Below, one piece after another: positions 1 through 64,000 of a stretch of DNA of 64,000 bases (the first letter of the stretch is position 1; the number at the start of each line of letters is the position of its first letter). The translations under genes and the position numbers were made by a program. The notes below the pieces were generated by a model that was given only the letters and a program-made list of their open reading frames with translations, made no database searches and was not told where the DNA came from. The stretch comes from Bacteroidota bacterium (lineage in GTDB: Bacteria > Bacteroidota > Bacteroidia > Chitinophagales > JADJOU01). The stretch spans positions 85,000-148,999 of the forward strand of contig JADJOU010000005.1 of assembly GCA_016713645.1 (NCBI GenBank), in the 5' to 3' direction.

Positions 1-2311
1 CTGGTGGCGTAATAGAAATGGTATTATTCATAATTCTCGCTCTATATAGGAAGGTATTATTTGTAATATACAAACCATAAATGGTACCTGTTCCTAAGAA
101 ATTACCTCCAATCATATTGTTGGAAATTTCAAAACTATCAGAACCATTGAATCCTCCAGCTTGACCTGGACTTAAGAAATAAACCCCATAGGTTCCAGCA
201 TTATTGATTTTATTGCTTTTGAACTCAAACCCATCCCAATAATAAGCCAAAATTCCATAGTTAGATGTAACAGCAGATGGACTCATGGTAAAGGTATTCC
301 CATTGAATTTAATTCCATGTTGATAATACATATAACAACCATACTGATACATCCCTGTACAAATATTATTGGTAATCACATTCGACTCCGCTTGTGAGCC
401 AGTCGAATTACTCCATCCAATAGATACAATTGCATAGTAACCGCCAGTAATGGTATTGCTATCGATGGTATTGTAATCTGGAATATTTGCCACTGATGTA
501 GGGAAAGTCGTTACACTGGTTCCCAAACCATTCATGGCTATACCGCAATTTCTTGTATCTGTCATTGAACCCGTGATGACAATATTATTTCCTTTAACCG
601 TATTGCTATCAGAACCATTGCACAAGTTAAAACCTACACCCCAATTAGGGTCTAAAGTTCTTACTGTCATATTCTTCAAGGTGATCCACTTCGCACCAAT
701 CAAACGGAATACATGAGAAGATCCTTGAGATCCCCCTTGGAATTCTACTGTTTCTTTGGTCGCTCCTCCATTAATTGTAATTGTATTGGTTGGTGAAGAT
801 CCTGGGACAATTCCGTTGAAGATATTTTGCTCAACATAAGGGCCCGTTCCAGAAACGATATTGAATGTAACTGGACCACTGATACCACATGAATAAATCG
901 CATTGATTGCAGAGGCAATCGATGGGAAATTAGTCGCACTTATAGGAGAAGTCTTATCAATTGTAAATGTACCGGCAATGCTTGAACAATAAATATTGTA
1001 CAAGGAATCATTGCTCGTATTGTTATCTGCACTAGCATTTGGTGCACTTGTGAATATCAGCATGGTATTAAATCCTGCCACAAAAGTCTGACCAGGGAAA
1101 GTAATCGTCACCGTATCACAAGCATTCAAAGTTCCTGGCAAAGTTAGCGTCGTTGGTGTTCCATTCAATACTAGCGTTACATCGCCTGTTAACAAAGAAT
1201 TAGAGCCTGTATTTCTAACTCTTACTCTTATATCCGTTGTACCTGGTGTAATAGACAAAGTAGCAGGATTTAAAAGAGAATCAATACCCAAGTCATTGGT
1301 CACTGCTACAGCCTCATCCGCACCAATCGTCGTTGTACCACCTCTCGATTGCTCATCCATATCTGTTGTGATTCCAACATTAGGTGCTAAACCAGCACAG
1401 ATAAATGAAGAATTCACATGCAAATTGCTCGTAGAGACAAATCCTGGATTGGCATACTTAGAATTAATACCAAGACCTGTTGGCCATGCTGTACCTAAAT
1501 TTGCTTGAGTCATAATAGTACCCGCCCTATAAGCCAAGCTACCAGATGCGACATTATAGAATATATTGTAATCCATCGAATCTACATAAGTAGTAGATGA
1601 AATGTACAATGGATAATGCAAGGAACCATTCGTATTGGTACAAGCGAATATGTTATTCTTAATCGTATTATTCGCTCCAAAACTTACATATAAACCATAT
1701 GCATTCGAATTGTTATTATTCAAATTGTATGAATTGTGGAAGATATTCCAATTGGAATTCGTCGCACTAATCATCGTCAAATAAGTTGTAGCTGAAGCAA
1801 AATTAATGCCTCTTGAGAAGGTGTTATTTGCCAAGACATTTTTATTAGGTGCTGGATTACCTGCTCCAATTAAGTATGCTCCATAAGAATACAATGAATC
1901 AAAACGATTGTTAATAACTTCATGGAAATTAGGACTACTTGGACTACCTGACAAATAGAATGCATAGTGAGTGGTTTGACCTATTGTTCTCACTCTAAAG
2001 CGCATTGCGTTATTCTTAAATTTCATTACACAATTACTAGGTGCGTAAACACCCATGTAATATAAATTATCGAAATCATTATTTCTCAAATTCGTAACAT
2101 GGTTGCCATTATTTACATAGTTGGTAACCACATAATAAGCAAAATGTAAAATACTTGAATCACAAGTAAATGGACCAGTTCCAGAAGTATAGGCTCCTGT
2201 TATAGATGCTGTACTTCCGTTGATGACAATTCTACTCAACGTAGAACCTGGTGTCGCATTGAAGAATTGATTCAAGGTGTCTCCGATGATACACTTATTG
2301 AAACCGACAGG
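1..2311 (-). CDS. beta-helix/CARDB surface protein, piece 5 (partial, runs off the window edge)
   Basis: Minus-strand frame read by eye from 2311 to 1 with no stop seen; frame register confirmed at 2311, 988, 340 and 2. It starts PVGFNKCIIGDTLNQFFNATPGSTLSRIVING and contains ITTDMDEQSRGGTTTIGADE. It also contains the module-6 cap CSSIAGTFTIDKTSPISATNFPSIASAINAIYSCGISGPVTFNIV (TGT at 986-988). It is absent from the ORF track, presumably because it has no stop inside the window. Confidence 0.7.
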
Positions 2312-5300
2312 TCACAATTAAGCGCATGTACGTTCCAAGCAACACTTTGGTTAGAACTCAAGATACTCAAGTTTTTAAAGTAGATGTGTGAAGTACCACT
2401 CAAACGAATAATGTACTCACTACCTGGACCCGTAAAGAAATTAATACTTCTCGTATTTCTATCTACTCCATCAAAAGTAACTGTATTCACAGCAGATGAA
2501 CCTGGAATCAAAGGAATCACAATCTGCTCATAGTATGAACCAGGAGCTACTGTAAATACAACAGGACCAGAAATTCCACAACCCGTCATAGCAGCAACCG
2601 CCGCAGTGAATGATTGGTAGTTCACACTGCTCGCAGGCAAACTCGCATTGATTGTCATCGCACCAGAAAGACCAATACATCCATTGATATTAAATGAATC
2701 ATTCGCAATTCTAGAATCAACCACAGTGCTTGGACTATCGGTCCAAGTCTTAATTGTAATAGCTCCTGGAGCAAAGGTATATGGAGTTGTAAATGTAACT
2801 GTATCTGTTGCACATAATCCCAAAGAACCTGTCCATGCTTGTTTCACCTCAGTACCATTGATATTGTAATATACATTGGCAGAAGTTACGGTATTTGTTC
2901 CAAAGTTTTTCAATAAGACTTTGATGGTTTGTGAACCAGCAGAGGCAACTCCATTTGGAGGGTATATAAGACTAGCTATTCCTATATCATTATTTCCACC
3001 CAAGTGATCACAACCTGCTTGTGAAGTTCCACAACGTGGTAAATTATCAATATCATCCACTATCATCGGATGTGTATTGATTGTATACGCTGGAGAAGAA
3101 CCTGTTAAATGAAGATTTGTATTAGATACAAAATTTGGATTGCTGTGAATTGAAGCTAAATCTCTCGTAGGCATAGCCGCTTTCCAAGCTGCAAAAGTTG
3201 CATAGGTTGTACCATTAGATCCAAATGTCGCACCCGTAGTATAATATATATTGCTATCTACACTATTTGCAGAAGGAGAATAAATACATGCATTACCCCC
3301 TGATACTGCAAAAATATTGTGTCTAATCGTATTTGGTGATGATGGCAAATAAGCTGAATAATAGGTTCCTACTAAACTACTTGCAGCCATCGTCGAGTTA
3401 TTGTAGACATTCCAGTTACCTCCAGAGAGATAAAGCGGGTAACACGTGGAAGAACCACCTACCATAAGCATATTATTGTTACACTGACTGCCCGCGGCTA
3501 CTGTATTGGTATTGTATATACCATAACCGCCATTTGGATTCAAAACTTTATTCTTATTAAAGTATTGTAACATCGAACTTGATGAAGTACAATAAATTCC
3601 GTAGAAATTAGTATACGAAGTATTCGTTGTAATGGTGTTACCGCTCATTACAACTGGATTTCCAGAGCTATTCGCCCATGTATGGTAAATCCCCGCATAA
3701 TATTGATTATTCATCGTGTTATTGGTAAACACAACACCATAGTTGTATCTAGCTGGCGCAGTTAAGATGATACCGATTGATCCATTGTTCATCGTACAAT
3801 TAGTAACCGTATCGCGATAATTATCTCCCGTAGCACCTTCCGCCATATCTACACATGCATGTGATGGAGAAGCTGTTAATGTTGAAGTAGATGCAGTTGT
3901 ATTGAATACACAACCCTCGACCTTATTATCTCTTGCATCGAAAATAATCTTCAACAAACCACCCCAAGTCGCGTTCGTTGTTGTGAATGTCATATTTCTC
4001 AACTTGATAAAGTCTGCACCATTCAAGAATAAGATATGATTATTCGCATATGAAGTTTGTCCGTTAAAAGTCAAAGTGACATTTGCTGGATTTCCAGAAG
4101 CCGATTGAATTGTCAAAGGAGCAGAAGCGCTTACCCCAGAGATTGGTGTTAAAGTCCACTGTCCTGTATAGGTTCCATTGGCAATATTTACTGTCGTTGC
4201 AGCGCTAACACCACAAGAATTCAACTTAGCAATCATTGCATCGATGGTTTGGAAATTCGTACTTGATGCAGGTAATCCAGCATCAACGGTATAAACTCCC
4301 GCCATCGCACCACCGCACAAGTAAGAATTCAAAGTATCATTCAATTGATATCCATCTGTTGTTCCGTTTGGATTTGATGTGAAAGAAATTAAGGTATCAT
4401 TATTACCAGTATTGTTATACTGCATCGCACCAGTAAAAGTTACATTCGTAGAAGCATTAGGAGCCAAAGTTCCAGTCCAACCAATCGTATGCAATGTACC
4501 CAAGTTTCCAGCTTTATAGCTCACATCCGCAGAGGTAATCGCCACCAATCCGAAATTCTTAAAAGTAACTGTAACATCTTGCAATCCACCCGCTGGGAAT
4601 TGAGTAGGAGCGACTAAAGCTGTTACCCCAATATTCTCTGCCGGAGGTGTAAATTCATCTGCTCTAATATCAACGGTACCACCACCGATAGGTCTTGTAT
4701 CCCCATCAATATCTGTTGTGACAAAAGTATTGACCCCAACATCATTCAATGTAGGTGCAAAAGTATGCAAATTTGACATTGGATTGATCAATTGCGGATC
4801 TACATTAAGACAAGAAGAAGTATTTTGACCGCTAATGGCTGGGCCTATCCATGTATTACCTGTATAAGCGGTTGTACCAAATACAATTGGCGATGCACCC
4901 GCATTATCTGTCCATACATCATTATGGCTAAATGAAGTTGAATTCAAGAATGGATTGACTGTAAAATAAGAATACAAGGCATATGACCCACTTGTATTTC
5001 CATAGTTAAAGAAAATATTATTCTTCATTTCATTGCCTGTATTCCAAGTATTTGTATTATAGAAGTATACATAATACCCTCCTGTATTGCTTCCTTGACC
5101 GACGGTATTATGGAAGTAATCACAATTTCTGGAATAATACCAAAAAGCCGGATAAGCATAAACTAAACTACCTTTTCTAGCTCCACCTATCATATTATTG
5201 GAAACTTCACTTCTCGAAATCTCTGTTCCATTATTAAACGCATTTCCTAAATTTTGCAAATACATCCCTGAATAATAGAAATTATTAATTTTATTCTTTC

Positions 5301-6075
5301 TGATATGCGTATAATCACAATACTGCACATTCATACTATAATAACTCGTTGAGTTAAATACACAGGTATCGATTGTATTTCCAGTGATTTCACTTGAGTC
5401 ATAACAATACACATTTATACCATGCGCATACGTATTGGTAATAAAGTTATTGATAATACTCAATCTCTTGCCCATATTGGCTGGAGTTGTTACGCCTGAA
5501 CCATTTCCATAAGCCGTGATTCCATAAAAACCCCCTCTGATTCTATTGCCCATCAACAATGTCGTTCTGGCATTAAAACCTGTGCCTGTAACGGATGTTC
5601 CATTTGATGAAATCGCAATACCTGCAGAATTACTAGCAGATGTTGAAGCTAAATTGATATTACAGTCTTGAATTGTATTTGAATCAGCATTTGTCGTCAA
5701 AAATACTCCTGCACAAACAGTAAGACTTGGATTGTTAATTGTCAAATTCTTGAACACAAGATTTCGTGCATTGACAATTCTAATAACCGCTTGCTGATTG
5801 CTTATCGTCGTATTGAACCAGATCATCTCTTTCGTTCCTCCTCCATCTACAGTGATTTTATTAATGGAATTCATTCCCGTGATTGGACCATTGATGACCA
5901 ATTGCTCGTTATAAGGACCAGAGCCTGGAACGACATTCAACGTCACCGCGCCTGCAACTGTTCCCAATCGAATCATCGAGAAGGCTTCATTGAAAGAAGT
6001 AAAGTTGGTCGTGCTCAATGGTTGATTTTTGTTGATTGTATACACCCCTGAATAAGGCAAAGTATAGGTGTACAT
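2272..6075 (-). CDS. beta-helix/CARDB surface protein, piece 4 (modules 3, 4 and start of 5)
   Basis: 1267-aa ORF with three module caps: YSGVYTINKNQPLSTTNF, CGGAMAGVYTVDAGLPASSTNF and CIGLSGAMTINASLPASSVNY. Contains TTDIDGDTRPIGGGTVDIRADE and CARDB-like segments (VTVTFKNFGLVAITSADVSY; IKVLLKNFGTNTVTSANVYY). The tail LNCDLSVSISVSSETP is out-of-frame sequence after a frameshift near 2315-2322. Confidence 0.75.
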   Translation of the reverse strand: MYTYTLPYSGVYTINKNQPLSTTNFTSFNEAFSMIRLGTVAGAVTLNVVPGSGPYNEQLVINGPITGMNSINKITVDGGGTKEMIWFNTTISNQQAVIRIVNARNLVFKNLTINNPSLTVCAGVFLTTNADSNTIQDCNINLASTSASNSAGIAISSNGTSVTGTGFNARTTLLMGNRIRGGFYGITAYGNGSGVTTPANMGKRLSIINNFITNTYAHGINVYCYDSSEITGNTIDTCVFNSTSYYSMNVQYCDYTHIRKNKINNFYYSGMYLQNLGNAFNNGTEISRSEVSNNMIGGARKGSLVYAYPAFWYYSRNCDYFHNTVGQGSNTGGYYVYFYNTNTWNTGNEMKNNIFFNYGNTSGSYALYSYFTVNPFLNSTSFSHNDVWTDNAGASPIVFGTTAYTGNTWIGPAISGQNTSSCLNVDPQLINPMSNLHTFAPTLNDVGVNTFVTTDIDGDTRPIGGGTVDIRADEFTPPAENIGVTALVAPTQFPAGGLQDVTVTFKNFGLVAITSADVSYKAGNLGTLHTIGWTGTLAPNASTNVTFTGAMQYNNTGNNDTLISFTSNPNGTTDGYQLNDTLNSYLCGGAMAGVYTVDAGLPASSTNFQTIDAMIAKLNSCGVSAATTVNIANGTYTGQWTLTPISGVSASAPLTIQSASGNPANVTLTFNGQTSYANNHILFLNGADFIKLRNMTFTTTNATWGGLLKIIFDARDNKVEGCVFNTTASTSTLTASPSHACVDMAEGATGDNYRDTVTNCTMNNGSIGIILTAPARYNYGVVFTNNTMNNQYYAGIYHTWANSSGNPVVMSGNTITTNTSYTNFYGIYCTSSSSMLQYFNKNKVLNPNGGYGIYNTNTVAAGSQCNNNMLMVGGSSTCYPLYLSGGNWNVYNNSTMAASSLVGTYYSAYLPSSPNTIRHNIFAVSGGNACIYSPSANSVDSNIYYTTGATFGSNGTTYATFAAWKAAMPTRDLASIHSNPNFVSNTNLHLTGSSPAYTINTHPMIVDDIDNLPRCGTSQAGCDHLGGNNDIGIASLIYPPNGVASAGSQTIKVLLKNFGTNTVTSANVYYNINGTEVKQAWTGSLGLCATDTVTFTTPYTFAPGAITIKTWTDSPSTVVDSRIANDSFNINGCIGLSGAMTINASLPASSVNYQSFTAAVAAMTGCGISGPVVFTVAPGSYYEQIVIPLIPGSSAVNTVTFDGVDRNTRSINFFTGPGSEYIIRLSGTSHIYFKNLSILSSNQSVAWNVHALNCDLSVSISVSSETP

Positions 6076-8575
6076 TCGTTCCTCCTCCTGTGAAAGTCGC
6101 TTGAATAGTAAATGATAATAAGGTATCGCTATAAGAACATGGCTGCAAATTCACCCCGAAAGACTGAGTCGTCGGCGCACCGCCATTGACTGTATAGTTC
6201 ATCGTCAATTGATTGATCGCGGTTGTTCCTGAATTTCTCACTCTGAAAGTCACCGTTGTAGGTAGACCTATCGTCACTGTTGTAGGAGCTGTAATTTCAT
6301 AGACACTTGCATCAAATGCATTGGTAGTCGTATACTCATCACAACCTCTATCTGGTGTTGCAGATCTAGCTGTTCCATCGAAATCTCCCAATAATGGCAA
6401 TTTAGAAGCATTATAAGCAGACCAAAATCCATTGTCCGCAGAACAAGATGCCTGAGTATGTAAGTCCGTTTTAGACGTAAAGCTCAATAATGAGCGGAAT
6501 GAACCACCAAATACTGCTGAATTTTCGCAATATCCATAAGTCACAACATTCGCTGCTGTTCTAAATGAATTGAATCCAACTTGCGTATTTACATAACCTC
6601 CGCCATTCCAAAACAAGAAAGTTCCCGAAGTGTTTGAGCCATAGACGTTATTGTTGTAATGCATCGAAGTCCCATTTGGATACAAATAAGCTGCATAACC
6701 CGAAGTAGTTGCTGTTCCACCCCCTGTATTCATAAAGATATTATTTCTAACGGTGTCACCTGTCATAAATGAACTAAAATAAGCTGCATAGGCAGACGTA
6801 TTCGGGGCAGTGATATTCACAGTATTGTAATAAATATCTAGATAATTACATGATGATATGAAATAAAGACCGTAAGATGTAGTTACAGCAAAATTACCAG
6901 TTATGGCAATCATATTATTGGTCACATACCCCTTATTTTGAAGAGATCCTGTTCCACTAGAATTCAATTGAGAATTATAAATTCCATAAAGCTGTTGGTT
7001 CGCATATGCCGATGTCAAGGTAATTTTATTGCCGACAATCACTGGTCTTCTAAAATTTCCACTCGTATAAATACCATAATTAGTTGTATTAGAATTATTA
7101 CAAGAAATCGTATTCCCTATGATGGCCACTGAGTCTTGGTAATAAGAGTAGATACCAGCATAATAATGGTTAATCAAATTATTCCCAATAAAGGCATTCC
7201 CTTGAGAATAAGTGCCATTGCTCAAAATCGTAGAACCTTGAAAATATATCCCCGCATATCCACCAGTCACCGTATTTCCTACTATTGTATTAAAGGTATC
7301 TCTTGAATTACTCTGGAAAAAACCATAGAAATTGAGATTCCCTGTAAATCCATTCAAGATACAATTAGAGATGGAATCTCTATGCGCTCCATTTCTAAAC
7401 CAAACCCCATAAGCAGTGAAATTGTAATTATTATTGATGGTAAATCTGTCAAAAGTCACCCAGTCAGCACCATTCAAATCAATCGCAGCGCTTGATGAAC
7501 TTACATTCGCATTGATAATACAAAGTGCAGGATTGCCAGAAGCAGATCTAAATCGAATATTGTTAGCAGCAGAGGCTCCAGTTATTTGAGGAAGAACGAC
7601 ATTCTCGTTATAGGTTCCATTGGCTACATTGAATGTGATTGGGCCATTGGCGCCTGCACAAACCAAAGCACTTGTTGCTGCCGCAAAACTGACAAAATTT
7701 GTCGGTCCAGAACCAGCAGGGTCAATCGTATAGGTTCCAGACATGGCACCGCATAAATTGAATTGAGCGGTATCATTATTCACCACAGAATCCATCGAGC
7801 CGTTTGGTGCATCCGTAAACACTTTGAATACGTTATTACCTGCAACCATGGTTGGATTTGTAGCAAAAGTATAATTCGTAGAAGCACATGGAGCCAATCC
7901 CAAAGCCACAATTGCTTCAGTCGTCGTTGCGCCATTATTGCTATAAGAAATATTCCCTGTATTCCATGTCGCCGTTCCATAGTTCTTAATCACCACTTGA
8001 CAAGGCGCGCCAGAACCCGGAATGATTGGAGAACCAGGAGTCGTAATAGAAACTACACCCACTTCATCTGCATAGCCACTGGTCGATTCATCAGCTCCAA
8101 CATCTGGCGTCGAACCAATTGCATCGCCATCGATATCTGTTGTTCTATACAAATTCGCTCCCAAACCCGTCGTGATTGAATTATTACAAGTTACACGTGT
8201 ATGCAAATCTGTAGCTGAAATATAATTTGGATTGGTATTCGTCGTATTGGCACCAATTCCCATCGCTGGGAATACCAATTTGTAATTGCTCGCAGTTGTC
8301 AATATCGTTCCGCCTAGATAAGCCATATTCGGCGGTGTCGCAGCGGTGAAGATATTATTGTAATCCATCGTATCGACATAGTTGGTCGAATTAGATTGAA
8401 TGTAAATAGGATAAGAAGTATAAGATCCTGGATTCGGGAAAGCGATATTATTTGCCCAAATTCTAACACTATTATTTGCTGCTCCAAAACCAACTACATA
8501 AATTCCATAACTGGTTGAACCGGCAAAATTATAGTTGATGCTATTATGGGCCACTTTCCAATAGGATGTTTGCAA
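5987..8575 (-). CDS. beta-helix/CARDB surface protein, piece 3 (end of module 1, module 2)
   Basis: 862-aa ORF containing TTDIDGDAIGSTPDVGADE and CARDB-like CQVVIKNYGTATWNTGNISY. Module-2 cap is CGAMSGTYTIDPAGSGPTNFVSFAAATSALVCAGANGPITFNV. Also has many x-YGIY coils and LGDFDGTARSATPDRGCDE. The last ~25 aa are out of frame and overlap the next piece. Confidence 0.75.
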   Translation of the reverse strand: MQTSYWKVAHNSINYNFAGSTSYGIYVVGFGAANNSVRIWANNIAFPNPGSYTSYPIYIQSNSTNYVDTMDYNNIFTAATPPNMAYLGGTILTTASNYKLVFPAMGIGANTTNTNPNYISATDLHTRVTCNNSITTGLGANLYRTTDIDGDAIGSTPDVGADESTSGYADEVGVVSITTPGSPIIPGSGAPCQVVIKNYGTATWNTGNISYSNNGATTTEAIVALGLAPCASTNYTFATNPTMVAGNNVFKVFTDAPNGSMDSVVNNDTAQFNLCGAMSGTYTIDPAGSGPTNFVSFAAATSALVCAGANGPITFNVANGTYNENVVLPQITGASAANNIRFRSASGNPALCIINANVSSSSAAIDLNGADWVTFDRFTINNNYNFTAYGVWFRNGAHRDSISNCILNGFTGNLNFYGFFQSNSRDTFNTIVGNTVTGGYAGIYFQGSTILSNGTYSQGNAFIGNNLINHYYAGIYSYYQDSVAIIGNTISCNNSNTTNYGIYTSGNFRRPVIVGNKITLTSAYANQQLYGIYNSQLNSSGTGSLQNKGYVTNNMIAITGNFAVTTSYGLYFISSCNYLDIYYNTVNITAPNTSAYAAYFSSFMTGDTVRNNIFMNTGGGTATTSGYAAYLYPNGTSMHYNNNVYGSNTSGTFLFWNGGGYVNTQVGFNSFRTAANVVTYGYCENSAVFGGSFRSLLSFTSKTDLHTQASCSADNGFWSAYNASKLPLLGDFDGTARSATPDRGCDEYTTTNAFDASVYEITAPTTVTIGLPTTVTFRVRNSGTTAINQLTMNYTVNGGAPTTQSFGVNLQPCSYSDTLLSFTIQATFTGGGTNVHLYFALFRGVYNQQKSTIEHDQLYFFQ

Positions 8576-8733
8576 TAAATTCCTGCTCCAAAACCTGTTC
8601 TAAATCCTGTGATCATATTATCATGGATAGACCCTTTAGCTGCCGAAGGATTTGTTCCGTTTTGAATATAAATTCCATAAGATCCCGCATTTTGAATATT
8701 GTTATTTCCAATTTCCATAGTCGTTGTAGTCAA
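8494..8733 (-). CDS. beta-helix/CARDB surface protein, piece 2 (short fragment)
   Basis: 79-aa ORF (TTG start) reading EIGNNNIQNAGSYGIYIQNGTNPSAAKGSIHDNMITGF, which is typical coil sequence. It is in the same reading frame as 8800..10422 (10422-8733 = 1689 = 563 codons). It shifts into the 5987..8575 frame near 8560-8575. Confidence 0.6.
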   Translation of the reverse strand: MTTTTMEIGNNNIQNAGSYGIYIQNGTNPSAAKGSIHDNMITGFRTGFGAGIYCKHPIGKWPIIASTIILPVQPVMEFM

Positions 8734-8799
8734 AGTACCACCACTTACAATAAATACCCTAAGTTCCAGTTGTCGTAGTTCTAGGGCTAATAAAATTGT

Positions 8800-10422
8800 T
8801 CAAAACTTTAAATCCCTGTGTTCACCTTGAATAAAGAATGGATAAATATATTGGTTGATAATTGTATTTCTGCTAAAAGTATTGGTATTAGCAACAGTCG
8901 TTACGGCAGATATAATTCCATAGTAATTGGCAAAGTCCAAATTATTACTATCGATATTACATTGATTCGTTGTTGTTCCGCCAGTCATGCCGCTAAAGTT
9001 TGAGGTTGCTCCACAAATTGCCAAACCAGAATAGTTTCCACTCGTACTCGCAGTTCCACCGATAGCATGTGCCGCTCCTCTATATTCCAATGCATTTCTT
9101 CTCACATTACAAGAAGTCGTTGCACGCAATTGAAATAAGATATTCGAAGAAGATGAAGAGGTCGCTTCTTCTCTTCTAATTTTGAAATTTCTAAAAGTGA
9201 CAAAACTACAATTCGCCAATAAGACGCCATAATAGTTTACAGAGTTAATCGCTAGTCTAATAATGGTATTCGACGTATCGGCACCTTGGATCGTCACCGT
9301 ATTTACTGCACTAGCACCCGGAATGGTAACTGTAATATTTGGATTCTCCCAATACGTATTTGCTGCAACATTGATTGTCGTCGCACCAGAAACTCCCGTT
9401 ACTTGAAGTGCATTGAGTGCATGTTGAATCGTTGGGAAATTTCTCGTTCCTGTCGTTGTTCTATCTACTGTATAGGAACCAGACATATTATTGATTGCAG
9501 ATGCAAAAAATGTAAACCAAACCAATGAGTCATTATTGACAGTTGGAGGAGCTACACCATTTACGGTTTCAATCCAAGTTTGAATTCTATTTACTTCACC
9601 AGAGACAAGGCCTGTCATCAATGTTGGAGAAGTAATCGCTAATTCGCTACCTACTGACCAGTTAGAAGCAATCGCTACAGTCGCTGTTGTCGGTGCTCCA
9701 CCGTTTACGCTATATCCTATAACCACATTCGAACCAGAAGGGACAACTGCCGTACCGATATTTCTAGCCCACAAACTAATTGCTGGCATATTTGTTATCG
9801 AAGCAAAATTTGCTGGCAAGTTTGAACGCGTAATTGCAGCGTCTGTTGTCGTTGCATTTTTAATCACGATTTGATAATCGATGACGACACCACTTGTTGT
9901 CAATGCACATGGCGAAGGATTGCCTCCTACATCCCCTGCAATTCTCAAGCGATATACTCCTGCAGGAACTCCGAAAGGAACATTGATTGTTCCCGCAGTA
10001 ACTGTTCCAGCCAATCCAATAACACCAGAATTGTGCATCAATTCACCCCCGTTATTTGGACCGACAAAAGCCGTCTCGTTGAATACACCATTCTTATTCC
10101 AGTCTACCCAAATTCGAACTCTTTCGTTCGCAACTGTATTCGTATATGAAAATGACATTGTTGACGAACCGGCATTCACGCCTCCCGCCAAAAACTGATT
10201 CATATTATCGAAATACACTTGGGTACCTGCACCACTATAAGCGGTATAAGTAGTTCCACCAAAAGCCATCGCACTAAAGCCTATACCAGTGGTATACCCG
10301 TTCGTCGTGATGTTTTTGCAATAGTTCAGAGACTCAGTATTGTTTTGTGCAATAAGCTGAACCCCCGACAGAATGAGACAAGCGCTGAGCATTGTCTTGA
10401 GGTAAGTAGAGAAATTTCCCAT
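8800..10422 (-). CDS. beta-helix/CARDB surface protein, piece 1 (signal peptide, GEVED-like domain, CARDB-like domain, module 1)
   Basis: Signal peptide at the N-terminus. GEVED-like segment YCKN..RIWVDWNKNGVFNE..GVYRLRIAG..PCALTTSGVVIDYQIVI. CARDB-like region at roughly aa 195-305. Cap MSGSYTVDRTTTGTRNFPTIQHALNALQVTGVSGATTINVAANTYWENPNITVTIPGASAVNTVTIQG. Confidence 0.75.
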   Translation of the reverse strand: MGNFSTYLKTMLSACLILSGVQLIAQNNTESLNYCKNITTNGYTTGIGFSAMAFGGTTYTAYSGAGTQVYFDNMNQFLAGGVNAGSSTMSFSYTNTVANERVRIWVDWNKNGVFNETAFVGPNNGGELMHNSGVIGLAGTVTAGTINVPFGVPAGVYRLRIAGDVGGNPSPCALTTSGVVIDYQIVIKNATTTDAAITRSNLPANFASITNMPAISLWARNIGTAVVPSGSNVVIGYSVNGGAPTTATVAIASNWSVGSELAITSPTLMTGLVSGEVNRIQTWIETVNGVAPPTVNNDSLVWFTFFASAINNMSGSYTVDRTTTGTRNFPTIQHALNALQVTGVSGATTINVAANTYWENPNITVTIPGASAVNTVTIQGADTSNTIIRLAINSVNYYGVLLANCSFVTFRNFKIRREEATSSSSSNILFQLRATTSCNVRRNALEYRGAAHAIGGTASTSGNYSGLAICGATSNFSGMTGGTTTNQCNIDSNNLDFANYYGIISAVTTVANTNTFSRNTIINQYIYPFFIQGEHRDLKF

Positions 10423-10960
10423 ATAGATGAATTTAATTTTTTAAAATTAGAAACTTCAAAAGTGTTTGCTAGAAAGAGTTACAGATAATTCGCTCTAAGC
10501 TTTTTTAGATAAAAAAAGCACTGAAAATGATAAATTTAGAACGAGTAAAAGTCTCTCAATAGTTAATTCTTTTAAAATTTGTAAAAACGAAAGTCGCTAT
10601 ATACAACGAGATTTCCAAATTTATTTTTAACTTTTTTTGATTTTTCTTGCACTTTTGTTGCGCGAAATACTCAAAATATTGTATTTCAACAACTTAAAGA
10701 GATGTCTTCCATTTAAAATAATCTTATCATTTGAAATGTTCCTTAACCATAACGTAAACTATTTCAGCTAAAATAGTTTAGTTTTTTGCCTAAATGAGCT
10801 TTTTTCTGCTTTCAACCGAACTAAACCAATTAAAAAATAAAAAATAAAATTGCGGTACGCGTTGCTTTACACCGAACCAAACCAATTAAAAAATAAAAAA
10901 GTAAAAATTAAAATTGCGCTGCGCGTTGCTTTACAACAAACCAATTCAACATTCAACATT

Positions 10961-11096
10961 CAAAATTCAAAATTCATAATGCCCTCAGCGAGGGGCGTTA
11001 CCACCTCGCTAGATGTATCTCGCCCCTCCAGGGCTCAAATTCCGTGAAGAACTAGGATTTGTTGTGCTTAAACTGAACCAATTCAAAATTCAAAAT
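10961..11096. repeat. repeat unit 1 (core)
   Basis: Sequence caaaattcaaaattcataatGccctcagcgaggggcgttaccacctcgctagatgtatctcgcccctCcagggctcaaattccgtgaagaactaggatttgttgtgCttaaactgaaccaattcaaaattcaaaatt. Hairpin H1 is AGCGAGG 10987-10993 / CCTCGCT 11004-11010. Hairpin H2 is CAAATTCC 11036-11043 / GGATTTG 11055-11061. Confidence 0.9.
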
Positions 11097-11135
11097 TGCG
11101 CTTCGCCTTGCATTCAACCAAACCAATTCAACATT

Positions 11136-11268
11136 CAAAATTCAAAATTCATAATTCCCTCAGCGGGGGCGTTACCACCTCGCTAGATGTTCTGCCCCTT
11201 CAGGGCTCAAATTCCGTGAAGAACTAGGATTTGTTGTGCTTAAACTGAACCAATTCAAAATTCAAAAT
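11136..11268. repeat. repeat unit 2 (core, most degenerate)
   Basis: Same core with three 1-nt deletions (cagcgggggcg; gatgttctgcccc) that weaken H1. Confidence 0.9.
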
Positions 11269-11304
11269 CCCGATTCGGCCCTTGTGCATTCAACCAAACC
11301 AATT

Positions 11305-11441
11305 CAAAATTCAAAATTCATAATTCCCTCAGCGAGGGGCGTTACCACCTCGCTAGATGTATCTCGCCCCTTCAGGGCTCAAATTCCGTGAAGAACTAGG
11401 ATTTGTTGTGATTAAACTGAACCAATTCAAATTTCAAAATT
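11305..11441. repeat. repeat unit 3 (core)
   Basis: Core identical to unit 4 from ccctcagcg to ttcaaaat. Confidence 0.9.
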
Positions 11442-11472
11442 GGGGCCTTGCATTCCAAACCAATTCAAAATT

Positions 11473-11608
11473 TAAAATTCAAAATTCATAATTCCCTCAG
11501 CGAGGGGCGTTACCACCTCGCTAGATGTATCTCGCCCCTTCAGGGCTCAAATTCCGTGAAGAACTAGGATTTGTTGTGATTAAACTGAACCAATTCAAAT
11601 TTCAAAAT
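11473..11608. repeat. repeat unit 4 (core)
   Basis: Core identical to unit 3. Confidence 0.9.
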
Positions 11609-11661
11609 CCATAATTCATAATTCAATTGGAGCTCTGTTGTGCATTTCACCAAATCAAACC

Positions 11662-11696
11662 AATTCAAAATTCAAAATTCAAAATTCAAAATTTAA
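11662..11696. repeat. (AATTCAA)5 heptamer microsatellite abutting and overlapping the DUF4112 stop codon
   Basis: aattcaa aattcaa aattcaa aattcaa aatttaa read directly. Shorter runs of the same heptamer flank every core. Confidence 0.9.
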
Positions 11697-12166
11697 AACC
11701 CGCCGTATACAAATTCAGCCAGCTGAATAAGCAATAAAGCGAAGACATAAAGCAATGCAGTAGAAAGGAGAAATGCGACGAACAAAATTGACATTAAATA
11801 GCCCATTCCCGACCCCTGATGTGCGCCATCGTTAAAGTGACGCTCTAATAATGCAAGATTTCGATTATTTGCCTTATAAACAAAGTCAAATATTTGTCCT
11901 ATAATTGGGATAGACCCGATGATATAATCGACCAAAATATTCATCAACATCTTTATGATTACTTTTCCACTTGCCCCGGCGCGAATGGCCATCAACAGCA
12001 TGACTCCACCAGCGATAAACCCCGTAAATGAGCCTATGAAGGGCAACAAATTCATCAATGGATCAATGCCAAATCGATACTTCGTTCCAAAAAAAGAAAA
12101 CTGAGAATCCAACAAGCGCGCCCATGATTGAATGGCTTTCAATTGGGGAGAATTGTAATTGCGCAT
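11693..12166 (-). CDS. DUF4112 domain membrane protein
   Basis: LLDSQFSFFGTKYRFGIDPLMNLLPFIGSFTGFIAGGVMLLMAIRAG matches the DUF4112 signature from memory. Two or more TM segments. Confidence 0.75.
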   Translation of the reverse strand: MRNYNSPQLKAIQSWARLLDSQFSFFGTKYRFGIDPLMNLLPFIGSFTGFIAGGVMLLMAIRAGASGKVIIKMLMNILVDYIIGSIPIIGQIFDFVYKANNRNLALLERHFNDGAHQGSGMGYLMSILFVAFLLSTALLYVFALLLIQLAEFVYGGF

Positions 12167-12178
12167 TTTATATATTTA

Positions 12179-12565
12179 TCAATTCATTTTTTCCAAACTC
12201 GACAAAATAAATTTTGGAATTTCGACTTCAAATAATTCCTCAGTCACCAAATTCCTAAATTGATAATGTCCCTCCATACTTCCCAAATCGGATAATAAGT
12301 CGCAGCCGCTGACATATTCATAGGCATGGCTGGGATAGATGATGGGCATTTCCCCAATCACGCCCTGTCCTTCCACAATAGATGTATGTCCTGCAGAATC
12401 AAAAATTTTCCAATATCTACTCAATAATTTGATGGGAAAATCGTTGTGATTGGCAATACTTATCCTATACGCGAAAAGGTAACGCACAAATTCATCCTCT
12501 TCTATTTCCTGCTGAAAGCGCGTCAGGACGGATATCTTGACACCATTTGTTATAAGCGTTGACAT
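12179..12565 (-). CDS. apaG: ApaG (DUF525) protein
   Basis: 128 aa containing TNGVKISVLTRFQQE..YLFAYRISIANHNDFPIKLLSRYWKIFDSAGHTSIVEGQGVIGEMPII..YEYVSGCDL..GSMEGHYQF, which is the canonical ApaG pattern. Confidence 0.85.
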   Translation of the reverse strand: MSTLITNGVKISVLTRFQQEIEEDEFVRYLFAYRISIANHNDFPIKLLSRYWKIFDSAGHTSIVEGQGVIGEMPIIYPSHAYEYVSGCDLLSDLGSMEGHYQFRNLVTEELFEVEIPKFILSSLEKMN

Positions 12566-13085
12566 ATCTGGACTTTATTTGAATATCAAAATTAATATAG
12601 AAATTGATATCGCCAAATTTATTTTCATTTTCTTTTAATGTCGGTTAGTCATGAGTAATACCAAATTATTCATACACTTTCGATTATTATAAACAATTTT
12701 GCTATAGCCGAATTCCCCTTTATTTAGTTCAACTTTTGCCATTTTTTCTGTGTTCATTTGTTTTTTGCTGTATAATTCGCAAGCGCAATTTTAGATTGCG
12801 AATGGCTGCAACAGTATATGTATGTTAGAATTTAAGTGAATTCAAATTTTCTCCTAGGTATTCACTCAGTGATCACTTAATTAACATCATTCTTATCTTT
12901 TGAAATTACTAAAACATAGATTAAAACCTATCGTGTAAATCCTTCCTTTCAAACTTATGATTCCAATCAATAAAGACATAGAATAATCATCAATAAAAAG
13001 ATACTAAATTGTTACCTATCCATAAATTATGGTCTAGACAACAAAAAAATAGTCCACATCCCATCTTTTATCTACTTTTACGCAT

Positions 13086-14102
13086 ATGAATATACTTGTT
13101 ACAGGAGGCTTGGGTTATATCGGATCACACACAGTGGTGGACCTATTGCAGCACGGCCATGAAGTATTTATCGCCGATGATTGTTCAAATGCCTCTGAAG
13201 ATGTGTTAGATCATATTTTCAAAATCACGGGGATAAAACCCGGGTTTCAGCGCATCGATTTAAAAAACAAATCAGCTGTTGATGACTTATTCAATATCCA
13301 GCGCAAATTCGACGGAGTGATTCATTTTGCTGCGCATAAATATGTAGACGAATCTGTCGAGCAACCGCTCAAATATTATGAAAACAACCTCTTGAGTCTT
13401 TTGCATATTCTTGAGAATGTTCAAAGACACCATATCCCCTATTTTGTATTCAGTTCCTCTTGTTCCGTCTATGGCAATATCCAGGAATTGCCTGTGACAG
13501 AAATGACTGCGCTTGAAGAAGCTCAGAGCCCCTATGCGCGAACTAAACAGATAGGAGAAAACATCATAGAAGATTTTACGAAGTCCGGTTCAACGCATTG
13601 CATATCGCTCAGATATTTCAATCCTGTTGGCGCGCATGAGAGCAATGATTTGGGGGAATCCCCGATGGTTGTATCCAATAACCTCATTCCGAGAATCACG
13701 GCAACCGCCATTGGCAAACATGCTGTTTTTCAGATTTATGGAACGGATTATCCGACAAGAGATGGAACTTGCATAAGGGATTATATTCACGTTATGGATA
13801 TATCAAATGCGCATACAAAATCCCTTGACTTTCTCGCGGAGAAAACACCCATCGATAAACATACAATCATCAACCTCGGTTCAGGAAATGGCATCTCTGT
13901 CAGAGAGATGGTCGACGCTTTTACAAAAACAACCGGTGCACATTTAAATGTCGCCGAGACAACTAGGCGCCCTGGCGATGTCATTGCTGTCTATGCAGAT
14001 AATTCAAAAGCCAAAGCACTTTTAAATTGGTCGCCCACCAGAAATATTGAAGATATTATGCGCACTGCTTGGAATTGGGAAGTGAAGAATAGCAAGGCTT
14101 AG
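13086..14102 (+). CDS. galE: UDP-glucose 4-epimerase
   Basis: MNILVTGGLGYIGSHTVVDLL Rossmann motif, SPYARTK catalytic YxxxK, 338 aa, GalE-like throughout. Confidence 0.9.
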   Translation: MNILVTGGLGYIGSHTVVDLLQHGHEVFIADDCSNASEDVLDHIFKITGIKPGFQRIDLKNKSAVDDLFNIQRKFDGVIHFAAHKYVDESVEQPLKYYENNLLSLLHILENVQRHHIPYFVFSSSCSVYGNIQELPVTEMTALEEAQSPYARTKQIGENIIEDFTKSGSTHCISLRYFNPVGAHESNDLGESPMVVSNNLIPRITATAIGKHAVFQIYGTDYPTRDGTCIRDYIHVMDISNAHTKSLDFLAEKTPIDKHTIINLGSGNGISVREMVDAFTKTTGAHLNVAETTRRPGDVIAVYADNSKAKALLNWSPTRNIEDIMRTAWNWEVKNSKA

Positions 14103-14188
14103 AAAATTAATCCCTCTTATCTTCATTCATTCAAAAAAAATAAATTTTTCTTTTTGATCACACAGGCGATAAAGGAGTATTCTCTGCA

Positions 14189-14872
14189 TCACTTAACCAA
14201 ATAATAGAGCAATTTGATATACTCATTATTTGCAGCAATCAACCCATTTTCAGAATTCCACCAGTTGACTTCACTGTATTTACTATCTGGTGCCCCTGAA
14301 ATAAATACGCGAATTTTATTCTCTTCAAATTTGTCGTTAAAAACTTGGCGAATCCTTCGCGTATGAAATAAATTAGATACAACTAAAATGCTATCTATTC
14401 CCTCCTTTTTACAATACGCCAATATGATGTCTGATTCTTCTTTGGTGCTGGTGCCTTCGCGAATGATTTGAATTGAATCCCGAATGCCCTGTTTGCGCAA
14501 TTGTATTTCTGTAAAATCACATTCATAGGTTGTCGGGCAACACGATTTCATATCCGGAATTTGATTCCCTCCTGTGCATACAATGCGATCATATTGATGA
14601 TTCTTCAGAAGCGAAGCGGTGTGATTCGCGCGATCAAAACTATTCCCAGATAAGACAAAAACGGCATCCAATTTATTGGGCAATGCTGTTTCACAAATCA
14701 AAAAACTTCCTACGCCTTTTAATATTTCAATGCGCAATGCAATCGCGAGAAATACAAAAAGGATAGATCCGATGAGAAACTTGGAAGGCTTGAAACTAAA
14801 GGATAAAACCCTAGTTTTTGGTATCTGATTCAATCTTGGTATCTTTACTAAATCTCGTGCCGAACACAACAT
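14189..14872 (-). CDS. YdcF/ElyC/SanA (DUF218) family protein
   Basis: N-terminal TM segment, then DAVFVLSGNSFDRANHTASLLKNHQYDRIVCTGG and ILVVSNLFHTRRI. The start is uncertain because the ORF overlaps the upstream gene by 62 bp. Confidence 0.7.
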   Translation of the reverse strand: MLCSARDLVKIPRLNQIPKTRVLSFSFKPSKFLIGSILFVFLAIALRIEILKGVGSFLICETALPNKLDAVFVLSGNSFDRANHTASLLKNHQYDRIVCTGGNQIPDMKSCCPTTYECDFTEIQLRKQGIRDSIQIIREGTSTKEESDIILAYCKKEGIDSILVVSNLFHTRRIRQVFNDKFEENKIRVFISGAPDSKYSEVNWWNSENGLIAANNEYIKLLYYLVK

Positions 14873-15473
14873 CCCACAATTTGCTGCTCACACCATATCC
14901 ATTGTCTGGATCCTTATAATGGTGGAACATATGGTGATGTTTTAATTTTACGAAATAAGGATTATTCCACTTTGCATAATGAAGGGCATAATGCATCATA
15001 TCATAAGACAAATAACCAATCACCAATCCTGAAAATGCAGCAAAAGTTGCGCCCGTCAAGCCCCCAAATAAATAGTAGAATAGCGCCATAAATGGCAATG
15101 AGAGTGGAACTGATAAAGCGGGTGGCATGACCAATCTCAATGAGTCATTTGGGTAATCGTGATGAACCCCATGTGTGATGAAATTAATGCGCTTGCCAAA
15201 CTCTGTCGTTGGATGATAGTGAAAAACAAATCGATGGAGGATATACTCAGAAAAAGTCCAAATCAACAAACCGATTCCGAAATAAATAATAAAGGATAAA
15301 AAGTTGATGCTCTGCTCTCCAAATAGCGCGAAATAAACGCAAGCGATAACAACTGGCGTCCAAAAAATCAAAGGCACTGTCCAATGCACGCGAGATAAAA
15401 GATCCAATATTTTATTATCGAACATGCGCACTGATTCGTCTTTGATAGATACAAACAATTTTTTTGCTTCCAT
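14811..15473 (-). CDS. fatty acid hydroxylase / sterol desaturase family membrane protein
   Basis: His boxes HRFVFHYH, HGVHHDYPND and HHHMFHHYKD. Start chosen at the internal ATG 15473 (MEAKKLF). The track ORF extends to 15710, but the extra 79 aa look non-coding. Confidence 0.8.
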   Translation of the reverse strand: MEAKKLFVSIKDESVRMFDNKILDLLSRVHWTVPLIFWTPVVIACVYFALFGEQSINFLSFIIYFGIGLLIWTFSEYILHRFVFHYHPTTEFGKRINFITHGVHHDYPNDSLRLVMPPALSVPLSLPFMALFYYLFGGLTGATFAAFSGLVIGYLSYDMMHYALHYAKWNNPYFVKLKHHHMFHHYKDPDNGYGVSSKLWDVVFGTRFSKDTKIESDTKN

Positions 15474-15643
15474 GGTATTCAAAATATAAAGTGCAAAATT
15501 AAGGATTATAAGTATTACGGCACAATTAAAATCAAAAGAAATGTTAATTGCCGCTTTAAGTATTGGGTCAAACAATATACCGAATTCAATTCTGGCCTGC
15601 GCTAATTGAAAAAAATATATAGGTTTGCTCAAAAAACTACGCG

Positions 15644-16039
15644 ATGGATTATAAAGGAGTATATTATAGCGAATACTTGCAACTGGATAAGATATTGGGC
15701 GCACAAGCACTTGAGAGCGACAAACACAAGGCGCATGCCCATGATGAAATGCTGTTTATTATCATTCATCAGGCGTATGAATTGTGGTTTAAGCAAATAT
15801 TATGCGAGGTGGATACTGCGATTGATATCATGAAAAAACCCGCTGTCAATGATAATTCCGATGAATTGCAGACTGTTGTCCATCGCTTGAATCGCGTCAT
15901 TCAAATCCTCAAGGTTTTGGTGCATCAAATTGACATTTTGGAGACGAGGACACCGCTCGATTTTCTCGACTTTAGGGATTTCTTGAGGCCAGCAGGGGGA
16001 TTTCAGAGCAGTCAATTCAAAATACTCGAATGCAAATAG
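15644..16039 (+). CDS. kynA: tryptophan 2,3-dioxygenase, N-terminal part (ends at in-frame TAG 16037-16039)
   Basis: [64 protein letters not shown] matches the TDO signature. Full gene span is 15644-16684. Confidence 0.85.
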
Positions 16040-16141
16040 GGATCAAAATATGAGAATCGACATGGCCAAGAATATTATTTATCGCAATTAAAGCCCGATG
16101 ATCGTCAAACCGTCATCGACGCGGAGAAAAACCCTTCCGTC

Positions 16142-16684
16142 ATGCTTTTGCTCAATCAATGGCTAGAGCGATTCCCATTCTTCCATGACCCCGCGCTATG
16201 GAATTCTTACACTCCGCATTTCACGAATTCAGGAGACTTGCACCCATTTTGGAATGATTACAAAAATCTCTATTTACAGAGCCTATCCGAAGCGGAGAAA
16301 GTGAATATTCAATTTTTTGATAAGCACTTCTTTGAAGAAGATGCCACAAGAAGTCTGAGTGCCAAAGCCAATCAATCCGCCCTATTTATCATGCTCTATA
16401 GAGGCTATCCGCTTTTCCACCAACCCTTCCAATTATTGCAATGCCTTTTGGACATCGACGAACAAATGGCCACTTGGAGATTCAGACACGTGAATATGGT
16501 CCACCGAATGATTGGGAATAGAATTGGTACGGGTGGTAGCACGGGAAAGGCTTATTTACAAGGTGCTTTGAACAAGCACTATATATTCCAAGAAATCGCC
16601 GGCATGACCAGCTTTCTCATGGAGCGAAGCAAAATACCTCAACTCCCACACGAATTGAGCAGCAGTATTGGATTTAAACTATAA
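16142..16684 (+). CDS. kynA: tryptophan 2,3-dioxygenase, C-terminal part (same frame as 15644..16039)
   Basis: 16142-15644 = 498 = 166 codons, and no other stop lies between 16040 and 16142. Contains WLERFPFF..ATWRFRHVNMVHRMIGNRIGTGGSTGKAYL, the TDO C-terminal motif. Confidence 0.85.
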   Translation: MLLLNQWLERFPFFHDPALWNSYTPHFTNSGDLHPFWNDYKNLYLQSLSEAEKVNIQFFDKHFFEEDATRSLSAKANQSALFIMLYRGYPLFHQPFQLLQCLLDIDEQMATWRFRHVNMVHRMIGNRIGTGGSTGKAYLQGALNKHYIFQEIAGMTSFLMERSKIPQLPHELSSSIGFKL

Positions 16685-16711
16685 TTTAACAACGATTGAT
16701 ATTCCGAATTT

Positions 16712-18001
16712 ATGATACGATATAAAGCCATCGACAATGCCCTATTCATTGAGAATAGAAAAAAATTCATCGCACAGATGAAGCCAAATTCCATCGCCAT
16801 TTTCCATGCTGGCGATCAATTCTTGCGCTCAGCGGATGCCAACCACGCCTTCTTTCAAAATCCCGATTTATTCTATTTGACGGGAATTGATCAAGAAGAG
16901 ACCATATTGGTGCTCTTTCCAGATGCGCCGAACGCCGCGTGGAGAGAAGTCTTGTTTTTAAAAGAAACGAGCGAACACATCTTGGTATGGGAGGGGTATA
17001 AATACACCAAGGAGCAGGCAACTGCATGCTCAGGCATTCAAAATTGCTCTTGGGAAACTGGATTTCAAGGTCTCTTTGACGTGATGATGCACTATGCAGA
17101 AAACGTCTATATCAATCTCAATGAACATGATCGAACCCATTTCGATGGCGATTACAAAGACTTCAGATTTGCCAAAGCATGTAAAGAAAAATTCCCCCTC
17201 CATAATTATGAGCGAACGGCTCCTATCATGTCTGCTTTGAGAACATCAAAATCTGCGATTGAGATTCAACTCATGCAAAAAGCATGTGATATTACGGAAT
17301 CCGCATTTAGAAGGGTATTGAATTTTACTAAACCCGGGGTCATGGAATACGAGATTGAAGCCGAAATCACCCATGAATTTATACGAAACACGGCAAAACA
17401 CGCCTACAATCCAATTATCGCTTCTGGCATAGATAGTTGTATTCTACACTATAACGATAACAATAAACAATGTCTTGAGAATCAGGTCTTGTTGATGGAC
17501 TTTGGATCGAGTTATGCCAACTATGCATCTGACCTCACCAGGACAATTCCCGTCTCTGGGAAATTTACCAAAAGACAAAAAGATGTGTATAACGCATGCC
17601 TTCGAGTGCATCGTGCAGCGACGAATATGATGTCCTATTCCATTACTTTGGATGAAATCAATACGGAAGTGGGCAAAATCATGGAGAGCGAGCTCATTGG
17701 ACTGGGTTTATTAGATAAGGACCAAGTAGCGAAGCAAAATCCCAAGAATCCATTATTCAAGAAATATTTCCCGCACGGGAACTCCCATTTCCTCGGTTTA
17801 GACGTCCACGATGTGGGAAATCGCTATCACAAATTGGCCATCGGCACTGTAATAACCAATGAGCCAGGCATTTACATAAGAGAAGAGGCGATTGGCATAC
17901 GCATCGAAAATGATATTCTCATCACAGCCAATGGCCCAGTGGACTTGATGAAAAACATCCCAATAGAAGCCGATGAGATCGAATCACTTATGAATTCTTA
18001 A
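16712..18001 (+). CDS. pepP: Xaa-Pro aminopeptidase (M24B, aminopeptidase P family)
   Basis: AMP_N-type N-domain (FFQNPDLFYLTGIDQEE). M24 metal ligand context LLMDFGSSYANYASDLTRT, HGNSHFLGLDVHD and GIRIENDILIT. Confidence 0.85.
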   Translation: MIRYKAIDNALFIENRKKFIAQMKPNSIAIFHAGDQFLRSADANHAFFQNPDLFYLTGIDQEETILVLFPDAPNAAWREVLFLKETSEHILVWEGYKYTKEQATACSGIQNCSWETGFQGLFDVMMHYAENVYINLNEHDRTHFDGDYKDFRFAKACKEKFPLHNYERTAPIMSALRTSKSAIEIQLMQKACDITESAFRRVLNFTKPGVMEYEIEAEITHEFIRNTAKHAYNPIIASGIDSCILHYNDNNKQCLENQVLLMDFGSSYANYASDLTRTIPVSGKFTKRQKDVYNACLRVHRAATNMMSYSITLDEINTEVGKIMESELIGLGLLDKDQVAKQNPKNPLFKKYFPHGNSHFLGLDVHDVGNRYHKLAIGTVITNEPGIYIREEAIGIRIENDILITANGPVDLMKNIPIEADEIESLMNS

Positions 18002-18074
18002 AAAACTACAATATTGGCACACTCTTTGCATTTTGACTAATGTTTTTTTCATAAGTTGTGTGTTTTAGAATATT

Positions 18075-18100
18075 CCCCGCTGAGATAGCGGGGATTTTTT
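18075..18100 (+). terminator. intrinsic terminator after pepP
   Basis: ccccgc tgagata gcgggg followed by atttttt. Confidence 0.75.
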
Positions 18101-18294
18101 ATTTAACACAATTAAGAATTAGATTTCGCAGAGGTTGAAGAACAAAGTGAAGTAATTTGAACTCCCTAATCCCACCGATGCGACTCCCTTTCCTTTGGAG
18201 AGGGTTAGGGGAGAGGCTTATTCATCCCCAATGAAATTTAGTTTCTACAAACCATTTCTAAATTTTATTTTTACATCCAACAAATAATTACTCC

Positions 18295-19155
18295 ATGAAA
18301 GGTATCATACTTGCAGGCGGCTCTGGCACAAGACTCTATCCCATCACTTATGCAATCAGCAAACAGATCATGCCGATCTATGATAAGCCCATGATTTATT
18401 ATCCGCTCTCCACGCTTATGAGCGCTGGTATTAGAGAGATCTTGATTATTTCTACGCCACATGATTTGCCCAACTTCAAACGATTATTGGGAGATGGACA
18501 TCAAATAGGCTGTGAGATTCAATATGCTGAGCAACATGTTCCGAATGGACTCGCACAAGCATTTGTAATCGGAGCAGATTTTATTGGAAAAGACAAATGC
18601 GCTTTGGTTTTAGGAGATAATATATTTTACGGTGCAGGTCTTGGCGATTTGTTGAAAGCCAATAATGACCCAGATGGAGGTGTCATCTATGCATATCACG
18701 TGTCCGATCCTGAGCGATATGGTGTTGTTGAATTTGACAAATCTCATAAAGCCATTTCTATAGAGGAGAAACCCAAACAACCCAAGTCGAACTATGCCGT
18801 TCCTGGACTCTATTTCTACGACAATTCAGTCATTGAAATCGCCAAAAACCTCCCGCTTTCACCGAGGGGAGAATACGAAATCACCGATATCAATATAGAA
18901 TACTTGAAACGCGGAAAATTAAAGGTGGGTATCCTCGACAGAGGCACAGCCTGGCTTGATACAGGCACACACGAATCCCTCATGCAAGCAGCACAATTTG
19001 TGCAAGTCATCGAACAGCGCCAAGGACTCAAGGTGGGATGCATTGAAGAAGAAGCCTATATACAGGGCTTTATCAATGCGGATCAATTAAAAACCCTAGC
19101 AGAACCCCTATTGAAGAGCGGTTACGGCATTTACTTAATGGGACTTTTAAAATAA
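18295..19155 (+). CDS. rfbA: glucose-1-phosphate thymidylyltransferase
   Basis: [55 protein letters not shown] is near-canonical RfbA/RmlA. Confidence 0.95.
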
Positions 19156-19260
19156 TTCCCTCTAGCTTTATGTTCCCTCATCAAGTTTTTTGTTAAAAGT
19201 TGTAAAATTAATTACCTTTGTTTATAAGCGAACACGTACTTATAAAACTAGAATCTATAT

Positions 19261-20202
19261 ATGCGTAAAATATTAGTAACAGGAGGCGCCGGTCAAGTAG
19301 GCAGCTGTCTTGTTGACAAACTGATTGAAAATGACGAGAATTTTGTCGTCATCATAGATAACTTTTTAACAGGGAAAAAGCACAATCTCCCTTCATCCAA
19401 AAATAAAAATTTCAAATTCATCACTTGCGACGTCAATAATTTTAGAGACATCAGCACCATTGTGACGGCATATAATTTTGATTATATTTTTCACTATGCA
19501 GCCGTCGTAGGGGTAAAGCGAACAACCGACCACCCCTCTTGGGTCCTTGAAGATATCCATGGGATTGAGAATATCCTGAACCTCGCTAAAAACACAGGCG
19601 TAAAAAGAGTATTCTTCTCTTCTTCATCGGAAGTTTATGGAGAACTCATCGAGCATCCACAAAATGAATTGACCACCCCACTGAATTCTAGACTTCCCTA
19701 CGCCGTTGTAAAAAACGTGGGAGAATCATACCTTAAGGCATATAAAAATGACTTTGATTTAGATTATACCATCTTCCGTTTTTTCAATACTTATGGGCCT
19801 AAGCAAAGTTTAGATTTTGTGATGAGTCGATTTGTAAAAAATGCGCTGAAAAATGACGAGATTCAATTGTATGGAGATGGCATGCAAACAAGAACATTTT
19901 GTTTTATCGATGACAATATAGAAGCAACCACCAATTGTTTGTATCAAGACCTAATGGTCAATGATACAATCAATATCGGTAGTGATAATGAAATCACCAT
20001 ATTAGAACTTGCGAAGACCATTATCAATATTACTGATTCTAAATCCAAAATAGTTCATCTTCCTGCACTCAAAGAAGGAGATATGAGCAGAAGAAAACCT
20101 GATATCGCCAAGATGAAATTGGTCTTAAATAGAGACCTCACTTCACTCGAAACTGGAATCAACCAAATGATTGAATTTGGCAAAAAATATCGCCATTGGT
20201 AA
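19261..20202 (+). CDS. NAD-dependent epimerase/dehydratase (extended SDR, UDP-glucuronate decarboxylase-like)
   Basis: VTGGAGQVGSCLVDKL Rossmann motif, SSSEVYG, PYAVVK (YxxxK). Confidence 0.8.
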   Translation: MRKILVTGGAGQVGSCLVDKLIENDENFVVIIDNFLTGKKHNLPSSKNKNFKFITCDVNNFRDISTIVTAYNFDYIFHYAAVVGVKRTTDHPSWVLEDIHGIENILNLAKNTGVKRVFFSSSSEVYGELIEHPQNELTTPLNSRLPYAVVKNVGESYLKAYKNDFDLDYTIFRFFNTYGPKQSLDFVMSRFVKNALKNDEIQLYGDGMQTRTFCFIDDNIEATTNCLYQDLMVNDTINIGSDNEITILELAKTIINITDSKSKIVHLPALKEGDMSRRKPDIAKMKLVLNRDLTSLETGINQMIEFGKKYRHW

Positions 20203-20218
20203 AATTCCAGATTGAATC

Positions 20219-21454
20219 TTGAAAAAAGAAAATACCATACTCATTATTGGAGCTGGACCTGCCGGTTGCGCATGCGCACTGTCTTTAGCAAAAAAAGGCA
20301 TTCCATCCATCCTCATCGATAAAGCTGTTTTCCCTAGGGATAAAATATGTGGCGATGCCCTCAGTGGAGCAGTCATCGGCTTCATGAACAAAATTGAACC
20401 CTCATGGGCGGCTGAATTGGGACAAAACGGCCTCGGACTTGGATCACACGGAATTAATTTCATCGCTCCTTCTGGCAAGAGCGTTCGACTTAAATTTAAC
20501 TCGAGTAAAGGGCCCAACGCCCCTGCTCCAGGTTACGTATCCAAGAGAATCGTCTTTGACAATTGGCTGGTCGATAAAGTCAAAAAAGAACCCCTTATTC
20601 AATTAATCGAAGATATTGAAATAAGAAAATATACAAAATGCGCAAATGGATATATCGCCGAGAGTCGAGATGGTCGCAAATTTGAAGCAGACTTAATTGT
20701 TGCATGTGATGGCGCTTACAGTGCCTTTGCCAAAGAAGTCGCAGGACTTGAGACAGAGAAATTACACAATTGTTTTGGCATTCGCGCTTACTACAAAAAT
20801 GTTGAATTTTCTGATCCAGACAATTTTATTGAATTGCACTTTATCAAAAAAGTACTGCCTGGATATTTTTGGATATTCCAAATGCCCAATGGCGAATTTA
20901 ATGTGGGCATGGGCATGAGAGCAGATGTGTTGGCAGCGAAAAAAATTAACCTCAAAAAATTATTGGAGGAAATTGTCTCAACGCATCCAACCATTTCTAA
21001 GCGATTTGCGAATGCGCAGCTAATAGACGATGTCAAGCTCTGGGGACTTCCTCTGGGAAGTAAAAAGAGAACCTTATATGGCGATAATTATCTCCTCTGC
21101 GGAGACGCTGCCATGCTCATCGATCCATTCACAGGAGAGGGAATTGGGAATGCATTGAGCAGCGGCTATTATGCAGCACAACATATCGCTTTAGCTATTG
21201 AGAAAAATGATTTTTCATCTGAAGAATTCAAAAACTACCAAGATACTATCGAGCGAGTCCTAGGCCCAGAATTGCGCATCAGCACAACCATTCAGCGACT
21301 GGCCAATCACCCATGGCTGTTTAATTTTGTCGTAAATAAAATTGCGGGCAGTAATAAAATTCAAGCTCTCTTCTCCTCCATGATTGGGGATATTGAGCTG
21401 CGCGCTAAATTAAAAAGTCCGCTATTCTATTGGAATCTAATGTTCAATAAATAA
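20219..21454 (+). CDS. geranylgeranyl reductase family FAD-dependent oxidoreductase
   Basis: ILIIGAGPAGCACALSLAKKGIPSILIDKAVFPRDKICGDALS; LCGDAAMLIDPFTGEGIGNAL. TTG start. Confidence 0.8.
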   Translation: MKKENTILIIGAGPAGCACALSLAKKGIPSILIDKAVFPRDKICGDALSGAVIGFMNKIEPSWAAELGQNGLGLGSHGINFIAPSGKSVRLKFNSSKGPNAPAPGYVSKRIVFDNWLVDKVKKEPLIQLIEDIEIRKYTKCANGYIAESRDGRKFEADLIVACDGAYSAFAKEVAGLETEKLHNCFGIRAYYKNVEFSDPDNFIELHFIKKVLPGYFWIFQMPNGEFNVGMGMRADVLAAKKINLKKLLEEIVSTHPTISKRFANAQLIDDVKLWGLPLGSKKRTLYGDNYLLCGDAAMLIDPFTGEGIGNALSSGYYAAQHIALAIEKNDFSSEEFKNYQDTIERVLGPELRISTTIQRLANHPWLFNFVVNKIAGSNKIQALFSSMIGDIELRAKLKSPLFYWNLMFNK

Positions 21455-21472
21455 GCCAACAATTTGTACACA

Positions 21473-22498
21473 TTATTTATTCGCAGAAAAAGTTCTCTCC
21501 CACAATTTCCCCAATGCTTCTGAGATTTGTCCATCCTTAAATGTTGGTTCAATTGTTCGAAATTTGACTTCGTCGCCTACCTTCGTTAATTGGGTATAAA
21601 ACATAAATGCTTCCTTTGGATCCTGCTTAGTAAAATCTCCCCTTCCCCATTTAATATTGAAGAAGTTTATCGTGTCGCTGCTCTCGCTTTTTATAAAATA
21701 TTTATTTTGAGAAAACCATTTTGCTGTGCTCAGGGCCTCGCTTTCCCATCCCTTTTCAAGGGAAAGATTACGCGGGTAAGTGGCAAATTCAATCGGCCTA
21801 TCGCCTTGAAAAATGGAGTATTCACTCACGTGAATCAAACTATCATCAGCAGCAATTCCCGCCCATAAAAAACTATTGAATATCGTCGGACTGGTCGACA
21901 ATTCTTCATGGGATAAATGTTGTTCTTGAAGCGCTATTTCAATATGCCGATGCGCATCATATTTAAACATACACGTCAGCAACATATAGGCCGTGCTAAT
22001 CCAAACAGCCAACCAAGCCAATTGAATTCTTCGAGGGTCATCTTTTCTATAAAATAGACATGCAATCAAAAATCCCATAAAAGGGAGGGTATAGAGCGGA
22101 TCAATGATTGATACATTATTGAATCCAACCAAATAATTGCTAAATGGCAGAAATAGTTGAGTCCCATAAGTAGTGCAACAATCTAGTAATGCATGAGTAA
22201 ATAGCGCCCAGAACCATACCCAATAAAGGTCTTTAAAGGAATACTTCTTTTTAAAAAACAACGCGGTTATGTAAGCCATGGGTATTGCCAGAAAAACATG
22301 CGTAAAAACAGCATGAGAATACCCTCTATGGATATGCAGTTTGGTCACTTCATCATGTATCCAAAAACTCGTCAGCACGTCTAAATCAGGAACCGTTCCA
22401 GCAATCGCACCAATCAACTGCGCTTTATTGCCCATCTTCTTCCCCATTAAAACCTCACCTACCGCTGCCCCTAAGACTATTTGCGTAATTGAATCCAT
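21473..22498 (-). CDS. membrane-bound metal-dependent hydrolase (YdjM/DUF457 family)
   Basis: MDSITQIVLGAAVGEVLMGKKMGNKAQLIGAIAGTVPDLDV and HRGYSHA; polytopic N-domain. Confidence 0.75.
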   Translation of the reverse strand: MDSITQIVLGAAVGEVLMGKKMGNKAQLIGAIAGTVPDLDVLTSFWIHDEVTKLHIHRGYSHAVFTHVFLAIPMAYITALFFKKKYSFKDLYWVWFWALFTHALLDCCTTYGTQLFLPFSNYLVGFNNVSIIDPLYTLPFMGFLIACLFYRKDDPRRIQLAWLAVWISTAYMLLTCMFKYDAHRHIEIALQEQHLSHEELSTSPTIFNSFLWAGIAADDSLIHVSEYSIFQGDRPIEFATYPRNLSLEKGWESEALSTAKWFSQNKYFIKSESSDTINFFNIKWGRGDFTKQDPKEAFMFYTQLTKVGDEVKFRTIEPTFKDGQISEALGKLWERTFSANK

Positions 22499-22556
22499 GT
22501 ATCTCTATTTTGTTTTCTCTATGCAATTTTAGGTGCTTTCCAACAATTTCTTCGAT

Positions 22557-23300
22557 TTACTTTTCGATTGTCGGATATTTCATCTTCAACCCTTTCATCA
22601 CTTCAACACATTTCTTGGCAATGAGGTATTCTTTGTACCAATTATTGTCTGTAGGAATGATTTCCCATGGGACTTGATTGCACTCCTCCAAGACGTCTTC
22701 ATAGGCTTTCTCATAATCACTCCACAATTTTCGCTCCTCCATATCATTGGGATTGTATTTAAACATCTCATCAACTTTGGTTCTTCGCTCTTCCAATCGC
22801 TCCAATTGTTTCTCCGGAGATACGTGCATAAAAAATTTCAGAACCACTGTACTATTCGATTCCAAGATTTTTTCGAAGTGATTGATATGCTCAAATCTTC
22901 GCTTCACGGTGTCTTGATCAATCCATTTGTGGACGCGCTGAATTAAGACGTCTTCATAGTGAGATCGGTTGAATATCTGTATATATCCTTTCTGTGGCGC
23001 TTGCTGATGAACACGCCAGAGAAAATCATGGGCCATCTCCAATTCTGTGGGTTTTTTAAAGGAATAGACATTGATTCCCGCGGGATTAATCGCCTTAAAA
23101 ACTTCCCTTATCACGCCGTCCTTGCCCGACGCATCCATTCCCTGCAGGATGACGAGCAGTGAATGTTTTCGCTCGGCATACATCACTTTCTGCAATTCCG
23201 CCAATTCTTTCAACAAATTCTCCGTCTCTTGTTTTGTCTCCGATTTGTCTATTTTCTCTGGGGCCTTGGTGGAGACTTTCGATAAAATTATTTTTGCCAT
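22557..23300 (-). CDS. ppk2: polyphosphate kinase 2 family protein
   Basis: LLVILQGMDASGKDGVIREVF (Walker A-like), FLWRVHQQAPQKGYIQIFNRSHYEDVL. Confidence 0.85.
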   Translation of the reverse strand: MAKIILSKVSTKAPEKIDKSETKQETENLLKELAELQKVMYAERKHSLLVILQGMDASGKDGVIREVFKAINPAGINVYSFKKPTELEMAHDFLWRVHQQAPQKGYIQIFNRSHYEDVLIQRVHKWIDQDTVKRRFEHINHFEKILESNSTVVLKFFMHVSPEKQLERLEERRTKVDEMFKYNPNDMEERKLWSDYEKAYEDVLEECNQVPWEIIPTDNNWYKEYLIAKKCVEVMKGLKMKYPTIEK

Positions 23301-23311
23301 AATGCCTATTT

Positions 23312-24229
23312 TTAGAGTGTTAAATAATGAATAATTTTTTGAAAATCATTTTTTATATTTTTTAATTGCAGCATTTGTGCCATGTCTGTAAACTTTCCAT
23401 GCTTCTCCCTATGTTTTACAATGTCTTCTGCCAAATACTTTGAAATATAGGGATGCGCTTCCAATGCTTCATAGCTCGCCTCATTTATACTCAATTGCGC
23501 AAGTATTGGACTCGGACAAATTAGCTTCTCTTTAAACTTCTGAAACGTGGAATCCTCCAATCCATAAGTCTCCCCAACCTGCTCTATCCGATGAAATCCC
23601 CCAAGTTTAGTCCTAAAATTGACAATTTTTGCTGCTAAATATTTTCCTATCCCATATAATTTTTCAAACTCCTCACAATTGGCTTTATTAATGTCGATCG
23701 TCCATCCACTTTCTGCTCGCGATGTGTTTTTAAAAGAAGCATTTGATGCAAAAGATTCCTTCTTATCTCCTTTTGGCTCTAGTTGAATATACCCTTCAAT
23801 CCCTTTATATTCAGCTGCTGAAAGTCCATAGATTTTCTTCATGTCCTCTTTTTTATAGAATTTTCCCCCTTTATTCCTATAATGAATGATGGTATGAGCA
23901 ACTTTAGATTTTAAACCCAATCCCATCAGCACTTCAACGCTCGCTGTATTTGGATTAAAATAGCTTTTGCGGCTTTCCGCTTCATGCTTGTGCAATTCAG
24001 CTACCGGGTTATGATCAACTTTTTGATCAGCCAGTGCCACGGTATCCACACGATAAAAATAGAGGGGAATCGATCTCGCTCTGGGCTTATATTGGTTGAT
24101 TCCAACAATCGCCAATCCAATAATCAACAGGACCATAATAGCCCTTTTTTCGGAAGGTTGGAACGCAGTGATGTCGCTCCAAAATCGCTTCAGTTCGGTT
24201 GTTTCCATACAATAAGTTAAGTAAACCAA
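23312..24229 (-). CDS. ComEA-like helix-hairpin-helix DNA-binding protein
   Basis: N-terminal TM segment and three HhH units (LMGLGLKSKVAHTII; FEKLYGIGKYLAAKIVNFR; ..YISKYLAEDIVKHR). Confidence 0.7.
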   Translation of the reverse strand: MVYLTYCMETTELKRFWSDITAFQPSEKRAIMVLLIIGLAIVGINQYKPRARSIPLYFYRVDTVALADQKVDHNPVAELHKHEAESRKSYFNPNTASVEVLMGLGLKSKVAHTIIHYRNKGGKFYKKEDMKKIYGLSAAEYKGIEGYIQLEPKGDKKESFASNASFKNTSRAESGWTIDINKANCEEFEKLYGIGKYLAAKIVNFRTKLGGFHRIEQVGETYGLEDSTFQKFKEKLICPSPILAQLSINEASYEALEAHPYISKYLAEDIVKHREKHGKFTDMAQMLQLKNIKNDFQKIIHYLTL

Positions 24230-24426
24230 AAATAGCGATTTTGGTTTGTCTCACTCATTTTTAACACATAAAGAGAAAATGTCATGATTGGTCAGAAAAC
24301 AAAAATGCTGCTGCTGTAATACTGCTCATCTTGTCCTATACTTCTAAATAGAGTACAGGCGTGCATTCCCGCCTTTTGGAGCAATAATTCACAAAATTTT
24401 CTTACTATTGCAAATAATATAATCAT

Positions 24427-25026
24427 ATGAAAACATCTAAACATAAATCAGAATATTTGCCAATAATGCTCAACGCTAAGGCAGATTCATCTTGCCAAAT
24501 TATACTTTGCTCAAAAGAAGCCGATATTTCTAAACTACCCCTTTTACCTTGGGAGAAAGCGCTTTTAAAAGGCAAAGAAGCCAAAAGCAGAACTCAATTT
24601 ATCAGCCGCACCGAGAGCAAAACCAATATCATTGTTTTTATCAGTTTGGAAGAGTTGAATAAAACCAAAGAGGCTGTTAGAAGATCCGCTGCAAGCGTAT
24701 TGGCTGAAATTAAAAAATTAGAGATCAGCGATGTTTCCATCGTCAACAATACACCGCAAAAAGAAATCGGTTTAGCTTTTGCCGAAGGATTGGCATTGAG
24801 CAATTACCAATTTTTAAAATACAAAACGAAAAAAGAGCACTCTTGTCTAGAGGCCATCAATTTGATTGACAAAAAGGCAACTGCTGCTGATATCGACCAT
24901 TTAAACATCGTTCTAGAGGCGACTGTTTTAGCAAAGGATTTAGTCAATGAGCCATTGAGTTATTTGACGGCAGAGCAATTGAGCGAAGAGATAAAAAAGC
25001 TGGAAAGAAAGCGGGATTTGAAGTAG
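24427..25026 (+). CDS. pepA: leucyl aminopeptidase (M17), N-terminal part, frameshifted
   Basis: M17 N-domain. The frame is lost in the A6 run at 24993-24998. The other frame reads ..AGKKAGFEVEVLDKKTMKKLGMGG. Full gene span is 24427-25874. Confidence 0.8.
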   Translation: MKTSKHKSEYLPIMLNAKADSSCQIILCSKEADISKLPLLPWEKALLKGKEAKSRTQFISRTESKTNIIVFISLEELNKTKEAVRRSAASVLAEIKKLEISDVSIVNNTPQKEIGLAFAEGLALSNYQFLKYKTKKEHSCLEAINLIDKKATAADIDHLNIVLEATVLAKDLVNEPLSYLTAEQLSEEIKKLERKRDLK

Positions 25027-25028
25027 AA

Positions 25029-25874
25029 GTGCTCGATAAAAAGACCATGAAAAAATTGGGCATGGGTGGCGTCCTTTCTGTAAATCTCGGAGGGAATCAA
25101 CCTCCTACATTTAGCATCATGGAGTGGAAACCAAAAAATGCAAAGAATAAAAAGCCTTATGTATTAGTTGGAAAAGGCATCGTATATGATACAGGCGGTC
25201 TATCACTCAAGCCAACGCCTAATTCTATGGATAAAATGAAATGCGATATGGCTGGAGCTGCTGCAGTCACTGGTGCAATGTACGCCATTGCCAAAGCCAA
25301 TCTTCCACTCTATGTGGTTGCGCTTGTGCCAGCAACAGAAAACAGACCAGGTGAAGACGCTTACGTACCGGGAGATGTAATCACCTTGCACAATGGGAAA
25401 ACAGTAGAGGTTTTAAATACGGATGCAGAAGGGCGATTGGTCTTAGGAGATGCGCTCAGTTACGCACAAGATTACAAACCAGAATTGGTTATTGATCTTG
25501 CAACCCTTACGGGAGCAGCGGCTGCTGCAATTGGAAGCGTGGGTTCTGTGATGATGGGCACAGCTGAAGAAAAAGTAAAGACGGAATTGAAACAAGCAGG
25601 ATTTAATGTGCACGAGCGCTTAGCAGAATTTCCTTTCTGGGAAGAATATGGTGAGATGATCAAATCTGATGTCGCTGATATCAAAAATGTGGGTGGTCCA
25701 GAAGGCGGATCTATCACTGCTGGTAAGTTTTTAGAGCATTTTATTGACTATCCTTGGATTCATATCGATATCGCAGGACCAGCATTTTTAACATCTCCTG
25801 ACACTTATCGAGGAAAAGGTGCTACCGCAGTGGGCGTGAGACTCCTATTTGAATTTTTTAAAAACAAAGTATAG
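25029..25874 (+). CDS. pepA: leucyl aminopeptidase (M17), catalytic C-terminal part
   Basis: VGKGIVYDTGGLSLKP, MKCDMAGAA, NTDAEGRLVLGDAL, DLATLTGA: canonical M17 motifs. Confidence 0.9.
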   Translation: MLDKKTMKKLGMGGVLSVNLGGNQPPTFSIMEWKPKNAKNKKPYVLVGKGIVYDTGGLSLKPTPNSMDKMKCDMAGAAAVTGAMYAIAKANLPLYVVALVPATENRPGEDAYVPGDVITLHNGKTVEVLNTDAEGRLVLGDALSYAQDYKPELVIDLATLTGAAAAAIGSVGSVMMGTAEEKVKTELKQAGFNVHERLAEFPFWEEYGEMIKSDVADIKNVGGPEGGSITAGKFLEHFIDYPWIHIDIAGPAFLTSPDTYRGKGATAVGVRLLFEFFKNKV

Positions 25875-25979
25875 TTGATGTTGAAGTAATGGGCTATGCC
25901 CTGCTTCAAGAATAGATAAAGAAGTGATACATGGATGAAAAACATAAAATTAGAATAGGCATTACGCTAGGCGATATCA

Positions 25980-26987
25980 ATGGGATTTCCTGAATTAATC
26001 ATCAAAGCGATGTCGGATGAGCGGTTGTTTAAGTACGCCACATTTATTATTTACGGCAGTGAAGTTGCACTTAAGTACCACCATAAATTATTGCCCGATT
26101 ATAAAGTCGTCTTCAATACGCTATCTGGGGATGCTAAAATCAGTCAGTCCAAGCCAAACCTGATTGAGATCGGTGGACCGCAGACCATCGTCACGATGGG
26201 CCAAGCAAATGAATCAGCTGGGAGATTGGCGATGAGTTTTTTGAATGCTGCGCTTTCGGATTTAAAATCGAATAAAATAGACGCCCTGATTACTGGGCCA
26301 TTGAATAAGAGCACCATAAAACTAGAGAAAGAACCATTTACTGGACATACGGAGTACATCGCCAAATACTTCAATGTCACGGAATCTATGATGTTTATGG
26401 TTTACGAAAATTTGCGCGTCGGTTTGGTGACCAACCATCTTCCTTTAGAGGATGTTAGCAAAAATCTCTCGAGCCAATTGATCTTGAATAAGCTCAAAAT
26501 CATGCAAAAAACACTGTCAGCTGATTTTGCTGTTCACCGCCCTAAAATCGCTGTACTCGGATTAAACCCTCATGCAGGAGACAATGGATTATTGGGCAAG
26601 GAGGAGAAGGAAACCATTATTCCCGCTATTCAAAAAGCGACAGATCAAGGCATCCTCGTCTATGGACCCTATCCCGCTGATGGATTTTTTGGCAATGGAT
26701 TGTATAAGAATTTTGACGCAGTTTTGGCGATGTATCACGACCAAGGGTTGATTCCATTTAAATCCATTTCAGGAAGCGAAGGTGTCAATTATACCGCTGG
26801 ATTGCCCATCATCAGAACCTCCCCTGATCATGGCACAGCCTATGATATCGCGGGGAAAAATCAAGCGCATATCAATTCTATCTTAAATTGTATATTCTAT
26901 ACCAAAGATATTTTAAACAATAGAATTCACTATTCAGAAGATACCGCTAATCCCATGAAGAGAAACGGTTCTAAAGATCGTGAATAA
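25980..26987 (+). CDS. pdxA: 4-hydroxythreonine-4-phosphate dehydrogenase; the true start is probably ATG 25931, with a frame change near 25985-25991
   Basis: TGHTEYIA, LNPHAGDNGLLG, AMYHDQGLIPFK and IIRTSPDHGTAYDIAG. The upstream frame reads MDEKHKIRIGITLGDINGIS*, which is the expected PdxA N-terminus (I-x-IT-x-GD-x-x-GI). Confidence 0.85.
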   Translation: MGFPELIIKAMSDERLFKYATFIIYGSEVALKYHHKLLPDYKVVFNTLSGDAKISQSKPNLIEIGGPQTIVTMGQANESAGRLAMSFLNAALSDLKSNKIDALITGPLNKSTIKLEKEPFTGHTEYIAKYFNVTESMMFMVYENLRVGLVTNHLPLEDVSKNLSSQLILNKLKIMQKTLSADFAVHRPKIAVLGLNPHAGDNGLLGKEEKETIIPAIQKATDQGILVYGPYPADGFFGNGLYKNFDAVLAMYHDQGLIPFKSISGSEGVNYTAGLPIIRTSPDHGTAYDIAGKNQAHINSILNCIFYTKDILNNRIHYSEDTANPMKRNGSKDRE

Positions 26988-26995
26988 TTCTTCGC

Positions 26996-28036
26996 ATGAA
27001 AAAGAACCTCCTCTATCTCGCCATTCTTATAGCACTTTGCCTCGTAGGTTATTTTGCATTTCGACTATCCAATTCAAATGAGATCGATCCCGATAAGGAC
27101 TTTGCTATTCATCAACCAGATGAAGTGCGCAAAATTATTATCAAAGAAAAAACATCTCGAGAAGTCGTTTTAGAGAAAATAAACGGAGTTTGGTACGTCA
27201 ATAATAATTATGAGGCAAGTGAAGCGCGCATCAAAGCCATGTTAGATGTTTTGCAAAAGATACAAGTAGAATATAATGTTGCGGACAATGCGCGAAAAAA
27301 AGTCATCGAAAACTTAGCCCTTTCTGCAGTCAAAACAAGTTTCTACAACGCAGATGGAGAAGAAATCAAGTCCATTTACATCGGACATGGCGGCAGCAAT
27401 GCGCATGGTACTTATATGATTTTAGAGCACAACAAACAAATTGCCCATAATCCCTATATTGTCAATGTGCCGGGATTTGAAGGTGCGCTCACTTATCGAT
27501 TCACTGCAGATAGCATTGCATGGCGCAATACACAAATATTCTCAACGCCCTTCGATAAAATTTCAAAAGTGCGCGTTGAATATTTCGAAGACCCTCGCGG
27601 CTCTTTTGAAATGAACGTAAATGAAGAATTGGTGCAAATCAACCCCATTCACGATTCCCTAATCAACAAGAATGAAATCGATGAACAAAAAGTCACTTCT
27701 TTCCTCGCGGAGTTTGAGAACAAGCATTTGGAATATTACGTCTTCAATGATACCAACCAAGCCAAAGTGCTAGCAAAGCCCCCATATTGCAAGATTACTT
27801 GCGTCGATTATGACCAAAGAACGACTGAGGCAACTCTTTATAGAATGCCTTTAAACGATCGGACCCTTGTCCAACAAGATGTCAATCAAAAGCCAATTGA
27901 ATATGATCTAGAGCGGTATTATGCGACATTTGGTAAGCGCAAAGATTTTGTTTCCGTTCAATATTATGTATTCGGTGTTTTGCTCAAGAAATACAATAAT
28001 TTCTTTAAGTCAAAGCCCAATAGTTCTAAAAATTAA
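26996..28036 (+). CDS. hypothetical membrane-anchored protein (DUF4340-like, low confidence)
   Basis: N-terminal TM/signal anchor MKKNLLYLAILIALCLVGYFAF. The WYVNNNYEASEARIKAMLDVLQKIQV pattern resembles DUF4340 from memory. Confidence 0.4.
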   Translation: MKKNLLYLAILIALCLVGYFAFRLSNSNEIDPDKDFAIHQPDEVRKIIIKEKTSREVVLEKINGVWYVNNNYEASEARIKAMLDVLQKIQVEYNVADNARKKVIENLALSAVKTSFYNADGEEIKSIYIGHGGSNAHGTYMILEHNKQIAHNPYIVNVPGFEGALTYRFTADSIAWRNTQIFSTPFDKISKVRVEYFEDPRGSFEMNVNEELVQINPIHDSLINKNEIDEQKVTSFLAEFENKHLEYYVFNDTNQAKVLAKPPYCKITCVDYDQRTTEATLYRMPLNDRTLVQQDVNQKPIEYDLERYYATFGKRKDFVSVQYYVFGVLLKKYNNFFKSKPNSSKN

Positions 28037-28073
28037 TATTGATTTTTACGATGTGATTCCGCGAGCGGCATTC

Positions 28074-29327
28074 TTAAACGCCAGATTCTTCTCCCTCTGT
28101 TAAAAGAGAAACTTCCACAATTTCTGGGCTCGTTCTAAACATCTTAATGATCTTGATTTCAAACTTTTCTGTTCGAATAATATCGCCTTCATTCGCAATG
28201 CTATTGTTGTATTTCGTTATCAAGCCCGAGAGTGTCTCGTAGTCATCATCCAATGGGAAATCAAATGGCAAAAGTTCGTTGATATCATCGACTGAATTCT
28301 GTGCGAGTATGCGGTATTTATTCTCTCCAATCAATTCAACGAGGGCCAATTCTTGATCGTGCTCATCTTGAATATCTCCCACCAATTCTTCGATGATATC
28401 TTCTAGTGTAACAACGCCCATGGTCGCTCCGAGCTCATCGACAACAACTCCAAATTCTGTTTTCTTGGCTTGGAAATGCTTGAGCAAATCTATTACCCTC
28501 CAATTCTCCGGAATGAACTGAACTGTGCGCATAATCTTTTTCAAATCCAATTCGCCTTTTTGCATTAAAACCCGCAGCAAATCTTTTGAGTGGAGCATTC
28601 CAATAATATTCTCCTTGCTCTCATTATAGATTGGATACCTCGTATATCCTTCATCCAATACAATTCTATTCACTTCTTCAAAGCTGGCATTGCTCGGAAT
28701 TCCAACGACATGAATATTGTGCCTATAGATTTCCTTAACCACTCTATTGTCAAAATCAAATACATTATGGATAAGTTCCCTTTCATTTGCATGTATGGCT
28801 CCTCCCTCTGCACTTTCTGCAATGATGAGCTTAAGTTCTTCTTCCGAGTGAAACTCTCCTTCCTCTCCTGGCTTTAATCCAATTACTCTAAGGATAAAAT
28901 TGGCAATCCAATTCAATACATAGATGAATGGAAGAAATATCGTTCTAAATGCCTTTAAAATTGGAGCAACAAAGAGTGTGGTCTTATATGCATATCTAAT
29001 TCCGATAGATTTTGGAGCCAGTTCCCCAAAGACAATGTGAAGTATTGTAATGAATGTAAAAGAGAGGACAATTGCTATTTGATGCGCCGTATTGATTTCA
29101 AGGTTAAAACCAAATTTCTCAAAACTCCTCAATAGAATGATGGTAAATGTCTTTTCTCCCACCACCCCCAAAGCGAGGGATGCAATCGTGATTCCCAGCT
29201 GAGTCGCAGCGAGATATCCTTCAATATTGTCGAGAATACTGCGCGCGATGAGATTCGATGTTTTTTTACTGTCTAAAGAATCTAATTGAGAACTTCTTAC
29301 CTTAACAATGGCAAACTCTGCTGCCAC
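28074..29327 (-). CDS. CNNM/hemolysin-family transporter (DUF21-CBS pair-CorC_HlyC); the true start is probably ATG 29398, with a 1-nt frameshift in the run 29328-29332
   Basis: DUF21 TM region, CBS pair and CorC C-domain. The upstream frame reads METDSVNFLNILLTLFLVFLNGF. It joins to FVAAEFAIVKVR if the T5 run (minus strand) is read as T6. Confidence 0.8.
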   Translation of the reverse strand: MAAEFAIVKVRSSQLDSLDSKKTSNLIARSILDNIEGYLAATQLGITIASLALGVVGEKTFTIILLRSFEKFGFNLEINTAHQIAIVLSFTFITILHIVFGELAPKSIGIRYAYKTTLFVAPILKAFRTIFLPFIYVLNWIANFILRVIGLKPGEEGEFHSEEELKLIIAESAEGGAIHANERELIHNVFDFDNRVVKEIYRHNIHVVGIPSNASFEEVNRIVLDEGYTRYPIYNESKENIIGMLHSKDLLRVLMQKGELDLKKIMRTVQFIPENWRVIDLLKHFQAKKTEFGVVVDELGATMGVVTLEDIIEELVGDIQDEHDQELALVELIGENKYRILAQNSVDDINELLPFDFPLDDDYETLSGLITKYNNSIANEGDIIRTEKFEIKIIKMFRTSPEIVEVSLLTEGEESGV

Positions 29328-29589
29328 AAAAATCCATTTAGGAATACTAAAAATAAGGTTAAGAGAATGTTTAGAAAGTTGACCGAGTCAGTTTCCATTT
29401 ATTGTAGTGATCTGATTATTTAATAACAAATATAGGATAATTTATTAAATGTTAAAAAATTGATTAAAAAACCCAGTTTATCGTCAAGACTTTTTAGTTT
29501 TGTTCAACTAAATCTAAGATTGATGATGAAACTATACGCTAGCCTATTTTTCTTGTTTTTTTCTTTTCAATGGCCACGCTCAGGCGACC

Positions 29590-30309
29590 TTGACTTTGAA
29601 TACATTAAATCAAAACTATTTATCATTAAAAAACTTCTCCAATCCGTTTATCTCCCTCGATATTCCTGAGCCAGGGATAGGAACTATTGAATGGACGATA
29701 AGCACTGCCCAAGGAGAACAATTAATAAGGGGAGAAATTAAGGAGAAGTTCTTTATGGTTGGTCTAAATCCCATTGACCTCAACTTATTTAACACATGGA
29801 TTCCCAATGGCCCGAAAGGATTAGTGCTCATGAATGGCGGTAAAATCCCCACAGGAGAATTTGTGATAACCGTCAGTGTAGCCCTAAATAGCGCCCCTGA
29901 CAAAAAAGTCAGCGCTAGTCAATCAATTTCCCTACCTAAAATTCCACCTATACAACTTCTAGAGCCTTCTGAGGATTTTGTGTTCAAGAAAGACGATGTG
30001 CATTTTTCTTGGGGAATGCCTCAGGTCGAAGTAGAAGATAAACAATTCAAATTGCACATTCTTGAAGCAAAGGGGAAAAAACTCTTACAACCCGATTTAA
30101 ACGACAAGAATTTTGTCTTTGAGGCTCCCACAAATTCAATCTTATTTAAAATGCCTGAAGGCAAAAAAATCCTTGATTACGATAAACACTATATGTGGTA
30201 TGTCGCCTTAGAAGTGGATGGAATTACTTATGCCAATAGCCCTTTGCGCTATTTCTATTTTGATATCGTTGATGAGCATAGTCCAAAATATTTAGAAAAA
30301 CCCACCTAA
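29590..30309 (+). CDS. hypothetical secreted protein; the signal peptide lies in another frame from ATG 29523/29526, with the frameshift in the T7 run 29556-29562
   Basis: Frame 1 reads MMKLYASLFFLFF. Frame 2 continues LFNGHAQATLTLNTLNQ, and together they form a standard signal peptide with an AQA cleavage site. No recognisable domain. Confidence 0.55.
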   Translation: MTLNTLNQNYLSLKNFSNPFISLDIPEPGIGTIEWTISTAQGEQLIRGEIKEKFFMVGLNPIDLNLFNTWIPNGPKGLVLMNGGKIPTGEFVITVSVALNSAPDKKVSASQSISLPKIPPIQLLEPSEDFVFKKDDVHFSWGMPQVEVEDKQFKLHILEAKGKKLLQPDLNDKNFVFEAPTNSILFKMPEGKKILDYDKHYMWYVALEVDGITYANSPLRYFYFDIVDEHSPKYLEKPT

Positions 30310-30327
30310 GGCAGTAAAAATTAAATA

Positions 30328-30897
30328 ATGGAATTGATCGAACAACATATTCAATCCCTTATTTTCTCCTCAGCGCTTCCTGTTTCAATGCAAGAAATTA
30401 AAACGGTATTGAACAAGACTTTTGAACAAGATTTAGAAGAAGCTGAGATTCTGCAAGGAATAGAAAATATCTTCGCTCGATTTGCAACAGATACTTTTGC
30501 TTTTGAGCTTAAAAACACGGGCGGTGGCTATCAATTCTTGACAAAACCTGCATTTTTCAAGACCATACACCACCATATCAATCTTCAACAAAAGAAAAAG
30601 CTTTCGAGGTCATCTCTAGAGACCCTTTCTATTATAGCATACAACCCCGATATCACGAGGAGTGAGATAGAGCAGATACGTGGAGTTGCCTCAGATTACT
30701 CTGTAGACAAGCTCCTAGAAAAAGAATTGATTGAAATCTCTGGAAAAAAAGATGCCCCAGGCAATCCCATTATGTATAAAGTCAGTCAGAGCTTCTTGGA
30801 TTATTTTGGTATAAATACAATAGACGATCTTCCGAAACTAAAAGATATTGTTGCTGAAGAAGACAATACAATAGGCAGCGAATCCGCTAATGCCTAG
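30328..30897 (+). CDS. scpB: segregation and condensation protein B
   Basis: IQSLIFSSALPVSMQEI; LSRSSLETLSIIAYNPDITRSEIEQIRGV; PGNPIMYKVSQSFLDYFGI. Confidence 0.85.
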   Translation: MELIEQHIQSLIFSSALPVSMQEIKTVLNKTFEQDLEEAEILQGIENIFARFATDTFAFELKNTGGGYQFLTKPAFFKTIHHHINLQQKKKLSRSSLETLSIIAYNPDITRSEIEQIRGVASDYSVDKLLEKELIEISGKKDAPGNPIMYKVSQSFLDYFGINTIDDLPKLKDIVAEEDNTIGSESANA

Positions 30898-30911
30898 GTT
30901 ATGCGCCTGTT

Positions 30912-32291
30912 TTAGAATATTCTAAATAAAATTTTTCCTTGAACGCCTATGATATCTTTAGGTGCACTTGGCATTTGCTTAGGTCCTGTTCGCCATTGAT
31001 AGAATGGCTCAGCTCTAAACAAAAACCGCTTCCACTCATATTGAATCCCAAGTGAAAAAACGAGATTATCGAATACGGGGACTTTCTCTTTTTGAACAAA
31101 TTCTGAGGTTTCTGGCTTTGATCCCACCACTAAATACCTATAATCAAATGTTTGTGTTTGGTTGATATTCAACCTAGTGCCAATGCCAGGCGCTAAAACA
31201 AAATGATTGACAATCCTAAATTGATAATTCAAGTGAATGGGTATTTGAGTGACTGTTCTGGTGAAATGAATATCCTCTATTCTCGTCTGATTGGGAATTC
31301 CATGTTTAAATTTATCTCTAAAATTCTCTTCCGTCGCATCTTTAAAATCGCGTTCATCTTTGTAGCGACCTGCCTCAATGGTATTTGTTTCAAGGCCAAG
31401 AGAAAAAGACAATTTCTTGAAGAATCGAAACTCTGCCAATCCTCCCAATGCCCAAGACTTCTGTTTTAAAAACGTACTTACTCCAGCAAAAATCTCATAA
31501 AACTTAGATTTTGCAAGTGCTGGCTTTGGCATTTTTACAGGAATTTCATTGACGTCTAAATCCTTATTCTTTGAGGTCTTTGCGCTATCGATTTCCTTTG
31601 ACTCGGTGAGCGCCAACTGCACCGTATCGCCATTTTTAATGGGCGTTCTGGCCATTTGTTCTGCATGATTGACATTCGACAATTCGTTTGGTATTCCCTC
31701 TTTACCAACGATAACTAAGGTTTTTGTTGCTAATTTGCTCTTTTCTGATTCTTCACCCTTGGTCAATTGAAGTGGCGGAATATCGCTCGATTGTTCTAGC
31801 TTCGATTTTTCAGGATCCGCCAGCAAAGCCTTTCCTCCACGCAGCTGCACACGCATTGTTTGCTTTAAATGCTTATTCTCTCTTTTCGCCTCACTTAAAC
31901 TAGCCAATATCTCTTGATTATTTCGCTTCATTTCTTCCAACTCTGTTCTCAAATTTTGCTCTGCTGCCGGAATTTCATTCACTACAATTTCCTTAGATGG
32001 AATCTCATTTACTTCAATTGGAGCAGCTGATTGGGTAGAGCCGCTATTTCCATTTGAAACACTATTAGCGACTTCCACTGTTGAATAGATTTTATGCAAT
32101 GCTCTATTTTCGTTCCACAAAAAAGCAGTTGTGCCGATGAACAGAGTGGCAAAAATCCACCCAAATGCCCAGTGGTAATCGTTTTTCTTTTTTATAGAGG
32201 CTTGCACAACCTTCCATGACTCAGCATTGTATGCTGGCTGAATCTCTTCAAGCTTGCTTTTTAGCGCTTTGTCAAATAATTCTGAATTCAT
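30912..32291 (-). CDS. putative anti-sigma factor with a single TM segment, charged linker and C-terminal beta-barrel-like domain
   Basis: 4-bp overlap (ATGA) with the ECF sigma gene. TM segment WAFGWIFATLFIGTTAFLW, a long E/K-rich linker, and ~190 aa of alternating-hydrophobic strands at the C-terminus ending in F. Confidence 0.55.
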   Translation of the reverse strand: MNSELFDKALKSKLEEIQPAYNAESWKVVQASIKKKNDYHWAFGWIFATLFIGTTAFLWNENRALHKIYSTVEVANSVSNGNSGSTQSAAPIEVNEIPSKEIVVNEIPAAEQNLRTELEEMKRNNQEILASLSEAKRENKHLKQTMRVQLRGGKALLADPEKSKLEQSSDIPPLQLTKGEESEKSKLATKTLVIVGKEGIPNELSNVNHAEQMARTPIKNGDTVQLALTESKEIDSAKTSKNKDLDVNEIPVKMPKPALAKSKFYEIFAGVSTFLKQKSWALGGLAEFRFFKKLSFSLGLETNTIEAGRYKDERDFKDATEENFRDKFKHGIPNQTRIEDIHFTRTVTQIPIHLNYQFRIVNHFVLAPGIGTRLNINQTQTFDYRYLVVGSKPETSEFVQKEKVPVFDNLVFSLGIQYEWKRFLFRAEPFYQWRTGPKQMPSAPKDIIGVQGKILFRIF

Positions 32292-32884
32292 ATTCCTGTA
32301 TTTCTTTTTTGTTCAACGAGTTCGTACTTTCTTTTTTTTTCAATTAAAATCACCAAATTTTGTCGAGCACGCGCTAGATTAGATTTTGACGTCCCCTCTG
32401 AAATCCCCAATCGCTCAGCGATTTCTTGATGATTGTATCCATCAATCGCATACATCATGAGCACTGTGCGATAAGAGGGCGATAATTCTTGAACCAGTTT
32501 CAACAGCTCCTCCGCATTTAATTCATCTATAATATTGCTATCCATGGGCTTTTCATGATACGGCTCCAAGGAAATCACAGGCGTCTCTCTTTGTGACTTT
32601 CGGTAATAATCAATGGATGTATTCACTAAAATTGTTCTCAACCAAGCTTTAAATGGCTTTGTCATATCGAATTTAGCGAGATTATTAAATACCTTGATAA
32701 AACTATCATTCAAAACCTCCTCGGCATCCTCGGCATTATTGCAATACCTCAAGGATATGCTCTTTGCAAATGAATAGTGGGATTGATAGAGGTATTCTTG
32801 AGCAGCTGATACATTTTCTGTGCAAGCTTGCAATACCTCATAGAGGTTTTCTTCACTGTATTTTTTTGGCTTCTTGAACAACAT
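32288..32884 (-). CDS. RNA polymerase ECF-type sigma-70 factor
   Basis: Region 2 (AEDAEEVLNDSFIKVF..FKAWLRTILVNTSIDYYR) and region 4 (YRTVLMMYAIDGYNHQEIAERLGISEGTSKSNLARAR). Confidence 0.9.
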   Translation of the reverse strand: MLFKKPKKYSEENLYEVLQACTENVSAAQEYLYQSHYSFAKSISLRYCNNAEDAEEVLNDSFIKVFNNLAKFDMTKPFKAWLRTILVNTSIDYYRKSQRETPVISLEPYHEKPMDSNIIDELNAEELLKLVQELSPSYRTVLMMYAIDGYNHQEIAERLGISEGTSKSNLARARQNLVILIEKKRKYELVEQKRNTGI

Positions 32885-32960
32885 CTATATACATTACGCA
32901 TATCAAAATTAATCCGTTGCGTCATAAATAAAGTTTATTTTTGTCTGATAATCAAATCCT

Positions 32961-33575
32961 ATGAAATATTCAGTCCTATTGCTTGCGATTGCCATGATGC
33001 TGCAATCATGCACGAAGTCCAATCTAGAAGATGAGACCAATGAAATTTTAATTGAAGAGACCAATGATGAATTATTGGCCTTGGCAGCTAATCCCCAAAC
33101 GGCTATGCTTATTGAGGACCAAACGAAATCTGGCAGCGACAGGAAAAAATTCAAGCATCCTTGCTCTTTGAGAGCAGAGAGACTAGAATATACAGATTTA
33201 CCTGCGAAAATCGCCGATTACATTCAATCTCTTACAGATGAAAACATATACACGGTATTCATCCTCAAAATATCTAAATCTTCAGACCACTATCGCTATT
33301 CCGTTCGCTTAAATAGTGGCTTGCACGCTCATTTTGATCGCGATGGAAATCTAAAGAGACAAATCACCAAGAACAAGCGTTTTGAAGCAATTCGATTCGA
33401 TAAATTACCCCTTGACGCACAAACTTATCTCACAGACAAAATCAATCTCGAGAGCATCATCGGAATATTAAAGGTGACCAAAATGGATGATTCTGTGCGT
33501 TTTGTAGCGCGCCTTAGAGATAATTCGCGAATTCGATTTGATGCTGAGGGCAATTTGCTCAACATCATCAAATAG
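32961..33575 (+). CDS. PepSY-like (DUF2874-type) lipoprotein, two repeats
   Basis: Lipobox LLAIAMMLQSC. Two repeats of LP..x..YI....(strand) YSVRLNSGLHAHFDRDGNL / FVARLRDNSRIRFDAEGNL. Confidence 0.6.
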   Translation: MKYSVLLLAIAMMLQSCTKSNLEDETNEILIEETNDELLALAANPQTAMLIEDQTKSGSDRKKFKHPCSLRAERLEYTDLPAKIADYIQSLTDENIYTVFILKISKSSDHYRYSVRLNSGLHAHFDRDGNLKRQITKNKRFEAIRFDKLPLDAQTYLTDKINLESIIGILKVTKMDDSVRFVARLRDNSRIRFDAEGNLLNIIK

Positions 33576-33628
33576 TTGAGATACCGCATCATGGGCGACT
33601 AATGACTGCTCACGCTCATATAGATTTT

Positions 33629-33667
33629 AAAGGCTGTTTCCGTTCAAGAGCAGCCTTTTTGATTTTT
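33629..33667 (+). terminator. intrinsic terminator after the PepSY-like gene
   Basis: aaaggctg (14-nt loop) cagccttt followed by ttgattttt. Confidence 0.55.
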
Positions 33668-33752
33668 ATTAACGCACGCGGAATCAAAATTATATTTTAA
33701 TTTGTCCGAACATCAAAATAAACTATTTTTACTTTTCAAATAAAGAAGCATT

Positions 33753-34568
33753 TTGTCGAAGATTATAGAAACATTGAAGGATAAAGTATTTTGGATAAAT
33801 CTTGTCGTCGCGGCAATTTTTTTTAACATCCTCATTTGGCTAACCCTTCAATTTCTAAAAGTCTATACGCACCACGGAGAATCCATCACAGTGCCGAATG
33901 TAAAGTCAGTCCATGTAAACAAAGCGATGGACATGATTGAAGCCCTAGACCTCATCTATGAAATTGCAGATTCAGTTTATAATCCCGCTATAAAATCTGG
34001 AACCATCGTCGATCAGCAGCCTTTTGCTGGGGCGATTGTCAAGAGTGGTCGGACGATATATCTCTCCGTTTCAACGACAAAACCACCATTGGTCGAAATG
34101 CCCTCCCTCGTAGGAAAGAGCTCACTGAGATTTGCCAAAATAGAATTGGAGAGCAGGGGTTTGAGATTGGGGGAATTGACCTATATTCCCAGTCCTGAAA
34201 AGGATGCTGTACTTGAGCAAACCATTGGCAGCACGCCAATACGCGGAGGGATTATGCTCCCTAAAGGGACAACCATCAATTTGACTTTGGGTGATGGCCT
34301 GACTGGTCAATTGGTAGATGTGCCCATGCTCGTTGGCAGAAGCCGCGAAGAGGCAGAACTCATCATTCTTGGATACAATCTAACTGCTAATTTCTTTTAC
34401 GACATCGATGTGATCGACTCCTCGAAAGGAATTGTATACAAACAATACCCATCTGCATTTGACGAAGAAAAATTGAACTATGGCGAGCCAATCGATGTAT
34501 TTATTGGAACAAAGATTCCTGAATATATTGCAAAAGATACATTCAAAATGAATAAAATCAAGCAATAG
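33753..34568 (+). CDS. PASTA domain-containing membrane protein
   Basis: N-terminal TM segment and three PASTA-like units (ITVPNVKSV..; VEMPSLVGKS..; VDVPMLVGRS..). TTG start. Confidence 0.75.
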   Translation: MSKIIETLKDKVFWINLVVAAIFFNILIWLTLQFLKVYTHHGESITVPNVKSVHVNKAMDMIEALDLIYEIADSVYNPAIKSGTIVDQQPFAGAIVKSGRTIYLSVSTTKPPLVEMPSLVGKSSLRFAKIELESRGLRLGELTYIPSPEKDAVLEQTIGSTPIRGGIMLPKGTTINLTLGDGLTGQLVDVPMLVGRSREEAELIILGYNLTANFFYDIDVIDSSKGIVYKQYPSAFDEEKLNYGEPIDVFIGTKIPEYIAKDTFKMNKIKQ

Positions 34569-34601
34569 CAATGCTTGTTAGCAGATGCTCCACATTAAAA
34601 T

Positions 34602-36842
34602 ATGATTAAATCTATCTCCTTTTTTTTCGCTGTTTTTTTTACCACTTTTCAAGTAAATTTATTTGGACAAGAGGAGCAATTATTGCCCGTTCAATCCAAT
34701 GCGGCCTTAATTGAACATGCCACAAAACTAGGTCTAGCTAATTCTTCTACCATGCGCGTCATTGATGGAATCAATATCATCAAAACCGATACGCTTCCCT
34801 TACCCTTTATTGATGAATTTTCATCGTATACCCTAAAGCCCTATAAATTTACGTATTCTAGTCCTGATTCTTCTGCTTTAGTCGCTGGACAATGTGTAGA
34901 AAATTCAGGCGTAACGACGAGTTTGGTCCCATTTAATTTTGATACGACTTATTTCTACAAATACAATCTAGTTACAAAATCAATCGATTCTATTCCAAAG
35001 AACCCCATTCTAGTTCGGTTCTATGATTCATTGACACACTGCTTTGATACTGCGAGGTTGTATTATCTATATCCCCAAGCTTTTCGCATCGTTGCTACAG
35101 ATCCATTGACAGGAAAAACAATTGATAGCACGCCTATTCTTCACGACACCTTGCTGAGATGCGCCAGCGTTAACTATTTTCATTTCGATACTTTTTCAAA
35201 ATGGGTAGATAATTTTGCCTACGTCAATAATACGTTTCCAATCGATCCGCCAACCATAGGTGTTGCAACACTAGATGGCTTGAATGAATTTGGCTTGCCC
35301 TATAATAAGTCAGCCATCACGGCATATGGAATTGCAGACTACCTCACGTCTAAACCCATCAAACTCAAGGGATACAATTACAACGATTCTGTCTTTATCT
35401 CTTTTTGTTATGAGGCAAAAGGGCTGGGCGATGGTCCCAACGAAACAGATTCTCTCATCCTTGAACTGCTCGATGACAAGGGAAACTGGAATAAATTATG
35501 GCACAGGGCAGGATATGTCACTGAGGGGATTATCCCTGATACATTTGCACAAATCATCTTGCGCATACCGAACAAAGTCAGCAGTATTGATCCACAGTAT
35601 TTTTACAATGGATTTCAATTCCGATTTAAAAACTACGCATCGCTCACAGGCAATAACGATCATTGGCATTTAGACTATGTTCGTCTTGACAAGAATAGAG
35701 GCTTGCTCGATACATCGATGGATGATGTCGCATTTGTATATCCGGTGCCCTTTTTATTGAAAGACTATACACAAAAACCGGCTGACCATTTTGATCCCGC
35801 CAAAGATTTAATCGATACAATCGAAATACAAAATAGGGATAATGATAAAACCACATTTGCCAACAAGTATAGCGTTAGCGTAAATGTCTCCAATAGCGCA
35901 GTGCCTCTATTCTCCGTATCAGATAAGCCATACGGAACCTCTCGACTCAAGCTGCTAGGAGAGAATCCCAAGAAATTTAATATCCCCAAATTGACATCGG
36001 ATAGCATCGTGATTAGAACCCGTTTTTGGATGGGTGCAATTGACGATCTATGCGATAAAAACGATACAACGGAGGGCTTTCAAGTTTTCCATAATCTCCT
36101 TGCCTATGACGATGGCAGTGCTGAAAAAGCGTATGGCATTCAAGGCAATGGATTGAAAAAATTTGCCTATCAATTTGATTTGGCTAAAGAAGATACTCTA
36201 GCTGGATTGATGATTCAATATACGAATATTGATGAAAATGTACAAGATTTGGTTTTTAATATCACCATTTGGAGCTCAATAGAAGTAGGCACTGCGAATG
36301 AAAAAGTGATTTCAGAATTGGTCAATGTCAAACCAAAATATATTGAGCCCTATAATAAATTTGCCGTTTACGTTTTAGATACGCCACTCATTTTAACGGG
36401 CAAAGTCTATATTGGTTGGCTTCAGACAGACCTCAGAAATCTGCAAATTGGATATGACCGCAACAGCGCGCGAGGTAGAAGTAAAATGTTTGTCTTCAAC
36501 AATGGCACTTGGAAAGCATCAACGGTCCCACTCGATGGATCGCCCATGATACGAGCTATTATCGACGGGAACTATAAATTGTCCTCTTCTATTAAGCCTC
36601 TAGTTATAGAGGATTATCAAATACGCGTTTATCCCAATCCAGTCCAAGATGTTCTTCATATATCGAGTGCTACTGGCGACACTAAAACAGTTGAATTGAT
36701 CGATGTGCTCGGAACTTCACATATCAATACAACGATGAACAATCAAGCAGAGATAGATTGTCAAAACCTCCCAAGGGGATTGTATATTTTGAACGTAAAA
36801 AAAGAGGGGAAAATAGTTTATACAGGAAAAATTCTTAAGTAA
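34602..36842 (+). CDS. secreted protein of unknown function with T9SS type-A C-terminal sorting domain
   Basis: Signal peptide MIKSISFFFAVFFTTFQVNLFGQ. C-terminus IRVYPNPVQDVLHISS..VELIDVLGTS..LPRGLYILNVKKEGKIVYTGKILK is typical Por-secretion-tail. Confidence 0.75.
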   Translation: MIKSISFFFAVFFTTFQVNLFGQEEQLLPVQSNAALIEHATKLGLANSSTMRVIDGINIIKTDTLPLPFIDEFSSYTLKPYKFTYSSPDSSALVAGQCVENSGVTTSLVPFNFDTTYFYKYNLVTKSIDSIPKNPILVRFYDSLTHCFDTARLYYLYPQAFRIVATDPLTGKTIDSTPILHDTLLRCASVNYFHFDTFSKWVDNFAYVNNTFPIDPPTIGVATLDGLNEFGLPYNKSAITAYGIADYLTSKPIKLKGYNYNDSVFISFCYEAKGLGDGPNETDSLILELLDDKGNWNKLWHRAGYVTEGIIPDTFAQIILRIPNKVSSIDPQYFYNGFQFRFKNYASLTGNNDHWHLDYVRLDKNRGLLDTSMDDVAFVYPVPFLLKDYTQKPADHFDPAKDLIDTIEIQNRDNDKTTFANKYSVSVNVSNSAVPLFSVSDKPYGTSRLKLLGENPKKFNIPKLTSDSIVIRTRFWMGAIDDLCDKNDTTEGFQVFHNLLAYDDGSAEKAYGIQGNGLKKFAYQFDLAKEDTLAGLMIQYTNIDENVQDLVFNITIWSSIEVGTANEKVISELVNVKPKYIEPYNKFAVYVLDTPLILTGKVYIGWLQTDLRNLQIGYDRNSARGRSKMFVFNNGTWKASTVPLDGSPMIRAIIDGNYKLSSSIKPLVIEDYQIRVYPNPVQDVLHISSATGDTKTVELIDVLGTSHINTTMNNQAEIDCQNLPRGLYILNVKKEGKIVYTGKILK

Positions 36843-36874
36843 AACGCCTATTCCTCCTAAGAGAAAAGAACAAA

Positions 36875-37330
36875 TTGAACACCGGAGAACAAATACCTAT
36901 TCTGCAAAGGGAAAGTGGCCAAAAGCCTTTGCTCTATTTTGATGGGGATTGTTCATTGTGCAATAAATCTGTCCAATTTATTTTAGCCCACGAAAAAAAT
37001 GAGGAGATCCTCTTTGCCCCACTGAGCAGCATAAAGTCAAATGATTTAACGTTTCAAAATACAAATAATACAACGATTGCCGACAGTATCATTTTTTTAG
37101 AAAATGGCATTGCATATCAAAAGTTTGATGCAGTAATGCGCCTCATTAAATACCTCAAATTCCCCTATACACTATTTGCTGTATTCAAAATACTTCCATC
37201 GTCAATAGGAAATATTTTTTATCATTACATAGCGAAAAATCGCAGCCGTTGGTTTAAAAACAGCACCACTTGTTGGGTCGTTAATAATCAAAATGCTGCG
37301 CGATTTTTGAATACAAGTCTTGTTGCATGA
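36875..37330 (+). CDS. thiol-disulfide oxidoreductase DCC family (DUF393)
   Basis: LLYFDGDCSLCNKSVQFIL motif. TTG start. Confidence 0.75.
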   Translation: MNTGEQIPILQRESGQKPLLYFDGDCSLCNKSVQFILAHEKNEEILFAPLSSIKSNDLTFQNTNNTTIADSIIFLENGIAYQKFDAVMRLIKYLKFPYTLFAVFKILPSSIGNIFYHYIAKNRSRWFKNSTTCWVVNNQNAARFLNTSLVA

Positions 37331-38325
37331 AAAGAAAATTAATCATTGGAATTTCTCTTATCTTATTCGCAATTTATACAATTTGCGGCATTGATAATGT
37401 AGATTCTGCTAAACCAGTAAAATTGCGCATTTCTTCTAAAAGCAATATGAAAGAAGCTTTAGAAAGTATTCATGGTCAATTAAAATTAAAGCGCCCTTTT
37501 ACATTTACCATCTTGCTTCGTTTGATGCAAGTCAAAAAAATCAAACCCGGCTTGTATGAGATTAGCCCTTCTGAAAACAATTGGAGAATCGTTCGAAAGT
37601 TGATGTCTGGCAATCAAACCCCGGTTAATTTTGTCATCAACAATATCGTGCTCAAAGAAGACCTTGCTGGCAAGATTGCTGCCAATTTGGAAATAGACTC
37701 TGCTACCGTGATGGACAAATTAAATGACGCAAATTTTTGCCGTGATTTAGGCTATACAACAGAGAATATCCTATGTCTTTTTCTCCCCAACACTTACCAA
37801 ATGTATTGGAATATTAATTGGGACCAATTCATCCAAAGAATGGAAAAAGAAAATCGCATATTCTGGACAGATGAAAGATTGGAAAAGGCAAAGGCGTTAA
37901 AGCTTTCAAAAGAGGAAATCTATACCTTGGCGAGTTTAGTTCAAAAAGAGTATTACAAAAAGTCTGAGCGAAAAACCATTGCTGGCGTTATTTACAATCG
38001 CTTGAATAAGGGAATGGCTTTGCAAATAGATGCGACTTGTATTTATGCGACAAGAGATTTCACCGCACGAAGGGTGAATGAGACACATCTCCATTTCGCA
38101 TCGCCCTATAATACTTATATGAAAACTGGTCTCCCGCCAGGCCCTATTTGTATCCCAGAAATTGGTACAATAGATGACGCCCTCAACCTAGAAAGCCACC
38201 CATTTCTTTTCTATTGCGCCAAACCAGACTTATCGGGCTATCACGAATTCTCTACGAATTTTACTGCCCATATTCATACTGCTAGACAATATCAAAAGAC
38301 CTTAAATAAAAAGGGAATTCATTGA
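37327..38325 (+). CDS. mltG: endolytic murein transglycosylase MltG (YceG-like)
   Basis: LASLVQKE..ERKTIAGVIYNRLNKGMALQIDATCIYA..SPYNTYMKTGLPPGPICIPE. 4-bp overlap with the upstream gene. Confidence 0.85.
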   Translation: MKRKLIIGISLILFAIYTICGIDNVDSAKPVKLRISSKSNMKEALESIHGQLKLKRPFTFTILLRLMQVKKIKPGLYEISPSENNWRIVRKLMSGNQTPVNFVINNIVLKEDLAGKIAANLEIDSATVMDKLNDANFCRDLGYTTENILCLFLPNTYQMYWNINWDQFIQRMEKENRIFWTDERLEKAKALKLSKEEIYTLASLVQKEYYKKSERKTIAGVIYNRLNKGMALQIDATCIYATRDFTARRVNETHLHFASPYNTYMKTGLPPGPICIPEIGTIDDALNLESHPFLFYCAKPDLSGYHEFSTNFTAHIHTARQYQKTLNKKGIH

Positions 38326-38438
38326 TTTTTTGATGCGTATTTCTTTGCAACATTTGATAAATTAAGTAATTTTATGAAATCAATTGAATTAGATACACAA
38401 GTTCTGTTTAGTTTTGTCTTATAAATCATCCATCTAAC

Positions 38439-38840
38439 ATGAAATACATCTACACCATATTTATATTTTTTCTTGCGTTAAACAGCCAAGCACAATCGGA
38501 ATTGAGCACCCCCGCTAAGGTTTTCAATTGCAAAGATTTTAAGAATTCCCTTTTCAAAATAAAGACAAACGCCAATAGTGAAGAGTATTGGTTTGTAAAA
38601 GAGACCGATGTTTTACAAAAGGACATGGTCAATAAATCAGAGGCGGAGTCAACTTTATATTGGTTGGACTCTTGCGAATTTGTATTGATTTACAATAAAA
38701 TTTCAGGATTCCCTTCCTTAAATTTAAAAGACAAATACATTTATACGATAGATAAAATAAACGGCAATTCATTCTTTCTAAGAACATCCTACAAGGGCTT
38801 AGAAGTGATTCAAGAGCTGGAGTGGATTGAAGAGCGATAG
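38439..38840 (+). CDS. hypothetical secreted protein
   Basis: Signal peptide MKYIYTIFIFFLALNSQAQ. No recognisable domain. Confidence 0.5.
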   Translation: MKYIYTIFIFFLALNSQAQSELSTPAKVFNCKDFKNSLFKIKTNANSEEYWFVKETDVLQKDMVNKSEAESTLYWLDSCEFVLIYNKISGFPSLNLKDKYIYTIDKINGNSFFLRTSYKGLEVIQELEWIEER

Positions 38841-38896
38841 CACAAAGCGAGCTATCAGAAGCGATCGAAGATTAAACTTAAAGTAAAATATATATC

Positions 38897-39595
38897 ATGA
38901 ATTATTCAGAGAATAAGCTCTCCATCAAGCAATGGCATGAGGATGATCAACCGCGTGAAAAACTCATGCTCAAAGGAAGCAATGCGTTAAGTGATTCAGA
39001 ATTATTGGCAATTTTAATTGGCTCAGGGAATAGAGAGGAATCTGCACTAGCCCTTTGCAAAAGAATCCTGCACGATGTGTCAAACGATTTAAATCACTTA
39101 GGGCGATTAAACATCAAAAAACTGATGAGCTATAAGGGGATTGGAGAAGCAAAGGCTATCACAATTGCAGCAGCGCTTGAACTAGGAAAACGTCGTCGCG
39201 AAAGCAGTCCCAAAGAAAAACCCATCATTCGTAATTCTAACGAAGCGTACAATGCCATCGCTTATCTTTTAGAGGATCTTGCAATGGAAGAATTTTGGCT
39301 TATTCACCTCAACCACGGAGCGCGCCTCACAAAACTTGAGCGCATCAGCATTGGCGGAATTGCCGCTACCATAGTCGACTTAAAACTAATTGGAAAGACC
39401 TGTCTTGAAAACCTCACCTCTTCAGTCATTCTCTGCCACAATCATCCCTCTGGCAATTTGCAGCCGAGTGAACAAGACAATAAATTAACCAAAAAAATTC
39501 AAGAGGCGCTATTGCTGTTTGATATTGCCGTGAGAGATCACATCATTATTGGGGGAAAGGGCTATTATAGCTATGCCGATAATGGGAACCTCTAA
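38897..39595 (+). CDS. radC: RadC-family JAB-domain protein
   Basis: LSDSELLAILIGSG, GIGEAKAITIAAALELGKR, HNHPSGNLQPSEQD (JAMM). Confidence 0.85.
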   Translation: MNYSENKLSIKQWHEDDQPREKLMLKGSNALSDSELLAILIGSGNREESALALCKRILHDVSNDLNHLGRLNIKKLMSYKGIGEAKAITIAAALELGKRRRESSPKEKPIIRNSNEAYNAIAYLLEDLAMEEFWLIHLNHGARLTKLERISIGGIAATIVDLKLIGKTCLENLTSSVILCHNHPSGNLQPSEQDNKLTKKIQEALLLFDIAVRDHIIIGGKGYYSYADNGNL

Positions 39596-40344
39596 AAAAA
39601 CAATTCGCGATTGTTTAAAACATAATCCAAATCCTCAGGCGTATCTATAGATTTAGCTTCATGCAATGTCTCTGCGACATGAATATTAAACCCATTCTCC
39701 ATCCACCTCAATTGTTCTAGCGATTCTATTCTCTCTAAGGAAGACATCGGCAATTTGACTATCTGCTTTAATATTCTCGGCAAATAGCCATAGATTCCAA
39801 TATGTTTGTAATAATGCCCGTCTGATAGCCATTCCTGCGGCTCGGCATTTCTGTTAAATGGAATTGGGCTTCTGCTAAAATACAAGGCTCGTTGATTCAC
39901 ATCGCAGACGACCTTAACCACGCCATGATTCAACAACAATTCAAGCGAATCAATCTTTTTCTTCAGTGTGCCGATTTCTACTGTGGGGTTTGATTGAAAA
40001 CATGTGACCAATGCACTAATTTGCAATGGATTGATAAAAGGCTCATCCCCTTGAATATTAATCACTAAATCATAGGAATTCTCCATTGCTTCCATAACTT
40101 CAGCGCAGCGCTCTGTTCCATTCTGATGGGCAGGCGATGTCAAAACCACCCTCCCTTTAAAGGCCTCAACATGCGACTTAATTCGCTCATCATCCGTAGC
40201 AACGATGATATCAGTCATTTCTCGGCATAGCATAGATTGCTCATAAACCCGCTGAATCATCGACTTCCCTTCAATATCAATCAATGGTTTGCCCGGAAAT
40301 CTCGAGGATGAATACCTAGCTGGAATTATTCCCAATACCCTCAT
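39592..40344 (-). CDS. kdsB: 3-deoxy-manno-octulosonate cytidylyltransferase
   Basis: Start chosen at ATG 40344 (MRVLGIIPARYSSSRFPGKPL). Contains VINIQGDEPFI and LEQLRWMENG. The track ORF extends to 40440, but the extension is not homologous. Confidence 0.9.
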   Translation of the reverse strand: MRVLGIIPARYSSSRFPGKPLIDIEGKSMIQRVYEQSMLCREMTDIIVATDDERIKSHVEAFKGRVVLTSPAHQNGTERCAEVMEAMENSYDLVINIQGDEPFINPLQISALVTCFQSNPTVEIGTLKKKIDSLELLLNHGVVKVVCDVNQRALYFSRSPIPFNRNAEPQEWLSDGHYYKHIGIYGYLPRILKQIVKLPMSSLERIESLEQLRWMENGFNIHVAETLHEAKSIDTPEDLDYVLNNRELFF

Positions 40345-40431
40345 ATTAAAATAGTTTTTACAAATTAACAAAACAATCCTGACAATTTGATTGTTTTGAT
40401 GTTCTTTTGTAATTAAACTCCAAGAAAGGAA

Positions 40432-41809
40432 ATGATTCATTTGTACTTCTTTGCTTTTATTTTATTAGGCGGCAAACCCTACCATGTGGTGAAGAAAGGA
40501 GAGACATTATACAGTATTTCTAAAGAATACCATTTCAGCATAGAAGATATCAGGGCAAAGAATAAAATGACAGAGGCCAGTATAATCGCAATAGGGGATA
40601 CGATTTTCTTCCCTACGGAAGAGGAGATTGAAAAGAAAGAAGAGCAATACATTTTTCATATTGTTCAAAAGGGAGAAACGATTTTTTGGATTTCAAGAAA
40701 CAATACACAAATCTCCTTTGACGAATTGATCAAACTCAACCATATCAATAGCAATTTTGAAATCAACGTAGGACAAAAAATCATCATCGGCTATAAAAAA
40801 AAGGAAAACACCACTCCTAAAGAAGTGTTGAAGCCCGACCAAAAAAATAACTACACAGACATAAAGCCAAAGCCAATTGCAGTTAAAGAGCAAAGCGGCA
40901 AAAAGCCAAACCCCAGACCAGGCCCTAAAGATCATTGCCAAACCAAACTGTCCCTTCAAAACAGATTAGCCCCTTAAAAACCGATTCAACAAATCGCTCA
41001 AACCAAACGACTAATTGACCCCTATAAAAAAGATACAATTAGCAAACAAAAGCCACTGCCTTCCATTGCGAAAACCAGACCATTTAAAAGCCTCACCTGC
41101 TTTAAGAAAGTACAATAATCGTGAAGAAAGAAGTCACGGCATCAAATTGGATTCCATAAAACAAAAGCCATCCGACCATTTAAAAATCCCTGCACCCGCT
41201 TTAAAGAAAGATACGATTATCGCAAAAAAGCAAATCGCTGTTATCAAAATAGATTCCACTAAAACAAAAGCTCCACTGCCTTCCATTGCGAAACAACCAG
41301 ACCATTTAAAAGTACCTGCACCTGCTTTAAAGAAAGATACGATTATCGTGAAGAAAGAAGTCACGGCAATCAAGTTAGATTCCACTAAAACAAAAGCGCC
41401 ACTGCCTTCCATTGCGAAACAACCAGACCATTTAAAAGTGCCTGCGCCGATGGTAAAGAAGGATACAATTTCAATCCAAAAAATTGCTAAAGCAATAGAT
41501 ACAAATAAAATTGCAGAGGAACAGCATGATTACCAAAAACTCTTTGAAAATGAACAAAAAGGGAAGAGCAATAAATGTCTTGCCGCTAGCCTCAATTCTG
41601 GTAAAGATTTTGCCCTCTACAACGATGCAGCAGTTGGATCCTACATCAAAGTGCGCAATCTCAAAACCAATTTGTCTACTTACCTCAAAGTAATAGGTAA
41701 ACTCCCTAATTTGAGCAGAGAAAAACAAGTCTGCTTAAAAATGTCACAAGCGGCCTCTGATAAAATTTCCGCAACTGGAAAAATGTTTCTCGTTGAAATT
41801 GAGCACTAG
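40432..41809 (+). pseudogene. LysM x2 - K/P-rich 42-aa tandem repeat - C-terminal globular domain protein, broken into two ORFs (40432..40977, 41015..41809) with several internal frame changes
   Basis: LysM units YHVVKKGETLYSISKEY..IGDTIFFP and FHIVQKGETIFWISRNN..VGQKIIIG. Repeats are KQPDHLKVPAPALKKDTIIVKKEVTAIKLDSTKTKAPLPSIA. C-terminus FALYNDAAVGSYIKVRNLKTNLSTYLKVIGKLP..LKMSQAASDKI resembles an RlpA-like DPBB domain (low confidence). Confidence 0.65.
41027..41475 (+). repeat. 126-bp (42-codon) tandem repeats inside the LysM gene, about 4 units
   Basis: The GAC of the PDHLK motif falls at 41078, 41174, 41300 and 41426. The last two periods are exactly 126 bp. The first unit is 30 bp short (a 27-bp gap plus three 1-nt deletions). 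Confidence 0.85.
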
Positions 41810-41896
41810 TTGAGTATAGGTCATTAATGATAATTAACAGAGAGAATCCCTCTTTAAATCCATAAATATCCTATCTTGGTCGCGAAATAGAAGAAT

Positions 41897-42865
41897 TTGA
41901 AAGTCCCAGCAATCATAAAAGAAAATCAAAAAACACTTATCGTCGCTTTCAAATTGATTGTATTCAGTTTGCTCGTCTATAATATCTACCAGAAGCTCGC
42001 GGAAAAAGGTTTTAACGAAGCGCTTGAAAATTTCAAAAAAGAGTTTAACGTTTCTTATTTATGGTACTTAATTCCTGTATTCATACTCATGTTTATCAAT
42101 TGGGGATTAGAGGCATGGAAGTGGTGGATTGCCACTAAATATATTGAAGATATCAGTTATTGGCAGGCATATAAAGCCATATTTATCGGTACAGCAATCA
42201 ATCAAATATTGCCCATTGGCGCTGGAGAAGTAGCGGGAAGATCTCTCATGCACAGTGCGGGCAAAAAATGGAAAGCCGCTGCGATGACCTACTTTTCTCA
42301 AATGCCTCAAAAAACAATCACCATGCTCATAGGAGTTGGTTTTTTAGTCTATGTTTTAAATCAAAATTGGCTTGAGGGGCAATTCATGTATTGGCTCATT
42401 TGGATTGGTCTCATCGACTCTATTATTTGGTATATTCCCTTTTTCCATGCCAAGACAATTATTCCATGGATTAGAAAAATTTCGTTCTTAGAAAAAGTGG
42501 CGGTTTATCTGCAAGAGATAGAAGATTTCAAGACAAGTGATAAGTGGAAAATTTACGCCATCTCTGCAATGCGTTGGGGTGTATTTACGCTCCAATACGT
42601 TATCGTGTCGTACATTTTTTTCAATGATATCAACTTCTATTATTATTTCTCGCTTTGCGCTGTCAATTTCCTTTTACAATCCGTTATTCCCTCAGCGGGC
42701 TTTTTAGATTTGGGCATACGCGGAAATTTAGCATTCATGGCTTTTGCCCCCTTGATGGAAAATCAAATGGGGATATTGTCTGTATCTTATTTAATATGGA
42801 TAATCAATTTATTGATCCCCTCTGCCATCGGATATTTCTTCTTGTTACGGATGAAACAAGTATAG
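41897..42865 (+). CDS. polytopic membrane protein, UPF0104 / flippase-like (lysyl-PG synthase TM region) family
   Basis: LEAWKWWIATKYI..FIGTAINQILPIGAGEVAGR resembles the UPF0104 signature. About 8 TM segments. TTG start. Confidence 0.55.
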   Translation: MKVPAIIKENQKTLIVAFKLIVFSLLVYNIYQKLAEKGFNEALENFKKEFNVSYLWYLIPVFILMFINWGLEAWKWWIATKYIEDISYWQAYKAIFIGTAINQILPIGAGEVAGRSLMHSAGKKWKAAAMTYFSQMPQKTITMLIGVGFLVYVLNQNWLEGQFMYWLIWIGLIDSIIWYIPFFHAKTIIPWIRKISFLEKVAVYLQEIEDFKTSDKWKIYAISAMRWGVFTLQYVIVSYIFFNDINFYYYFSLCAVNFLLQSVIPSAGFLDLGIRGNLAFMAFAPLMENQMGILSVSYLIWIINLLIPSAIGYFFLLRMKQV

Positions 42866-42876
42866 ACAACCATTAT

Positions 42877-43995
42877 TTACTTTCGCTTTAATTTAGCCAT
42901 ATAGAATCCATCAGTATTGTCTATATGCGCATACAATTGTCTATCCTCTATCAATTCAAAGTCTGCATGATTCGCTAGAAAATAATCTACTTGCCCTCTA
43001 TTCTCAGAGGGAAGAATACTGCAAGTGGAATACACCATTGTACCACCTGGCTTTAGCATCATGGAATATCGATCTAATATTTCTCTCTGTGTTTTTGTTT
43101 TATCTGCGAGATATGCCTTTGTCATTCTATACTTGATCTCAGGCTGTCTGCGTATCGTTCCTGAACCTGTGCAGGGCACATCCAACAAAAGATAATCCGC
43201 CATCGCCTCCATGTCTTTGATGAGTCCTCCTTTAATCGTCTTCACAATAATATTTGTTGCGCCATTGCGTTTAGCGCGGAGTTTTATATTATTGAGCTTT
43301 GCCTCTTCAACATCAAGCGCGATAATATTTCCTGTATTCTTCATGATATTTGATAGGTGCAGAGATTTGCCTCCTGCCCCAGCACATGCATCAATGACCA
43401 AACTATTTGGGCTAGGATTTAAAAATGATCCTATCATCTGCGACCCCAAATCCTGAAACTCAAAGAGCCCCTGAACATATAGTGGATTGTCCTTGGCTTG
43501 AATGCGCTTTTCTAATATCAGCGCATCAGCAACTACTCGATGCTCAATTTCCAACTTTTTCAATTGGGAACTCAACTTAGCGAGGTTCGTTTTTTCGGTG
43601 TTTACACGAATATAGATGGGCGCTTCACCATGACAAGCCACCATTTCCTTTTGCCAAATATCCAAGTCCAATTCTTCATTTAATATCTTCAGAAAATCAT
43701 CTGGAATAGAATATGCTTCTTCAAAGGGCTCGTCTGAGCGCAATACAACTTCTTGATGTTCCCAATAATATTCGATAATCTCTTTCAAATTTTCAGACTT
43801 CGCATTGGATGAATAATGTCGCAAATTGCGAATGATGTCATATGCTGCTTTTGCAATACTCCTCCTATCTCTTCCTCCCCATTTCGGATTTGATTTAAGA
43901 ACCAGTTTAACCGCAAAATCGGCACTAACTTGTTCATCTATCACTTTACTTATGATCGAACGAATGCCGTCGATATAATTTGCGTGTAATTTCAT
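42877..43995 (-). CDS. RsmB/NOP-family SAM-dependent RNA m5C methyltransferase
   Basis: DACAGAGGKSLHL, LLDVPCTGSGTIRRQPEIKY, PGGTMVYSTCSILPSEN. Confidence 0.85.
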   Translation of the reverse strand: MKLHANYIDGIRSIISKVIDEQVSADFAVKLVLKSNPKWGGRDRRSIAKAAYDIIRNLRHYSSNAKSENLKEIIEYYWEHQEVVLRSDEPFEEAYSIPDDFLKILNEELDLDIWQKEMVACHGEAPIYIRVNTEKTNLAKLSSQLKKLEIEHRVVADALILEKRIQAKDNPLYVQGLFEFQDLGSQMIGSFLNPSPNSLVIDACAGAGGKSLHLSNIMKNTGNIIALDVEEAKLNNIKLRAKRNGATNIIVKTIKGGLIKDMEAMADYLLLDVPCTGSGTIRRQPEIKYRMTKAYLADKTKTQREILDRYSMMLKPGGTMVYSTCSILPSENRGQVDYFLANHADFELIEDRQLYAHIDNTDGFYMAKLKRK

Positions 43996-43997
43996 AC

Positions 43998-45401
43998 TTA
44001 AAAATTGGTTTTAGGCAAATGTATAATAAACTTAGCCCCCATGCCCAATGAAGATTCAATTCTAATAGTTCCGCGCATTTTTTCTACAATCCTTTGACAG
44101 ATAGATAAGCCAATTCCTGTGCCTTCAATTTCTTTCACATTGTTTGCTCTATAAAATATATTAAACACTTTGTCTTGTTCGTCAAATTCAATTCCCATTC
44201 CGTTGTCTTCAAAAATCAAATTAAAAAATGTTCCATCATTTTCATAGTCAATCTTTATGATAGGATCTAAAGCTGATCGATACTTTATTCCATTGGAAAT
44301 CAAATTTTGGAATAGGCTAATCAATTCACTCTGATTGCCTTCGATGGCAGGCAAGTCTTCATAGATTATCTTTGCGTTCGATTCTTGTATACGGTCTTGT
44401 AAATTCCCCTCTACGATTTTAATGACTTCTTTTAAATCAACTTTTGTGTTGACCAATTTTTTATTATTCACCCTAGAAAATTCTAAAAGGTCTTCGAGCA
44501 TTAAATTCATTCTCCACAGATTCTTTTTAATTTGCTCGAGCATAGTCAATTCTCTGCTAGTAGAGAAATTTTGCTTATTCTCCAATAAAATCGTGGAAAA
44601 ATTATTTGATATGCGCAATGGTTCTCTTAGGTCATGTGAAATTGTATACACAAAATTCTGCAATTCATCATTGGCCACTTTCAAATTCGACTCAGAGACA
44701 ATCAATTTTTCATTAATCGCCGCCAAGGCTCTATTAGCATAATGCAATTTTGATTGAGAATAATAGTTGCTCCTCCATAATTTAAATTGCAAATCACTCA
44801 AATAGACAATAATTACTTGTATCCCAGCAAATGAAAACCAATGTACAATGGCCTGCTCGAAAGAAATTCCTGTATAGTAAAGCATCACGCAATACATCAT
44901 ATTGATCACAAAATTTGCAATTGCCCTCTGTTGAAAATTGACAATGACAATAAAATTGATGCAGACAATAAATATTCTAAATGAACTCTCTTTGGCAAAA
45001 TGGAGTATCTCTGTATAGCCTGATATTAAAATTGTAAACAAGACAAATAATACAATCAGGTTTACAATAAACATATTTCGATTATAATGCTTGAAATGCT
45101 CTTCTCGATTTTTACATTTTATCAAAAAGTAAAATGCCAATGTGCAGCACAAAAGAATGTTGCCCACTTTCTCTATGCTGTGCATATAATCCATTGCTAT
45201 AACGCGATTGAATTCTCCATATATATCTTTCAGTACAAAAAATATAGATCCAATCGATAATGCGATGACACTGTATCGAATCTTGATGGTATTTTCATAA
45301 GCAATCTCCTTTCCAAAATCCGTTAAGGTATGCTTATCGATTCTCGACCCCATCATGAGAATCCTAAGATTATACCAGAATTTTTGGAATTTCTTATTCA
45401 T
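43998..45401 (-). CDS. sensor histidine kinase with polytopic N-terminal domain
   Basis: About 6 TM segments; HisKA FVYTISHDLREPLR; HATPase EDNGMGI..GTGIGLSICQRIVEKMRGTIRIES. Confidence 0.85.
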   Translation of the reverse strand: MNKKFQKFWYNLRILMMGSRIDKHTLTDFGKEIAYENTIKIRYSVIALSIGSIFFVLKDIYGEFNRVIAMDYMHSIEKVGNILLCCTLAFYFLIKCKNREEHFKHYNRNMFIVNLIVLFVLFTILISGYTEILHFAKESSFRIFIVCINFIVIVNFQQRAIANFVINMMYCVMLYYTGISFEQAIVHWFSFAGIQVIIVYLSDLQFKLWRSNYYSQSKLHYANRALAAINEKLIVSESNLKVANDELQNFVYTISHDLREPLRISNNFSTILLENKQNFSTSRELTMLEQIKKNLWRMNLMLEDLLEFSRVNNKKLVNTKVDLKEVIKIVEGNLQDRIQESNAKIIYEDLPAIEGNQSELISLFQNLISNGIKYRSALDPIIKIDYENDGTFFNLIFEDNGMGIEFDEQDKVFNIFYRANNVKEIEGTGIGLSICQRIVEKMRGTIRIESSLGMGAKFIIHLPKTNF

Positions 45402-45415
45402 TGCTTAAATTAGAA

Positions 45416-48400
45416 TTAATTTTCTAAACTTCTAAAGTCAACCGGAACAACACGAGAGACGCCTTGTTCGAGCATCGTGACGCCATAAATTACATCAACC
45501 GACGCCATCGTCTGCTTATTGTGCGTGACAATAATAAATTGAGAATCTTGAGAAAACTTCTGAATGATATTATTGAACTTGGCAATATTCGTATCATCCA
45601 ATGGCGCATCGACTTCATCAAAAATACAGAATGGTGCCGGTTTTAGCAAATATAAAGAAAACAACAATGCTGTCGCCGTTAGCGTTTTTTCTCCTCCCGA
45701 TAATTGTGAAATCGTGAGAGGCCTTTTCCCCTTTGGCTTCGCAATAATTTCAATGGATGCCTCTAATGGATTATCCGTATCAGAGAGTATGAGGTCGCAA
45801 TCATCGTCTTGCGTAAAAAGTATTCTAAAGGTATGGATAAAATTCTCGCGAACTTTTGTAAATGCCTCCATAAATTGAACCTTCGCTGTACTATCTATTT
45901 CTTTAATTGTTGAAAGTAAATTTCCTTTCGCCTCCAATAAATCCTTTTTTTGATTGATGAGGAAATCATAGCGCTCTTTAATTTCATTGTATGCTTCGAT
46001 TGCCATCGGATTGACTTCTCCGAATCCCTCTACTTTCTTTTTTATATTCTTTACTTCCTCGTCCAATTGCTCCTCGGTCTTTTCCGATACAATCTCTTGA
46101 TTCAGTAAATCATTTATATCTACGCCAAACTCTATGCTCAGTCGCTCTTTCACTGAATTAATATCCAATTTCAATTCATTGAGTTTATGCTGAATATCAT
46201 TGATCAATTGATTCAAAAGATCGCGTTGTCTATTTTTTTCACGCAATTCATTTTCCAATTCCCCGATCTCACCTCTGCTCTTATAATATAAAGTTTCTGA
46301 CTCTTCTACTTCTTTTTCTATTCCTCCTTTATTGTCATACTTACTCAATAACTCGCCTTCTAATTCTTTAAGGCCAATTCGATTTTCTTCTAACAACTTC
46401 GATGTTTGGAGGATGACTTCTTCGCTGCGCTTTAATTGACCTTGAAAATTCGCCAATTGCGTTTTCTTGAATGTCTCCTCTTGCAAACTAGATCTCAATT
46501 CATTTTGCAATTGAATCAATAGGATATTCTTTTGATTAAATGCCGCACTCGCTTCATTGAGCTGATAGGTATACTCCACAAACTCCTTATCAAAGACCTC
46601 TATCTTATTCTTTAAGCTATCCTGTTCTGATTTTAATTGATTGGACTTGCCTTCCAATTCTTCATTAATTTTAGATAGATTCAAGACATTTTCATCCAAT
46701 ACCGCCACTTTATTCTCACCACCTTCTATAAAAGACTGAAAGTTTTGAATATTGGTATTGTACTTTGTAAACTCCTGCATCACAGAATTTTGCTCTATTT
46801 GAAGTGCATTGATTGCTGACTTATTTGATGCATTCTTATAATCGATGAGCGATTCTTGCAACTGCTTAATTTCTTTCTCTTTGCTGGTGCAAGTTCTCTC
46901 TAGATCTTCAATCTCTTGCTTTAAAATCTCTAAATTTTTTGCCCTCCCAATTCGCTTTCCTTCAAAAAGACCCACAGCTCCTCCTGATAGAGAGAGCGGC
47001 CGCGATATGAATTTTCCACTTTTGCTCAATACGATGACTCCATCTTTTCCCAGTTTTTCAATTTCTGCTTCTTGATTGATGTCTCCAATATATACGTTTG
47101 CCAATAGATGCTGAATCAGCTTTTGATATGCCTTATCAATCTCCAAAACTTCCAATGCGGAAATCAAGCCCTGCTTTATTTCAATGCTTGGCGCTTTTAT
47201 AGAATTAATTTTATCTAATACAAAGAAATTCGCTTTGCCTTTTGCGCTATCATGCAATAGATTCACTGCGGCTACAGCATCGCCCAATGTTTGAACGATA
47301 TAATAAGTCAGATATGGCTCTAGAAAATTTTCAATAGGGATTCTATATTCCTCTTTGCACAAGAGAATGTCGGATAATAGCGGCGCGACCTCCATCACTT
47401 TCGAGTTCTTTTTCAAGAATTTTATTGCCTCTGGAAATCCCTCCAAATTATCCACCATGCTTTTGGTGAGGTTATACTCATTCTTCTTCGAATCTAATTT
47501 CCTATTCTCTATGGCAATCTCGTGTTTGCTCTTCTCTACATTCTTTTCAGTCAAAAGTATTTTCTCATTCAGGATTTCTTCCTGCGCCATATACTTTGTC
47601 AAATCAGCCTCTAGGCGTTGCTTGTTTTGCTCAATCAAGGCAAAGCCTTTCTGCAACATAACCATCTCCTCTTGCTTAAACATTCTCTCTTGAAGCAATT
47701 GTTCTTTCTCTCGTTTGAAATTTTCGACGTTTGATTTATTAATCGCCAATTTCTTTTCTATTTCATATAAATTCTTTTCATTCTCACTGAACAACTTTTT
47801 TTCTTCATCCAATTCACTCTTAACGGATGAATTTTTGCTTTTTATTAATTGCAATTGCTCATTGTAAATCTCAATTTCTTCTTGCGCTTTTGCACTGAGC
47901 AATTCGCGTTCAGCGATAATTGCTTGACCATTGGTCAATTCAACCTGAATGCGTTCTATCATATCATTCGCCTCCGCAATCTGTCTATTTGACTCTTCTA
48001 CCTTCTCCTCAGCAAACCGAATTTGTTCTTTCAACAAATTGCGCTTATTCTCATTCACTCCTAAGCCACTAATCAATTCATTCAATTTTTTCTGCACCTC
48101 AGCTAAGCGTTTTTCACTTTCTAAACTACCCAATTTTTTTTGCTGCAGATTTGCCTCCATCGCATTCAAACTCGCGTCCAATTGGGTTTTATTATCCGAC
48201 TCTTTTTGGATACTCTCTTTCAGTGAACTGAAAATAGTCTTGTGATTCTGCAGTTTATACTTTGTCAACTCGAGGGAATTCACTTTGTACTCCTCGCGCA
48301 GTTTCACATATCGCTCTGCTTTTCTCGCTTGGCTCTCTAATGATTTTAAATTCTTTTCAATTTCAAATAAAAGATCTTCTAAACGAGTAAGGTCTTCTTC

Positions 48401-48952
48401 CGTTCCCTTTAATTTGTTTAGTGTTTCTTTCTTTCTAATCTTATACTTGGAAACACCTGCTGCTTGTTCAAATAATTTTCTTCTCGAATGTTCTCTATCT
48501 TGAAGGATTTCATCCACCATACCCAATTCGATAATTGCGTAAGAATCAGTGCCGATACCTGTATCTAGAAAAAAATTATGAATATCCTTTAATCTGCACT
48601 GAACATCGTTAATCCGATATTCGCTTTCACCATCTCTAAAGAGCTTTCTAGTTATAGTGACCGTTGAATACTCTGTAGGGATTAAATTCTTGGTATTCTC
48701 GAAGGTGAGGGAAACTTCTGCAAGCCCAGCTGGTTTGCGTTGTTTTGTTCCATTGAAAATGACATTGTCCATTTTCTCCAAGCGCAATTGGGAAATTTTC
48801 TGTTCTCCTAAGACCCATCGGATACTATCGACGACGTTGCTCTTTCCACATCCATTCGGTCCAACAATTCCTGTGATATTATCGTTAAAATTAATTACTG
48901 TTTTTTCAGCAAAACTTTTAAATCCTTTAATTTCTAATTTTGATAAGCGCAT
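45416..48952 (-). CDS. smc: chromosome segregation protein SMC
   Basis: MRLSKLEIKGFKSFAEKTVINF..GIVGPNGCGKSNVVDSIRWVLGEQ, long coiled coils, hinge, LSGGEKTLTATALLFSLYLLKPAPFCIFDEVDAPLD. Confidence 0.95.
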   Translation of the reverse strand: MRLSKLEIKGFKSFAEKTVINFNDNITGIVGPNGCGKSNVVDSIRWVLGEQKISQLRLEKMDNVIFNGTKQRKPAGLAEVSLTFENTKNLIPTEYSTVTITRKLFRDGESEYRINDVQCRLKDIHNFFLDTGIGTDSYAIIELGMVDEILQDREHSRRKLFEQAAGVSKYKIRKKETLNKLKGTEEDLTRLEDLLFEIEKNLKSLESQARKAERYVKLREEYKVNSLELTKYKLQNHKTIFSSLKESIQKESDNKTQLDASLNAMEANLQQKKLGSLESEKRLAEVQKKLNELISGLGVNENKRNLLKEQIRFAEEKVEESNRQIAEANDMIERIQVELTNGQAIIAERELLSAKAQEEIEIYNEQLQLIKSKNSSVKSELDEEKKLFSENEKNLYEIEKKLAINKSNVENFKREKEQLLQERMFKQEEMVMLQKGFALIEQNKQRLEADLTKYMAQEEILNEKILLTEKNVEKSKHEIAIENRKLDSKKNEYNLTKSMVDNLEGFPEAIKFLKKNSKVMEVAPLLSDILLCKEEYRIPIENFLEPYLTYYIVQTLGDAVAAVNLLHDSAKGKANFFVLDKINSIKAPSIEIKQGLISALEVLEIDKAYQKLIQHLLANVYIGDINQEAEIEKLGKDGVIVLSKSGKFISRPLSLSGGAVGLFEGKRIGRAKNLEILKQEIEDLERTCTSKEKEIKQLQESLIDYKNASNKSAINALQIEQNSVMQEFTKYNTNIQNFQSFIEGGENKVAVLDENVLNLSKINEELEGKSNQLKSEQDSLKNKIEVFDKEFVEYTYQLNEASAAFNQKNILLIQLQNELRSSLQEETFKKTQLANFQGQLKRSEEVILQTSKLLEENRIGLKELEGELLSKYDNKGGIEKEVEESETLYYKSRGEIGELENELREKNRQRDLLNQLINDIQHKLNELKLDINSVKERLSIEFGVDINDLLNQEIVSEKTEEQLDEEVKNIKKKVEGFGEVNPMAIEAYNEIKERYDFLINQKKDLLEAKGNLLSTIKEIDSTAKVQFMEAFTKVRENFIHTFRILFTQDDDCDLILSDTDNPLEASIEIIAKPKGKRPLTISQLSGGEKTLTATALLFSLYLLKPAPFCIFDEVDAPLDDTNIAKFNNIIQKFSQDSQFIIVTHNKQTMASVDVIYGVTMLEQGVSRVVPVDFRSLEN

Positions 48953-49017
48953 AATTTCTCAACTAACTCCTTAATTAATTTCTAAGATTCCCAATATTTA
49001 AAGGGGTTTAAAGATAG

Positions 49018-49051
49018 AAATTTGAAACTCAAAACGCAATTTTGTTTTGAG
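49018..49051 (-). terminator. possible intrinsic terminator after xth
   Basis: Perfect 8-bp stem CTCAAAAC (49028-49035) / GTTTTGAG (49044-49051). On the minus strand it is followed by tttcaaatttc. The T-tract is weak. Confidence 0.4.
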
Positions 49052-49190
49052 AATATCTCCTTTTTGGTGTTAAATAAATATTGGACTTGTGAGTAGCGAG
49101 TGCGAGATTCCCCTTGGATAATATATCCTAGATTGGATGTTCAATTGCCATTAATTGTTTCTAAATCAATTAAATAGGACATATATAGAT

Positions 49191-49955
49191 TTATTTAATT
49201 TCTAGAGAGATGGGACAATGGTCTGAGTGCACCTCTTCCTGCAGAATACTGGCAGATTTTAGTCTATCTTTAAGTTTTTCACTTACGGAAATATAATCAA
49301 TTCTCCAGCCCTTGTTGTTTGCGCGAGAATTAAAACGAGCGCTCCACCAAGAATATTGATGCGCAGTATCTGGATAAAAATAGCGATAGGAGTCAATCAT
49401 TCCATTATCAAACCATTGATCCATCCAAGCGCGCTCTTCTGGCAAAAATCCAGATGAATTCTTGTTGCCCACTGGATTGTGTATGTCTATTGCTCGATGG
49501 CAAATATTGTAATCCCCGCAAATAATTAAATTTTCATATTTAGATTTTAGCTGATTTATATACTCATAATAATCAGGTAAAAACTTCATTTTCACAGCTT
49601 GTCTCTCCTCTCCAGAACTCCCTGAAGGGAAATAGGTATTTACGATGACCAAGTCATCTATTTCAATCTGAATGACTCGCCCCTCTCTATCATATTCAGG
49701 GATTCCACATCCAATGATAACCTTATCTGCCTTTTTCTTTGAAAGAATTCCCACTCCGCTATAACCTTTCTTATCGGCGCAATGCCAATAAGTATGATAT
49801 CCGAGATCTTCAAATAATTTAGCATTGATATCCTCGATATGTGCTTTGGTCTCTTGTATGCAAACGATATCTGGGTCTGCTCTTTGTATAAAGTCTACGA
49901 GTCCTTTTTTAATAGCCGCGCGAATGCCATTGACATTGTATGAAATAATCTTCAT
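49191..49955 (-). CDS. xth: exodeoxyribonuclease III
   Basis: MKIISYNVNGIRAA..PDIVCIQETK..GDYNICH..WRIDYI..SDHCPI. Confidence 0.9.
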   Translation of the reverse strand: MKIISYNVNGIRAAIKKGLVDFIQRADPDIVCIQETKAHIEDINAKLFEDLGYHTYWHCADKKGYSGVGILSKKKADKVIIGCGIPEYDREGRVIQIEIDDLVIVNTYFPSGSSGEERQAVKMKFLPDYYEYINQLKSKYENLIICGDYNICHRAIDIHNPVGNKNSSGFLPEERAWMDQWFDNGMIDSYRYFYPDTAHQYSWWSARFNSRANNKGWRIDYISVSEKLKDRLKSASILQEEVHSDHCPISLEIK

Positions 49956-50011
49956 TGTCTTAGTTATGTACTAATTAATAAATGAATTAATAGAATAATG
50001 GAAAACAAATA

Positions 50012-50362
50012 CTAGAAACTAGGACAATACATTCTTCTTTGTCTTGTTCTAGAGAATTTGCCGGTATAAGCCAACGTAAATTCAAAAGCTCCCTGATAAA
50101 AAGAGGCCGCTCTCAATTTTGAAAGGTTTAAATCATATGCTCCACCAAATTCAAAGTCTCCCACATCTATTCTCGCGGTTACTGCAAAAGATTCTGGATT
50201 AATAGAAGAGCTATCGCCTCCCACTGTTCTTATCAATGCACCAATAATAAATGCATTTCCACAAGTGTTTTCATTCTCCAATAAGAATTTCAAATCGACG
50301 CCTAGAACCTCTTCATGACTTTGTCCTTGAAGGAAGAACAACATTTTAGGCATGATATCCAT
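50012..50362 (-). CDS. PorP/SprF-family T9SS membrane protein, C-terminal part
   Basis: Continues the barrel (..LFFLQGQSHEEVLGVDLKFLL..). The two frames join if the A7 run (minus strand) is read as A6: ..PAGKNMDIMPKMLFFLQGQ. Confidence 0.75.
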   Translation of the reverse strand: MDIMPKMLFFLQGQSHEEVLGVDLKFLLENENTCGNAFIIGALIRTVGGDSSSINPESFAVTARIDVGDFEFGGAYDLNLSKLRAASFYQGAFEFTLAYTGKFSRTRQRRMYCPSF

Positions 50363-51089
50363 ATTTTTTTCCAGCAGGGAAACTAGCCCCTACGTGAGCA
50401 TTCATGCGCATTGGCAACTTCGCATCTGGATTGTCAAAAAAGCTGATGTTCGGACGGTTAATATGCAATAAACTGACACCGCCATGATATTTAATTCGCG
50501 TGCGATCGCTCTTCTTTACCCATAGGATACCCGCAGAAAAATCATAGTTAAATTTATTGTTTTCAATCAATGTTTCTCCACTTGGACCTGGAACATACAT
50601 ATTTCTGATAACATCATAATTTGTTCCCCAAGTAAATTTCGAATAATCTACCCTATTTTGCAAAAGGGCTGCTTTAAATCCAACTGACATAAAATGATCA
50701 CCCCACTTGTCAAATGAAAATCTATAGCCCATGGAAACCCCGATATTGTTTACCGTATAGCCCCCTTCGCCCGCCATATCATTCATGCCAAAAAGACCAA
50801 TCGCAAACGCATCTGTCTTCTTAAATGCTTTACTCGTTCTCAACTCTACGGAACCTTGAATAGTTCTATAGGATGAAATCGTCTCCTGGCTCAATACAGA
50901 ACCCCACTGACTTCTAAACTGCGCCGCTGCTTTAATATTTCCATTAAAAATACCTGTATAGGCAGGATTGATGGAAATAGGCACCCCGTAATAAGTTGAA
51001 AAATGTGGATCTTGCCCAAAGATATGGGAACAAATAAAAACAAATAATCCCAAAAATTTAATTCTCATAATTAAAACCCCTTTTAACAT
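50346..51089 (-). CDS. PorP/SprF-family T9SS membrane protein, N-terminal part (frameshift in run 50364-50370)
   Basis: Signal peptide, then QDPHFSTYYGVPISINPAYTGIFNGNIKAAAQFRSQWGS, the PorP/SprF signature. Full gene span is 50012-51089. Confidence 0.85.
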   Translation of the reverse strand: MLKGVLIMRIKFLGLFVFICSHIFGQDPHFSTYYGVPISINPAYTGIFNGNIKAAAQFRSQWGSVLSQETISSYRTIQGSVELRTSKAFKKTDAFAIGLFGMNDMAGEGGYTVNNIGVSMGYRFSFDKWGDHFMSVGFKAALLQNRVDYSKFTWGTNYDVIRNMYVPGPSGETLIENNKFNYDFSAGILWVKKSDRTRIKYHGGVSLLHINRPNISFFDNPDAKLPMRMNAHVGASFPAGKKYGYHA

Positions 51090-51141
51090 ATTAACCCCGT
51101 CCTGTGACTACTGCCACAGAACTGGGCTTTTTAATTTTTTA

Positions 51142-52065
51142 TTATCTAATTAAAGTAACACTACCCTTTTTAGATGTTTTTTGACCATTTAAATATTCTA
51201 CTGCTGCGCTATAAGTATAAACGCCTGGTATCTGCATCTCTCCTTTATAAGTTCCATCCCATCCGATTTCCATATTATTGGATTCAAATATTTTTTCGCC
51301 CAATCTATTGAATACGTATAAGGTTACCGTCTTAACACCCAATCTATATACTTTAAATACATCGTTGATTGCTAATCCATCGTGATTGCCCGGTGTAAAT
51401 GCACTTGGAACAAATATATCCAAAGGATCTTTAATTCTGACCATTGCCTCACTCTTTGCCAAACAGTTATGTAAATAATTCACTGTAATTTCATACAACC
51501 TGCTTTCATATGCTGAAGCAATTGGCGACTGACAATCAACACAGCTCAACCCTTCTGCTGGGTACCACTTATAACTATTGATATAAGGGATAATACCACT
51601 AGCAGTTCGCTTAGCAATTGTTAAGCGCGCTGTTTTAGCCAAATCAATTAAGGTATCACTTGGATTGGCATTGATAAACAATTCTTCTGGTTCAAAAATT
51701 TCCAATTCTCTTCTAGCCAAACAGCCATTATTATCTCTAATCCATGCCGTATATCTTCCTTTTCTCAAATTGGTAAACTTGCCATATCTCGAATAATTGA
51801 TACTATCCAATGAAAACTCATACAATTTGCCAAAAGATATTGTACCGCCAATTGCTTGAATATCCACAACTCCATCTGCATATCTAGGACATGTTACACT
51901 ATCCACTTTCAAATGATCAAATGCCAATTTTTCTGGCTCTATGATTTCTCTAAATCCTGATGTTGTACAATTGTTTCTATCTGTTGCAGTGACGCTGTAA
52001 AATTTTCTTTGGAGACAAATTCTCAATTGTAGGTGTTGTCTTAGGTGGCGTTGTATTCCAAACAT
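51142..52065 (-). CDS. SprB-repeat adhesin, piece 6 (last repeat plus type-B T9SS sorting domain)
   Basis: See the C-terminal motif under the locus entry. The junction with piece 5 lies at an aaaatttt run near 52003-52010. Confidence 0.75.
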   Translation of the reverse strand: MFGIQRHLRQHLQLRICLQRKFYSVTATDRNNCTTSGFREIIEPEKLAFDHLKVDSVTCPRYADGVVDIQAIGGTISFGKLYEFSLDSINYSRYGKFTNLRKGRYTAWIRDNNGCLARRELEIFEPEELFINANPSDTLIDLAKTARLTIAKRTASGIIPYINSYKWYPAEGLSCVDCQSPIASAYESRLYEITVNYLHNCLAKSEAMVRIKDPLDIFVPSAFTPGNHDGLAINDVFKVYRLGVKTVTLYVFNRLGEKIFESNNMEIGWDGTYKGEMQIPGVYTYSAAVEYLNGQKTSKKGSVTLIR

Positions 52066-53581
52066 AACTGAAGTTTGGTGTTCCCCCTTTTACATATACC
52101 GTCAACTTTCCATCATTATCGCCATAACATGTAATATGTTTTTGCTCGCTAAATAAGACCCTAAATTCCTCCGGCTCAGGAACTATACCTGTGGCCAATT
52201 TCTGACAACCGTTATTGTCTGTCAATCTAAAACTATATGAACCCGCTCTGAGACCTACAGCTGAGTCTCCAAATTGAGGAGGTGTTGTCAACCATTCCAA
52301 TTTAGAATAAGGCAATGTACCGCCAGAATAGTTTGCAATCATTTTTCCATCCGCTGAACCAAAACACAAGGTCATTGTCGGGGTTAAATTGATTTGCAAC
52401 TCAGAAGGCTCAGTTATTGCAACATTCCCTGTCGCCGTACAATTGTTGACGTCAGTAATCGAAACAGTATAAGTTCCTCTCGGTATATTTAATGCCGTTT
52501 TACTACTTCCCAAACTTAGCCCAGGAATTTCTGGATTGCTCCATACATAATTAAAAGGAGAGAACCCATTAGCCATGGTAACAGTCGCTTTTCCATCAGA
52601 GCCTCCAAAACACTTCACATGCTCTGGTGTGATATTGTCAATCGTTAAGACATAATCTACACCTACATTGATTGTCTTTTTCAAAGGACAAAGGTTCTTG
52701 TCAAATAACGTTACTTCATATGATTCTAGTCCACGAAGATTTGAAATTTGATCATTTGGTGGAACTGGACCACTATTGACAATATTCAAATTGTCGCTAA
52801 CTCTTATCCATGTTGCTGTAAATGGCGCTCCAACGCCTCCTCCGATATTCTTAATAAATGCCGTTCCATTCTCACTCTCTTTACAAGAAGCATTTTTAAA
52901 TCCTGTCGTAAATGATAATGGTGCAGGCTCGATCAAGGTCGTATTCTTTACTACTTGACAACCCTTCATATCCGTTACTGTGACGGTATAATTGCCTTGT
53001 GGCAATGCATTCCAAGTTCCTATTGAATTAGTCACAGACCCTGGATTTAATTGGAAGCTATTACCTCCGTTTCCTCCAGTTGTCGATGCAGTTATTTCGC
53101 CATTCGTAAATCCATTACAAGTAGGGTTCAAACCCGTCAAGGTAGCATCCAATACTCTAGGCTCTCTTACAAAAATTGAATCTCTCATCTTACATCCACG
53201 TGCATCTGTTACTTCTAATTTATATTCTCCCGCAGCAACTGGGCCTGTAAATGAATCTATCGATGCATTATTCCATAAATAGGTATATGGCGCTGTTCCG
53301 TTAAATATAGTTTGAACGATCGCTAGACCATTTGCTTGTCCAAAACACTTTACAGAATCCTGACGCAATACCGTTACAACTCGTGTCGGTAATGTCATTT
53401 GAACGCTCGGTTTAGATTGACATCCATTCGTATCTGTCACAGTCGCAATATAGAATGAGCCGCCCAACAAGCCTCCTGTGCTATCCAAAGTAGGCGTAGT
53501 TCCTCCAGACCAACTATACTTATATGGTGGAGTTCCTGTGAAAGTTCCCACGATTTTAACATTGGCTTTTCCATCTGCCAC
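51977..53581 (-). CDS. SprB-repeat adhesin, piece 5 (7 repeats)
   Basis: CFGQANGLAIV..APYTYLW; CNGFTNGEITA; CFGGSDGKATV..SPFNYVW; CFGSADGKMIA; CYGDNDGKLTVYVKGGTPNFSYVW. Confidence 0.75.
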   Translation of the reverse strand: MADGKANVKIVGTFTGTPPYKYSWSGGTTPTLDSTGGLLGGSFYIATVTDTNGCQSKPSVQMTLPTRVVTVLRQDSVKCFGQANGLAIVQTIFNGTAPYTYLWNNASIDSFTGPVAAGEYKLEVTDARGCKMRDSIFVREPRVLDATLTGLNPTCNGFTNGEITASTTGGNGGNSFQLNPGSVTNSIGTWNALPQGNYTVTVTDMKGCQVVKNTTLIEPAPLSFTTGFKNASCKESENGTAFIKNIGGGVGAPFTATWIRVSDNLNIVNSGPVPPNDQISNLRGLESYEVTLFDKNLCPLKKTINVGVDYVLTIDNITPEHVKCFGGSDGKATVTMANGFSPFNYVWSNPEIPGLSLGSSKTALNIPRGTYTVSITDVNNCTATGNVAITEPSELQINLTPTMTLCFGSADGKMIANYSGGTLPYSKLEWLTTPPQFGDSAVGLRAGSYSFRLTDNNGCQKLATGIVPEPEEFRVLFSEQKHITCYGDNDGKLTVYVKGGTPNFSYVWNTTPPKTTPTIENLSPKKILQRHCNR

Positions 53582-53605
53582 GCCTATACAACTCGAGTTT
53601 GAATT

Positions 53606-54157
53606 TCAAATGCTTGTGCTATCAATCTTGGCGGTTATTTGAATATTATCATATACTGTATCGCAACCCAAATTCGTCGTTATGCGCACATTATATAATC
53701 CCGCAGGCAATTTTTTAAGCGTTCCTTCAGTCACGCTATTTGGCACGCTGTCATTCGTCGACCATCCATTTGGAGACGCAACACTAAAGTAGTATTTGTT
53801 TGTTTTTGCAAAATTGAGTGTATCAAATGCTTTTAAACGAATTTGTCCGGTGCTATCTCCGAAACATTTTACATTATCTGTAACATACTCTGCGCCCAAT
53901 TTGCAATTCACATCGATGATCCTAATTGAATCTTTGATTTTACAGCCATTGGCATCTGTCACCAATACCCATATTCTCGACTTTCTCACTTGAGAAAGAC
54001 TATCTGACAATAAATTATTTCTTGTCAAAATATTTCCCGCAATTGGTATTCCTGCAGTTGCTCGTTGAATCACTCCACCATTCAAATTTATAATTTGGTG
54101 TGCCTCCCAATGGATTTGCAAAAGCTGCACCATCTGTTCCTTTAACATAAGATGCAT
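53606..54157 (-). CDS. SprB-repeat adhesin, piece 4
   Basis: ..VLVTDANGCKIKDSIRIIDV..CFGDSTGQIRLKAFD..LPAGLYNVRITTNLGCDTVYDNIQIT. Same frame as pieces 2 and 5. Ends at the in-frame TGA 53606-53608. Confidence 0.65.
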   Translation of the reverse strand: MHLMLKEQMVQLLQIHWEAHQIINLNGGVIQRATAGIPIAGNILTRNNLLSDSLSQVRKSRIWVLVTDANGCKIKDSIRIIDVNCKLGAEYVTDNVKCFGDSTGQIRLKAFDTLNFAKTNKYYFSVASPNGWSTNDSVPNSVTEGTLKKLPAGLYNVRITTNLGCDTVYDNIQITAKIDSTSI

Positions 54158-54386
54158 CTCTCTTCGTCATGGTATTGGTCAATATAGTCGGCTCAAATAA
54201 TATCGTGCTATCTTTCACTTTACATCCATTATTATCTGTCAAGGTCAGTTGATACTTGCCCGCTTTCAAAATCCACTCACGCCATTTCCGACACATCCGG
54301 TACCAATTGCATTTCCAACAGGCCATCCAGAAGAATGCACATAATCCATGGTATAAGAAGGACCAGTACCACCTGTAAATGTCCAA
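54015..54386 (-). CDS. SprB-repeat adhesin, piece 3 (different frame between two compensating shifts)
   Basis: The sensible part is ILKAGKYQLTLTDNNGCKVKDSTILFEPTILT..GTDGAAFANPLGGTPNYKFEW. Confidence 0.6.
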   Translation of the reverse strand: MDIYRWYWSFLYHGLCAFFWMACWKCNWYRMCRKWREWILKAGKYQLTLTDNNGCKVKDSTILFEPTILTNTMTKRDASYVKGTDGAAFANPLGGTPNYKFEWWSDSTSNCRNTNCGKYFDKK

Positions 54387-54595
54387 CTAATTCCACCAGA
54401 ACTATCATTGAAACATTTTAGCATAATACTATCCGCTCTGAACGTTAGCTTTTGTGGCTCTTCTATATTAATTGTTCTAACTCCAATACATCCTGTGGTA
54501 GAATCTACAACAGTTACAGTATAATTTCCAGCTGCTAAACCTGTTCGATTCTTACTATTATTTGTTCCTACGGATATCTGCCCAATCATAGCCAA
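54266..54595 (-). CDS. SprB-repeat adhesin, piece 2
   Basis: ..TGLAAGNYTVTVVDSTTGCIGVRTINIEEPQKLTF..CFNDSSGGISWTFTGGTGPSYTMDY. Confidence 0.6.
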   Translation of the reverse strand: MAMIGQISVGTNNSKNRTGLAAGNYTVTVVDSTTGCIGVRTINIEEPQKLTFRADSIMLKCFNDSSGGISWTFTGGTGPSYTMDYVHSSGWPVGNAIGTGCVGNGVSGF

Positions 54596-57500
54596 ACTTA
54601 GTCAATGGGAATGGATTTCCACCTGTAACTGAAGGAGTAATACTTCCTGTTCCATCTTGGAAACAAGTTAAATCCACATTGGTTGTGTCTATTTGGAGTG
54701 TCAATATTTGAGGTGTCAACACATAACTTGCCGTACCCGTGCATCCTGAAGGATTAGTAACTGTGACAGAATAAGTGCCTGCAGCGATATTATTCAAACT
54801 ATCCGTTGTAGGCGCGATAGGCAATCCATCTTTTCTCCAAACATAAGTATATGAAGAAGGGACGCCCGTTGGGACTGCTTTTAATTTCCCTGTTTGACTT
54901 GTACAATATGGTTGAGTCGCTGTAAAATTAATCGGAATTGTCGGTTGAAGCGTAACGACCACTGTATCAAATACGACACATGATGCGCCAGTTCTCCAAA
55001 TTCTAGCAGCAAAAACAGTTGTTGTATTGACAAACACGACACCATTTTTCGTATTTTTTTGTGGCGTCAATGTAGGGTTCGCTGGACTTGACGACCATAA
55101 AATTGAATCTGTAGGAATTACTTTGCCCCCCAATCTCAATCTGATATTTCCTGCGTTGCAAATAAATGTATCGTTGTTGATTGTCGGTTTAAATGTAGTA
55201 TCTAAAGCAATCAAAACTGAACCATTGCCAATACAAGTATATCCACCTGATACTTCAGCAGTAAATGTTGCCTCTTTATTTACAATGACTGTTGGCGACT
55301 TCCCTGTATCTGGTGTTATTATATTGCCTGGCTCGCTGCTAGTCCACTTGATATTCAAACCACTGCTTTGTGCATTCCCATTGCAATAAGTAAATATCGC
55401 CTTTGGTTTTCTAATGCTGTATACTCTATTCGTCAAATCACAAGCATCTTGACCAGCTGCAGATGGAATATAGTAAGCCGTTTCTGTCGCTGGAGCAACT
55501 CCAGTAACCCACTCGTTATTTCTAGAGTAAGCGGAGTTTCTCATACAAATTTCCACTACGAGGTTATTCACCCCATCCCAATCAAAGTTTCTATCCAAAT
55601 CGAAAGTCTTCAATCCTACGGCTGATGTTATTGTCCTATTTTTCATATCAAACACATCTATCATCATCGTCTTCACGTCTGCATCATTCCCTGCAGTAGT
55701 TCCAAACCGAATAACCAAATTATTGATTACGGTAGTACTCGCTAAAGATGCTAATTCAAAAGCAATCTTTTTAATTACCCCACCTGTAAATCCTCCAGCA
55801 TTGAGGTCTGCCTTTGTATAAATAATTCTGTGCTTAGAAGAAAAACTCAAATTATCTGGGCCGAATATGGATGGATAACAATTTACACAACCTGTTAACG
55901 GAAACGTTGTATTAAATGTAGGCCTTGCTTCTGCAGTTATATCTGTTCCTTCACAAGCTAAGATACTCAATCCACTCAGCTTAGGCTTTACGTATAGCAA
56001 TTTCAATTTTGTGGTATCACCTGCGCACACAAGGAGTCTATTTGCACTAACTGTTGGTGTTACCGCTGCCCCACCCACATTTACTCTCAGTGTATCCTTT
56101 ATAGTACATCCAAATTTTGAAGTCATATCGACAATATAATTTGTCGAAACACTTGGAATTGCAATAGGCGTTGTACAAGTATCACAATTCTTCAAGGTAC
56201 TTGAGCTTATCAAAGAACTACCAGGCGACCATTTTATATCGTACGGTGCTTGAGATGAATTCAAGATCAAACTCAGTGGCTTTTGCTCTTTCTGACAAAT
56301 TGTATCCCCTTTAGGTGTCAGTGTATAGGTAAATTTGGGGACAAGAATTGCAAGGACGGTGTCCGAATTTTTACAAGAATTGCCTCCTCCAATTTGCAAG
56401 TTTGATTTTACAATATACCGCCTCGTACTATCTGGGCACAATTGCACCGTAGAGTAATTCACATTATATGCACATATATTCTTATTCGGGGTCCAAACAA
56501 AAGTGTCTCCTCCATATACGTTTACAGTTGGTGGCAATCCGCCTTGACAATAATACACTGTATCTTTGTCTGCAAAAGTATTATCCTTAAAACATACTTT
56601 AACCGTGAGCGTATTCCTTATGTCAAATCCTTGAACACAATATCCTACGTTCCATGATAGATATCTACAACCCAATTTTTTGATGGGCGTTTTATAGGTG
56701 AATTTCCCCCACAAAGTATCTCTCAAGCGCGCAGAATCTTTCTTCACTCTATAAGAATAATCATATCCGACTCCCAATGGTCCTTGATCTAAGAAAAAGG
56801 CATCAACACCTTCCATCGTCGAATACAATTTTACATCGAGTGGTAAATCTTTTACTCTTGCTCTGAATTGAAATTCAAGTGGCTTTCCTGTAACACAGAC
56901 GTCAACATTGACTGAATCTACCCAGTTTCCATTTTTCACTGAATCCTTTAGAATACCATCAAAATCAATTGGACTACAAGCAACAACAATCGAGACTTGA
57001 ACATCTCTCATCGTCATCCCTGCATATACCATTGAGTCTTTGCCATTAAATCCTTTCAATCTGCGATATTCAATTACCCTGAATCCCATGATGGAAGTCT
57101 GCAGTTTTGTTGGAGTAAATTGAAATTGACCTGTAATTGGATTAAATTGAATGGAAGATTCCACCATATCATAAGGCTTTACATAAGAATAGGGCGGCTT
57201 GTAAATTACTTGTCCCCCTGAATTATCTCCATAAGGCGCATAAAGCGAGAACACGAGCGAATCTCCATCTGTATCTATTGAATAGTGATTGTACTTAAAT
57301 AATGTATTCAAACAAATAAAAGGGACTGGAGGATTTAAGAATTTAGATGAATTATTTCCTCTTTTTAAATCTGTATTGATATGCGTCTCCAAGTGCCCCC
57401 CCACTGGCCCTGATTGATCAACAATGGCGGGGTCGATGGAGCCCGGTCCAGTATTGAAGTTTCTACAACATTCATCCCATGTAACACGCGCTATTCCGCA

Positions 57501-57812
57501 TCCTGGAGGAAATTGTCCTATCCATTCGTATTCCCACATTTCCGTTCCTTTGATCGTCGCTCCTGGGTTTGTACATCTCGTTTGCGGCTTTGGACTGCAT
57601 AGCGGCGTCACCTCTTTCTTCCCGAGGAAAGTTGCATTTAAAACCATATTGGGGCAACCATTTGAGAAATTGACATTCCATGCAGCATTCCCCGGGGTAA
57701 TACCGCTACAGTCTCGATATAAAAACAATTTTATTCGATAAATTCTATTGATTGAATCCAATACCACATATTCAATTCTCCGCCCATCACGTGCGTAGCA
57801 AAGCCTTCTCAC
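54558..57812 (-). CDS. SprB-repeat adhesin, piece 1 (N-terminal 1084 aa)
   Basis: GTG-start ORF. The first ~10 aa are out of frame relative to the signal peptide at 57861. Cys-rich N-domain, Ig-like segments, first SprB-type repeats. Confidence 0.7.
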   Translation of the reverse strand: MRRLCYARDGRRIEYVVLDSINRIYRIKLFLYRDCSGITPGNAAWNVNFSNGCPNMVLNATFLGKKEVTPLCSPKPQTRCTNPGATIKGTEMWEYEWIGQFPPGCGIARVTWDECCRNFNTGPGSIDPAIVDQSGPVGGHLETHINTDLKRGNNSSKFLNPPVPFICLNTLFKYNHYSIDTDGDSLVFSLYAPYGDNSGGQVIYKPPYSYVKPYDMVESSIQFNPITGQFQFTPTKLQTSIMGFRVIEYRRLKGFNGKDSMVYAGMTMRDVQVSIVVACSPIDFDGILKDSVKNGNWVDSVNVDVCVTGKPLEFQFRARVKDLPLDVKLYSTMEGVDAFFLDQGPLGVGYDYSYRVKKDSARLRDTLWGKFTYKTPIKKLGCRYLSWNVGYCVQGFDIRNTLTVKVCFKDNTFADKDTVYYCQGGLPPTVNVYGGDTFVWTPNKNICAYNVNYSTVQLCPDSTRRYIVKSNLQIGGGNSCKNSDTVLAILVPKFTYTLTPKGDTICQKEQKPLSLILNSSQAPYDIKWSPGSSLISSSTLKNCDTCTTPIAIPSVSTNYIVDMTSKFGCTIKDTLRVNVGGAAVTPTVSANRLLVCAGDTTKLKLLYVKPKLSGLSILACEGTDITAEARPTFNTTFPLTGCVNCYPSIFGPDNLSFSSKHRIIYTKADLNAGGFTGGVIKKIAFELASLASTTVINNLVIRFGTTAGNDADVKTMMIDVFDMKNRTITSAVGLKTFDLDRNFDWDGVNNLVVEICMRNSAYSRNNEWVTGVAPATETAYYIPSAAGQDACDLTNRVYSIRKPKAIFTYCNGNAQSSGLNIKWTSSEPGNIITPDTGKSPTVIVNKEATFTAEVSGGYTCIGNGSVLIALDTTFKPTINNDTFICNAGNIRLRLGGKVIPTDSILWSSSPANPTLTPQKNTKNGVVFVNTTTVFAARIWRTGASCVVFDTVVVTLQPTIPINFTATQPYCTSQTGKLKAVPTGVPSSYTYVWRKDGLPIAPTTDSLNNIAAGTYSVTVTNPSGCTGTASYVLTPQILTLQIDTTNVDLTCFQDGTGSITPSVTGGNPFPLTKFGYDWADIRRNK

Positions 57813-58279
57813 AATTAGCGAAAGACAAGAACATTATCGCAGTAACAATTAATTTTTTCATGTTGACAATTATATAAAGGTTTAAAAATAATGCGTTTTG
57901 AACAATTGTTTATAATTTTTTTTTGACGATTTGCTCAAAACCCTTTTTCATAATACAAGAGTACAACCAATTTTGCTCTAAAAACAATACAATTTAATAG
58001 ACAAATTACTTGAATAATCAACGAAAAAATGCAATCAAAATCTACAAGTGATTGTTTTTTAATTATTTACGATTTTACAATCGCCTTGCCATTATTGAAT
58101 ATTTATTGGTCATATTCCCTTATATCCCGCTAAAACTTCTTCTTTTCAGTTCTTTTCAAATTGAAATCATTCACAAAAGCAATTTTTTAAAAACGCTCCC
58201 TCTATGAATTGCACAATAGTATTTGAACCTATAGACCTACTTTCCGATTAGAGTTTGATTTCTTATAATTTAAACGCAA

Positions 58280-59431
58280 TTATTTAAACTCGTATTGAAT
58301 GAATAATTCTTCGAGATTTTGATAGATGAATGCGCGCTCAAGCCCGAATTGTTCTAGCGTATATTGATGGCGACTCTTGTATGACTTAGCGCGAGATACT
58401 GACTTTGCTAAGGATTCAGCATAAGCTGGAGTATATTCAATTTTAAATTGTGCATAGATTTTCATTACGGTCTCCACGGGATGATCAATGAGTGTCTCAT
58501 AATTAAATGAAATCAAACGCTTACTATCCATTTTCTTTTGCGCTTCAAAAAAATGCGCATAATTATACATGAGTAAATGACCGAATTGCTTTGCATATTC
58601 AGAATTCATAGGAATTTCTGGACTGTGCACTTTCCATGAAACAGTGAACATGCTCACTCCAGAGGGAATCGCCTCAAAGGGGTTTCTAACTGGATAGATA
58701 ATTTGCGCATCTGGAAAAATTTCAAGTAAAATCCCCAAACGACCACTTGAAAATACATTCTTGTTTAACAGCGTCTTATTCATTCCTTCTGCATAATAAA
58801 ACCGCTTAATTGTCGACAAGTAATATGCTTTCACCTTCTCTTTAACAGAACTGTCTGCATGATCTAAAATCTCCAAAATACGGTCTTTCGAAATGAATGG
58901 GGAAAGCAATACCAAAGCTGGAGTGAGCATCATAAACGTAAAATACCCCTCATCTTCCTCAGCCATATTCAAGCCCATGGGATGTATATCCTTCCATCCA
59001 CTGAATATAAATTCATCCAATTTCCCAACTAGTCGTTTAAACGGACTACCCATCTTTTGATCCACTCGCGAAAATACTTGCATCAATTTCAACAATACCA
59101 CTGATGGCAAAAGCGTATGATAAAGCAGAGGATAAGTATATCGATCCTCATCTAGTGTCAATAATCGATGAAGATATGTTGTGCCTGAGCGCGGATTTGA
59201 AATAATAAATAGGGGCTTAACAATTTTTACTTTTCGATAATTCCAAAATAAAACCTCATCCAATATTCTGAAAAACGTGAGAAAAATGACATATCCAATT
59301 AAGATAAAAAGCGAAGGAATTGTAAATAGTATCCTTCTCCAACTGGGGTGTTTAATGCAATTATAGTAAACCACTAAACCCAACAAATGAAAATTTACAT
59401 AAACAATCTCGTACATAATTGGCAATTGCAA
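58280..59431 (-). CDS. sulfotransferase family protein with N-terminal TM segments
   Basis: PLFIISNPRSGTTYLHRLL (5'-PSB loop). Two N-terminal hydrophobic helices. TTG at 59431; alternative ATG at 59416. Confidence 0.7.
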   Translation of the reverse strand: MQLPIMYEIVYVNFHLLGLVVYYNCIKHPSWRRILFTIPSLFILIGYVIFLTFFRILDEVLFWNYRKVKIVKPLFIISNPRSGTTYLHRLLTLDEDRYTYPLLYHTLLPSVVLLKLMQVFSRVDQKMGSPFKRLVGKLDEFIFSGWKDIHPMGLNMAEEDEGYFTFMMLTPALVLLSPFISKDRILEILDHADSSVKEKVKAYYLSTIKRFYYAEGMNKTLLNKNVFSSGRLGILLEIFPDAQIIYPVRNPFEAIPSGVSMFTVSWKVHSPEIPMNSEYAKQFGHLLMYNYAHFFEAQKKMDSKRLISFNYETLIDHPVETVMKIYAQFKIEYTPAYAESLAKSVSRAKSYKSRHQYTLEQFGLERAFIYQNLEELFIQYEFK

Positions 59432-59442
59432 AAGGCGAATAT

Positions 59443-59850
59443 CTATATTTTAGTGGACTGCCAAGCGACTAATTTCCATTGTTTTCGTTTGATATATACA
59501 TCCGTATAGCGCAATAAAACATCAAATTCCTTTCCTTTCAACTTCCCTTTAACTTTCACAATTCCCGTGATAATTGCTGTTTTCCCCTTCTGCACGATCT
59601 TCTGCTCTACTAATTCCATTGACTCATACCTAATTTTCTCTGTCCAAACTGCCAGAATAAAATCGCACTTATTCTCTACTAAGCCGTTTGAATGAGTATA
59701 GACTAAATCATCATCTAAAAGTACATTCAATGAAACCGTATCCATTTCCATCATTGCTTTAAAACGCCTTTTCTCGATAGCTGCTAAAGATTCTCTGGAG
59801 AAACCTTGACAAATAAATGCCATAAATAAAATTAGTACGCATGTCTTCAT
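59443..59850 (-). CDS. NTF2-like (DUF4440/SnoaL-like) secreted protein
   Basis: Signal peptide. The LDDDLVYTHSNGLVENKCDFI..RYTDVYIKRKQWKLVAWQST pattern is typical of DUF4440. Confidence 0.65.
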   Translation of the reverse strand: MKTCVLILFMAFICQGFSRESLAAIEKRRFKAMMEMDTVSLNVLLDDDLVYTHSNGLVENKCDFILAVWTEKIRYESMELVEQKIVQKGKTAIITGIVKVKGKLKGKEFDVLLRYTDVYIKRKQWKLVAWQSTKI

Positions 59851-59859
59851 TATCGAAAA

Positions 59860-60759
59860 TTATTTGTGATCATGACTTTGTGACGCTAAAAAATCGCGCT
59901 CTGTTTTCGTCAAACTCTCAAACCCAGAGCGATTGATTTTATCCAATATTCTATTCAATTCATCTTGTGCATCAAAAAAATATGAATCGCTTTCAGCCTC
60001 CGTATCCCCTGCTTGCCGCACGACCTTCAACTTTGATTTAGGCGCAGTCATTCGATCAAACCAAGCCACAGAGCGATCTATCACATTCACCATCCAACCC
60101 AACAAATCAAATCCTCCCTGGAAGAATTTGACATATAAAAATCCAAATAAAATTCCTGCAAGATGTGATATATGACCTCCATGATTTTCAAAGGGCAAAC
60201 TGCTCATAAAAATTAATACATAAAACAAGGTGACATACAAAATTTTAATAGTAAATACCCCAAAAATCGAGACCTGAAAATGTGGTGAAAAAGTCGTCGC
60301 TGCTACCAATATAGCAATTACACTTGCTGAAGCGCCCAACAAGTATTGAGTCTGGTTTTGTTCAGCTAAAATGGGTAAAAAGTGATAGGCTAAAATTGTC
60401 ACCAATCCAGCAAATATCCCACTCATCAAATACAAAGGCAATATGCGCTTCTCCGTTTGAAAAACCGTGAAGAGCGGAGCAAATACAAATAGCGAGAGCA
60501 TATTGAAAAAAATATGACTTATGCCATCTGTCGCATGCATGAATTGATAGGTCAGCAAAGTATATGGCTTCAAAACAAAGGCCTTCGCCAACAAGGGCAG
60601 ATATAAGTTTTGTATCCCCGCTTGAAATAACTCTCTTAAATGGACTGTCCAAAAAATCAATTGAAGAATTGATTGCAAAACAAAAATCAATAAATTAAAA
60701 AGAATGATTTTATGAACAATCGTACATTGACGATAAAAAATATAAAACTGCTTAAACAT
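59860..60759 (-). CDS. rhomboid family intramembrane serine protease
   Basis: HIFFNMLSLF, GASASVIAIL (GxSx) and HISHLAGILFG (catalytic His). Charged C-terminal tail. Confidence 0.8.
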   Translation of the reverse strand: MFKQFYIFYRQCTIVHKIILFNLLIFVLQSILQLIFWTVHLRELFQAGIQNLYLPLLAKAFVLKPYTLLTYQFMHATDGISHIFFNMLSLFVFAPLFTVFQTEKRILPLYLMSGIFAGLVTILAYHFLPILAEQNQTQYLLGASASVIAILVAATTFSPHFQVSIFGVFTIKILYVTLFYVLIFMSSLPFENHGGHISHLAGILFGFLYVKFFQGGFDLLGWMVNVIDRSVAWFDRMTAPKSKLKVVRQAGDTEAESDSYFFDAQDELNRILDKINRSGFESLTKTERDFLASQSHDHK

Positions 60760-60849
60760 GTATGAGAGACCAAATAATATGCAAATTTACAGAATTAAAA
60801 CTGCCCAAAAATTTCTTTATCGCAATTCAACTCTATATATTTAACCCCG

Positions 60850-61386
60850 ATGAATTCCTTCATATCAATCAGCAAATATAAATCTCCGCTTGGCTCTCTC
60901 TTAATAGGGTCATTCGAAGATAAAATATGTCTATGTGATTGGGAACATCGGAAGATGCGCGCAGCGATAGATGATCGAATTCAAAGAAAAATTGGATTCC
61001 CCTATCAATATCAAAATGAGGCAATCATAGAAAAGACAATCTCTCAATTAGAAGAATACTTTGCGCGAGAGAGAACAAATTTTTCCATTCCGATTTCGCT
61101 AATAGGAACTGAATTTCAGCAGCGCGTTTGGAATGAACTTTTAACGATTGAATACGGAAAAACAATTTCATATTTAGAACTTGCCAATCGCTTAAACCAA
61201 AAACTAGCTATTCGCGCAATAGCAGCTGCAAATGGTGCCAACGCGATTTCCATCCTCATTCCTTGCCACAGAATTATCGGCAGCGATGGCTCATTCGTTG
61301 GTTATGCGGGTGGAATTCCAGCAAAGAAAAAACTATTAGAAATAGAAGGTTCAAATGCACAAAGAGAATTATTTGATTACCAATGA
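60850..61386 (+). CDS. ogt: methylated-DNA-protein-cysteine methyltransferase
   Basis: TEFQQRVWNELLTIEYGKTISY..IPCHRIIGSDGSFVGYAGG. Confidence 0.85.
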   Translation: MNSFISISKYKSPLGSLLIGSFEDKICLCDWEHRKMRAAIDDRIQRKIGFPYQYQNEAIIEKTISQLEEYFARERTNFSIPISLIGTEFQQRVWNELLTIEYGKTISYLELANRLNQKLAIRAIAAANGANAISILIPCHRIIGSDGSFVGYAGGIPAKKKLLEIEGSNAQRELFDYQ

Positions 61387-62396
61387 ATCGCCAATTTGCC
61401 CATGGTACTTCTGTTTTCTAACATAGCATGTGCTTCCGCCAATTGATCTACCCCATATATACTTCCTGGGATGAGTTGAATTTTTTTATTGTTGTATAAA
61501 GACACAACTTCCGTCATGCAGCGCTGAATGATACTTGGCTTGTTGTCTGCAATCCTCAGCATATTCACGCCTAATATTGATTTAGAACTCATCATAAATT
61601 CCGCAGGATGATAAATTCCAAACTGCAATGCATTTTTAAGCACAATCAGTTTATTAGTGCTCTCGGATAATTTCGAAGCGCCATACATCACCAATCTACC
61701 GCCAGCATTCAGCATTTTATACCCTTTGCCTATATTATCCCCTGCAATGGAATCAAATACAACATCCACTTTCTTATGCAATCCCAATTCTTTGATTCGA
61801 TCGACATAGTTCTCCGTCCTATAATTAATGGGATAATCCACGCCCATCTTTTTGAGCATTTCAATTTTTTGATCTGATCCTGCGGTTGCAATTACTTTAC
61901 ATCCCTTTAATTTGCACAATTGAACAATGCCATTCCCCACGCCGCCTGCAGCTGCATGTACCAATACTAAATCTCCTTCAAACAAATTTACCGCTTCATA
62001 TGCCGCATAATAAGCAGTTGATAATTGCGTTGCCAACGCAGCGCCATCTGCAATATTTACATCATCACCTATGCTAGAAACAACGCGAGCATCTGCTACT
62101 GCATATTCGGCATATCCGCCAAAGCGCGTCAATCCGAGCACGCGATCCCCTTCTTTTAAATGGCCAACGTCCTTTCCCACTTTTTCAATACGGCCAACTA
62201 CATCATAACCCAATACGGTTGGCAATTTTGGACAATCGTCATACAAACCCAATCTCGCCATCACATCTGCGTAATTCAATCCAAATCCCTCTACTTTTAT
62301 GAGCACTTCGCCCCCACTTGGTTCTGGTTTTGGAACCTCGCGCATTTCAAATGCCTCAGTAGATTTTCCGAATTTCTTTAAAAAAATTGCTTTCAT
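61377..62396 (-). CDS. zinc-type alcohol dehydrogenase-like / NADPH:quinone oxidoreductase (MDR superfamily)
   Basis: GEVLIKVEGFGLNYADVMARLGLY; VLVHAAAGGVGNGIVQL. Confidence 0.8.
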   Translation of the reverse strand: MKAIFLKKFGKSTEAFEMREVPKPEPSGGEVLIKVEGFGLNYADVMARLGLYDDCPKLPTVLGYDVVGRIEKVGKDVGHLKEGDRVLGLTRFGGYAEYAVADARVVSSIGDDVNIADGAALATQLSTAYYAAYEAVNLFEGDLVLVHAAAGGVGNGIVQLCKLKGCKVIATAGSDQKIEMLKKMGVDYPINYRTENYVDRIKELGLHKKVDVVFDSIAGDNIGKGYKMLNAGGRLVMYGASKLSESTNKLIVLKNALQFGIYHPAEFMMSSKSILGVNMLRIADNKPSIIQRCMTEVVSLYNNKKIQLIPGSIYGVDQLAEAHAMLENRSTMGKLAIHW

Positions 62397-62432
62397 TATT
62401 TTGAATTAAACACTGCAAAATCCATTCTCCTC

Positions 62433-63215
62433 TTAACTAATTTGCTGAAGCAATAATTCTGCTAAATCAAACACTTTTACTTCTTTCTCCGCTGACTTCA
62501 CCCCATCTTGCATCATGGTCATGCAAAACGGACACGCCGCCGCAACTATTTCTGCTTTTGTTTCAAGCGCTTCATTGGCTCTTTTGGTATTAATCCTCAT
62601 AGTGCCAGGCTCATCTTCTTTAAACATCTGCGCACCTCCTGCACCGCAGCAGAGTCCATTCTTGCGACAACTTTTCATCTCCACCAATTCAGCATCCAAT
62701 GCTTCCAATACTTTTCTCGGTGCTTCGTAAATATCATTGGCCCTGCCGAGATAGCATGAATCGTGATAGGTGATTCTCCTACCCTTAAACTCAGAGGCGT
62801 CAGTCAATTTTATTTTATTGGATTCTATTAATTCTTGCAGATACTCCGCATGATGAACCACTTCGTAGTTGCCCCCCAATTCTGGATATTCATTTTTCAA
62901 AATATTGAAGCAATGCGGACATGTAGTCACAATTTTTTTCACGGCATACATATTCATCACCTCGATATTTTGCAATGCCATCATCTGAAATACAAATTCA
63001 TTCCCTGCGCGCTTCGCTGGGTCACCCGTGCAAGATTCCTCGCTGCCCAAAATGGCATATTGTATCCCGACTTTATTCAAAATACGCGCAAATGCTTTGG
63101 TCACTTTTTTTGCTCTTTCGTCAAAACTGCCAGCGCAACCCACCCAAAATAAAATTTCTGGTGTCTGACCTGCCGCCTGCATCTCTGCCATTGTCCTTAT
63201 TTTCAATTCCATCAA
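62433..63215 (-). CDS. (Fe-S)-binding protein with two cysteine-rich CCG domains (heterodisulfide-reductase/GlcF-like)
   Basis: VGCAGSF..CTGDPAKRAGN..TTCPHCF and YHDSCYLGR..GLCCGAGG. Confidence 0.75.
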   Translation of the reverse strand: MMELKIRTMAEMQAAGQTPEILFWVGCAGSFDERAKKVTKAFARILNKVGIQYAILGSEESCTGDPAKRAGNEFVFQMMALQNIEVMNMYAVKKIVTTCPHCFNILKNEYPELGGNYEVVHHAEYLQELIESNKIKLTDASEFKGRRITYHDSCYLGRANDIYEAPRKVLEALDAELVEMKSCRKNGLCCGAGGAQMFKEDEPGTMRINTKRANEALETKAEIVAAACPFCMTMMQDGVKSAEKEVKVFDLAELLLQQIS

Positions 63216-63281
63216 TCAAAGAAAATTTTTGTGAAATTAATAGATTAGATTATACTTACAAAATTAATTTCCCTTTCCTAT

Positions 63282-63704
63282 ATGATAAAAATCATGATTA
63301 TCAATGGCCCGAACCTCAATCTGCTTGGCACTAGAGAGACGAATATCTATGGAGACCAGACATTTGAAGATTTTCTAGAAGATTTAAAAGAAGGCTATTT
63401 TGATTTTTCCATTGCCTATTTTCAAAGCAATCACGAAGGAGAAATTATCGACAAATTACAAGAGGCAGAAAAGAAAAACTACAAGGGAATTATCCTGAAT
63501 GCAGGAGGATTTACGCATACTTCCGTCGCTATACGCGATTGTGTTGCAGCCATCAAAACCCCTGTAATTGAAGTTCATATTTCCAATATTTATGCTCGAG
63601 AAGAATTTAGGCATAAATCGCTCTTATCAGGCGTTTGTAAAGGAATCATTGCAGGCTTTGGATTGGAGAGTTATGCACTCGCCTTGGATAGTTTCGCAGA
63701 ATAA
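63282..63704 (+). CDS. aroQ: type II 3-dehydroquinate dehydratase
   Basis: IMIINGPNLNLLGTRETNIYG, QSNHEGEIID, NAGGFTHTSVA, EVHISNIYAREEFRHKS. Confidence 0.9.
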   Translation: MIKIMIINGPNLNLLGTRETNIYGDQTFEDFLEDLKEGYFDFSIAYFQSNHEGEIIDKLQEAEKKNYKGIILNAGGFTHTSVAIRDCVAAIKTPVIEVHISNIYAREEFRHKSLLSGVCKGIIAGFGLESYALALDSFAE

Positions 63705-63706
63705 AA

Positions 63707-64000
63707 CTACGCTGTAATGTAATATTTATAGGCGAGGTATTGCCCCAACATACCGCTGGCGAGTCCTGCGATGACTTCACGCGGTGTATGTGCTTCCAAA
63801 ATAATTCTGCTGGCACTGATGATCCCCATAATGATGATGCTTAAAGCGACAACCCAATACGACGATTGTGTTGCATAAAATGAGGCGATAATACAGAATG
63901 CAAAAAATCCGCCCACGCCATTTGAATGCAAACTCACTTTGAGAAAATTATTTGCAAAAAATGAGATACACAAACTGAGTGTCGCCCCTAAAAGCGATCC
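63707..64000 (-). CDS. PAP2-family phosphatase, C-terminal part (gene probably continues past the window end)
   Basis: SLHSNG (motif 2-like) and SRIILEAHTPREVIAG (SRxxxxxHxxxD-like). The frame is open to 64000. Confidence 0.55.
   Translation of the reverse strand, partial: GSLLGATLSLCISFFANNFLKVSLHSNGVGGFFAFCIIASFYATQSSYWVVALSIIIMGIISASRIILEAHTPREVIAGLASGMLGQYLAYKYYITA

Follow-up and report, generated by a model that had tools for sequence, protein, structure and literature searches.

[quoted passage not shown]

The window, a 64-kb stretch (64,000 nucleotides) of a Bacteroidota contig, carries a tandem array between a DUF4112 gene and an adhesin-like gene. The locus comprises the following features (window coordinates):

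12179–12565, minus strand: ApaG-domain gene (Pfam PF04379, E 1e-27)
11693–12166, minus strand: DUF4112 gene (Pfam PF13430, E 1e-30), transcribed towards the array, which directly follows it
11630–11698, plus strand: DUF4112-proximal scaffold, made of a subunit (11630–11665) and a heptamer run (11662–11698) that overlaps the DUF4112 stop codon
10951–11608, plus strand: tandem array of four core-bearing units
11402–11427, also 11058–11083, 11230–11255 and 11570–11595, plus strand: scaffold segment TTTGTTGTG(C/A)TTAAACTGAACCAATT, 3' of each core
10806–10946, plus strand: core-less scaffold, made of a terminal subunit (10806–10831) and two further subunits
10849–10887 and 10913–10946, plus strand: these two core-less subunits, ATTGCG..GCGTTGCTTTACA..AACCAATT, with TAAAAAA runs between
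10423–10660, minus strand: conserved promoter/leader that precedes the adhesin-like gene; TAAATTTG at 10616–10623 is of the Bacteroidetes -7 box type, and the array lies upstream
8800–10422, minus strand: first open segment of the adhesin-like gene (540 aa, GEVED domain)

A preliminary description of this DNA had proposed the four-unit array, and it was recovered both by unit alignment (period 168–175 bp) and by Tandem Repeats Finder, which gave a single array (period 168–172, 3.8–3.9 copies, 89–90% matches, score >1000). Its account of the anatomy also held: the cores reach 44–49% GC against 24–32% in the flanks, every core is bordered on both sides by AATTCAA heptamer runs (19 matches in the window, all inside 10943–11694), cores 3 and 4 are identical within a 135-bp exact run (11306–11440 = 11474–11608, offset 168), and two core-less subunits precede the array. 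A 34-mer from the half of the core that carries the proposed hairpin H1 (AGCGAGG/CCTCGCT) matched all cores but one, and a 35-mer from the remaining half matched all four; neither matched elsewhere in the 64 kb (shuffles expect 0). The adhesin-like gene, by contrast, had been taken for a single gene of more than 10 kb, whereas the window shows four stop-free segments in alternating frames.

What are the cores? The first 47 nt of each, read on the plus strand, form an element that is a divergent member of the Rfam family RF01687 (Acido-Lenti-1), in which a conserved linker, CT(A)GATGTATnnCG, joins two short hairpins. The parts of the cores and their scores against RF01687 and against R1, a model of our own, are:

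10989–11035, plus strand: putative REP-like element, copy 1 (R1 46.2 bits, E 2e-10; RF01687 13.3 bits)
11164–11207, plus strand: putative REP-like element, copy 2, decayed (R1 21.8 bits, E 5e-4; RF01687 no match)
11333–11379, plus strand: putative REP-like element, copy 3 (R1 53.3 bits, E 3e-12; RF01687 15.3 bits)
11501–11547, plus strand: putative REP-like element, copy 4, an exact repeat of copy 3 (R1 53.3 bits)
11325–11332, also 10981–10988, 11156–11163 and 11493–11500, plus strand: 5' extension (T/G)CCCTCAG
11380–11405, also 11036–11061, 11208–11233 and 11548–11573, plus strand: 3' tail of the core with the proposed hairpin H2, CAAATTCC..GGATTTG, outside the family motif

The cores had not been recognised as any known RNA family; aligned with the Rfam consensus and with R1, they are identified by sequence as divergent copies of RF01687, which was described by Weinberg et al. 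in 2010 from Acidobacteria and Lentisphaerae (PMC2864571). The window copies, which come from Bacteroidota, share with that family hairpin 1, a linker of 12–13 nt (CU.R..UAU..CG, or GCU.R..UAU..CG with its leading G), a hairpin 2 of 5 bp capped by a UUC-type loop, and a CU after it; they differ from it by the 5' CCCTCAG extension and by a 24-nt tail. The RF01687 covariance model gave 13.3–15.3 bits for three cores and no match for unit 2, below the gathering score of 37, and Rfam searched at gathering thresholds matched nothing in the whole window, in which ARAGORN likewise found no tRNA or tmRNA. These low scores are due to two single-base insertions, both of an A, one bulging from the 3' arm of hairpin 1 and the other in the linker; all blocks of the family are otherwise present.

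R1 was built from 36 relatives, none of them from the window, that had been found through DNA patterns derived from the window cores. Run over the 64 kb on both strands with filters off, it scored the cores at 53.3, 53.3, 46.2 and 21.8 bits (E 3e-12 to 5e-4) and gave no significant match in the rest of the window. The relatives reached in this way belong to the family by its own measure, as 30 copies in the R1 source loci exceed the Rfam gathering score for RF01687. A contig scan with a 19-mer of the core matched one other genome, and the closest match was a Saprospiraceae MAG. The closest relatives, L023 and L031, have in common with the window the bulged-A hairpin 1 and the 5' extension (CCCTnAG; CCCCT(T/G)AG in this pair), and between them and the window a compensatory change from G-C to T-A is seen at pair 4 of hairpin 1.

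Hairpin H1 was confirmed, since it appears in the minimum-free-energy folds and covaries in relatives. In the relatives set, 88% of cells are paired, eight of the 13 pairs change on both sides and none of 500 shuffles reaches the score; the four window copies are too alike for such a test, which rests on the relatives, and the signal is equally expected from DNA or RNA hairpins. Hairpin H2, on the other hand, was ruled out as a structure (-1.4 kcal/mol as DNA, z -0.19 against shuffles), and its tail had no homologue in any sequences searched. The conserved second hairpin of the element is GCCCC-TTC-AGGGC, which had been taken for part of a competing pairing (CCCT..GGGGCG / CGCCCC..AGGG) that is not kept in L023 and L031. 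Copy 2 has a 1-nt deletion in an arm of hairpin 1 and indels in the linker, the most conserved part of the element, and folds no better than shuffles. The same is true of whole units on either strand (z -1.35 and -0.75). We also considered the tail as a decayed inverted partner copy and rejected this reading: the only minus-strand R1 matches were of 10.9 bits and overlapped hairpin 1.

Elsewhere, the family is dispersed and oriented both ways. Our survey with R1 found 80 copies in 19 loci, all intergenic, in arrays of up to 11 and with both orientations within single clusters; the 2010 seed alignment of RF01687 already holds tandem runs with periods of 74, 110–115 and 192–200 bp, and the family as a whole is multi-copy and often tandem (64–200 bp). 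At six independent loci (L001, L030, L033, L034, L036 and L038), copies flank in inverted orientation a gene for a 150-aa HUH/Y1 nuclease, with L036 having copies only downstream. Two of the encoded proteins (L001:603–1055 and L030:942–1466), with inverted copies on either side, match Y1_Tnp (E 1.6e-24 and 1.2e-21). The other four of these loci were picked by protein homology alone, from Spirosoma, Salinimicrobium, a Saprospiraceae MAG and a Cyclobacteriaceae MAG; at all four, no strong R1 match lay more than about 450 bp from the gene, copies on the upstream side being antisense and those on the downstream side sense, and some copies pass the RF01687 gathering score.

Alignment of seven of the Y1 proteins showed DH[VI]H, YI..Q.EHH and ..E(Y/F)DE(R/K)YVWD to be invariant or nearly so. 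The HuH motif, Y---Q--HH, the conserved C-terminus and the Bacteroidota origin of the named matches agree with TnpAY1 subclass 1.2, which is defined by the HuH motif, Y---Q--HH, a subclass-specific C-terminal domain and a distribution in Bacteroidetes and Cyanobacteria (PMC6006769). Consistent with class 1 rather than class 2, a PDB sequence search with the Y1 protein matched the IS200/IS608/ISDra2 transposases weakly (E 2e-4 and weaker) and did not match E. coli TnpAREP. A JGI label, "REP element-mobilizing transposase RayT", was given no weight because we take it to be a generic COG name for Y1 transposases. Subclass 1.2 generally lacks the typical terminal IS200 secondary structures as well as IS properties, and no REP sequences were reported for it (PMC6006769); its association with the element rests on the six loci above. 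In the window itself, tblastn found no Y1 nuclease gene and R1 found the one cluster of four copies. Viral contig scans with a family-wide and a window-specific pattern gave 0 matches, blastn of one unit matched no plasmid or phage, an exact look-up of the DUF4112 protein retrieved no entry, and a literature search linking RAYT and Lentisphaera returned nothing relevant.

The family resembles REP/BIME elements and their REPtrons (TnpAREP/RAYT; PMC3333891, PMC8266576, PMC6006769) in several respects: (i) it consists of short imperfect palindromes, intergenic and in high copy number, in direct and inverted clusters; (ii) inverted copies flank a single HUH/Y1 nuclease gene; and (iii) its presence varies between strains. 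It differs in that neither strand of the consensus has GT[AG]G at the hairpin foot, which makes it an atypical REP, of a kind also known in subclass 2.6 and class 3 (PMC6006769). Further differences are that the element joins two hairpins by a conserved single-stranded linker, that the associated protein is of class 1 (subclass 1.2, Y---Q--HH) rather than a class 2 TnpAREP (Y---NP), and that the nuclease gene is missing from the window. With IS200/IS605 insertion sequences and their non-autonomous derivatives the family shares a Y1 HUH transposase of about 150 aa, matching Pfam Y1_Tnp and NCBIfam transpos_IS200, and subterminal hairpins of the type recognised as single-stranded DNA. However, its gene-flanking hairpins are inverted, whereas both IS200 ends lie on one strand, its copies are much more numerous than the gene and also build arrays that lack it, and subclass 1.2 is described as devoid of IS properties (PMC6006769).

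The array also varies among close relatives. The closest syntenic locus that is complete, L006 (91% DUF4112 identity), has the AT-rich scaffold and no cores. The segment 3' of each core is present there too, and we therefore assign it to the scaffold rather than to an inserted element. The core-less scaffold at 10806–10946 matches L006 at 120/125 and 35/36 positions, and the window has about 720 bp extra, with heptamer runs at both bounds; L006 is a contig of a short-read metagenome assembly, in which the shared heptamer repeats could have let the assembly skip an array. A relative at 72% DUF4112 identity has no cores at the locus either, and R1 gave no match on L002–L007. L002 and L003 do have the DUF4112-proximal type of subunit. 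In close relatives, six contigs break in repeats 0–140 bp after the DUF4112 stop, and the array explains why short-read assemblies of related strains end there.

How did the array arise? We consider it probable, at roughly three chances in four, that it consists of locally amplified REP-like elements and is neither a set of RNA genes nor a leader of the adhesin-like gene. The inverted copies around one HUH/Y1 gene, together with many scattered or stacked intergenic copies, correspond to what is known of REPs and REPtrons. If the nuclease acts as TnpAREP does on the REPs of E. coli, it would bind the folded hairpin in single-stranded DNA and cut and rejoin beside it, and element copies may have spread to new intergenic sites by this route. 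One element would have landed in the AT-rich heptamer-repeat tract downstream of DUF4112, and a segment of about 170 bp around it would then have expanded into four, the heptamer runs on either side allowing unequal recombination or slippage. The 135-bp identity of units 3 and 4 suggests recent amplification, and the linker indels of unit 2 suggest decay. We take the array most likely to be selfish or neutral DNA with no dedicated function; if it affects its neighbours at all, for instance through hairpins formed in read-through RNA, it would do so incidentally.

For the locus itself this reading is deflationary, as it points to repeat DNA and away from a novel family of RNA genes or a riboregulator of the adhesin. 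On a wider scale, we favour, with somewhat less confidence, the view that Acido-Lenti-1 is the cognate REP-type element of TnpAY1 subclass 1.2, the two forming an unrecognised, atypical class of REPtron of which the window array would be an amplified offshoot. RF01687 has been listed since 2010 among sRNAs of unknown function, and subclass 1.2 was described in 2018 without any REP; in Bacteroidota, an orphan sRNA family and an orphan Y1 subclass appear to belong to a single REP-like system as its two halves. If so, the element would offer a candidate substrate for biochemical work on subclass 1.2 nucleases, and the annotation of RF01687 would need correcting. Copies of RF01687 beside Tannerella protease genes have reportedly been read as possible regulators.

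Among the origins first suggested for the array, a copy-number-variable satellite or MITE-like element comes closest to the evidence. Its satellite part agrees with a dispersed, multi-copy family that occurs on either strand and borders a Y1 nuclease gene, and with the missing cores in L006, and MITEs likewise are small, non-coding, non-autonomous and strain-variable repeats. The MITE part fails: the element is a hairpin pair rather than a unit bounded by terminal inverted repeats, and there are no consistent target-site duplications. A direct repeat, CCCCT(T/G)AG, flanks the copy in L023 but not that in L031 or those in the window. The units could alternatively be tandem genes for small structured RNAs, the Acido-Lenti-1 sRNAs, transcribed from the plus strand and antisense to both neighbouring genes, as the family motif reads. 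Rfam types RF01687 as "Gene; sRNA;", its authors, noting covariation, consider it probably an RNA, and both hairpins covary in our relatives; moreover, sigma-70-like sequences (TTCAAA/TCAACA-N16-17-CATAAT) precede three of the four cores, and a fourth match follows the last core. Promoter-like matches, however, do not exceed the shuffle expectation (9 against 6.2 +/- 2.4). Promoters of Bacteroidota use TAnnTTTG, which is absent from the plus strand here, and no terminator-like site was found. Copies on both strands of single clusters and inverted pairs around the nuclease gene also argue against RNA genes, as do the loss in unit 2 of the most conserved linker and the core-less L006 locus. An RNA read from the annotated strand predicts more G.U pairs than A.C mismatches, and the reverse is seen: A.C mismatches exceed G.U pairs by 31 to 9 in the relatives set and by 38 to 8 in the seed alignment. 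We regard small RNA genes as quite improbable.

The same A.C mismatches read as G.U pairs on the minus strand, where the element folds at least as stably as on the plus strand (-9.6 vs -8.7 kcal/mol as DNA; RNA folds were also computed). Both points favour a reading in which REP-derived hairpins have been co-opted in cis, as a 3' hairpin stack that would stabilise or attenuate the apaG-DUF4112 transcript and insulate the adhesin promoter from read-through according to copy number. The array starts about 85 bp past the DUF4112 stop and ends upstream of the adhesin promoter/leader, and E. coli REPs are established to have effects of this kind (PMC3333891, PMC3733652). Against such co-option, relatives at 91% and 72% DUF4112 identity manage with no cores at the same locus, and the orientation of the family relative to neighbouring genes is mixed. 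The stack of terminators or insulators previously envisaged found no support, because no GC-rich hairpin is directly followed by a U-tract (0 terminator-like sites on either strand of 10300–12300). We judge co-option unlikely. As an extension of the REPtron reading, an array that has come to insulate the adhesin promoter from the DUF4112 operon, to a degree set by copy number, is more speculative than that reading itself.

Repeats might also act on the adhesin-like gene directly. A surface-protein gene preceded by simple-sequence heptamer runs and a tandem array, with a repeat layout that varies between strains, recalls a phase-variable satellite whose copy number (heptamer and 170-bp repeats) would switch adhesin expression. 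We find this very improbable: about 185 bp separate the putative -7 box from the closest repeat upstream of it, no repeat falls in the 238 nt that precede the adhesin ATG and are 91–99% conserved, and L007 keeps the same leader with no repeats whatever. A structured adhesin leader is disfavoured as well, since the array is upstream of the conserved promoter/leader, not inside it. That leader (10423–10660) is 98.7% identical to its counterpart in L006 and 91% identical to that in L007, while the neighbouring coding sequences reach only 76–82% identity with L007.

The GC-rich units between the DUF4112 and adhesin-like genes form a single array at 10951-11608, with a period of 168-172, 3.8-3.9 copies, 89-90% matches and a score >1000 in Tandem Repeats Finder. 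The same program found eight runs of the heptamer AATTCAA, on both sides of every unit, and within the 64-kb window this tract is confined to the array's intergenic region. The half of the core that contains hairpin H1 gave a 34-mer present in three of four cores, and a 35-mer of the second half is present in all four; both are confined to the array within the 64-kb window, and shuffles predict no match. GC content reaches 44-49% in the cores versus 24-32% in the remaining DNA, and 135 bp are exactly identical between units 3 and 4 at an offset of 168 bp. Thus, the tandem array of the preliminary description is confirmed on all these counts, with corrections, and the two core-less subunits said to precede it are present. 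The locus is laid out as follows:

2-10440, minus strand: adhesin-like gene segments (10440->8803, 8599->5990, 6150->2275, 2311->2)
10422, minus strand: start of the GEVED/CARDB surface-protein (adhesin-like) gene, on the other side of the array
10616-10623, minus strand: TAAATTTG box, within the 238-nt adhesin upstream region
10849-10887 and 10913-10946: core-less subunits preceding the array, both copies of the AT-rich scaffold repeat
11091-11128, 11263-11304 and 11435-11465: further copies of the AT-rich scaffold repeat
11693-12166, minus strand: DUF4112 gene
12179-12565, minus strand: ApaG gene

The AT-rich scaffold, also found in relatives without cores, is a degenerate repeat, ATTGCG-nnn-CGC..TTGC(A/T)TT(C/T)A..CCAAACCAATT, that contains a small GCG/CGC palindrome.

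To what family do the cores belong? They had been assigned to no known RNA family, and the Rfam search proposed for them was negative across the window at curated thresholds; at relaxed thresholds, three cores matched RF01687 (the Acido-Lenti-1 motif) weakly on the plus strand, at 13-15 bits (gathering score 37). Searching one genome per species for the hairpin 1 19-mer led to a single locus, L001, from a Saprospiraceae MAG, which contains a 64-bp tandem array and more copies on both strands, several exceeding the gathering score at 40.4 bits. Scanning metagenomes with GATGTATNNCGCYCCTTCAGRGCT, a pattern common to L001 and the window, gave 18 further loci, and L001 and these loci together hold 30 copies above that score. 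We used 36 distinct copies, window copies excluded, for an alignment (A2) and a covariance model (R1). In A2, 88% of cells are paired, both sides change in 8 of 13 pairs, and no shuffle or slid register comes near the observed pairing. With filters disabled, R1 detected all four cores (53.3, 53.3, 46.2 and 21.8 bits; E 3e-12 to 5e-4) and nothing else of note in the entire window. The window copies have a bulged A in the 3' arm of hairpin 1, common to L023, L031 (two related metagenomic genomes) and one L001 copy, and one additional A in the linker, which accounts for their low Rfam score. They share a 5' CCCTnAG extension with L023 and L031 and differ from them by a compensatory G-C to T-A change in hairpin 1. 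Formally, the cores lie below the RF01687 threshold; by architecture, sequence and the broadened model, we classify them as divergent RF01687 members.

This assignment changes how the structures proposed for each unit are read. H1 is real and equals hairpin 1 of the family. The second hairpin of the family is GCCCC-TTC-AGGGC, which had been taken merely as an arm of a long alternative pairing, itself not conserved in the closest relatives. The proposed H2 (CAAATTCC/GGATTTG) falls outside the motif of the family. Its folding does not exceed that of shuffled sequence, and none of the collections and loci searched contained a homologue of it. The sequence AATTATGAATTTTG, suggested as a terminator tail after H1 on the minus strand, fails the criteria of the terminator scan.

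Published information on Acido-Lenti-1 is scant: a 2010 paper (PMC2864571) described it from Acidobacteria and Lentisphaerae, sometimes near group II introns, and rated it a probable RNA that is not cis-regulatory, and a 2026 preprint guessed at regulation from copies adjoining Tannerella protease genes. In the 2010 seed alignment, Lentisphaera copies form runs spaced 74, 110-115 and 192-200 bp, and tandem stacking is thus a family trait. Across the collected loci, R1 found 80 copies, all intergenic, in arrays of up to 11 or in inverted pairs, with orientation mixed inside single clusters and relative to neighbouring genes. L031 (1408-1523) and L023 (8393-8438) represent the same locus, right after a canonical terminator, and L031 has an additional inverted copy missing from L023, an insertion polymorphism of the element.

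Copies in L001 face a 150-aa ORF from both sides. This ORF had been predicted beforehand as a Y1 transposase and Pfam agrees (Y1_Tnp, E 1.6e-24). The same arrangement occurs in L030, a GC-rich locus unrelated to L001 (Y1_Tnp, E 1.2e-21), and full-length identity between the two Y1 proteins is 44%. As an independent test, we picked four loci of 4-6.5 kb each by Y1 protein homology alone (Spirosoma sp. KCTC 42546, Salinimicrobium xinjiangense, a Saprospiraceae MAG and a Cyclobacteriaceae MAG). All strong R1 matches lay at most about 450 bp from the Y1 gene in 4/4 loci and none elsewhere in them, the nearest upstream copy being antisense and the nearest downstream copy sense; the exception is L036, with copies downstream only. 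Some flanking copies exceed the Rfam threshold (48.5 bits in L036, for example). The arrangement is that of the REPtrons of TnpAREP/RAYT systems (PMC3333891, PMC6006769). The motifs of the Y1 proteins (DH[VI]H, Y---Q--HH and, conserved at the C-terminus, ..EYDERYVWD) match the signature of TnpAY1 subclass 1.2 (PMC6006769). That paper describes a low-copy subclass, mostly restricted to Bacteroidetes and Cyanobacteria, that in general lacks the typical secondary structures of IS200 ends and does not share the properties of IS elements; no REP is reported there for this subclass. Searchable literature yielded no paper linking it to Acido-Lenti-1. Judged from sequence at six loci, RF01687 elements appear to be the cognate REP-like partners of subclass 1.2, a link that appears new to the literature searched and would be of moderate interest for mobile-DNA workers and RNA-family curators.

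In the Spirosoma locus (L033:2700-3650) and the Cyclobacteriaceae locus (L038:2900-3600), the Y1 gene and its flanking elements lie within a type I restriction-modification operon, with hsdS on one side and hsdM or hsdR on the other. L001, L019 and L021 are one Saprospiraceae REPtron locus in three assemblies, where an element array of 64-bp period adjoins the Y1 gene; L021 has 9 direct and 2 inverted copies, and the L001 and L019 assemblies are cut at the array.

Syntenic loci of the window were reached via DUF4112 homologues (L002-L007). L006 (91% protein identity) matches the window in gene order and has its heptamer runs, the two core-less subunits and the scaffold segment TTTGTTGTGCTTAAACTGAAC, but no core at the syntenic locus. 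In the alignment with L006, the window has an additional stretch of about 720 bp (10975-11692) with heptamer runs at both bounds, although assembly of the L006 contig could have taken a shortcut across the shared heptamer repeats. Heptamers and cores are both missing from L007 (72% identity), the layout visible in L002 is unlike that of the window, and R1 found no copy in any of L002-L007. Six contigs from strains of 89-94% identity all stop 0-140 bp past the DUF4112 stop, within repeats, as is typical where a short-read assembly leaves tandem repeats unresolved.

How did the array arise? The window cores are divergent members of a REP-like repeat family whose copies border a Y1 nuclease gene as in REPtrons, and the array is a recent local amplification, variable between strains. 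By analogy with E. coli TnpAREP and IS200/IS608 (PMC3333891, PMC3479197, PMC8266576), the subclass 1.2 nuclease would recognise folded hairpins in single-stranded DNA and would cut and rejoin near the conserved linker, seeding new copies. One copy may then have entered the heptamer tract downstream of DUF4112, where unequal recombination or slippage between heptamer runs could have brought the about 170-bp segment to four units. Decay has already set in at unit 2, an argument against strong selection on the individual copies. We put the probability of local amplification of a REP-like element, mechanism included, at roughly 75%. That the strain-variable array is instead a phase-variable satellite seems very improbable. 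Tandem sRNA genes, which would agree with the 2010 rating as a probable RNA, are improbable: the Rfam-annotated strand has about four A.C mismatches for each G.U pair (31 to 9 in A2; 38 to 8 in the 2010 seed, PMC2864571, supplement 183), 19 seed sequences having an A.C mid-stem in hairpin 1. On the opposite strand, these mismatches become G.U or G.T wobbles. The excess is at odds with an RNA from the annotated strand and fits a DNA element or a fold of the other strand; Rfam may have annotated the wrong strand, or the element may function at the DNA level. The window feature is a new, divergent and fairly ordinary member of the known Acido-Lenti-1/REP-like repeats.

On the minus strand, co-option in cis as 3' hairpins or as an insulator is compatible with a REP origin and is the least unlikely of these alternatives, still far less probable than amplification alone. 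On the adhesin side, the 238 nt before the ATG (10423-10660, minus strand) are 91% identical to L007 and 98.7% to L006, while L007 shares only 76-82% identity with the flanking coding sequences of DUF4112 and ApaG. The TAAATTTG box in the 238 nt fits the Bacteroidetes -7 box, TAnnTTTG. This stretch looks like a strongly conserved promoter and long leader (about 185 nt), for which the Rfam scan of the window gave no match; given this conservation and the position of the box, the array lies upstream of the promoter/leader and not inside it. The adhesin gene itself, described as one giant gene, consists in the window of four stop-free segments in alternating frames, which points to frameshifts, in a pseudogene or from sequencing errors; the L007 homologue is one ORF of at least 2235 aa. 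Between array and adhesin promoter, at about 10757-10785, lies a 9-bp inverted repeat, AAACTATTT..AAATAGTTT, kept in L006 and L007 with a different loop, which could be an operator or the true end of the upstream transcript.
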